64,000 bases of DNA. It comes from Escherichia coli. GTDB taxonomy: Bacteria > Pseudomonadota > Gammaproteobacteria > Enterobacterales > Enterobacteriaceae. Where the stretch lies: assembly GCF_013122565.1 (NCBI RefSeq), contig NZ_CP053258.1, one strand, 5' to 3'. The position numbers were made by a program, and so were the translations under genes. Below, piece by piece: positions 1 to 64,000 of this stretch (positions within the stretch are counted from its first letter, which is position 1; each line of letters starts with the position of its first letter). A model generated the notes under the pieces. It was given only the letters and a program-made list of their open reading frames with translations, ran no database searches and was not told the origin of the DNA.

Positions 1-913
1 CCAGACGCCCGTTGTTGTTTTCAATGAGGGCGTTCGCGGCGCTCAGAATATTGCTGGTAGAGCGGTAGTTCTGCTCCAGACGGATAGTTTCAGCACCGGG
101 GAAATCATTGAGGAAACGCTGAATATTCTCGACCTGCGCCCCGCGCCAGCCGTAGATTGATTGATCGTCATCGCCAACGATCATCACTTTGCCGGTGTCG
201 CCCGCCAGCAGGCGGATCCACGCGTACTGAATGTTGTTGGTATCCTGGAATTCGTCCACCAGGATGTTGGTAAAACGTTCGCGGTAGTGTTGCAGGATAT
301 GCGGCTTGTTAAGCCACAACTCGTGAGCGCGCAGCAGCAGCTCGGCGAAGTCCACCAGGCCCGCACGATCGCACGCTTCCTGATACGCCTGATACACTTT
401 CTGCCAGGTCTGCTCCACCGGATTACCGTAGCTTTGAATATGATGCGGACGCAGGCCTTCATCTTTCTGGCTGTTGATGTACCACATTGCCTGGCGCGGC
501 GGCCACTGCTTCTCGTCGAGGTTCATGGCTTTGATCAGACGCTTAAGCAGGCGTAGCTGGTCTTCACTGTCGAGGATCTGGAAATCCTGCGGCAGATTGG
601 CGTCCATATGGTGCGCACGCAGCAAACGGTGCGCCAGCCCGTGGAAGGTGCCGACCCACATGCCGCCCTGGCTGGTGCCCATCAGTTGCCCGATACGATG
701 ACGCATCTCCGCCGCCGCTTTGTTGGTAAACGTCACAGCCATAATCGAGTAAGGCGAGCAGTTTTCCACGCTCATCAGCCAGGCGATACGATGCACCAGT
801 ACGCGCGTCTTACCACTGCCCGCGCCCGCCAGCACCAGAAGGTTGCTGCGTGGCGCGGCCACCGCTTCGCGCTGTTTGTCATTAAGGCTATCGAGCAGGT
901 AAGAAACGTCCAT
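1..913 (-). CDS. uvrD: DNA helicase II UvrD, N-terminal part (gene continues beyond window start)
   Basis: Minus-strand translation from ATG at 911-913 reads [47 protein letters not shown] (Walker A GAGSGKT); frame open to position 1. Plus-strand ORFs 161-556 and 608-1270 are antisense artefacts. Confidence 0.9.
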   Translation of the reverse strand, partial: MDVSYLLDSLNDKQREAVAAPRSNLLVLAGAGSGKTRVLVHRIAWLMSVENCSPYSIMAVTFTNKAAAEMRHRIGQLMGTSQGGMWVGTFHGLAHRLLRAHHMDANLPQDFQILDSEDQLRLLKRLIKAMNLDEKQWPPRQAMWYINSQKDEGLRPHHIQSYGNPVEQTWQKVYQAYQEACDRAGLVDFAELLLRAHELWLNKPHILQHYRERFTNILVDEFQDTNNIQYAWIRLLAGDTGKVMIVGDDDQSIYGWRGAQVENIQRFLNDFPGAETIRLEQNYRSTSNILSAANALIENNNGRL

Positions 914-996
914 TGGCACCGCCGCGTAAAAATAGGTTGGGCGGAGAAGCGCAACGCCCTCCGCCAAAAAGCTGGGTATATATACAGATTTGCTGA

Positions 997-1713
997 TTAT
1001 ATCAGCGAGGTCAGAGATGCCAACCGGGAAATTTCCAGATGCGGCAGTAAACGGCTGTCCCAGGTTTGCATCAGATCGCCATTTTCCGGTCTGATCCAAC
1101 AAGCCTGCATTCCGCTGCGAATTGCCCCACCCACGTCAGTGGTGAGATCGTCCCCAACATGTAAGATCTCGCCGATCGGCACGTTGAGTTTTTCCGCAGC
1201 CAAAAAGTACATATCGCTGAACGGTTTTGAGCGCCCGTGCGGGCCAGCGCGCAGCACAAACTCAAAATAATCCCCCAAACCAAACAGTTCCGGCTGGGCG
1301 TTACCGTTGGTGATCGCCACCAGCGGCCATTTCTTCGCCAGCTGTTTTAAGGTGTCGTGGGTTTGCTGCGGGACATCGATCCGGCTGCGCCATTTGGCAA
1401 AGTTGATCATTGCTGCGTGTGCGCCTGCACTGGCTTCTTCGGCACTCAGCCCGGCGTCGAGCATCGCTTGTTCTATTGAGCGAAAACGCCAGCGCGTCAC
1501 GTCGTGATAAATCTCGGGTTCCGCTTCCCGTACCGCCTGGCGCAGACGTTGCAGATCTTCATTCTGGAAGCTGCGCAGCGCCGGATGATAATTTTGCACA
1601 AAGGTAAGCGCCTCTCGCTCGGTGCGCAAAATCACCGGACGGTTATCGTAAAGGGTATCATCCAGGTCAAAGGTGAGCGCCGAGATGCGCCCCAAAGGCC
1701 GGTAAAAACGCAT
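997..1713 (-). CDS. yigB: HAD-family phosphatase YigB (238 aa)
   Basis: ORF track 238 aa; HAD motif [11 protein letters not shown] near N-terminus; conserved position between uvrD and xerC. Confidence 0.9.
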
Positions 1714-2609
1714 TATTTCCCCCGTTTGGCGCGTGGATGCGCCGCATCGTACACCGAGGCAAGGTGTTGAAAATCAAGATGAGTATAGATTTGCGTGGTA
1801 GAGAGGTTGGCATGACCCAGCAGCTCCTGCACACCACGAAGATCGCCGCTCGACTCCAGCATATGCGTAGCGAACGAGTGACGTAATTTATGCGGGTGAA
1901 CGTGATTATTCAGCCCTTGTTTTATGCCCCATTCGGCAAAGCGTTTCTGCACATTACGCGCGGAGATACGCTTGCCCAGTTTCGACAGAAAAAGCGCGTC
2001 GTCTTCGCTACCAAACAGGTCGCGCAAATCAAGCCAGTGCTCAATCCACGCCACAGCGTTGCGACCAATCGGCAGGCGGCGCTCTTTGCTGCCTTTCCCC
2101 ATTACCCACACTTCACCAGACTCCAGGTCGAGGTGTTTGATATCCAGCCCCACCAGTTCGGACAGACGCAGACCCGCGCCGTACATCACTTCCAGCATTG
2201 CACGGTCGCGCACAGCAAGGGGATCGTTGATATCAATATCCAGCAGCCGATTCATATCGTCGACGTCGATATTTTTCGGCAGATGACGCGGCGCTTTCGG
2301 TGCCGAAACACCTTTCGCCGGGTTAGCTTTGAGTTCGTTCTGGCTGACCAGCCAGTCAAAAAAGCTACGTAGCGCAGAAAGCCGTAACGCCAGACTTGCT
2401 GCTCCCAGCCCTTTACGGCGACTGCGTACAGCAAAATTGCGCACCATCGTCACATCACATTGTTGCCAGCTTTGCAGGCCGTTTTCGCTGGCAAAATTAA
2501 TGATCGCCTCAAGCTGACGCTGGTAGTTAAGCAGGGTTATCGGGCTCAGCTGGCGCTCCACGCTCAGATAACGTAGGTAGCGTTCTACATCGGTGTGTAA
2601 ATCGGTCAT
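1713..2609 (-). CDS. xerC: Tyrosine site-specific recombinase XerC (298 aa)
   Basis: 298 aa; C-terminal catalytic region with [12 protein letters not shown] and terminal tyrosine (IYTHL); 1-bp overlap with yigB. Confidence 0.93.
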
Positions 2610-3313
2610 ACGCGTTCAATCCAACGCTCCAGAAGCTCCGGCAACATCAGCGCAATTTTATGAAGTAACTGCGTTCCCTGCCCTTGTTGATAGTGACTGG
2701 CATCGCGACTGGTAAACAGCACAACACCCAAATCAGCATCGCTTCCCAGCATCGACATCGCCACCGATCCCACCGCTTTCGCTTCAGGTAGCACCACCAG
2801 CAGCTCCGGTCCGTTAAGCGGCCCAAGATAGTGCTGTTCCTGCCCCAGACGCTGAATACGCAGCGGTTCGAAAGACTGACGGCTTAATGCCAGATGAGTG
2901 TGGTTCGACGGCGCACCTAAGCGCCAGCGATCCGGAAACAGGCGCAGACTCGCACCAGCCAGGCCGAGATCGCGCGCCCAGCGGTGAAAGCGCATCAGCA
3001 TATCGTCGAGACTGCTGGCGGCGGTGAGACTGCGCTGCAGGTAGAGTAGGCGATAAAACAGGCCTTCGTTGGCGATAGCCTGTTCCATCAACAGCGCCAT
3101 GTTCTCTTCCAGAACATGAATATGGTTACGCGCGCGAGCCATATGCCATTCGACCAACGAAACGGTGCCGCGTACCGGATGCGGCACACGTATCGCTTCT
3201 ACTGCGCGCGCATTGCGGATAAAAAACTCAGGATTTTTAATCAGATAATCGACAACCGCCCGGTCATCGAGCTCCGTGAGTGTTTCCTGCAGTTCTTCCC
3301 CTGGTTGCTTCAT
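2606..3313 (-). CDS. yigA: DUF484-family protein YigA (235 aa)
   Basis: 235 aa ORF overlapping xerC start and dapF stop by 4 bp, typical dapF-yigA-xerC-yigB operon. Confidence 0.88.
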
Positions 3314-4134
3314 AGATGAATAAATCCGTCGTAAACATGTACTGCCGGACCCGTCATATATAACGGATGACCCGGACCTTTCCAGGCGATATCAAGACGA
3401 CCACCAGGGAGTTCCACGCGTACTTCTTCGGCCAGCAAACCTTGCTGGATCCCTACCGCCACCGCCGCACACGCGCCGCTGCCGCAGGCCTGGGTTTCTC
3501 CTGCCCCACGCTCATAAACGCGTAAACGAATATGCTCGCGCTTAACCACTTGCATAAAACCGATATTGGCTCGCTCCGGAAAACGCTCGTGGCTTTCCAG
3601 AACAGGACCAAGCGTTTCTACCGCCGCGGTATCGACATCATCGACCTGAATCACGCAATGCGGATTTCCCATCGACACCACGCCGCATAAGATTGTCTGC
3701 TCGGCGGCGCGCATAATATAGGTCTTTTCCGCTTTGTTAGCGCGAAACGGCACAGCGGAAGGTTCGAAGTTGGGTTCGCCCATATTTACGCGGACCAGAT
3801 CATCATCGGTGACGGTCAGAACCATCCGCCCGTTGGCGGTGCTGACGCGGATATCGCGCTTATTGGTCAGCCCTTTCAGACGCACGAAACGGGCAAAGCA
3901 GCGCGCGCCGTTGCCGCACTGCGCCACTTCACTGCCATCAGCATTGAAAATGCGATAGTGAAAATCCAGTTCAGGATCATACGGCGGCTCAACCACCAGC
4001 AACTGATCAAACCCTACCCCCAGGTGCCGATCCGCCAGGCGACGAATCAGTTCCGGTGAAAAAAAGACATTCTGCGTTACCGCGTCGACGACCATAAAAT
4101 CGTTGCCAAGGCCATGCATTTTCGAGAACTGCAT
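3310..4134 (-). CDS. dapF: Diaminopimelate epimerase DapF (274 aa)
   Basis: [18 protein letters not shown]-terminus; start taken at second Met of the track ORF. Confidence 0.93.
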
Positions 4135-4170
4135 CATTTACTCCAATCACGCGGGTACAGAAACTGACTT

Positions 4171-4374
4171 TTAGTAATTCACCTGGGATGGACCATCGCC
4201 AGTGGCACGGTCGTTTTTATCCGGCACCGTGGATTGCGTTTGTGTCTCTACCGGTTTGGTCGGCGGCGGTGCATTTTTATCTGCAGGCGGGAAATAGAGC
4301 GGACCTTTCAGACCGCAGCCCGTCAGGCTGAAGAGAGTAAGTAATACAGTGAGTGCCTTAAACACGTTTTTCAT
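4171..4374 (-). CDS. yifL: Small lipoprotein YifL (67 aa)
   Basis: Signal peptide plus lipobox LTGC, Pro-rich tail; directly upstream of dapF. Confidence 0.85.
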   Translation of the reverse strand: MKNVFKALTVLLTLFSLTGCGLKGPLYFPPADKNAPPPTKPVETQTQSTVPDKNDRATGDGPSQVNY

Positions 4375-4562
4375 TATGGATTGCCTGTAAAGTTCATCGC
4401 TTTCTGCTTTCTATCATCGCAGGAGAAGGCGTAAAAGCAAGCGTTTAGCGACTCTTTATGAAGTCTGAAAAGTGAGGAAATGCTGCGAGTATAACGCTTA
4501 CTCGTGGGGATTTATGTTTTGCTGGTAGTTTCGTGATCGGCACCTCGCGCCAGGATGGCTTT

Positions 4563-6041
4563 ATGCACTATCGCAATGTGGTTTGTTTGTTGTCTTGTTC
4601 GTTGTTTTTATCATCGGCATGGGGATGTCGGCTTGATCCGCCTGAACATAATATTTACCAGAAACAGGGAAAAGGCGTGGAATACCTGCGCCCTTATAAA
4701 GAAACAAATCTTTCTCTACCTGACGTGAATTACAAGAGTTTGCGTCGTTTACCTAATTTATTAATAGACGCAACAACACAAGATGAATGGAATAAAGAAC
4801 CACCTCTGACTGATCTAACAACTGACAACCTCTATGAGGGCGCACAAGCCTGGTATCCCCATTACTCCTGGCATAGCGATGGTCGCTATATCCTCTACGC
4901 GGGTGAAGTTGTGCAAAACCCGCCAGACAAACCTCCCGTCGATGTCGCCTCGTTCAAGGCGTGGGGTGATTTTGCCGCAGATAAACACAGTCTCTATTTC
5001 GAAGGCAAGCGCACCGATAACAATGGCGGGGGAAATCGCTTAGATATCAAAACACTGCATCAGGTGGAATTCCGGCCTCCCTGGGATCCTGACTTACTGG
5101 GGCTGATATTACGTGACGCTAATTTCTTGTATATCAATGGGCATCGCCTCGCAGATCCCGATAGTTTTCGTGTGCTGGCACAAAAGTCATGGGATCAGCG
5201 AGGAAAGTTTTCTACCGCGTTTAATCCCTGTGTGGCTATGCCATTTGGACCCTGGGATACCCTGGCTCGTACACGGACCAAAATCCTGATCAACGGCGAA
5301 CAGCTTGATGCCGACCCGGACACCTTTTCCGTCGTGCGCTGGATGCCCGGCTCACTCTTGACCTGGCGTGATAAAAACGGGCTGCAGCGTAAAGTCCTCG
5401 ACAAGGAAAATCTGGCGTGGGATGAAGATTTAACAAAGCACTGTCTGGATTTTTCTCTGCTGGAAAAGAAAGTGTTCTGGCGTAAAGGGCCTGCTTGTAA
5501 ACAGGAAGAATTACCGGGGCTCGATCCTGAACAGTTCCACCCCATCAGTGATGCTGTCGCCCAGTATCAGGATTCGCTTTATACCATCATCGAAACAGAG
5601 TCTGGTGACCGCAAGCTGGAGATCGTGAAACTTGATGATCCCAATCTTATTATCAACAAACGTTTCAACGCCGGGAAACGCCACGGCTATTTACTTACGC
5701 GTGCCGAAGGGTGGCCATACCATTCCGGTTTACACGTGTTTGAATCTGACGGACCGCTGATCTTACTGGATAACCGCTCTCCGGATGAACGCGAAGCCCA
5801 TCTTAATGACCATCCCTTTTTGCGCAGATGGTATGCCCGCGATAACCGCTACGTTTACAGCTTTGATGGCGCGCAGCTCTGGCGATACCGCACTGCGGAT
5901 CCGAAACAAGTTCGCTTAATCTGGAAGGAACAACATTCGGGATATGGCTACGGGGTAAATTACAAAACGGGATATCTGGACGGAAAAATTACCGATGACG
6001 GCGAATTTATTCCTGCCCCGCGCAATGAGGCGACAAAATGA
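4563..6041 (+). CDS. Exported repeat protein, DKNYY-like, function unknown (492 aa from ATG 4563; alternative GTG start at 4533)
   Basis: AGGA RBS 8 nt before ATG 4563; N-terminus MHYRNVVCLLSCSLFLSSAWGC looks like a signal peptide, possibly lipoprotein; internal repeats such as NFLYINGHRLADPDSFRVL and KILINGEQLDADPDTFSVV; paralog of the next ORF. Confidence 0.75.
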   Translation: MHYRNVVCLLSCSLFLSSAWGCRLDPPEHNIYQKQGKGVEYLRPYKETNLSLPDVNYKSLRRLPNLLIDATTQDEWNKEPPLTDLTTDNLYEGAQAWYPHYSWHSDGRYILYAGEVVQNPPDKPPVDVASFKAWGDFAADKHSLYFEGKRTDNNGGGNRLDIKTLHQVEFRPPWDPDLLGLILRDANFLYINGHRLADPDSFRVLAQKSWDQRGKFSTAFNPCVAMPFGPWDTLARTRTKILINGEQLDADPDTFSVVRWMPGSLLTWRDKNGLQRKVLDKENLAWDEDLTKHCLDFSLLEKKVFWRKGPACKQEELPGLDPEQFHPISDAVAQYQDSLYTIIETESGDRKLEIVKLDDPNLIINKRFNAGKRHGYLLTRAEGWPYHSGLHVFESDGPLILLDNRSPDEREAHLNDHPFLRRWYARDNRYVYSFDGAQLWRYRTADPKQVRLIWKEQHSGYGYGVNYKTGYLDGKITDDGEFIPAPRNEATK

Positions 6042-7348
6042 ATGGTCAAATAATCACTGTTGCACTCATCCTGTTGGGGCACATATTTCTGACTCCTGCT
6101 GTACAGGCCATAGGGTTCGACTATTACAATGATCACGGTGTCATGTCTTACGGTAAAGGTTATGGGGAGGATGAGAAAATCATTGCCCAATTTCCGAAGA
6201 TGAACAGGGCCGATTTGCGCCTTGTGAAAAATATCTCTGGGAAGACGGGCTATATACCCACCGATGAAATAAGCATAAAAAATGAGGAATACCACTGGGT
6301 GACAGACGGCCACGTTATTCTCTGGCGTGGCAAAATCGTTAGCAATCCACCGGGAACACCCACTGTCGATATTGCCAGCTTTCAGGCTATGGGCCGCTTC
6401 GCGGTCGATAAATATAGCCTCTATTTTGACGGACAGCGTACCGAAAGTAATAGCGGCGCGTCACGTGTTGATCTGGCGACACTAAAAGCTATCGAAGGTA
6501 ACTCTACCACGCTGGTGGATAGTAAAAATCTCTATTTGTCCGGTCGACGTCAGGGGAGCAGCAGTAATGTTACTGTATTAGAAAAAAGATGGTGGGGTAT
6601 TAATCCACGTCTTATGAGTGTAAACAGAAATTTGTATTCCAATGATCTGCTTATCCGCAGTGGGCAGAATATTTATTTAAATGGCGTTCACCTTACGGCG
6701 AATGCAGACTCATTTGAGATAATTCGCTGGATACCTCATTCACTGCTGGTTTTTCGCGACAATAAGGGTATGCATCGTTATCCCTTTGGGCAATTGTCTG
6801 GCAAAGCGATACCCGTAGATGATGACGTCTCTTTTGAAGTAGGGGAAAGTCGCGTTCGCTGGCGTAAACAGCTCACGTCCGACCGTCAGTGGAGCAAGTG
6901 GATAGACCTACCAGATATTGAACCTGAACAATTCCATCTGATTACTGGCAATATTGCGCAATATAAAGATCGGTTGTATGTAACAAAATTATCGACATTT
7001 GGTGAAGACCAGCTTGAGATAATCCCGCTGGATACGCCAGACCTGGTCATTGATCGCTCATTTAATAGCGGCAAACAGCATGCTTATTTTATCCGCCAAT
7101 TACGGTCAAAGAGCGTGCAAATTATTCCAGTTAACGGTCCGCTAACTAAAAACGATCGCTTCGCTTATGACGATCGCAATGTTTATACATGGACCGATAC
7201 AGAGGTAAGGATTACGCCCTCCCCCTGCCCGGCGAAAACACGCGTCAGAGAAGAGAATGTGCGTGAACTTCACAACAGAGACATTATTATTCCGTTGACG
7301 GATGAATCATGCCAGAACGCAGCAGACGAGCAAACTTTGAAGCCCTGA
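6038..7348 (+). CDS. Exported repeat protein, DKNYY-like paralog of upstream gene (436 aa)
   Basis: Start ATG overlaps upstream stop as ATGA; GAGG RBS; signal peptide MNGQIITVALILLGHIFLTPAVQA; shares blocks DKYSLYFDGQRT, NIYLNGVHLTANADSFEII, EPEQFHLITGNIAQYKDRLY with upstream protein. Confidence 0.75.
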   Translation: MNGQIITVALILLGHIFLTPAVQAIGFDYYNDHGVMSYGKGYGEDEKIIAQFPKMNRADLRLVKNISGKTGYIPTDEISIKNEEYHWVTDGHVILWRGKIVSNPPGTPTVDIASFQAMGRFAVDKYSLYFDGQRTESNSGASRVDLATLKAIEGNSTTLVDSKNLYLSGRRQGSSSNVTVLEKRWWGINPRLMSVNRNLYSNDLLIRSGQNIYLNGVHLTANADSFEIIRWIPHSLLVFRDNKGMHRYPFGQLSGKAIPVDDDVSFEVGESRVRWRKQLTSDRQWSKWIDLPDIEPEQFHLITGNIAQYKDRLYVTKLSTFGEDQLEIIPLDTPDLVIDRSFNSGKQHAYFIRQLRSKSVQIIPVNGPLTKNDRFAYDDRNVYTWTDTEVRITPSPCPAKTRVREENVRELHNRDIIIPLTDESCQNAADEQTLKP

Positions 7349-7395
7349 CCCCATGCCGCTATACTGCCGCCATCACTTAAAAACAGGATACAACA

Positions 7396-7716
7396 ATGAA
7401 CGACAGTGAATTTCATCGCCTGACTGATCAACTCTGGCTGACCATTGAAGAACGCCTGGACGACTGGGATGGCGACAGCGATATCGACTGCGAAATCAAC
7501 GGCGGTGTACTGACCATTACCTTTGAAAACGGCAGCAAAATCATTATCAACCGCCAGGAACCGCTGCACCAGGTATGGCTGGCAACCAAACAGGGCGGCT
7601 ACCATTTTGACCTGAAAGGCGATGAGTGGATTTGCGATCGCAGCGGCGAAACCTTCTGGGATTTGCTGGAACAGGCGGCGACGCAGCAGGCGGGTGAAAC
7701 AGTCAGTTTCCGCTAA
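7396..7716 (+). CDS. cyaY: Frataxin homolog CyaY (106 aa)
   Basis: [73 protein letters not shown] matches CyaY. Confidence 0.95.
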
Positions 7717-7724
7717 GATTGCAT

Positions 7725-7748
7725 GCCGGATAAGCCTCGCTTTCCGGC
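7725..7748. terminator. Hairpin between convergent cyaY and cyaA (GCCGGA..TCCGGC), likely bidirectional terminator
   Basis: Inverted repeat gccgga / tccggc at 7725-7730 and 7743-7748 in the 39-bp gap between the two stop codons. Confidence 0.35.
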
Positions 7749-7755
7749 ACGTTCA

Positions 7756-10302
7756 TCACGAAAAATACTGCTGTAATAGCGGCGTATCGTGATCCTGATT
7801 GGCAGGCGGCATGTTACCGATAGATTTTGTGCGGAACGGAATCACCTGTTCACGACCATCAACCTTCACAATCTGATAGAACTGCGGCAGGTTGAAGTTG
7901 ATGAAGCTTGAGCCGTATGTAAAACGGTCATGCGATGACGAGTAGAAGCGACTGACGTCACGCACCAGCTCCTCTTTGCTGCCTTCGCAGTGGTGATATA
8001 CCTCAACCCGGTTGCTTTCGTCGAGAATGTAGATATTAAAGCCATTCTCGTCTTGCGTTTCTTCGAAGAAGAACTGGATGATCCCTTCGCTGGCAAAGCC
8101 GTCCACCACCGCCGGTAATTTGACGTGATTGGTTTCAACCTGCACTGACAGGCCGTGCAGTTTGTTATGCGAAATAGCGCCATAAAACTCGATGGCGTTT
8201 TCCAGTTTCTGTACCGATACATTCAGGCGTTCGAAGAACAACCCCCAGGTTTGACCAGAAACGCGCAGCGCCTTGAAGCGTCCGGTTTCCTGGCGGGTGC
8301 TGGAAAGACGCAGTTCAATACACTCAGAAACCAGTTGCTGCACGCGAGTACGGATTAACCCGCGCAGATGCTGACTATAACAGAAGACTTCCACGCTATC
8401 TGGCGGTGCGGCGTCCTGATGCATTTTGCCGAGAATAGTTTTCAGGGCTTCGATCATCGATTGCTCGCCGTTGAAGTGCAGCGTACGCACTTCGTTCCAC
8501 GAGTTGCGGTACAGCAGGTCAACGCTACCTACCAGGCAATTTTGATTCTCGCCAAAGCTGAAGACATCCAGCTTACGGAAATCGAAATGCACCACCTGAT
8601 TGCGGAACGCCGCTGTTGGGTCATATTCCAGGTTAACGATAATCGCCAGATGGCGGATCTCACACGGGCTGTAGAGCGCCTTCGGTGTCGGTGCAGGTAA
8701 GCGCAGCGGGAAATGGTGCGACACGTCGGCGACCATCTCCTGCAACTTAGGCAAATCGACAATGCCGTTACCTTTAATATACAAACGGGTGCGCGAGGTC
8801 AGCAGGCCATTAAACCATGCCCACGCCACCAGTTTATTCAGGTAACGGTTATATTCCAGCGGCTGATGGCTGATGATCGACTCAATATTTGGCGCGCGGT
8901 TATACAGATACCAACCTGAACGGTTAGCACGGCCCGGCGGCACATAAATAAAGGTCAGATTCGGTTCCGAGAGATCGGGTGAAATCTGCGGGTTTACCAG
9001 CGTTACTTTACCTGGCAATGCTTCAAACGCGGCATACAGCTTACGCGTCAGCACACCGATATCCTGCGGACTGGCGGAGACGCTAAGGTTATTGCGACGC
9101 GCAAAGCGGATCAGATTACGGTAGCTCTGCATCATCGCGTCGAGCAGCTCGTTGTGTGCCTCACGCACCTGATCAATCTTCCAGTTAGCGCGGTTATCGA
9201 GCATTGCCAGACGAGCTTCGTCCCAACCCCACTCGCTCACTAACTGGCTCAACACTGCGCGACGCCAGCCTACGCAGGCGCGTTCACGGCTGAGCTTTTC
9301 GCACACTTTTAAATAGAAGCAGCGACGTACTAAATCCAGACGGGTAAAATCTTCAATCGCCGTCAGGTATTCAGTAACACGCTCCAGCATCATGCAGTAT
9401 GGATCGAGACCAAACGATACAATCTCGCCGTCGTGCAAACGCTGTTTGATATCTTTCGCCAGCAGACGTGGGTTCGGGTATTCCCAGGAATAGGCTTCCA
9501 GCAGCAGTGTTTTCAGTACCGCTTTGTATGGGGAATCGATACTCTTGTAGAGCTGCCAAAGGCTGGCACCAAAGTACTCTTCAGCAGAAAGCGAGCTTAA
9601 GCCACCGAGATCCAGCCATTCATTTGGCGTCAGCACGCCCTGCGCGTAAAGCGTCATCACATAGTCGTCGTAATGCTCTTCTTCGTCGCACGGCACCATA
9701 TTCCACAGAATACGCTTACCGGCGAGACGCACGGCGGTACGATAAAATTCGTCAAGCAGCAGTATATGCTGGGTGGAGCCACAATCTTCGCCCCCCAGGC
9801 TGCCGCTTTCATTATGACGGAAGCGGTTTTCATCAATCAGGAAGAAGCTGACTTCCACACCCAGCGAGGCGGCCCAGCTTTCCAGCAGGCTGCATTTACG
9901 TTGTAGTAACTGGCGCTCTTCGCTATCGAGCCAGGATTGATGACAGACCCAGATATCCAGGTCAGAGGAACAACTTTGCCCTACGGACGAGGTGCTGCCC
10001 ATGGTGTATACACCAGTAATTGGAAGCTCACCTTTCGGCGGGTCCTGTACTGACATTCCACGATACAGTTCAAGCTCGTTCAGGTAGTGGCGTTGAGTTT
10101 CATCAGGCGTGTAAAGGCAAATGCCTTTGGGAACGTTACCATCAAGGTAACCCGGCATTAGCGGATGGTGATAGTGCAACAATGTCGGCAGTAGACTGTA
10201 GACCTGTTGGAATGCAGGCCCCATAGCAGCAAGCGCGCGATCCACACGCAATTGATTTATGGCATCCAGTCTCTGTTTCAGAGTCTCAATATAGAGGTAC
10301 AA
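7756..10302 (-). CDS. cyaA: Adenylate cyclase CyaA (848 aa), TTG start
   Basis: Product begins (M)[54 protein letters not shown]; start codon at 10300-10302 is TTG. Confidence 0.95.
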
Positions 10303-10687
10303 GACGTATCGCCTGATTTGCTACCCGTCATGACTGTGATTCCGCCAACATCAACGGTAACACGCGGCATTCGGGATATTTCGTATGTCAAAGGTAACCG
10401 TTACCACTTTTCGCGCTTGGTTTTTTTAGTTTCACGACGAAAAAATGGTCTAAAACGTGATCAATTTAACACCTTGCTGATTGACCGTAAAGAAAGATGC
10501 GCTACATACAAGTGTAGCACCGTTTATTCTCTGTAAATTCCTTATTACGACGGCGTGAAACGCCTGTCAGGATCCACTGCCAGACCTCTTTTACGGTTTG
10601 CGCAGGCGTCTACGTTTCACCACAACACTGACATCACTCTGGCAAGGATGTTAGGATGGACCACGGATGATAATGACGGTAACAAGC

Positions 10688-19817: not shown

Positions 19818-21203
19818 TTATTCCTCCAGTTTATGCGCTTTACCGTGGCGATTAAGCCCAAAAACTTTATAAATCGCCGTCACCGCCAGCATAAAGATGA
19901 TGCCGACAAACAGCGACATACGCGTATCTTCATTAAAGTACATGCCGATCAAAACACAAATCAGGAATGCCATTGTTACGTAGTTGGCCCACGGGAACAG
20001 GATTGAGCGGAACGGATGGCTGGCAATCGCCGCTTTATGTGCACGCCGAAAACGCAGCTGGCTTATCAATATCACAAACCATGGCACCATCCCCGGAAGC
20101 ACGCTGGCACTGTAGACGTAGACAAACACACGCTGCGGATTGGGAATGATGTAGTTCAGGCATGAGCCAATTAGCAGAATAGCAATAGATACTGCCACAC
20201 CCGCAACCGGTACGCCGTGACGGGAAACTTTCGCCATCGCCGCCGGTAACTGACGGTTTTTCGCCAGTGCGTAGAGCATACGTCCGCAACTGTACATGCC
20301 GCTGTTACAGCCAGAGAGCGCAGCCGTCAGCACCACAAAGTTGATAATACCCGCCGCTGCGGTAATGCCGATTTTGGCGAAAGTCAGTACGAACGGGCTG
20401 CCGTTGCTGCCTATTTCATTCCACGGGAAGATGGTGACGATAACGAAAATCGCGCCTACGTAAAAAATCAGGATCCGCCACAGCACCTTGCCTACGGCAC
20501 TGCGCAGCGTCACCTGCGGATTCTTCGCTTCACCGGCAGTAATGCCAATCAGCTCCACGCCCTGGTAGGACGCCACCACAATACACAGCGCGGTCAGGAA
20601 CCCTTTCCAGCCACCCGCAAAGAAACCGCCATGCTCTGTGAGATTGCTAAAACCAATCGACTGCCCGCCATTGCCAAAGCCAAAGAAAATCACGCCCAGG
20701 CCAATGACAATCATCACGATAATCGTGGTGACTTTGATCATCGCGAACCAGAACTCGATTTCGCCGTACAACCGCACCGCCGCCAGATTCGCCAACGCCA
20801 CCAGCGCCACTGCGATCAATGCGGGTATCCACTGCGCCATCTCCGGGAACCAGAACTGGACATAAACGCCAATGGCGGTGATTTCTGAGATCCCCACCGC
20901 CATCCACATAAACCAGTAAGACCAGGCGGTGAGATAGCTAAAAAACGGGCTCATATAACGATGCGCATAAACGGCGAACGAACCGGTAACCGGTTCGAGG
21001 AACAACATTTCGCCCATTGAACGCATGATGAAAAAGACGAACAGCCCGGCGATGATATAGGCCAACAATACGGATGGCCCGGCCCATTTCAGGGTACTGG
21101 CGGCCCCCATAAACAGGCCGACGCCAATGGTGCCCCCCAGGGCGATGAGTTCGATATGTCGAGCTTCCAGCCCACGCTGTAGCTCTGGTTTGTTATCTGC
21201 CAT
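19818..21203 (-). CDS. yifK: APC-family amino acid permease YifK (461 aa)
   Basis: 461 aa polytopic membrane protein with amino-acid permease N-terminal region [23 protein letters not shown]. Confidence 0.9.
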
Positions 21204-21351
21204 AAATCCTCGTGTTGTGTTTGCATGCTTTCCGGTGTTACCGGTTATCGTTATGGGTACATCGAGTGTTGCGAATGTTTTCGTAATTCAGGAGAAATGG
21301 CAAATAAAGCATTAAAAATTTGAATGCTTTGTGTAATAAAAAGACAGGCAG

Positions 21352-21376
21352 GCGACGAAGTGACCACTCCGTCGCT
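21352..21376 (-). terminator. Putative terminator downstream of wecG
   Basis: GCGACG...CGTCGC stem with internal palindrome AGTGACCACT; T-run on minus strand is about 10 nt away, so weak. Confidence 0.35.
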
Positions 21377-21393
21377 ATACAAAGAGAGGAAAA

Positions 21394-22134
21394 TCAGAGG
21401 TTGCCGGTGTAGTGCCAGCGTAAATAACGCAGCAAACGAAGCTGACGCTTAATGCGGCTCGGCTGCGAAAGCAGGCGGTAGAGCCACTCCAGCCCCAGCG
21501 TTTGCCAGATTTTCGGTGCACGTTTTACGTGACCGGTGAAAACATCATAAGTCCCGCCAACGCCCATATACAGCGCATCTGGATGCACCAGACGGCAGTC
21601 GCGCATGAAGATCTCCTGCTTTGGCGATCCCATCGCAACGGTGACGATTTGCGCTCCGCTGGCATGAATGCGTTCAAACAGCGCCTGACGCTGCTCGGGT
21701 TTAAAATAACCATCCTGACTGCCAACGATATTCACATTCCACTGGTTGCGCAGTTTAGCTTCAGTTTGCGCCAGCACTTCAGGTTTACCGCCCACAAGAA
21801 ATACCGGCGTCCCTTCTTTGCCTGCGCGCGCCATCAGCTCTTCCCAGAGATCAGCACCGGCAACGCGGGAAACCTGCGCCTGCGGGTACTTTTTACGTAC
21901 TGAACGTACAACGCTGATGCCATCCGCATATTTAAATTCGGCAGCGTTAATTAACTCCCTGACCTCGGCGTTATCTTCAATGGTCAGCATTTTTTCAGCA
22001 TTAATGGCAACCAGCGTTCCCTGCTTAAGCTGCCCGTCAGCGAACAGATAATCGAGGGCGTGCTGCATATCACGCCAACCGATCAACTGTAAGCCACGCA
22101 GCGTATAGGTCGGTGCCGTGGTGTTGTTATTCAT
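21394..22134 (-). CDS. wecG: UDP-N-acetyl-D-mannosaminuronic acid transferase WecG (246 aa)
   Basis: Last gene of wec cluster by position; 246 aa; size and order match. Confidence 0.88.
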
Positions 22135-22136
22135 TG

Positions 22137-23489
22137 TTATCCTTCAACCTGCGTCCGGAGCGATGATTTTGTACGTTTATGAATGAGTCCGGCGCTTTCA
22201 AAAAGCCAGTACAACAGTTTTGCGATCATCAGACATGCGCCGAAGACCACGATAAAAAAGACTACGCGTGAGACAAACGAATCCAGCCCTTCACGTGCCA
22301 GCACGATCATATTGAAGATCGCCCCGAAGCAGAAACTGTGCAATATCGCAGCCTTATAGCGATTAGTCTCGCGGTTGCCCAGCTCATACAGCCAGTCGAA
22401 CCATTTGATGATCAGTCCAACCACAATCGCCCCGAGTGGGATGAACAACGCGCCGCCCATAACAACCAGTGAGCCTATAAGCGTAGGCGAGATCGCCAGT
22501 CCGGAGTGGTTGTTCAGCACTTCCCAGGTAAAGTAGTTGGCGGAGTTCAGCACCATACTCGGGCGACCCGGCCACAGCCAGGAAGGGATAAAGACATAGA
22601 AATCGCGGACAATTGGCGCCAGGCCCTGGAAGTCGATGTTGTCGTAGTTCTGCAACAGCAACGCCAGATTCTCCCACGGCGAGAAGGTGTCGCGAGTGAG
22701 ATAGAGAAACGTATAGAACGCTTCATCGCCGCTCACATTCATTCCATAGCGTTTTAGCGCCAGCCAGAACATGCCCACAATCCCCAGCACGCCCGCCGCC
22801 GCCAGCATCCACAACGAAATCCAGCCGCGAATAATGCCAATAAACAGGAAGATAGCGAATGCGATGATGATATTGGCGCGAGTGCCGCCGACAATCATAT
22901 AAGTCAGCAAGCCAAAGGCGACCGTGCTGACGAGGAAAAACAGCCACGCTTTGCTGTCCTGGCGCAGAAAGTAGACCACCAGCATCGCCGGGATGAAAAA
23001 GTAAAAGAAGCGTTTTAACGCCACGCCGGAGACTTCACTGGAAAAGATCTGACTGTAGGAGTTAAGCCGGAACAGCAAAAAGCCGTTGTGCATGAAGAAG
23101 ATGCCGACGCTTACCAGCGCGATGCCCATCAGGATCACCCACGTAAGATTGGTCTCCACGCGGTTCATGGTAAACAGCGGACGGCGCGGTACATCAGCAA
23201 CGCGTTTGCGTAGGCGGGTTTTGTAGGTGACATAGTAAACCGCGTAGAAGCAGCCCGCAGAAAGCAACGCCTGCAACAAGATTTCTGGCGGCGCGACACC
23301 AACATCAAAGCGAAATACCAGCACGCTGGTCAGCGGGAAGCCGAAGAAAAAGGTGAGCAAAAACAGCAATGAAAAGAAGACATTGAAGTTAAAACGCACA
23401 CGGCGAAACTCAAACCAGGTCAGCGTGGCAATAAATAGCGTGCAGAGCAGCCAGACAACAAACAGGCCACTGAATTGCAGCAGACTCAT
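22137..23489 (-). CDS. wzyE: ECA polymerase WzyE (450 aa)
   Basis: Polytopic membrane protein, 450 aa, between wecF and wecG. Confidence 0.88.
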
Positions 23490-24565
23490 GCGACCTCCCC
23501 GGCGGCCATCGCCAACGCCCGCTGCCAGCCTTGTAGATAGTTAGGGCTAAAGAAGGCAATGGTGTTTTTATCCACCGACGCCAACTGGCGCTGCGCTTCA
23601 CGCACAATATCCTCGTTGAGATCGTCGGTAGTAAACAGCACTGGCACATGCTGTTCCGTCATATCCTGCCAGAACGGATTTTCCCGGTTAAGCACACAAG
23701 GAATGCCCGCCTGAATCAGTAAGCAAAGCGTACCAATGCCCTGCTGGCGGGCAAAAATAAAGTAACCAAGATCGCACTGACGAAGTAGCGCCAGATAGGC
23801 GTCAAATTCCAGTTTTTCGCTCAAAATTTGCAGATTTTCTTCGCTGAATAACTCCAGCCCCGCCTGACGAACTTCCTCAATGTACGCTTCGTTATTAGGC
23901 GGATATCCCATCGGCACCACCACTTTTACCGTATCGCCAAATTGCTGATGAACGGCGCGCAAGGCAGCAATATGCTCATTGCTGCGGTCGCCGGAGTTCC
24001 CCACCAGAATGGTCATTTTCCCTTCACGTTGCCGATCATTCGTCATCGTATTGAGTGAAGGGTCCATCCGCGTCGGGAAGTACAGCAGTTCGCCCCGCAC
24101 CTTTGGATGCGTTTTGGCAAAAAAGCTCAAATCACCGCGGGTGGCAAATACACAGCCGACTCGCTTTTGCGCCAGGCGACGTAGCGGGTAAAAAAGCTTA
24201 TATCTCAAGCCACTGGAAAGCTCATACAGGTCTGCCCCCCAGATATGCCAGAAAAACTGGCGGGACTTAATGCCACCACTCAGCAGAGCCAGCCACAGTG
24301 TGGGATTGAACTGACCGTGGAAGAAAAAACGCTGCTGACGGTTAGCTTTTGCTTTCGCGATGACCGCTTCCGCCAGCGATTTTTTCCCAGGGAAAAATTG
24401 CACAGAAAGCGCCGGACAGCTATCACTTAAGCCGTCGTCCTTGCCAACAACCATAAACTCGCGCGCGTCCTCGCTCGCCGCGGCCAGCGCGTCATTGAAA
24501 AACCGCAAAACGGTTCGGTTATGGTGAGGGATATCCGATCCCAGTACGTGAATCAGTACAGTCAT
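23486..24565 (-). CDS. wecF: TDP-Fuc4NAc:lipid II 4-alpha-L-fucosyltransferase WecF (359 aa)
   Basis: 359 aa; overlaps wzyE start and wzxE stop by 4 bp; position in cluster. Confidence 0.88.
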
Positions 24566-25812
24566 GCCCGCCTACGCCAGAGTAAAAACACGCCACAACA
24601 AAGAGAAAAATAGACGATATAGGTTGCCATATAGGCCTGCGCCGCGCCCAGTGCACCATGCGCAGGGATTAGCCAGTGGGCAAATACCATCAATAAAGTG
24701 AACTGGCTGACTTCCGCCAGAATATAAAACCGCAATGAAGCTTTGGCGATCACCAGATAACCAAAGACATAAGCGCCCACTTTTAACACATCACCCACTA
24801 ACTGCCAGGCAAAGAGATCACGCATAGCGGTAAATTTATTCGACAACAGCAGCCAGATAGCAAAATCACGCAGCAACCAGACGGTAAAACTCGCTGCCGC
24901 TACTGCCGGTAAGACGAATTTCAGCGATTTAACCACTTCCCGGGTGATATCGCGCTTTTCCGTTAGCCGCGACAACGTGGGCAGCAAATATACGCTGAAC
25001 GATGCCGTAATAAATTGCAGGTAGGCATCGGAAATACTGCTCACCCCTTGCCAGATCCCCACCTCATCCCAGCTATACTGCGCCGCCAGCAGTTTACGCA
25101 TCATGATGTAAGCAACAGGCAAGGTCACCGACGTAATCAACGCCATGAGCGTAAATTTGCTCAACTGCCCTGCCAGACCGTTATCCCAGCTGGGTTTCAG
25201 ATAGCTTAACGGGATGACACCACGTTTGATCAACATGATGGCGGCAGGAATTACCACCAGCGCGGGAATCAGCGCCAGACCCAGCAACGCCCCTTCATAA
25301 CCGCCCAAACGGTAACTGACGTAGTACGCGAGAACGCCAATCAAGCTGCCGACAATCAGCGATAACGCATTACCTGCGGCATCGCGAAAGCCTTTCATCA
25401 GCGCCAGTAACAGGTTGCCCCAGGCGATCCCCATTTGCACCAGCGCCACTAAACGCACCAGCCCCTGATAGTCGGTATTACCAAACAATCCCTGGCTGAT
25501 TGGCGCAGCTGCCAGCACAAAAACCAGCGCCATCAGCGTAGAGAAACCAAGTACCATCGCTGATGAAGTGCCGACCACGCGGCGCAACTGTTGCGGATTA
25601 TCATGGTACTGGGCAACGTATTTGGTTACGCCGTTAAAGATGCCAGCCCCGGCAAGCACGCCGAGCACGGTAATCAACTGGCGGAAATTTGCCGCCAGCC
25701 CAAGCCCCGCCGGACCAAATGACACCGCCAGCAACTTACCGACCAGTAACCCGGCACCAATCTTGACCAGTGTACTGGCCGCCGTCCACAAGGACGCTTT
25801 CGCCAACGACAT
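24562..25812 (-). CDS. wzxE: ECA lipid III flippase WzxE (416 aa)
   Basis: 416 aa polytopic membrane protein of polysaccharide transporter type. Confidence 0.88.
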
Positions 25813-25813
25813 A

Positions 25814-26944
25814 TCAGGAGAAGTAGTTCAACAAAGTCGCAATTACCGTACGCTGATTGACGGGCGACAGGTTGTAGAACAGCGGCAGGCGCAGCAGGCG
25901 CTCGCTCTCTTTGGTGGTGTAGCGATCTTCACCGTGGAACTCACCAAAGCGTTCCCCCGCAGGGCAACCGTGCAAAGGAATGTAATGGAACACCGCCATG
26001 ATTTCCGCTTCTTTCAGAAAGTTAATCAACGCGCTCCGGTCATCAATATCCCGCAGTTTAATGTAGAACATATGCGCGTTCTGTACGCAGCCATCGGGAA
26101 TCGACGGCAGCTCGATACGCCCTGCTTTCGCCAGAGGCGCTAACGCATCGTAGTAGTTTTGCCACAGCGCCAGACGTTGCTGGTTGATACGATCCGCTGC
26201 CTCCAGTTGCGCCCACAGGTACGCAGCTTGCAGATCGGACATCAAATAGCTGGAGCCGATATCGCGCCAGGTATATTTATCGACCTGACCACGGAAGAAC
26301 TGGCTGCGGTTTGTGCCTTTTTCACGGATGATCTCGGCTCGTTCGATCAACGCTTTATCGTTAATCAGCGTCGCACCGCCTTCACCACCCGCCGTGTAGT
26401 TTTTGGTTTCATGGAAGCTAAAGCAGCCAATATGACCAATGGTTCCCAGTGCACGCCCTTTGTAAGTGGACATCACGCCCTGAGCGGCATCTTCTACCAC
26501 AAACAGATTATGCTTTTTCGCCAACGCCATAATGGTGTCCATTTCGCAGGCCACACCCGCGTAATGGACCGGCACGATAACGCGCGTTTTGTCGGTGATC
26601 GCCGCTTCAATCAGCGTTTCGTCGATGTTCATGGTGTCCGGGCGAACATCCACAAAGACGATTTTCGCGCCACGCAGCACAAAGGCATTGGCGGTGGAGA
26701 CAAAGGTGTAGCTCGGCATGATCACTTCATCGCCAGGCTGGATATCGAGCAGCAGCGCCGCCATCTCCAGCGAAGCGGTGCAGGACGGCGTCAGTAACAC
26801 TTTGGCGCTGCCAAAACGTTGCTCCAGCCACTGCTGGCAACGACGGGTAAAACCGCCATCGCCACACAGTTTGCCGCTACCCATTGCCGACTGCATATAG
26901 TCGAGTTCGGTTCCCACCACCGGCGGTGCGTTAAATGGAATCAT
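25814..26944 (-). CDS. wecE: dTDP-4-amino-4,6-dideoxygalactose transaminase WecE (376 aa)
   Basis: DegT/aminotransferase features; 376 aa; cluster position. Confidence 0.9.
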   Translation of the reverse strand: MIPFNAPPVVGTELDYMQSAMGSGKLCGDGGFTRRCQQWLEQRFGSAKVLLTPSCTASLEMAALLLDIQPGDEVIMPSYTFVSTANAFVLRGAKIVFVDVRPDTMNIDETLIEAAITDKTRVIVPVHYAGVACEMDTIMALAKKHNLFVVEDAAQGVMSTYKGRALGTIGHIGCFSFHETKNYTAGGEGGATLINDKALIERAEIIREKGTNRSQFFRGQVDKYTWRDIGSSYLMSDLQAAYLWAQLEAADRINQQRLALWQNYYDALAPLAKAGRIELPSIPDGCVQNAHMFYIKLRDIDDRSALINFLKEAEIMAVFHYIPLHGCPAGERFGEFHGEDRYTTKESERLLRLPLFYNLSPVNQRTVIATLLNYFS

Positions 26945-26948
26945 GTGA

Positions 26949-27623
26949 TCACCTGTATAACCAGTACGCGGTGCTTTCTACATTCGCACCACTTTGTATG
27001 TATCGTTTAAGCGCGGCGGTGTTACCCATTTGGGTCGCCACCCGCAAAGTTGTTTTACCGCGAGCATACGCCCAGTTTAGCGCCGTTTGCATCAGCTCAG
27101 CACCTGCACCGCGTCCAGCCAGCAGGCCAATTCGCGCATCTGTCGCATTGAGTTCCCGTAAAGAGACATAGCCGCGAATATCGCCGGACGCCGCACGTAA
27201 AATCAGACATTGATGATCAAAGGTGCCGCGCACGGCATTTTCAATCCACTGTGCATAAAAGCGTCCGCTGGCGTCAGGCGCATACCACGGCGCACGAAAA
27301 CGGCTTTGCGCAAATGCTGCGCTGGCTAACTGACGTAATGCGGGAATATCGGTCTCTTGTGCCACTACAGCACCACTATCACTGACATTGTTCACGGGTA
27401 GCGCCAAATCAACTTCACCTTCGACCAGGGAGAATCCCAGCTGTTGCAGGGCATCCAGTTCACCCGTATTTGATGCCGCAATTTTCGCCTGCACCCGTGA
27501 CCACGGCGCTAACGCGTCTGACGTCAGGAGCGGTGCTTCAGGCGTGATGCGCACGATGGCGCTGTTAACACCAAAGAAGGCGTTTTCCCAGGTTAGTGGC
27601 TCAATACTGGCGCGGACGGGCAC
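26949..27623 (-). CDS. wecD: dTDP-fucosamine acetyltransferase WecD (224 aa)
   Basis: GNAT-like acetyltransferase ORF overlapping rffH stop by 23 bp. Confidence 0.85.
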
Positions 27624-28482
27624 GAAGTAACTCCAGCAGATATTGGCCGTAGCCAGTTTTCGCTAATGAACTGGCAGCACGCTTCACACCCTCGTCATCG
27701 AGCCAGCCGTTACGCCAGGCGATCTCTTCCAGGCAGGCAATCTTAAAGCCCTGGCGTTTTTCCACCGTCTGTACAAAGGTGCTGGCTTCAATCAGGCTGT
27801 CGTGAGTGCCAGTGTCCAGCCAGGCAAATCCGCGCCCGAGCAGTTCAACGGTCAGGTTGCCCGCCTCGAGGTACATCTGGTTGATGGAGGTAATCTCCAG
27901 TTCACCACGCTCCGACGGCTTCACCTGCTTTGCGTACTCCACGACTTTACTGTCGTAGAAATAAAGCCCGGTCACCGCCCAGTTTGACTTCGGCTGTTTT
28001 GGCTTTTCTTCCAGCGAGATAGCGCGGAAATTGTCGTCAAACTCCACCACGCCAAAGCGTTCCGGGTCCATCACCTGATAGCCAAAAACCGTCGCCCCTT
28101 CCGTACGCGCCGCAACATGACGCAGCTTCGGACTGAAGCCCTGACCGAAGAAGATGTTATCGCCCAGCACCAGACAAGAAGGTTCACCATTAAGGAAGGT
28201 TTCACCGATGATAAAGGCCTGCGCCAGACCGTCCGGGCTGGGCTGTTCGGCATATTCCAGCTGGATACCGAACTCACTACCATCGCCCAGCAGGCGCTGG
28301 AAATAACCTTTATCTTCCGGCGTAGTGATGATGAGAATTTCGCGGATACCGGCCAGCATCAGCACCGACAGCGGATAGTAAATCATTGGCTTATCGTAAA
28401 TCGGCAACAGTTGCTTCGATACGCCGCGCGTAATCGGATGCAATCGGGTGCCGGAACCGCCCGCCAGGATAATACCTTTCAT
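27601..28482 (-). CDS. rffH: Glucose-1-phosphate thymidylyltransferase RffH (293 aa)
   Basis: [39 protein letters not shown] nucleotidyltransferase N-terminus. Confidence 0.93.
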
Positions 28483-28500
28483 GTTTGCCTCCGATGAAAA

Positions 28501-29568
28501 TTAGCCTTTCAGACCTAAACGCTCGCCCTGATAGCTGCCGTCCTGCACCTGCTTCCACCAGCTTTCATTAGCCAGATACCACTGAACCGTTTTACGCATT
28601 CCACTTTCAAAGGTTTCCTGCGGCAGCCAGCCAAGTTCACGGGCAATTTTCGAAGCATCAATGGCATAACGCAGATCATGCCCCGGACGGTCAGCGACAA
28701 AGGTGATCAGGTCACGATAGTGCGCCACGCCGTGCGGCTTGTTCGGAGCCAGTTCTTCCAGCAGCTCGCAAATGGTTTCCACAACATCGAGATTCTTACG
28801 CTCGTTGTGACCACCAATATTATAGGTTTCACCGACTTTCCCGGTGGTCGCCACGCAATACAGCGCGCGGGCGTGATCTTCCACATACAGCCAGTCACGG
28901 ATTTGCTGCCCGTTGCCATATACCGGCAGCGGTTTACCCGCCAGCGCGTTGAGGATCATCAGCGGGATCAGTTTTTCCGGAAAGTGGTAAGGGCCGTAGT
29001 TATTCGAGCAGTTGGTGATAAGCGTCGGCAGACCATAGGTCCGCAGCCAGGCGCGCACCAGATGGTCGCTGCTGGCTTTTGACGCGGAATAAGGGCTGCT
29101 CGGCGCATACGGCGTGGTTTCGGTGAAGAAATCATCCGTCGAGTGCAGGTCACCATATACTTCGTCAGTGGAGATATGATGAAAACGGAACGCTGATTTT
29201 TTATCTTCCGTTAGCGCATTCCAGTAAGCCCGCGCCGCTTCAAGCAATGTATAAGTCCCGACAATGTTGGTTTCAATAAACGCTGCCGGGCCGTCAATAG
29301 AACGGTCAACATGGCTTTCGGCTGCCAGATGCATGACACAGTCTGGCTGATGCTCAGTGAATACGCGCGCCAGTTCTGCCCGATCGCAGATATCAACTTT
29401 CTCAAAGGCAAAGCGCTCGCTTTGCGCGACCGGTGCCAGCGACATCAGGTTTCCGGCGTAGGTCAGCTTATCGACCACTACCACCGCATCGCTCGTTTCG
29501 TTGATGATATAACGCACCAGCGCCGAGCCAATAAACCCGGCACCGCCTGTTATCAGAATCTTTCTCAT
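28501..29568 (-). CDS. rffG: dTDP-glucose 4,6-dehydratase RffG (355 aa)
   Basis: [22 protein letters not shown]ossmann N-terminus, short-chain dehydratase. Confidence 0.93.
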
Positions 29569-30830
29569 CAGCGCCAGACTCCTTTGGCATCGACGACATA
29601 TTGCTGACGAACGTTGTCGCCGCTGATGGCTTTGAACTGGATATGATCGACCAGCATCACCAGCACATCTGCCGTTGCCAGCGCCTCGTCAAGCTGCGCC
29701 AGAGTACAAAGCCCGGTCAGTTTTTTCGGCAACTGGTGGATGTTAGGCTCAACAACCAGCGTTTCGCCGCTATGCCACTGGGCGATCAGTTCAGCGATTT
29801 CCATCGCCGGGCTTTCGCGCAGGTCATCAATATTCGGTTTAAACGCCAGACCAAAGCAGGCGATTTTCAGTTCACTGGCGCGTTTATCGGTAGCAGCAAG
29901 GCAGTCGGCAACCGCCGCTTTCACCTGATCGATAACCCAGAACGGTTTGTGATCGTTCACTTCGCGCGCAGTACGGATAAGCCGCGCCTGCTGGGGGTTC
30001 TGTGCCACGATAAACCACGGATCAACAGCAATGCAGTGACCGCCCACGCCAGGGCCTGGCTGAAGAATATTAACGCGAGGGTGACGATTCGCCAGGCGAA
30101 TCAGCTCCCAGACGTTAATCCCCTGATCGGCACAAATCAGCGACAGTTCGTTAGCAAAAGCGATATTCACATCGCGGAAACTGTTTTCGGTGAGCTTACA
30201 CATTTCCGCCGTCCGCGAGTTAGTGACGACACACTCACCTTCGAGGAAAATTTTGTACAGTTCGCTGGCGCGGGCCGAACAAACCGGCGTCATACCACCA
30301 ATCACGCGATCGTTTTTAATCAGCTCAACCATAACCTGGCCCGGTAACACGCGTTCCGGGCAGTAAGCAATGTTGACGTCCGCCAACTCGCCCACCTGCT
30401 GTGGGAAAGTGAGATCTGGACGCATCTCTGCTAACCATTCTGCCATCTTCTCGGTTGACCCCACCGGCGAGGTGGATTCAAGGATCAACAGCGCGCCTTT
30501 TTTCAGCACAGGCGCAATGGAGCGAGCAGCCGATTCAACGTAGGTCATATCTGGCTCATGATCGCCTTTAAACGGCGTGGGTACAGCAATCAGCCAGGCA
30601 TCCGCTTCAACCGGCGTCGTGCTCGCTCGTAAAAAACCGCCTTCTACGGCAGTTTTTACTACGCTCGCCAAATCAGGTTCGACGATATGAATTTCGCCAC
30701 GATTGATGGTATCAACCGCGTGTTTGTTGATATCGACACCAATCACCTGTTTTTGCCGTGAGGCAAACGCTGCCGCCGTTGGCAGCCCGATATAACCCAG
30801 TCCGATAACAGAAATGGTCGCAAAACTCAT
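29568..30830 (-). CDS. wecC: UDP-N-acetyl-D-mannosamine dehydrogenase WecC (420 aa)
   Basis: [26 protein letters not shown]-binding N-terminus; 420 aa. Confidence 0.92.
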
Positions 30831-31957
30831 AGTGATATCCGATTATTTTTTAACGCTTCCAGAATGCGAGAGCATGCCTGACCATCACCATACGGGTTAT
30901 GGGCGCGGCTCATAGCTTGATATTCGTTTTCGTCTTTTAAAAGACGCGTCACTTCCTCGACAATTCGCTGCTTATCCGTGCCTACCAGACGCACCGTACC
31001 CGCCGTCACCGCTTCCGGACGCTCAGTGGTATCGCGCATCACCAGCACCGGTTTCCCCAGCGAAGGCGCTTCTTCCTGAATGCCGCCTGAGTCGGTCAAA
31101 ATCAGCCAGGCGTGGTTCATCAGCCAGACAAACGGTAAATACTCCTGAGGATCGATCAGAATGACATTTTTCACATGCCCCAGAATGCGATTGACCGGCT
31201 CTCTGACGTTCGGGTTGAGATGCACCGGATAGACAATCTGGATGTCCTGGTGCGTGGTGGCGATGTCTGCCAGCGCATGGCAGATTTCTTCAAAGCCACG
31301 ACCGAAGCTCTCACGCCTGTGACCGGTCACCAGAATCATCTTTTTATCGGGGTCGATAAACGGGTAATTTGCCGCCAGTTCTGAACGCAGCGTATCGCTG
31401 CTCATCACCTGGTCACGCACCCATAACAGTGCATCAATGACTGTATTACCGGTAATGAAGATTCGGCTATCCGCAACGTTTTCACGCAGCAAGTTTTGCC
31501 GGGAAGTTTCGGTTGGAGAGAAGTGATACATCGCCAGATGCCCGGTCAATGTACGGTTAGCCTCTTCCGGCCACGGCGAATAGAGATCGCCCGTGCGTAA
31601 ACCAGCCTCAACGTGACCAACAGGAATACGCTGATAAAACGCCGCCAGGCTGGTTGCCAGCGTCGTCGTCGTATCACCGTGAACCAGCACGACGTCTGGT
31701 TTGAACTCGGCAAGAATAGGTTTTAGCCCTTCCAGAATCCGACAGGTTATCTCTGTCAGGCCCTGTCCTGGCTGCATTATGTTGAGATCGTAGTCAGGTA
31801 CAATGGAAAAGAGTTTCAGCACCTGATCGAGCATCTCCCGATGCTGCGCAGTGACGCAAACTTTAGCCTCAAAAAAAGGATCTTTTGCCAACGCATGCAC
31901 CAACGGCGCCATCTTGATGGCTTCCGGGCGCGTACCAAATACAGTCAGTACTTTCAC
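30827..31957 (-). CDS. wecB: UDP-N-acetylglucosamine 2-epimerase WecB (376 aa, GTG start)
   Basis: (M)[25 protein letters not shown] start at 31955-31957 chosen over upstream track start. Confidence 0.9.
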
Positions 31958-32012
31958 ATCGATTCTCTTCGAATAAGCGGCGAGCGCCTTTGCGCTCACC
32001 GCAGCAGTGTTG

Positions 32013-33062
32013 CTATTTCGAGCAACGGCGGGTTAATGCGACACCAGCCCCGATCAGCCCCCCGACAATGCCCCACATAATCATCAGGAAGGCACGACGT
32101 GGGCTATCGCGTTTTACCGGTTCTTCCGGCGTACGCAAATAGCGATAGGTCTGAAAACGCGGATCCAGGGTTGGACCAACATTCAGGGTGTTTAACATGG
32201 CCCGATTCTGATCATAGTCGAGATCAAAGGCCGGACCGACGGCCTGTAAATTTTCCAGTCGAGCCTGGAGCATTGGACGCCCAAGCAGGAACATTTCTGA
32301 ATCAGGTAATTCCTCGGCAGGCACATCTGTCGCACTGCGCGAAATATTATGCTGCTCAGCAATTTTCAGCGCCTGCTCAATGCTGTTCATCCGGCGGTCG
32401 TAGATGGCTTTCGCCACCTCTTCCTGACGCTTCACCTGAGCTTTCATCTGGATGGTGCGTGCCGCCCATGCGCCTTTCAGCTCATCATTCAGATGGCTGG
32501 CTGCACGCTGGCTGGCAAAAGCAACATACTGACGTAACAGGTTATTAGCGTCAGGCGCGGTTTCGGCAATAAGCTTCACGCTGTCATTGACCGCGCGGGT
32601 AAAGTCTCCGGGGATAAACTGGATGTTGTTAATCATTTCATCCAGCAACGCCGCATCGGCTTTGCTGTTGCCCACCATCCGCTGCTTGTAATAGTCGGTT
32701 TGCAGCCAGAACTCTCTGCGGGTATCCCACGAGGCCAGTTGCATAACAAACTCTTTATAGGCTTCGTCCATGACCGATGGTTGGTCGGCAGAAGCCATGT
32801 TTGAACGGACATCCAGGTTACGCAAAAATTGCTGCTGCGAGTAATATCCCCCCAGCATATTCACCGTTGGACGATCGGTAATCGCCGTCGAGCTCCACTC
32901 CTGACGAGCAAAAAAAGTATACGCCAGCGCGATTAACGCAAACGCCAGCCCCATGCCAATAATCCATAGCTTCCCAGCCCACAAGGTACGAAACAACCCA
33001 CGAATATCCAGTTCATTTTCAGCGTCTTCGGCCGGTTTCCCAGGCATTGGTTGTGTCATCAC
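32013..33062 (-). CDS. wzzE: ECA chain-length regulator WzzE (349 aa)
   Basis: N- and C-terminal TM helices flanking a periplasmic coiled-coil domain. Confidence 0.9.
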
Positions 33063-33070
33063 ATCCTCAT

Positions 33071-34174
33071 TTATTTGGTTAAATTGGGGCTGCCACCACG
33101 ATTTCTACGCAGTCTGCGTTTTACGCGCTTAATAAAGCGAGCAACTTTCCAGGCACGCTTAATGCAATATCCATAGAGGAAGAATGCTAGCAAAAAGAGC
33201 ACCAGCATGACCCACTCCGGGACAAAATGAGAATATTCTGCCAGCACGCCAATGGAAGCGAGCAGTGCTGCGGCAAGGGTAATCAGCACAAACGCCTGAC
33301 GGGAAGTAAACCCGGCACGCATGATCAAATGGTGAATATGCTGACGGTCAGGAGAGAATGGGCTCATGCCTTTACGCAGGCGACGGTACATAATCGCCAC
33401 CATATCCATTAGCGGAATGGCGATTATCCACAAAGCGGTAACCGGGCTGATGGGATGGGTTTTGCCCTGGGTCGTTTCGAGCAGGATCCAGATAACGGTA
33501 AAACCAATCAGCGTACTGCCCGCATCACCCATAAAGACTTTGTAGCGGCGACCCAGGATACCAAGGTTAAGCATGATATATGGCAGGATGGCGGCGATCA
33601 TCGCAAAGCACCAGATTGCGAGGCTGGTTTGCCCGTCGAACCACAAAATCATACCGATTGCTGCAAACGAGACGCAGGACAACCCGCCCAGCAAGCCATC
33701 AATGCCATCAACCATGTTGAAGGCATTAATGGCCGCCCAGACGGCAAATAGCGTCAGGAAGTAACCAAACGGTCCGAGCACCATCTCCCAGGAGCCAAAG
33801 ATATAACCCAGGCTACTGAGATAAAGGTTGCCAAACACCATCATAACAATGCCAACAGCGGCCTGTATGGTGGCACGGATTTTTACGCTGATATCAAAAC
33901 GGTCATCCAGCGCGCCAATGAAAACAAGCACACCGGCACAAGCGAGATAGAGAGATGCATGCGGAATATAGTAATCGACAATTCCGAACGTGAAGCAAAT
34001 CCCTGCGTAAACCGAAATACCCCCAACGAGTGGTATCAACCCCTGGTGACGTTTGCGGAAGTTTGGTTTATCCACTAAACCGACTTTTTTTGCCACCTTA
34101 CGGGCAAAAAACAGAAACAGTGTCGTGAATAAAAAAATACTGATGAGATCAGTACTCACTGTCAGTAAATTCAC
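33071..34174 (-). CDS. wecA: UDP-GlcNAc:undecaprenyl-phosphate GlcNAc-1-phosphate transferase WecA (367 aa)
   Basis: 367 aa polytopic membrane protein; first gene of cluster downstream of rho. Confidence 0.92.
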   Translation of the reverse strand: MNLLTVSTDLISIFLFTTLFLFFARKVAKKVGLVDKPNFRKRHQGLIPLVGGISVYAGICFTFGIVDYYIPHASLYLACAGVLVFIGALDDRFDISVKIRATIQAAVGIVMMVFGNLYLSSLGYIFGSWEMVLGPFGYFLTLFAVWAAINAFNMVDGIDGLLGGLSCVSFAAIGMILWFDGQTSLAIWCFAMIAAILPYIMLNLGILGRRYKVFMGDAGSTLIGFTVIWILLETTQGKTHPISPVTALWIIAIPLMDMVAIMYRRLRKGMSPFSPDRQHIHHLIMRAGFTSRQAFVLITLAAALLASIGVLAEYSHFVPEWVMLVLFLLAFFLYGYCIKRAWKVARFIKRVKRRLRRNRGGSPNLTK

Positions 34175-34413
34175 AATGCATGCTCTCAGAGAAAATTATT
34201 AGCAGAAGTATAACCACGAAGACCTTTATTCAGAAGGGAAAGTCCGTTCCGAACCCACCAGTCCTGTGCAAAAATTAACCATTTGATATGCAAATTGCAT
34301 AACATGCCAGCAAATTCCAGGAATTTTCCTAACATCGCCAGCGCGGCATTAAGATTACAGATATAAAAGCAAAACGCCACGTAAACACGTGGCGTTTTTG
34401 GCATAAGACAAAT

Positions 34414-35673
34414 TTATGAGCGTTTCATCATTTCGAAGAAATCGTCATTGGTCTTGGTCATTGCCAGTTTATTAATGAGGAATTCCATTGCATCGATTTC
34501 GCCCATCGGGTGAATGATTTTGCGCAGGATCCACATTTTCTGCAGTTCTTCCTGAGTAGTGAGCAGTTCTTCTTTACGGGTACCGGAACGGTTGTAGTCG
34601 ATAGCCGGGAAGACGCGTTTTTCAGCAATCTTACGAGAAAGGTGCAGTTCCATGTTGCCTGTACCTTTAAACTCTTCGTAGATAACTTCGTCCATTTTAG
34701 AACCGGTATCGATAAGCGCCGTCGCGATAATGGTCAGGCTGCCGCCCTCTTCCACGTTACGCGCCGCACCGAAGAAGCGTTTCGGACGATGAAGGGCATT
34801 GGCGTCCACACCACCGGTCAACACTTTACCTGACGCCGGAACAACAGTGTTGTAAGCGCGCGCCAGACGAGTGATGGAGTCGAGCAGAATGATAACGTCT
34901 TTCTTGTGCTCAACCAGGCGTTTGGCCTTCTCGATCACCATTTCCGCAACCTGAACGTGGCGAGATGCGGGTTCGTCAAAGGTAGAAGCAACAACTTCAC
35001 CTTTTACCAGACGCTGCATCTCGGTTACTTCTTCCGGACGTTCGTCGATCAGCAGAACCATCAGCACACAATCCGGGTGGTTGTAAGCAATGCTCTGAGC
35101 AATGTTCTGCAGCAGCATAGTTTTACCGGCTTTCGGCGGTGCCACAATCAGACCACGCTGACCACGACCGATAGGTGATGCCAGATCCAGTACGCGAGCG
35201 GTTAAATCTTCAGTAGAACCGTTACCACGTTCCATACGCAGACGAGAGTTTGCGTGCAGCGGGGTTAAGTTCTCAAAGAGGATTTTGTTGCGGGCGTTTT
35301 CAGGTTTGTCGAAGTTAACTTCGTTAACTTTCAGCAGCGCAAAATAGCGTTCACCTTCTTTCGGCGGGCGAATCTTACCAGAGATGGTATCACCAGTGCG
35401 GAGGTTGAAACGGCGGATTTGGCTAGGGGAAACGTAGATGTCATCAGGACCGGCGAGGTAGGAGCTGTCTGCGGAACGGAGGAAACCAAATCCATCCTGC
35501 AATATCTCCAGTACGCCATCACCAAAGATATCTTCGCCACTCTTTGCGTGCTGCTTCAGGATGGCAAAAATAATGTCCTGCTTACGCATACGAGCCAGGT
35601 TTTCCAGCCCCATATTTTCGCCGAGAGTGATCAGCTCAGAAACCGGCGTATTCTTTAATTCGGTAAGATTCAT
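34414..35673 (-). CDS. rho: Transcription termination factor Rho (419 aa)
   Basis: [58 protein letters not shown]; track ORF trimmed by 24 codons. Confidence 0.97.
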
Positions 35674-35757
35674 AGTGGTGTGAGTTCTTAAACTTGGGGT
35701 AAATCTCGAACTTAATGTTGTGAATGGTATGGCAGGATCATCCATGCCTGTTTACGG

Positions 35758-35859
35758 TCATCGACTCATGTCTTTTCGCTGCCTGGTCACAGGAGAGTAC
35801 GCAGAACTGAAACGACAAGACGGATTGAGTGACGAGCCAGAAATCTGTTCACTTCGCAT
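35758..35859 (-). CDS. rhoL: rho operon leader peptide RhoL (33 aa)
   Basis: Minus-strand ATG at 35857-35859 translates MRSEQISGSSLNPSCRFSSAYSPVTRQRKDMSR then TGA. Confidence 0.85.
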   Translation of the reverse strand: MRSEQISGSSLNPSCRFSSAYSPVTRQRKDMSR

Positions 35860-35999
35860 TTAAGATAAAACGGGAAGCGTTGGAAATTACAAGATTCAAA
35901 CTTAATAAGGTATGTTTAATACGAAGTCAACACTAAGTTAGCATGACTCACGCCGGGCGTCCAGTTTTTAGCGACGGGGCACCCGAACATGAAATTCCC

Positions 36000-36329
36000 T
36001 TACGCCAGGTTAGCGTCGAGGAACTCTTTCAACTGACCTTTAGACAGTGCACCCACTTTGGTTGCCGCCACTTCACCGTTTTTGAACAGCAGCAGAGTCG
36101 GGATACCACGGATGCCATATTTCGGCGCAGTGCCAGGGTTTTGATCGATGTTCAGTTTTGCAACGGTCAGTTTGCCCTGATATTCGTCAGCGATTTCATC
36201 CAGAATCGGGGCGATCATTTTGCACGGACCGCACCACTCTGCCCAGAAATCGACGAGGATCGCCCCGTCCGCTTTGAGTACATCCGTGTCAAAACTGTCG
36301 TCAGTCAGGTGAATAATTTTATCGCTCAT
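36000..36329 (-). CDS. trxA: Thioredoxin 1 (109 aa)
   Basis: [54 protein letters not shown] with WCGPC active site. Confidence 0.97.
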
Positions 36330-36459
36330 ATATAACTCCACAGGAATAAGCCTGGCGTGTTGGTTTCGTTGTTGGTGTAACATTAACCAACTAAAGGTTG
36401 ACTTTATTTCACCGGATACGCTTTCGTAAAGCAATAGTAAGCTGATATTCTACCACACT

Positions 36460-37725
36460 ATGAGCAAAACACATTTAACAGAACAGAAGTTTTCCGACTT
36501 CGCCCTGCATCCGAAGGTTGTAGAAGCCCTTGAAAAAAAAGGGTTTCATAACTGTACGCCCATTCAGGCACTGGCCCTTCCGCTGACGCTGGCGGGTCGT
36601 GACGTAGCCGGGCAGGCGCAAACCGGTACCGGGAAAACGATGGCGTTTCTTACGTCAACGTTTCATTATCTTCTCTCTCATCCTGCGATTGCCGATCGCA
36701 AGGTGAATCAACCACGTGCCTTAATTATGGCACCGACGCGTGAACTTGCCGTGCAGATCCATGCCGACGCAGAACCGCTGGCGGAAGCTACCGGCCTGAA
36801 GCTGGGTCTGGCTTACGGTGGTGATGGCTACGACAAACAGCTGAAAGTGCTGGAAAGCGGCGTTGACATTCTGATTGGCACTACGGGGCGTTTAATTGAC
36901 TACGCCAAGCAGAACCACATTAACCTCGGTGCCATTCAGGTGGTGGTACTGGACGAAGCCGATCGCATGTACGATCTGGGCTTTATTAAAGATATCCGCT
37001 GGCTGTTCCGCCGTATGCCGCCTGCAAACCAGCGCCTCAACATGCTGTTCTCCGCCACGCTTTCGTACCGGGTACGTGAACTGGCGTTCGAGCAGATGAA
37101 CAATGCCGAATATATTGAAGTGGAACCGGAACAGAAAACGGGCCACCGTATTAAAGAAGAGCTTTTCTACCCTTCTAACGAAGAAAAAATGCGTTTGCTC
37201 CAAACGCTGATCGAAGAAGAGTGGCCAGACAGAGCGATTATTTTCGCCAACACAAAACACCGTTGTGAAGAGATCTGGGGCCACCTGGCGGCAGATGGTC
37301 ATCGTGTCGGTTTGTTGACAGGCGATGTCGCGCAGAAAAAACGTCTGCGTATTCTTGATGAATTTACCCGTGGCGATCTGGATATTTTGGTTGCCACCGA
37401 CGTTGCCGCGCGTGGTTTGCATATCCCGGCTGTGACACACGTCTTTAACTACGATTTACCCGATGACTGTGAAGATTACGTTCACCGTATTGGTCGTACA
37501 GGCCGCGCAGGCGCAAGCGGTCACTCTATTAGCCTGGCATGTGAAGAGTATGCATTGAATTTGCCTGCTATTGAGACCTATATTGGTCACTCAATTCCGG
37601 TAAGCAAATACAATCCGGACGCATTGATGACCGATCTGCCAAAACCGCTGCGCCTCACGCGCCCGCGCACAGGCAATGGTCCGCGTCGTACTGGCGCTCC
37701 GCGTAATCGTCGTCGTTCAGGTTAA
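36460..37725 (+). CDS. rhlB: ATP-dependent RNA helicase RhlB (421 aa)
   Basis: DEAD-box motifs: Q motif [24 protein letters not shown], Arg-rich C-terminus. Confidence 0.95.
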
Positions 37726-37860
37726 ATAAAAAATGTCATACTCAAAATCATTCAAACTGTATCAAGATGGCAAGAGAATGAATCCCGATGAACTTACTGT
37801 AGTAAGTGATTCTGGTGAAAGAATGCAGCCAACACAGAGACAGATTGAAGGATGAAGAGT

Positions 37861-39345
37861 ATGGGTTCCACCTCGTCGCTGTATGCAGCCATTGATCTCG
37901 GTTCGAATAGTTTTCATATGCTGGTTGTGCGCGAGGTGGCTGGAAGCATCCAGACGCTGACGCGAATTAAACGCAAAGTGCGTCTGGCTGCTGGCCTGAA
38001 CAGCGAAAATGCCCTGTCTAATGAAGCAATGGAGCGCGGCTGGCAATGTTTGCGCCTGTTTGCTGAACGTCTGCAAGATATCCCTCCCTCGCAAATTCGC
38101 GTTGTCGCAACGGCAACGTTACGCCTTGCCGTCAATGCGGGTGATTTTATTGCCAAAGCGCAGGAAATTCTCGGTTGTCCGGTACAGGTGATCAGTGGTG
38201 AAGAGGAGGCGCGTCTGATTTATCAGGGCGTTGCTCACACCACTGGTGGTGCCGATCAGCGCCTGGTGGTGGATATCGGCGGTGCCAGTACGGAACTGGT
38301 AACCGGCACGGGTGCACAAACTACCTCGTTGTTCAGCCTGTCGATGGGCTGCGTCACCTGGCTGGAACGCTATTTTGCCGATCGTAATCTGGGGCAGGAA
38401 AATTTTGATGCTGCAGAAAAAGCGGCACGCAAAGTGTTACGTCCGGTTGCCGATGAATTACGGTATCACGGCTGGAAAGTGTGCGTTGGCGCTTCCGGCA
38501 CCGTGCAGGCGTTACAGGAAATCATGATGGCACAGGGGATGGATGAACGCATTACCCTGGAAAAGTTGCAGCAACTGAAACAACGCGCCATTCATTGCGG
38601 TCGGCTGGAAGAGCTAGAGATTGACGGGCTGACGCTGGAACGTGCGTTAGTGTTCCCGAGTGGTCTGGCGATCCTGATCGCCATTTTTACCGAACTGAAT
38701 ATTCAGTGTATGACCCTGGCTGGCGGTGCGCTGCGTGAAGGCCTGGTCTACGGCATGTTGCATCTGGCCGTCGAGCAGGATATTCGCAGCCGTACGCTGC
38801 GTAATATTCAGCGCCGCTTTATGATCGATATTGATCAGGCGCAGCGCGTAGCCAAAGTTGCAGCTAACTTCTTCGATCAGGTGGAAAACGAATGGCATCT
38901 TGAAGCGATAAGCCGCGATTTGCTCATCAGCGCCTGTCAGCTTCATGAAATCGGCCTGAGCGTTGACTTCAAACAAGCGCCGCAACACGCTGCTTATCTG
39001 GTGCGTAATCTGGATCTTCCCGGTTTTACCCCCGCACAGAAAAAATTGCTGGCGACGCTACTGCTCAACCAGACTAATCCGGTCGATCTCTCATCGCTGC
39101 ATCAGCAAAATGCCGTACCGCCGCGCGTCGCAGAACAACTCTGCCGTTTACTCCGCCTGGCCATCATTTTTGCCAGCCGTCGTCGTGACGATCTCGTGCC
39201 AGAGATGACATTACAGGCTAACCATGAACTGTTGACCTTGACGCTTCCGCAAGGTTGGTTAACCCAACATCCGCTGGGTAAAGAGATTATTGCTCAGGAA
39301 AGCCAGTGGCAGAGCTATGTCCACTGGCCGCTGGAAGTGCATTAA
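37861..39345 (+). CDS. gppA: Guanosine pentaphosphate phosphohydrolase GppA (494 aa)
   Basis: [26 protein letters not shown]px/GppA N-terminus. Confidence 0.93.
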
Positions 39346-39352
39346 TGAGTAA

Positions 39353-39387
39353 GTGCCGGATGCGATGCTGACGCATCTTCTCCGGCC
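39353..39387. repeat. REP element between convergent gppA and rep
   Basis: gtgccggatgcgatgctgacgcatcttctccggcc matches REP consensus. Confidence 0.8.
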
Positions 39388-39391
39388 TTGA

Positions 39392-41413
39392 TTATTTCCC
39401 TCGTTTTGCCGCCATCATCGCTTTCAGATTCGCCAGATGGCTTTGCCCTTTCTGCATCCGTTCTTCGGCGCTGACCACTTTGCGCTCCTGTTCCCAAATC
39501 AGATCATCCTGCGGCAGCTCCAGCAAAAAGCGGCTCGGCTCCGGGCGCACCAGTTCGCCGTACTGACGGCGTTCTTTACACAGTGTAAAGGTCAATTCCT
39601 TCTGGGCGCGGGTAATGCCGACATAGGCCAGCCGCCGCTCCTCATCGATATTATCTTCATCGATGCTGCTCTGGTGCGGCAAAAAACCTTCTTCCATACC
39701 GACCATGTAGACATAAGGAAACTCCAGCCCTTTCGACGCGTGGAGAGTCATCAGTTGCACCTGATCCAGCTCTTCTTCACTCTCACCACGCTCCATCATG
39801 TCGCGCAAAGTAAAGCGCGTCACCACCTGGGTGAGCGTCATCGGCTCATCCAGTTCGCTGCCTTCCAGCATCTCCGTCATCCAGCTAAATAACTGGTTAA
39901 CGTTTTTCATACGCATTTCGGCGGCTTTCGGGCTGGGTGAGGTTTCGTACAGCCAGGATTCATAATCCATGCCGTGGATCAGATCGCGCACCGCGGCAAT
40001 CGGCTCCCGCTCCGCCAGACGCTGGATTTCTGCCAACCAGTGAGTGAAGCGGGTCAATGCTTCATAACCACGTCCGCTAAGCGTCTGACTCAGGCCCATA
40101 TCAAAGCTGGCGGTAAACATGCTTTTATTGCGCGTCATCGCCCACTCCCCCAGCTTTTTCAGCGTCGCCGGGCCAATCTCTCGCTTCGGCGTGTTGACGA
40201 TACGCAGAAATGCGCTGTCATCGTCCGGGTTAGTCAGCACGCGCAGATAAGCCAGCAAGTCCTTGATTTCAGGACGAGAGAAAAACGACGTACCACCAGA
40301 TATTTTGTACGGGATGCGGTTTTGCATCAGGAATTTTTCAAACACCCGCGACTGATGGTTACCGCGATAAAGAATAGCGTAATCTTTGTACTGCGTTTTA
40401 TTGACGAAGTGATGCGCAATCAGTTCACCAGTGACGCGCTCGGCTTCATGTTCTTCATTATTCGCGCTTAAAACTTTTAGCTCTGTGCCGTAACCCAGTT
40501 CGGAGAACAGACGCTTTTCAAAGACGTGCGGGTTATTGGCGATCAGGATGTTCGCCGCTTTCAAAATACGTCCGGAAGAGCGGTAGTTCTGCTCAAGCTT
40601 AATCACCTTCAGCGCCGGGAAATCCTGGCTCAGCAGCACCAGGTTTTGCGGACGTGCGCCGCGCCAGGAGTAGATCGACTGGTCATCGTCACCCACCACG
40701 GTAAAGCGCGCGCGGCTGCCCACCAGCAGTTTCACCAGTTCATACTGGCTGGTGTTGGTGTCCTGATACTCATCCACCAGCAGGTAGCGAATTTTGTTCT
40801 GCCAGCGTTCGCGTACTTCTTCATTGCGTTGCAGCAGCAACGTCGGCAATAAAATCAGGTCATCGAAGTCGAGAACGTTACAGGCTTTCAGGTGTGCATC
40901 ATACAGCCCATAACAATGGGCAAAAATACGATCCCGCTCGCCCTTTGCCTCTGCCGCCGCCTGCGCCGGAGTTTTGAGATCGTTCTTCCAGTTGGAGATG
41001 GTCGAAATCAGCTGTTGCAGGAGAACTTTGTCATCTTCAATCAGCCCCTCGGTCAGCTCTTTAAGCAAAGCAAGCTGATCGGTATCGTCAAACAACGAGA
41101 AGTTTGCTTTCATCCCAAGCGCCGCATACTCGCGTTTGATGATATCCAGCCCCAGTGTGTGGAAGGTGGAGATCATCAGCCCACGCGCCTCTTTGCGACC
41201 CAGCGTCTGCCCGACACGCTCTTTCATCTCGCGCGCCGCCTTATTGGTAAAGGTCACCGCCGCGATATGTCGCGCCTGATAACCACAACCGCGGATCAGA
41301 TGGGCAATTTTATTGGTGATAACACGAGTTTTACCGGAACCCGCGCCCGCCAGCACCAGGCAGGGGCCGGTAACGAATTCGACAGCTTGTTGTTGGCCGG
41401 GGTTTAGACGCAT
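39392..41413 (-). CDS. rep: ATP-dependent DNA helicase Rep (673 aa)
   Basis: [40 protein letters not shown]; UvrD/Rep family. Confidence 0.95.
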
Positions 41414-41629
41414 AGGTGTATTGCTCAATCTTCGAACGGGAGGAGGATTGTAGCAGAATCACATTTGAATGTGACCGCGTGTAAGCCGCTAACCGGTTGG
41501 CTGTGGATGTTTAAATCAGAGAGGGAAGACCGAAACCGGAGTTCATTGTGAATCAATTAGACTTAGAAAATATCGGGTCGTAACGTTGTGTTATTACTTT
41601 TTCAGAGTTTACTAAGGAGAGGTTTACTC

Positions 41630-42079
41630 GTGGCGATTAATTTCAGCCCTAAGGTTGGTGAAATACTGGAATGCAACTTTGGTAACTATCCTGTTAGCCA
41701 GAATGGACAGTTCAGCACGACGTATTACGATGGCCGCATTCCTCCTGAAATGATAAAAAACAGGTTAGTTGTCGTGCTCAACGGAAAAATTAATGGCAAC
41801 GCATGTATCGTCGTTCCATTATCAACCACTCGCGACCATGACAAGTTAAATCGTGGAATGCATGTTGAAATAGCCAGTAATGTTATCAATGATCTGCAAT
41901 TCTTTGATCAGCAGATTCGTTGGGCCAAAGCCGACCTGGTACAACAAGTCAGTCGAAACCGATTAAACAGAGCAAGGACTTACAGAGGGTATCTTAATCA
42001 ATGTTTGCCATATGAGTTGGTTGCAGACATACAGAGGGCGGTCATCAAGTCAATCAATGCCATATCGCTCATAAATTGA
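41630..42079 (+). CDS. yifN: PemK/MazF-like toxin family protein, apparently intact (149 aa from GTG 41630)
   Basis: AAGGAGAG RBS 8 nt before GTG; product VAINFSPKVGEILECNF...NRLVVVLNG...ACIVVPLSTT has the PemK/MazF fold signature; position between rep and ppiC matches yifN. Confidence 0.7.
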   Translation: MAINFSPKVGEILECNFGNYPVSQNGQFSTTYYDGRIPPEMIKNRLVVVLNGKINGNACIVVPLSTTRDHDKLNRGMHVEIASNVINDLQFFDQQIRWAKADLVQQVSRNRLNRARTYRGYLNQCLPYELVADIQRAVIKSINAISLIN

Positions 42080-42154
42080 CAATAAAATCACCATCCCCGA
42101 TAATGACTTTGTAGCCCATAGAGGCCCTAAGTTTTCTCCCCTTGAGGGACCTGC

Positions 42155-42182
42155 GAAGCCCGGATTTTCCGGGCTTTTGCCA
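42155..42182 (+). terminator. Rho-independent terminator downstream of yifN
   Basis: GCCCGGA-tttt-CCGGGC hairpin followed by TTTTG. Confidence 0.7.
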
Positions 42183-42252
42183 TATATGTACCCCCCCACC
42201 CTGACTGACAATTACGTTAGCATCTGCGGATCATGCTAAAATCGCCGCCTGA

Positions 42253-42558
<306 letters not shown>

Positions 42559-42603
42559 CAGTAAGGCCTTCTCCAGGAGAAGGCCTTGAACTCTGAATCT
42601 CTA

Positions 42604-44079
42604 TTAACCCGCAACAGCAATACGTTTCATATCTGTCATATAGCCGCGCAGTTTCTTACCTACCTGCTCAATCGCATGGCTGCGAATCGCTTCGTTCACA
42701 TCACGCAGTTGCGCGTTATCTACCGCACCTTCCGGAATAGCTTTCCCCAGATCGCCCGGTTGCAGCTCTGCCATAAACGGTTTTAGCAACGGCACACAAG
42801 CGTAAGAGAACAGATAGTTACCGTACTCGGCGGTATCAGAGATAACCACGTTCATTTCGTACAGACGCTTACGGGCGATGGTGTTGGCAATCAGCGGCAG
42901 TTCGTGCAGTGATTCATAGTAAGCAGATTCTTCGATGATGCCGGAATCAACCATGGTTTCAAATGCCAGCTCAACGCCCGCTTTCACCATCGCGATCATC
43001 AGTACGCCTTTATCGAAGTACTCCTGCTCGCCGATTTTGCCTTCATACTGCGGCGCGGTTTCGAAGGCGGTTTTGCCGGTCTCTTCACGCCAGGTCAGCA
43101 GTTTCTTATCATCGTTGGCCCAGTCCGCCATCATACCGGAGGAGAATTCGCCGGAGATGATGTCGTCCATATGTTTCTGGAACAGCGGCGCCATGATCTC
43201 TTTCAGCTGTTCTGACAGCGCGTAAGCACGCAGTTTCGCCGGGTTAGAGAGACGGTCCATCATCAGGGTGATGCCGCCCTGTTTCAGTGCTTCGGTGATG
43301 GTTTCCCAACCGAACTGAATCAGTTTTTCTGCGTATGCCGGATCGGTGCCTTCTTCCACCAGCTTGTCGAAGCACAGCAGAGAGCCAGCCTGCAACATAC
43401 CGCACAGGATGGTTTGCTCACCCATCAGGTCAGATTTCACTTCCGCAACGAAGGACGATTCCAGCACGCCCGCACGGTGACCACCGGTTGCTGCCGCCCA
43501 TGCTTTAGCGATCGCCATACCTTCGCCTTTCGGATCGTTTTCCGGGTGAACGGCAATCAGCGTCGGTACGCCGAATCCACGTTTGTACTCTTCACGCACT
43601 TCGGTGCCAGGGCATTTCGGCGCAACCATGACTACGGTGATATCTTTACGGATCTGCTCGCCCACTTCGACGATGTTGAAACCGTGCGAGTAACCCAGCG
43701 CCGCGCCGTCTTTCATCAGTGGCTGTACGGTGCGCACTACATCAGAGTGCTGCTTGTCCGGCGTCAGGTTAACCACCAGATCCGCCTGTGGGATCAGTTC
43801 TTCGTAAGTACCCACTTTAAAACCATTTTCGGTCGCTTTACGCCAGGACGCGCGCTTCTCGGCAATCGCTTCTTTACGCAGAGCGTAGGAGATATCGAGA
43901 CCAGAATCACGCATGTTCAGGCCCTGGTTCAGACCCTGTGCGCCACAGCCGACGATGACTACTTTTTTACCCTGAAGGTAGCTCGCGCCATCGGCGAATT
44001 CATCGCGGCCCATAAAGCGACATTTGCCCAGCTGTGCCAGCTGCTGGCGCAGATTCAGTGTATTGAAGTAGTTAGCCAT
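42604..44079 (-). CDS. ilvC: Ketol-acid reductoisomerase IlvC (491 aa)
   Basis: [49 protein letters not shown]; track ORF trimmed by 50 codons. Confidence 0.96.
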
Positions 44080-44228
44080 GGTGATTCCTCGTGATGTTGT
44101 GCTTCTTATTGTTCGGTTCGCGTTTGCGAGATTGAATTCACTATATGACAGGAAATTTATTGCGGAAATTGATATATTCACAACGTCACATTGCAATTTT
44201 TGCAACGTCAACATCGAGGGCTGCGCCA

Positions 44229-45119
44229 TTGGATTTACGCGATCTGAAAACCTTCCTGCATCTGGCGGAAAGCCGCCATTTTGGCCGCAGCGCGCGGGCG
44301 ATGCACGTTAGCCCATCCACGCTCTCACGGCAGATTCAGCGCCTGGAAGAAGATCTTGGTCAGCCGCTGTTTGTGCGCGATAACCGCACTGTGACGCTGA
44401 CTGAAGCGGGCGAAGAGCTGCGCGTTTTCGCCCAGCAAACGCTGTTGCAGTATCAGCAGTTGCGCCACACCATCGATCAGCAAGGGCCGTCGCTCTCTGG
44501 CGAATTACATATCTTCTGCTCGGTGACCGCTGCCTACAGCCATCTGCCGCCGATTCTGGATCGCTTCCGCGCGGAACACCCGTCGGTGGAGATTAAACTT
44601 ACTACTGGTGATGCGGCAGATGCGATGGAAAAGGTGGTCACTGGTGAAGCGGATCTGGCGATTGCGGGTAAACCGGAAACCTTGCCCGGCGCAGTGGCGT
44701 TTTCGATGCTGGAGAACCTGGCGGTGGTGCTGATTGCCCCCGCGCTGCCCTGCCCGGTGCGTAATCAGGTCTCGGTAGAGAAGCCGGACTGGTCAACGGT
44801 ACCGTTTATCATGGCCGATCAGGGGCCGGTGCGCCGCCGCATTGAGTTGTGGTTTCGACGCAATAAAATCAGCAACCCGATGATTTACGCCACGGTTGGC
44901 GGGCATGAAGCGATGGTATCGATGGTGGCGCTCGGCTGTGGCGTGGCGCTGTTGCCGGAAGTGGTGCTGGAAAACAGCCCCGAACCGGTGCGGAACCGCG
45001 TGATGATTTTAGAGCGCAGCGATGAAAAAACGCCGTTTGAGCTGGGCGTGTGCGTACAAAAAAAGCGGCTTCATGAGCCGCTGATTGAGGCGTTCTGGAA
45101 GATTTTGCCGAACCACTAA
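44229..45119 (+). CDS. ilvY: LysR-family regulator IlvY (about 296 aa, TTG start inferred)
   Basis: (M)[50 protein letters not shown]; divergent from ilvC; start codon uncertain. Confidence 0.88.
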
Positions 45120-60664: not shown

Positions 60665-61357
60665 ATGCCTTTAAGCGCACAACAGTTAGCTGCACAGAAA
60701 AACCTTTCGTATGTTCTGGCTGAGAAGCTGGCGCAACGGATCTTAAAAGGTGAATATGAACCCGGCACCATTTTGCCTGGTGAGATTGAGCTGGGCGAGC
60801 AATTTGGAGTGAGTCGTACAGCGGTACGCGAAGCGGTCAAAACGTTAACGGCAAAAGGGATGGTTTTACCGCGACCGCGAATTGGTACCCGGGTCATGCC
60901 ACAATCAAACTGGAATTTTCTTGATCAGGAATTGCTTACCTGGTGGATGACAGAAGAGAACTTTCATCAGGTCATCGATCACTTTCTGGTTATGCGTATC
61001 TGTCTGGAGCCACAAGCTTGCCTACTGGCAGCAACGGTTGGCACCGCGGAACAGAAGGCGCATCTCAATACGTTAATGGCCGAAATGGCGGCATTAAAAG
61101 AGAACTTTCGCCGTGAACGCTGGATCGAAGTCGATATGGCCTGGCATGAGCATATCTATGAAATGAGCGCCAATCCTTTTTTGACCTCATTCGCCTCGCT
61201 ATTCCATTCGGTTTATCACACTTACTTCACGTCAATTACCAGCGACACAGTGATAAAGCTGGATCTGCACCAGGCGATTGTCGATGCGATTATCCAAAGC
61301 GATGGCGACGCGGCATTTAAAGCTTGTCAGGCGCTGCTACGCTCACCTGATAAGTGA
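60665..61357 (+). CDS. yieP: GntR/FadR-family transcriptional regulator YieP (230 aa)
   Basis: N-terminal wHTH ILPGEIELGEQFGVSRTAVREAVKTLTAKGMV plus FCD-type C-terminal domain. Confidence 0.9.
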   Translation: MPLSAQQLAAQKNLSYVLAEKLAQRILKGEYEPGTILPGEIELGEQFGVSRTAVREAVKTLTAKGMVLPRPRIGTRVMPQSNWNFLDQELLTWWMTEENFHQVIDHFLVMRICLEPQACLLAATVGTAEQKAHLNTLMAEMAALKENFRRERWIEVDMAWHEHIYEMSANPFLTSFASLFHSVYHTYFTSITSDTVIKLDLHQAIVDAIIQSDGDAAFKACQALLRSPDK

Positions 61358-61379
61358 TAACCCGATAACAGGACATTGA

Positions 61380-62807
61380 ATGAGCGATAAAAAGAAGCGC
61401 AGTATGGCGGGTTTGCCGTGGATCGCGGCGATGGCCTTCTTCATGCAGGCACTTGATGCCACTATTCTGAATACCGCCTTACCCGCAATCGCTCATAGCC
61501 TTAATCGTTCTCCTCTCGCGATGCAATCAGCCATCATCAGTTATACGCTGACGGTGGCGATGCTTATTCCGGTAAGCGGATGGCTAGCCGATCGCTTCGG
61601 TACGCGTCGCATTTTTACCCTTGCCGTGAGTCTGTTCACGTTGGGTTCTCTGGCCTGCGCACTTTCTAATTCGCTACCACAGCTGGTTGTCTTCCGGGTT
61701 ATTCAGGGGATAGGCGGCGCAATGATGATGCCTGTTGCTCGGCTGGCCTTACTGCGTGCTTATCCTCGTAATGAACTTCTTCCGGTATTGAATTTTGTCG
61801 CTATGCCGGGTCTGGTGGGGCCAATTTTAGGCCCCGTACTTGGCGGCGTGCTGGTCACCTGGGCAACCTGGCACTGGATATTTTTAATCAATATCCCCAT
61901 AGGTATTGCGGGCCTTCTTTACGCGCGCAAACATATGCCCAATTTCACCACCGCACGACGCAGATTCGATATCATTGGCTTCTTGCTGTTTGGCCTTAGC
62001 CTTGTTCTCTTCTCAAGCGGAATAGAGCTATTCGGGGAAAAGATTGTCGCCAGCTGGATTGCCTTGACGGTGATAGTCACCAGCATCGGGTTACTGCTTC
62101 TCTATATTCTCCATGCGCGACGCACACCAAACCCATTAATTTCATTAGATTTATTTAAAACCCGCACTTTCTCGATCGGTATCGTAGGCAATATTGCAAC
62201 CCGTCTGGGGACCGGCTGTGTACCGTTCCTTATGCCATTGATGTTACAGGTAGGATTTGGTTATCAGGCGTTTATTGCTGGCTGTATGATGGCACCGACA
62301 GCGTTAGGTTCCATTATTGCAAAATCGATGGTTACCCAAGTCTTACGTCGTCTGGGCTATCGCCATACGTTAGTGGGGATCACGGTGATTATTGGGCTAA
62401 TGATCGCTCAGTTCTCTTTGCAATCACCGGCAATGGCGATATGGATGCTGATCTTGCCGTTGTTTATATTAGGGATGGCTATGTCGACGCAATTTACCGC
62501 GATGAATACCATCACACTTGCCGATCTGACCGATGACAACGCCAGCAGCGGTAACAGTGTTCTGGCGGTCACGCAGCAACTGTCTATCAGTTTAGGCGTT
62601 GCTGTAAGTGCGGCCGTCCTTCGCGTTTATGAAGGGATGGAAGGCACAACGACTGTCGAACAATTCCACTATACGTTTATAACGATGGGCATTATTACTG
62701 TTGCTTCAGCAGCAATGTTCATGCTTCTGAAAACAACCGATGGTAATAATTTGATCAAAAGACAGCGTAAATCTAAGCCGAACCGCGTTCCATCAGAATC
62801 GGAGTAA
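61380..62807 (+). CDS. hsrA: MFS efflux transporter HsrA/YieO (475 aa)
   Basis: 14-TM drug:H+ antiporter-like MFS sequence; 22 bp after yieP. Confidence 0.9.
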
Positions 62808-63765
62808 GTTGTAATCGTTGTTGCTGAAGGGTCGGCTGGGTTATCCGATGGATGAGTACATCAATCGCCAGCTCCCCCAGTTCATCTTTCGGTTGGTGGA
62901 TAGTGGTTAATGGTGGCGTCATAAATCTTGCCAGTTCGATATCGTCATAGCCAATCACCGCGATATCCTGCGGAACCTGTAACTCTGCCTGATACAGCGC
63001 CTGGTAAACGCCAACAGCCATAGCGTCATTTCCGGTAAAGACAGCCTGAGGACGCAGCGGATGTGATAACAGTTGGCGCATGGCGTCAAACCCGCCGTTA
63101 AATTCAAAATCACCAGTGACTTCATAGCCATCAGGAATGTTGAGACCCGCACGTTTCATCGCCGCCCGATAACCTTCCAACCGCAGGCGCGCCGGAGTTT
63201 TATCCAGCGGACCGGTAATACAGGCGATACGGGTATGACCTTTATCGATCAGATATTGCGTTGCTAAGTCTCCGCCCAGCAACGAGTTATCCTGAATAAG
63301 ATCGCTGTCGCCATCGAACGGAGCCCAGTCCATCATCACGGTAGGCACTGTCGGATAACGTTGCATGATTTCACGCGAAGGTTGATGCGTTTCGGTGCAC
63401 AGTAACAGCAAGCCATCAACGCGTTTTTGCATCAGCGTTTCCAGATTGCGATTCATCCGCTGTTCATCGCCTTCGGTATTGCAAAGGACGAGACTATAAC
63501 CGCGTTCGAAGCAGCTGCGTTCAACGCCACGCACCAGTTCTGAATAGAAAGGATTGGTACTGGCAGTGATCAACATGCCAATGGTATGTGTTTGATTGAG
63601 CTTGAGGCTACGCGCCAGAGCTGATGGCGCGTAATTGAGTTCTTTAATCGCCGCTTCAACTTTGGCGGTAATCGCTTCACTGACGAAGCGATCTTTATTG
63701 ATAACGTGAGAAACTGTTGAGGTAGAAACGCCCGCCTGGCGGGCAACATCTTTCATTGTAGCCAA
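62773..63765 (-). CDS. rbsR: Ribose operon repressor RbsR, LacI family (330 aa)
   Basis: [58 protein letters not shown]; 3' end overlaps hsrA 3' end by 35 bp. Confidence 0.95.
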
Positions 63766-63768
63766 GCG

Positions 63769-64000
63769 TCACCTCTGCCTGTCTAAAAATGCGTCGATCT
63801 CTTCACGCCACGGTACGGAAGGTTGTGCGCCTTTACGTGTTACGGCAATCGCAGCGGCAGCATGGGCAAACCGAATCGCCTCTGGCAATGGTTTTTCTTC
63901 CAGCAACGCCGTGATTAACGCGCCGTTAAAGGTATCTCCGGCAGCAATGGTATCGACAGCCTGCACCCGGAATCCAGGAACGCGCTGACCTTCACCATTC
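63769..64000 (-). CDS. rbsK: Ribokinase RbsK, C-terminal part (gene continues beyond window end)
   Basis: C-terminal ribokinase sequence ...TIAAGDTFNGALITALLEEKPLPEAIRFAHAAAAIAVTRKGAQPSVPWREEIDAFLDRQR ending 3 bp upstream of rbsR start. Confidence 0.85.
   Translation of the reverse strand, partial: NGEGQRVPGFRVQAVDTIAAGDTFNGALITALLEEKPLPEAIRFAHAAAAIAVTRKGAQPSVPWREEIDAFLDRQR

Follow-up and report, generated by a model that had tools for sequence, protein, structure and literature searches.

The window analyzed here is a stretch of 64,000 nucleotides of Escherichia coli DNA (NCBI RefSeq assembly GCF_013122565.1, contig NZ_CP053258.1) in which the genes follow the order yigB, xerC, yigA, dapF and lptM (minus strand), two ORFs on the plus strand, cyaY (plus strand), cyaA (minus strand), and hemCDX. 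The core genes are approximately 98% identical to those of E. coli (yigA 98.0%, dapF 97.5%, cyaA 98.9%). The match of the cyaY product to Pfam Frataxin_Cyay is full-length with an E value of 7.8e-34, and RefSeq annotates the matching E. coli loci as "iron donor protein CyaY." The convergent cyaY and cyaA genes are separated by a gap of 39 nt, and the stable hairpin located there, which contrasts with the gap between cyaY and the ORF that precedes it, where folding is no better than in shuffled sequences, is likely the 3' end of any cyaY transcript. This hairpin overlaps the cyaA stop codon and contains a REP-like GCCGGATAAG sequence; neither strand has a U-tract. The coordinates of all features are collected in Table 1.

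Table 1. Features of the region from lptM to the end of cyaY, in window coordinates
Feature	Position	Strand	Evidence
lptM	4171-4374	minus	
Inserted DNA relative to the compact ancestor, about 2.9 kb	4450-7357		MAFFT; boundaries accurate to within a few nt
Weak sigma-70-like candidate promoter for the pair, ATAACG-16-TATGTT	4491-4518	plus	Relaxed hexamer scan, 7/12
Gene 1, DKNYY-like protein	4563-6041	plus	Pfam DKNYY, sub-threshold, 20.7 bits
Segment missing in K-12-like E. coli, 2,555 bp	4720-7274		Local blastn breakpoints
Gene 2, DKNYY-family protein, signal-peptide-like N-terminus	6038-7348	plus	Pfam DKNYY, 25.6 bits (cutoff 25)
Predicted -35 element TTGAAG, insert-supplied, Leu-Lys codons near the end of gene 2	7337-7342	plus	Promoter scan
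Gene 2 TGA stop codon, within the -35/-10 spacer	7346-7348	plus	ORF list, sequence
Predicted -10 element TATACT, ancestral	7360-7365	plus	Conservation, 80/81
GC-rich discriminator GCCGCC and predicted start A7372	7366-7372	plus	Column conservation, K-12 5' end
Predicted cyaY leader, 24 nt; Shine-Dalgarno AGGA at 7385-7388, 7 nt upstream of ATG	7372-7395	plus	Sequence
cyaY, frataxin homolog, 106 aa	7396-7716	plus	Pfam PF01491
Hairpin between convergent cyaY and cyaA	7717-7757		Fold -18.3 kcal/mol, z = -2.44

The two ORFs located between lptM and cyaY, referred to as gene 1 and gene 2, overlap by an ATGA start/stop sequence and are paralogs, the proteins sharing 35% identity (BLASTP, E 2e-61), and reading of the translations indicates that both N-termini resemble signal peptides. 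A search for relatives of the pair in NCBIfam, PADLOC, and the PDB gave no match and left the borderline Pfam DKNYY assignment, and a literature search on "DKNYY" returned a single paper, on Parvimonas micra. The true start of gene 1 is probably the ATG at 4563 rather than the GTG at 4533, as an AGGA and this ATG are kept across genera in the alignment and the CFT073 annotation begins at the equivalent ATG. The G+C content is 0.49 for gene 1, 0.455 for gene 2, and 0.424 for the region upstream of gene 1, compared with 0.522 for the window. Upstream of gene 1, a relaxed hexamer scan, which is blind to activator-dependent or alternative-sigma promoters, yielded nothing better than a candidate matching the consensus at 7 of 12 positions, whose -10-like hexamer (TATGTT/TATGGT/TATGCT) is partly conserved in the cross-genus alignment. 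The 5' non-coding region of the insert also contains, at 4483-4507, a terminator-like hairpin (CGAGTA...TACTCG) followed by GGATTTATGTTTT, and this hairpin overlaps the weak promoter candidate of the pair.

The first-pass annotation had drawn attention to the 47 nt that separate gene 2 from cyaY, to the TATACT found within them, and to the lack of a terminator. All these coordinates were verified in the sequence, the gap extending from the gene 2 stop codon at 7346-7348 to the cyaY ATG at 7396 (7349-7395). The absence of a terminator holds as well: a scan of positions 4000-8000 detected no hairpin followed by a T-run in or near the gap, the gap itself is devoid of T-run, and the RNA fold of 7290-7410 (-15.5 kcal/mol, z = +1.0) is matched or surpassed by 168 of 200 shuffled sequences, so that a GC-rich hairpin followed by a U-tract, the signature of an intrinsic (Rho-independent) terminator, was not found between gene 2 and cyaY. 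An Rfam search of the gap and of the region upstream of gene 1 gave no credible known RNA element. Short same-strand intergenic gaps without a terminator are common. Since only 47 untranslated nt and no intrinsic terminator lie between the two genes, a polymerase reaching the end of gene 2 should continue into cyaY, and read-through from gene 2 to cyaY thus appears structurally possible.

The promoter scan pointed to a TTGAAG-17-TATACT combination with 9 of 12 consensus matches. TATACT matches the sigma-70 -10 consensus TATAAT at five of six positions, with the A at position 2 and the T at position 6, and TTGAAG, which corresponds to the Leu-Lys pair in the C-terminal QTLKP* of gene 2, matches TTGACA at four of six with a spacer of 17 bp, within the 16-18 bp range. 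Taken alone, these features of the gap are at chance level: four promoter-like sites were observed in 4 kb against 6.0 expected from shuffled sequences, and by our own arithmetic a five-of-six match to TATAAT would occur within 47 nt in about 20% of cases. What raises TATACT above chance is its exact occurrence in 80 of 81 species-level sequences at a near-fixed distance from the ATG.

Indeed, a species-representative scan with CyaY gave 80 Enterobacteriaceae loci, and the conservation set comprised 81 species-level cyaY upstream sequences, in which TATACT precedes the ATG by 27-31 nt (38 nt in one case), with and without an insert alike, and forms the most conserved block upstream of cyaY. 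The discriminator columns have a conservation of 0.67-0.91 and the A located at +12 from the first T of TATACT a conservation of 0.94, when most upstream columns lie between 0.3 and 0.7; an A-rich/GGA block of the leader is kept across species. Between the -10 and the A at +1, the discriminator GCCGCC, made of G and C only, is conserved across genera. In E. coli, such discriminators are typical of promoters that are downregulated by ppGpp/DksA, and by this resemblance cyaY may be under stringent control.

The hexamer placed 17 nt from TATACT follows the type of allele. In alleles with a compact lptM-cyaY region it is CTGCAA in 31 of 60 cases, CTGCGC in 10, and TTTCTA in 6, CTGCAA matching the -35 consensus at three of six positions, one fewer than TTGAAG. 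Every DKNYY-type insert (Escherichia, Pseudocitrobacter, Citrobacter sp. FP75, Phytobacter, and Kosakonia) presents TTGAAG or TTGATG at exactly 17 nt, and in the Phytobacter/Kosakonia version the hexamer is kept at this distance although the spacer sequence is unrelated. In Phytobacter (locus L061), TTGATG is non-coding, the ORF ending at 7926 of the locus and TATACT standing at about 7965. The sole sequence among the 81 without TATACT is that of Atlantibacter hermannii (locus L037, 7830-8000), which lost the element to a DKNYY insert. A distant DKNYY gene stops 172 nt upstream in this species, and the cyaY ATG is preceded at a distance of about 90 nt by a perfect TATAAT. The whole promoter seems to have been replaced naturally in A. 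hermannii, and TATACT is thus not indispensable. The conserved 3' end of gene 2 shared by E. coli and Citrobacter sp. FP75 was considered as proof of promoter constraint and dropped, given that, by our estimate, chance alone would produce about two identical runs of 14 nt in a gene with 69% identity.

The genes of the pair had been taken for an insert in the cyaY upstream region, and comparison across the family bears this out. In about 60 species, from genera that include Salmonella, Citrobacter, Klebsiella, Raoultella, Kluyvera, Enterobacter, and Kosakonia, lptM and cyaY are separated by a spacer of 128-190 bp, mostly 135-139 bp (about 138 bp), which constitutes a compact divergent promoter region in most Enterobacteriaceae; because so many species have this compact region, the pair is a true insertion. 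The compact state is ancestral, since the segment replaced by the insert can be aligned from one compact allele to another. DKNYY homologs occur only sporadically at the site, namely in Escherichia, Pseudocitrobacter vendiensis, Citrobacter sp. FP75, Phytobacter diazotrophicus, and Atlantibacter hermannii, with remnants in Kosakonia sp. S29 and Superficieibacter.

The boundaries of the insert were obtained by aligning the flanks of the window (MAFFT) to the intergenic regions of 12 compact alleles. On the left, homology covers window positions 4372-4449 and includes an invariant block at 4408-4441; on the right, it restarts at (CGC)TATACT, homology to the compact alleles ending 0-4 nt upstream of TATACT. 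The right boundary agrees in same-genus pairs (Citrobacter FP75/wls619, Phytobacter diazotrophicus L061/ursingii L067, and K. michiganensis/K. oxytoca). About 30 ancestral nt carrying the -35 hexamer CTGCAA and the spacer are missing from the insert-bearing allele. The proposal that the insert supplies a new promoter can accordingly be retained in part: its -35 TTGAAG comes from the last codons of gene 2, whereas TATACT is ancestral and present without any insert. The invariant block, 34 nt of sequence TTTCTATCATCGCAGGAGAAGGCGTAAAAGCAAG located 9 nt before the left edge of the insert, is near-identical in all aligned genera; read on the minus strand as TTGCTT-16-TGcGATGAT, it is a plausible extended -10 promoter candidate for lptM-dapF.

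As for the nature of the inserted DNA, a repeat search revealed no terminal repeats at its ends. A target-site duplication or att-like direct repeat was suspected by eye from the resemblance of ACTCTTTATGAAGTCTGA on the left to ACTTTGAAGCCCTGA on the right and was rejected, as 910 of 2000 shuffles score as well and the other insert-bearing loci show nothing of the kind. Neither inverted repeats, nor a target-site duplication, nor a transposase or integrase were found that would mark a mobile element, and the only ORFs of the insert are the two DKNYY paralogs.

Among the 5,425 complete E. coli genomes with a match, positions 4100-7800 are covered to 80% or more in 1,393 and to 31% only in most of the rest. 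The K-12-like strain 8A (locus L002) is devoid of exactly the segment 4720-7274. What is left of the pair is a decayed stretch of 187 nt from the 5' end of gene 1, and the final 74 nt of gene 2; the gap is complete, its 47 nt being 100% identical to those of the window, and PGAP calls the remnant a DKNYY pseudogene. Because both ends of the pair and the gap are retained, E. coli strains without the pair result from a secondary deletion. The comparison with strains lacking the insert that had been suggested as a check does not give access to a naive state, as the 2,555-bp internal deletion keeps the junction. The K-12-type breakpoints are identical in E. whittamii and Escherichia sp. E1V33, which indicates one scar allele across species. 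Strain E69 carries another deletion, between the 13-nt direct repeats ACTATCGCAATGT/ACGATCGCAATGT at 4567-4579 and 7170-7182, and the independent deletions (K-12 type, E69 type, and that of Kosakonia S29) all keep at least 120 nt adjoining cyaY. Furthermore, an 81-nt junction query finds matches over at least 80% of its length, with at least 95% identity, in no fewer than 4,863 of 5,426 complete E. coli genomes. An extra gene with a DUF3304 domain lies between lptM and gene 1 in some strains (such as E. coli UTAK-4, locus L003 2125-2679), and gene 1 carries a frameshift in E. coli HH97 (locus L001 1934-3443), the strain that matches the window most closely. The DKNYY module is in flux within E. 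coli.

The deletion scar is also spanned by yzcX (b3808), a K-12 ORF antisense to the 5' end of cyaY (NC_000913.3, 3993850-3994335; window 7270-7605, minus strand) that looks like a spurious ORF. A "cyaY-yzcX divergent excludon" described in a 2025 paper (PMC12288877) rests on the yzcX annotation. It was considered as evidence for read-through and rejected: since the antisense overlap of yzcX with cyaY exists by annotation, the excludon is uninformative on read-through.

A literature search on E. coli and Salmonella transcriptome studies for published cyaY start sites or operon data gave a match in Mendoza-Vargas et al. (2009, PLoS One 4:e7526; PMC2760140) only and returned no transcript data from pair-bearing strains. 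Table S1 of that study places the K-12 cyaY 5' end at -24 from the start codon and gives predicted boxes tgcaAACTTTGAAgccc for the -35 and tgccGCTATACTgccg for the -10; this 5' end stems from 454-based HTPS with a frequency of 1 (one read) and quality class 3, in a strain that carries no intact pair and by a method that alone does not separate primary from processed 5' ends. Position -24 corresponds to A7372 of the window, 7 nt after TATACT, that is, to the conserved A. The K-12 5' end is therefore corroborating rather than decisive, falling exactly where conservation predicts. The K-12 promoter resembles that of the window in having an identical sequence from the -35 to the ATG, with the same boxes and with the K-12 start listed at -24, and differs from it in that the DKNYY genes of K-12 are reduced to a scar when those of the window are intact. 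Because these genes are intact, upstream transcription could reach cyaY in the window through 2.8 kb of translated genes.

Taken together, these data lead us to propose that cyaY is probably transcribed mainly from a sigma-70 hybrid promoter of its own that spans the gene 2 stop codon, with read-through as a minor source. A module of about 2.9 kb made of two paralogous DKNYY-family genes was inserted between the back-to-back lptM and cyaY promoters and displaced the ancestral -35 CTGCAA together with its spacer. The last sense codons of gene 2 would then supply a new -35, TTGAAG, at an unchanged spacing of 17 bp, everything from the -10 onward being the ancestral enterobacterial cyaY promoter. 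Transcription is predicted to start at A7372 and to produce a 24-nt leader leading through the AGGA Shine-Dalgarno sequence to cyaY. Polymerases arriving from gene 2 would run on into cyaY and make a minor addition to its mRNA, a share presumed to be small because the pair has no recognizable strong promoter. Read-through would not be the main source of cyaY transcripts, since cyaY has its own conserved promoter and the candidate of the pair matches only 7 of 12 positions. The sequences establish the anatomy of the junction, its conservation, the limits of the insert, and the lack of a terminator, and the -24 end in K-12 comes from the literature; the relative contributions of promoter and read-through are what we infer, and read-through could be larger than this.

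According to a first alternative, TATACT would drive cyaY in full isolation, upstream transcription being essentially absent either because the pair is silent, for instance as low-GC DNA bound by H-NS, or because Rho acts at the C-rich junction. The 78-nt windows starting at 7320-7340 have a C/G ratio of 1.9-2.0, above the 95th percentile of 1.81 for the 64-kb sequence, and are thus rut-like; the G+C content is low upstream of gene 1 and in gene 2 relative to the window, and the promoter candidate of the pair is weak. Rho needs about 70-80 nt of free RNA. The C-rich and G-poor junction leaves room for Rho-dependent insulation, though the 47 untranslated nt between translated gene 2 and the cyaY start codon are short for Rho loading and composition alone is weak evidence. 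We regard this first alternative as unlikely. A second alternative, in which cyaY would chiefly be the third gene of a gene 1-gene 2-cyaY transcript initiated at a promoter of the insert and in which TATACT would contribute little, is in line with the presence of three genes on one strand, with the ATGA overlap followed by a 47-nt gap without intrinsic terminator, and with the shortness of the untranslated stretch for Rho loading. It is, however, at odds with a -10 conserved in 80 of 81 species regardless of insert, with the K-12 5' end mapped at -24 (PMC2760140), and with the unconvincing score of the best promoter upstream of gene 1. Linkage is not conserved either: about 60 of 80 species and some three quarters of complete E. 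coli genomes have cyaY but not the pair, and the pair, lower in G+C, is often deleted or decayed when cyaY is always kept. We consider this operon arrangement rather improbable, and the control of cyaY by a promoter of the insert, which the first-pass annotation had envisaged, is unlikely given that the -10 is ancestral and that the K-12 5' end falls inside the gap of an identical junction. Lastly, the reading in which both hexamers, TATACT and TTGAAG, arose by chance and another site drives cyaY, which agrees with the below-expectation yield of the promoter scan, is extremely improbable in view of the exactness of TATACT in 80 of 81 species while flanking columns vary, of the mapped K-12 5' end 7 nt downstream, and of the lack of any other site with at least 9 of 12 matches on the plus strand between 5654 and 7395.

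The hybrid promoter that we favor for cyaY has counterparts among known systems. In the hybrid promoters generated by IS elements, an outward-facing -35 pairs with a resident -10. The cyaY promoter resembles them in that the resident -10 is kept and the incoming -35 stands at 17-bp spacing; it differs from them by the absence of transposase, inverted repeats, and target-site duplication and by a -35 located in the coding end of an ordinary gene. Internal promoters lying in the 3' end of a co-oriented upstream gene, with no terminator between, are common in bacteria. Here too, the promoter overlaps the upstream stop codon and the short gap allows both own and read-through transcription, whereas the window combines accessory, horizontally acquired genes upstream with a conserved housekeeping gene downstream, and the origin of the arrangement is traceable. 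With the compact lptM-cyaY region of Salmonella, Citrobacter, Klebsiella, and other genera, the window shares the lptM-proximal 75 nt, the -10, the discriminator, the leader, and the Shine-Dalgarno sequence, and it differs by about 2.9 kb in place of the approximately 30 nt that carry CTGCAA and the spacer.

Other cargo is found at the same site. In Klebsiella michiganensis (locus L035, 1003-8000), the insert spans 7 kb and carries genes for a regulator of the GntR/aminotransferase type, for an amidohydrolase, and for two MFS transporters. The MFS gene at the end of this insert runs in the same direction as cyaY and stops 7 nt upstream of TATACT, again with no terminator. One MAG carries a lipid A acyltransferase gene at the lptM-cyaY site. 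A motif, CTTTATGAAGTCTGAAAAG, is located at the left end of the insert, at 4454-4472 of the window and at about 1085-1105 of locus L035, and also in loci L054, L076, and L037. It is common to inserts with different cargo (DKNYY, K. michiganensis, the MAG, Superficieibacter, and A. hermannii) and may be a regulatory site or the relic of a common ancestral island. We tentatively raise the idea, to which we grant little probability, that the few bases just upstream of the cyaY -10 are a recurrent landing or turnover site for accessory DNA across Enterobacteriaceae and that cyaY dosage then differs by lineage, coupled to the expression of the accessory genes. If this were true, each arrival would rewire the -35 half of the cyaY promoter (the whole promoter in A. 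hermannii), and the tuning of ISC Fe-S assembly would differ measurably between insert-bearing, deleted, and compact lineages.

The reconstitution of a promoter at an insertion junction is a known kind of event, the K-12 boxes were already published in 2009, and nothing is overturned by the present analysis. What it brings is an account in which the core promoter of cyaY would have survived an insertion that removed its -35, and in which the standard K-12 cyaY promoter would be the product of an insertion and a later deletion. Variation between strains at this locus would then leave the cyaY promoter intact, and the junction would offer a traceable example of the end of a coding sequence taking over as a -35 element. 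As CyaY modulates ISC-dependent Fe-S cluster assembly (reviewed in PMC8593673), the way in which cyaY is transcribed bears on Fe-S homeostasis across E. coli lineages.

Follow-up and report, generated by a model that had tools for sequence, protein, structure and literature searches.

In the Escherichia coli strain analysed here, a gene for a MazF/PemK-like protein (yifN) lies between rep and ppiC with no apparent antitoxin gene beside it, raising the question of how such a toxin homolog is neutralised. The locus was analysed within a 64,000-nt stretch of the genome (GCF_013122565.1, NZ_CP053258.1), referred to as the window, and all positions are counted from its first nucleotide. The first-pass annotation had described yifN as an intact, solitary toxin gene with an upstream palindrome and had considered auto-inhibition by a C-terminal extension. 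The gene was intact. The term 'solitary' had to be given up: a conserved, independently transcribed small-RNA gene lies downstream of yifN and was found with it in every locus examined. Judged from sequence comparisons, we give a somewhat better than even chance to the proposal that yifN and this RNA form a type III-like toxin–antitoxin module, in which a tandem-hairpin RNA neutralises a YifN dimer.

The yifN gene and its protein

The neighbourhood in the window was that of the E. coli gppA-rep-yifN-ppiC-ilvC-ilvY-ilvA region, with rep oriented leftward (end of the coding sequence (CDS) at 41413) and ppiC starting at 42277. The features between rep and the end of yifN, and the segment that contains them, were as follows.

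41417–42264, no strand assigned: segment between rep and ppiC that is present in some genomes and absent from others; contains the region upstream of rep, yifN and the small-RNA gene
41459–41474, no strand assigned: palindrome TCACATT-TG-AATGTGA, 7-nt arms and 2-nt spacer, most likely in the rep promoter region
41614–41619, plus strand: yifN Shine-Dalgarno sequence AAGGAG, 10 nt 5′ of the GTG, read directly in the sequence
41630–42079, plus strand: yifN CDS, GTG at 41630, TGA at 42077–42079, 149 aa, intact; putative endoribonuclease of the MazF/PemK fold

The description of yifN as an intact PemK/MazF-fold gene with a strong ribosome-binding site was borne out by the 149-aa open reading frame (ORF), the AAGGAG motif and a match to PF02452 (score 40.4 bits, gathering threshold 23.1, E=3.6e-10, residues 37–141, profile positions 14–108 of 109). 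Position 41630 was taken as the start because the N-terminus MAINFSPKVGEILEC agrees with the family consensus. RefSeq labels the identical 450-nt CDS in other strains 'type II toxin-antitoxin system PemK/MazF family toxin', and the JGI name for the family is 'YifN (PemK superfamily)'. No NCBIfam or PADLOC model matched YifN. A published Ribo-RET result was dropped as support for yifN translation, the text reading yifN and the figure legend yjfN. The annotation was to fall if no PemK/MazF profile matched or if the K-12 locus proved identical and intact with a documented function other than as a toxin; the profile match is present and the K-12 copy is broken. As the annotation had stated, K-12 yifN is a pseudogene, with a 1-nt deletion (GACCA-GACAAG) and the flag 'frameshifted'.

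YifN has the MazF/Kid/CcdB fold, with a beta-barrel core and a C-terminal helix. A PDB sequence search with YifN or with the family profile did not reach any MazF chain, and a fold comparison was needed. An hhalign comparison was made with MazF of E. coli and of B. subtilis, both in verified sequence. It paired YifN R45 with R29 of E. coli MazF and S65 with T52, in the same register as Pfam; the alignment was weak (probability 11.6%, E=0.0026), and the residue mapping is provisional. R29 and T52 are catalytic residues of MazF. R45 and S65 were invariant in 46 YifN family members, and YifN thus appears, provisionally, to retain the catalytic Arg and Ser/Thr of MazF. The greater length that had been ascribed to YifN relative to MazF, by about 40 aa, was correct (149 versus ~110 aa). 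Its placement in a C-terminal extension was not, because the YifN C-terminal helix (128–148) aligns with that of MazF and both the Pfam and the hhalign alignments extend to this helix. The extra residues form a 16-aa insertion in the beta1–beta2 loop (aa 28–43, with a conserved PPEM[VI]K) and two short internal insertions.

Among 5426 complete E. coli genomes, 4015 carried yifN, in single copy, and the whole yifN–RNA module was missing in 26%. The segment 41417–42264 behaves as a presence/absence cassette, since yifN-less genomes have an unrelated rep–ppiC spacer; in JJ1887-type genomes it is replaced by an unrelated 74 bp, giving a spacer of 86 bp. A 449-nt allele accounted for 12 of 39 full-length matches in evenly sampled complete genomes, and one such allele from a non-laboratory strain was confirmed as 'frameshifted'. 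One further strain had yifN disrupted by an IS1 insertion. The O157:H7 gene was intact. Intact alleles were under purifying selection (dN/dS 0.04–0.27). The family extends over Enterobacterales, Pseudomonas, Shewanella, Pasteurellaceae, Xanthomonas, Legionellaceae and Betaproteobacteria; it is small and distinct, since a set of 1.84 billion representatives contained only 30 clusters of it at E<=1e-30.

No antitoxin-sized ORF had been reported upstream of yifN, and the 216-bp spacer to rep indeed contained tiny ORFs only, such as an 11-codon ORF at 41548–41583. An all-against-all BLASTP comparison of 1084 flanking ORFs from 45 loci recovered local synteny only and no ORF family beyond close relatives. 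Same-strand ORFs abutting yifN were mostly spurious, and no small ORF was consistently adjacent. Real genes abutted yifN in single lineages and were mutually unrelated (Rep_3, wHTH, metallophosphatase, HigA-like). On the 6.3-kb plasmid pHN61, yifN follows a replication primase gene, and no candidate protein antitoxin was found. At none of the 45 loci, nor on pHN61, was an adjacent, co-transcribed protein antitoxin gene present, which places yifN outside the type II systems. The regions upstream of yifN were unconserved between genera.

The palindrome in this spacer, first placed at about 41458–41473, exists one base further on, and the operator role suggested for it did not stand. A predicted minus-strand rep promoter (GTCACA, 41475–41470; TACAAT, 41452–41447) overlaps it with its −35 element. 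A 7-bp inverted repeat somewhere in ~200 bp has an estimated chance of ~0.1 with free spacers and is only mildly unexpected. Among four aligned E. coli sequences, the arms were perfect in the window and in PSS-07 and contained TCGCATT in K-12 and O157:H7; a 65-mer around the palindrome had zero exact matches among complete E. coli genomes. The palindrome lies at the edge of a rep-proximal block conserved with Superficieibacter, where the arms are conserved as well, and other genera had no equivalent upstream of yifN. On the grounds of the −35 overlap, the rep-proximal conservation, the imperfect arms in K-12 and O157:H7 and the missing equivalents elsewhere, a yifN operator was rejected; the palindrome most likely belongs to the rep promoter region.

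A small RNA gene downstream of yifN

Spurious ORFs downstream of yifN gave similar peptides in unrelated genera, which led to a conserved nucleotide element. In the window, it comprised the following features.

42076–42104, plus strand: small-RNA promoter, TTGACA (42076–42081), 17-nt spacer, GATAAT (42099–42104), 11/12 consensus positions
42111–42189, plus strand: gene of a 79-nt RNA, named ecr3777 in K-12, with two mini-hairpins in tandem and a terminator; candidate RNA antitoxin of YifN
42114–42125, plus strand: hairpin 1, GCC-CAUAGA-GGC, starting at nt 4 in 29/30 aligned RNAs
42137–42150, plus strand: hairpin 2, UCCC-CUUGA-GGGA, seen in the aligned RNAs, joined to hairpin 1 by a U-rich linker
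42155–42177, plus strand: Rho-independent terminator hairpin, stem GAAGCCCGGA/UCCGGGCUUU

The RNA begins 32 nt past the yifN stop codon, with the conserved 5′ end GUAGCCC at 42111. Its promoter is of the near-consensus sigma-70 type, and the −35 element overlaps the yifN stop codon. A sigma-70-type promoter was found at 35/35 RNA copies, with the −10 element ending 4–7 nt before the conserved 5′ end (6–7 nt in 33 of the 35); the mean promoter match was 9.4/12, versus 5.4/12 at control positions. The terminator of the RNA would also end yifN transcripts, since no terminator separates the two genes.

The stems of hairpin 1 covaried (GCC/GGC, GGC/GCC, CCC/GGG, CGG/CCG), and its loop was usually C-W-U-W-G-A. 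In a 27-sequence alignment analysed with RNAalifold, compensatory changes occurred in 7 of the 16 predicted pairs, and in a 30-sequence alignment 93% of the terminator-helix cells were paired. Once Pasteurellaceae, Vibrio and further distant sequences were included, 88% of the cells were paired, versus 76% in shuffled alignments (0/500 reached the observed value) and at most 60% in slid controls. Compensatory changes were present in all three helices; much of the covariation signal is supplied by the terminator alone. The two hairpins changed together. In Pasteurellaceae they were near-identical repeats, with UCGGCAUAGACCGCUUAAA occurring twice and CGG/CCG stems in both; on a Vibrio plasmid UAGCCGCAAGGCAAGUUU occurred twice, with GCC-GCAA-GGC in both hairpins. 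In two Betaproteobacteria, the RNA had three hairpin units. Such concerted change, together with covarying stems and conserved loops, is what would be expected of repeated sites for one homo-oligomeric protein. No variable 'guide' segment was found in the RNA.

No Rfam 15 family matched the small RNA by E-value and gathering thresholds, nor the element in 16 related loci. The best match over the RNA was rnk_pseudo (20.3 bits against a gathering threshold of 55), which covers little beyond the terminator. A 53-aa ORF on the minus strand over the RNA (42050–42211) was rejected as a protein gene on account of 1-nt indels in close relatives and the covarying stems.

The RNA is expressed in K-12. 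RNA-seq and a northern blot both showed the transcript ecr3777(d+), which is 79 nt long and encoded on the same strand in the ppiC-yifO(yifN) spacer (Romero et al. 2014, PMC4681348); that study lists it as found by Conway et al. 2014, too. It was published as an expressed transcript without function, conservation, structure or a link to yifN (PMC4681348). In Table S9 of that study, the label of the northern probe ORL43 is apparently swapped with that of ORL34 (PMC4681348). The ORL43 sequence is the exact reverse complement of 42117–42146 of the window. With the offset of 1977 bp between U00096.2 and U00096.3 added, the published ecr3777 coordinates fall at 3959902–3959980 of NC_000913.3, corresponding to 42111–42189 of the window. 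The small RNA of the window is the same as K-12 ecr3777. In NC_000913.3, nothing is annotated at this interval.

The RNA was identical at 79/79 positions in seven E. coli loci, including that of MS6193. The adjacent CDS of MS6193 had a dS of 0.149, from which ~12 neutral changes would be expected in the RNA (P ~8e-6). Between the window and Superficieibacter, the first 71 nt of the RNA, from the 5′ end through a conserved GCC after the terminator, differed by two single-base indels and the last 8 nt diverged; dS of the CDS was saturated. Sequence conservation of this degree indicates that the small RNA is under selection.

Co-occurrence of the RNA and yifN

The strict co-occurrence of RNA and yifN was observed in both search directions. 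A covariance model of the element (R1) matched the window with 77.6 bits (E=2e-16). Over 567 kb, matches with E<1e-3 lay only beside yifN homologs, including loci outside model building, and no match was obtained in a yifN-less E. coli locus. In the protein-first direction, the RNA was found beside 35/35 intact YifN-family genes of species-representative genomes and beside yifN in seven metagenome or genome contigs. It was also present downstream of yifN on 6/6 plasmids from five genera, including pCAR1 and pHN61; on pHN61 the model gave only a weak match (14 bits, E=0.06), and direct reading of the tandem hairpins confirmed the RNA. In the RNA-first direction, an 18-nt pattern retrieved 66 metagenome loci, of which the model accepted 33 and rejected 33. 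A yifN gene lay 35–139 nt upstream on the same strand in all 33 true RNA loci and in none of the 33 chance matches. Among the complete E. coli genomes, the small RNA was present in 4015/5426, in single copy, the same count as yifN.

The arrangement of the two genes varied. On a Shewanella plasmid, the RNA and yifN converged from opposite strands. The RNA of Massilia and Herbaspirillum lay upstream of yifN and divergent from it, in one case in two copies. Since the link to yifN survives inversion and relocation, the RNA is more than a mere 3′ UTR. A promoter of its own, copies that are inverted or relocated and a discrete transcript of 79 nt rule out a pure 3′ UTR or terminator role. Distant alphaproteobacterial homologs (~30% identity) had a promoter-driven, structured RNA of different sequence downstream. 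The module was found on conjugative and mobilizable plasmids, including IncP-7, and as a presence/absence cassette in E. coli. Addiction modules typically reside on such plasmids or in such cassettes, and this distribution fits their habit. As to a phage origin, the small-RNA pattern had no match in IMG/VR, and GenBank phages contained one distant YifN homolog only (27% identity); PHROG 15698 matches YifN.

Decay of the locus was asymmetric. Truncated, frameshifted and IS1-disrupted yifN copies still had the RNA beside them. They comprised the K-12 frameshift type, which accounts for ~30% of E. coli carriers and roughly one in two metagenome loci of the E. coli type, the strain with the IS1 insertion, and loci of Serratia quinivorans, Photorhabdus, Rahnella and Haemophilus. 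Among the loci examined, an intact yifN was never seen without the RNA. Loss of the toxin with retention of the RNA would be expected if the RNA protects against YifN. Chance accounts for part of the asymmetry, because a 79-nt target is struck less often than one of 450 nt.

A candidate RNA-antitoxin module and its relation to known systems

On the reading that we favour, YifN would be a MazF-fold endoribonuclease acting through its catalytic Arg and Ser/Thr, toxic unless bound by the RNA. The 79-nt RNA would be produced from its own strong, constitutive-type promoter, and in the co-directional layout of the window it would also form the 3′ end of each yifN transcript. Because no terminator lies between the genes and the RNA ends every yifN transcript, the supply of RNA should be at least equal to that of toxin mRNA. 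The two near-identical mini-hairpins could each occupy one subunit of a YifN dimer, in a 2:2 arrangement, and hold the enzyme inactive, as type III RNAs do on ToxN and CptN. If the supply of RNA stopped, through plasmid loss or phage transcription shut-off, the RNA would decay, presumably ahead of the protein, and the RNase would be freed. Among the points against an RNA antitoxin are the very small size of the hairpins (3–4 bp) and a departure from known type III systems, where the RNA is an array of repeats upstream of the toxin gene and is processed by the toxin.

Other explanations were weighed against the same observations. The RNA and YifN may be partners in something other than a toxin–antitoxin pair, with the RNA as substrate or cofactor of YifN; the protein could, for example, process or stabilise a regulatory RNA, or the two could form a ribonucleoprotein that serves as an effector in plasmid competition or defence. 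We regard this as unlikely, though with an appreciable chance of being right. The co-occurrence, promoter and tandem-hairpin data would suit any obligate RNA–protein pair, and the perfect conservation and expression of the RNA in K-12 despite a dead yifN could mean that it has a function of its own. Against such a partnership, the RNA has no guide-like variable segment, the module is dispensable, being missing in about a quarter of E. coli, and addiction logic better suits both its occurrence on plasmids and in an indel cassette and the repeated inactivation of the toxin alone.

Type I-like antisense regulation, in which the RNA would pair with the ribosome-binding site or early coding region of yifN mRNA and block translation, is improbable. 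A pyrimidine stretch of the E. coli RNA, UCUCCCCUU, could pair with the yifN Shine-Dalgarno region AAGGAGAGG at 8/9 positions, and a few loci (L020, L046) beat shuffled duplexes near codons 5–10. In most loci, however, RNAduplex scores against the cognate −80 to +60 region could not be told apart from those of shuffles (z=-0.13 for the window; z around zero over 22 cognate pairs). Moreover, the 5′ half of the RNA is conserved between genera and the yifN 5′ regions are not, the Pseudomonas RNAs have no matching anti-Shine-Dalgarno sequence, and the toxin, soluble and of RNase fold, is unlike the small membrane peptides of type I.

There is a similarly slim chance that YifN, though of MazF fold, has been domesticated or is inert and does not have to be neutralised, the RNA being tolerated or regulating something else. 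The frequent loss or inactivation of the gene in E. coli, with no obvious consequence, and the want of an NCBIfam or PADLOC model are in line with inertness. The invariance of the catalytic Arg and Ser and the low dN/dS of intact alleles point the other way, and inertness would leave the strict coupling to a specific RNA across Proteobacteria classes and small plasmids unexplained. A true orphan toxin, restrained by an auto-inhibitory C-terminal extension or by a distant protein antitoxin, with the downstream element as its terminator or 3′ UTR, is very improbable: it would suit the lack of an adjacent protein antitoxin, the ~40 additional residues and the double use of the RNA as yifN terminator in E. 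coli, but the insertions are internal, the element has its own promoter in 35/35 copies, is inverted or relocated in three genera and yields a discrete 79-nt RNA, and a trans-acting protein antitoxin would not accompany the gene on 6-kb plasmids.

Within the favoured RNA-antitoxin reading, what is already known is the annotation of yifN and the expression of ecr3777. An incomplete literature search covering yifN, COG3692, ecr3777 by name and by sequence, and RNA antitoxins of PemK yielded no functional study and no published test of endoribonuclease activity or growth inhibition by YifN. Nor did it turn up a publication that ties yifN to an RNA; an earlier description may exist. We put the proposal that the pair is an undescribed class of RNA-antitoxin module at about an even chance. 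The unit of yifN and tandem-hairpin RNA most likely represents a new architectural variant of RNA-antitoxin systems. If the RNA does neutralise YifN, the latter would be the first toxin of the PemK/MazF family under the control of an RNA instead of a MazE-like protein; RNA-antitoxin systems would reach the largest superfamily of RNase toxins (MazF/PemK), and the definition of type III would widen past the upstream repeat array. K-12 ecr3777, a small RNA detected since 2014, would gain a candidate function, as an orphan antitoxin remaining from a dead toxin gene. About three in four E. coli genomes have the module, as do IncP-7 plasmids and others. On catabolic and resistance plasmids, among them pCAR1 and pHN61, its role may prove to lie in maintenance or defence. 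Three natural E. coli genotypes are available for comparison: B2 strains without the module, K-12 with the RNA but a dead toxin gene, and O157:H7 and the window strain with both genes intact. For genome surveys, which list many 'orphan' toxins without accounting for their tolerance, the locus illustrates that a conserved non-coding partner can escape inspection of ORFs only.

YifN shares 12–22% identity with MazF, PemK (Kid) and ChpBK (PF02452), from which it differs by the beta1–beta2 loop insertion. The MazE/PemI-type antitoxin and the bicistronic operon of the MazF/PemK type II systems are both missing at yifN, and the gene always beside it encodes an RNA. With type I systems (Hok/Sok, TisB/IstR), it shares a small, separately transcribed RNA adjoining the toxin gene. 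Type I antitoxins are antisense RNAs that pair with an mRNA encoding a small membrane peptide, whereas RNAduplex found no consistent complementarity in the 22 cognate yifN pairs and the product is a 149-aa RNase-fold protein.

Type III loci consist of a single promoter, a repeat array, a terminator and the toxin gene, with 2–5.5 repeats of ~34–45 nt that are cleaved by the toxin (PMC5086642). In ToxIN, CptIN, TenpIN and AbiQ, the RNA lies upstream of the toxin gene and shares its promoter; the yifN RNA usually lies downstream and has its own, so that the yifN module does not have the type III operon layout. In place of repeats of ~34–45 nt, the yifN RNA has 2–3 mini-hairpins of ~12–14 nt and a terminator. 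YifN belongs to PF02452 and not to the ToxN/AbiQ, CptN or TenpN families. The module was invisible to earlier searches for type III systems, in which a ToxN homolog had to be preceded by repeats and a terminator. The likeness to type III lies in the partner itself: a non-coding RNA of tandem repeats (2–3 hairpin units) that is linked to its protein gene whichever of the two is searched for first.

The spacer between rep and ppiC

The entire rep-ppiC spacer was dimorphic in E. coli (window 41417-42264 versus 2931-3016 in strain JJ1887, L003). In yifN-positive strains, the spacer held an 848-bp segment that also provided the upstream and promoter region of rep, whereas yifN-negative strains had an unrelated 74 bp in its place. 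Since the two spacers were unrelated, rep has two different promoter regions within E. coli. Smaller variation was observed 3' of the small-RNA terminator and 5' of ppiC, where a 46-bp deletion variant (strain MS6193, L004) was located between two CTGACAATT direct repeats (window about 42205-42250). A C-rich tract near this site (about 42196-42208) also differed among strains.

Published records of the small RNA and of yifN contained two inconsistencies. In Table S9 of PMC4681348, the labels of two northern probes, ORL34 and ORL43, seem to have been exchanged, and the Ribo-RET study (bioRxiv 10.1101/520783) refers to yifN in the text but to yjfN in the legend of Fig. S6B.

Leader and early codons of yifN

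Two features were observed around the start of yifN:

41548-41583 (+), 11-codon ORF in the yifN leader, with a GTG start preceded at 6 nt by GGAG
41645-41662 (+), yifN mRNA hairpin of the form CCC(C)-N5-7-GGG(G)

In Superficieibacter, an ORF of six codons ended at the same TAA, inside the conserved CGTAACGTT. The 11-codon ORF could encode a leader peptide, or its presence could be fortuitous. The conserved S/A-P-K-V-G codons (homologous codons 6-10 in other loci) often formed this mRNA hairpin, which was similar to the hairpins of the small RNA itself. It could be a site of autoregulation or a mere by-product of the proline and glycine codons.

Related modules in other replicons and lineages

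A second yifN paralog, 56% identical, was present on pig-associated E. coli plasmids (plasmid of strain ETEC4069, L137:4001-4593), together with an RNA version of its own (82.5 bits). Cross-talk or anti-addiction effects could occur in strains with both chromosomal and plasmid modules. C4 antisense RNAs are typical of P1/P7-type immunity regions. Such an RNA (Rfam RF01695, 84 bits; L024:3095-3181) was located 900 nt 5' of yifN in Pseudomonas sp. QS1027, which suggests a prophage or plasmid context for this copy.

Betaproteobacterial versions of the small RNA had three hairpin units, not two (L037:4537-4643, L040:4537-4642, L042:2979-3060 and 3136-3219). Herbaspirillum sp. Sphag64 encoded two RNA copies on the opposite strand, upstream of yifN and past the wHTH gene adjoining it.

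Distant YifN-like genes (approximately 30% identity, mostly Alphaproteobacteria) were followed by other elements combining a promoter and a structured RNA, at these loci:

L051, L053-L054, L056-L062, L064, L067, L069

One such downstream element, GCGCCUCAAGUCCAC...GGUGGCG...terminator, was common to five loci. These elements are probably sister RNA families. A HigA-like HTH ORF ended 29 nt upstream of the Komagataeibacter homolog (L051:3652-3969), and a 63-aa ORF overlapped the start of the homolog on a V. vulnificus plasmid (L140:2287-2478); therefore, some distant relatives may have protein partners as well.
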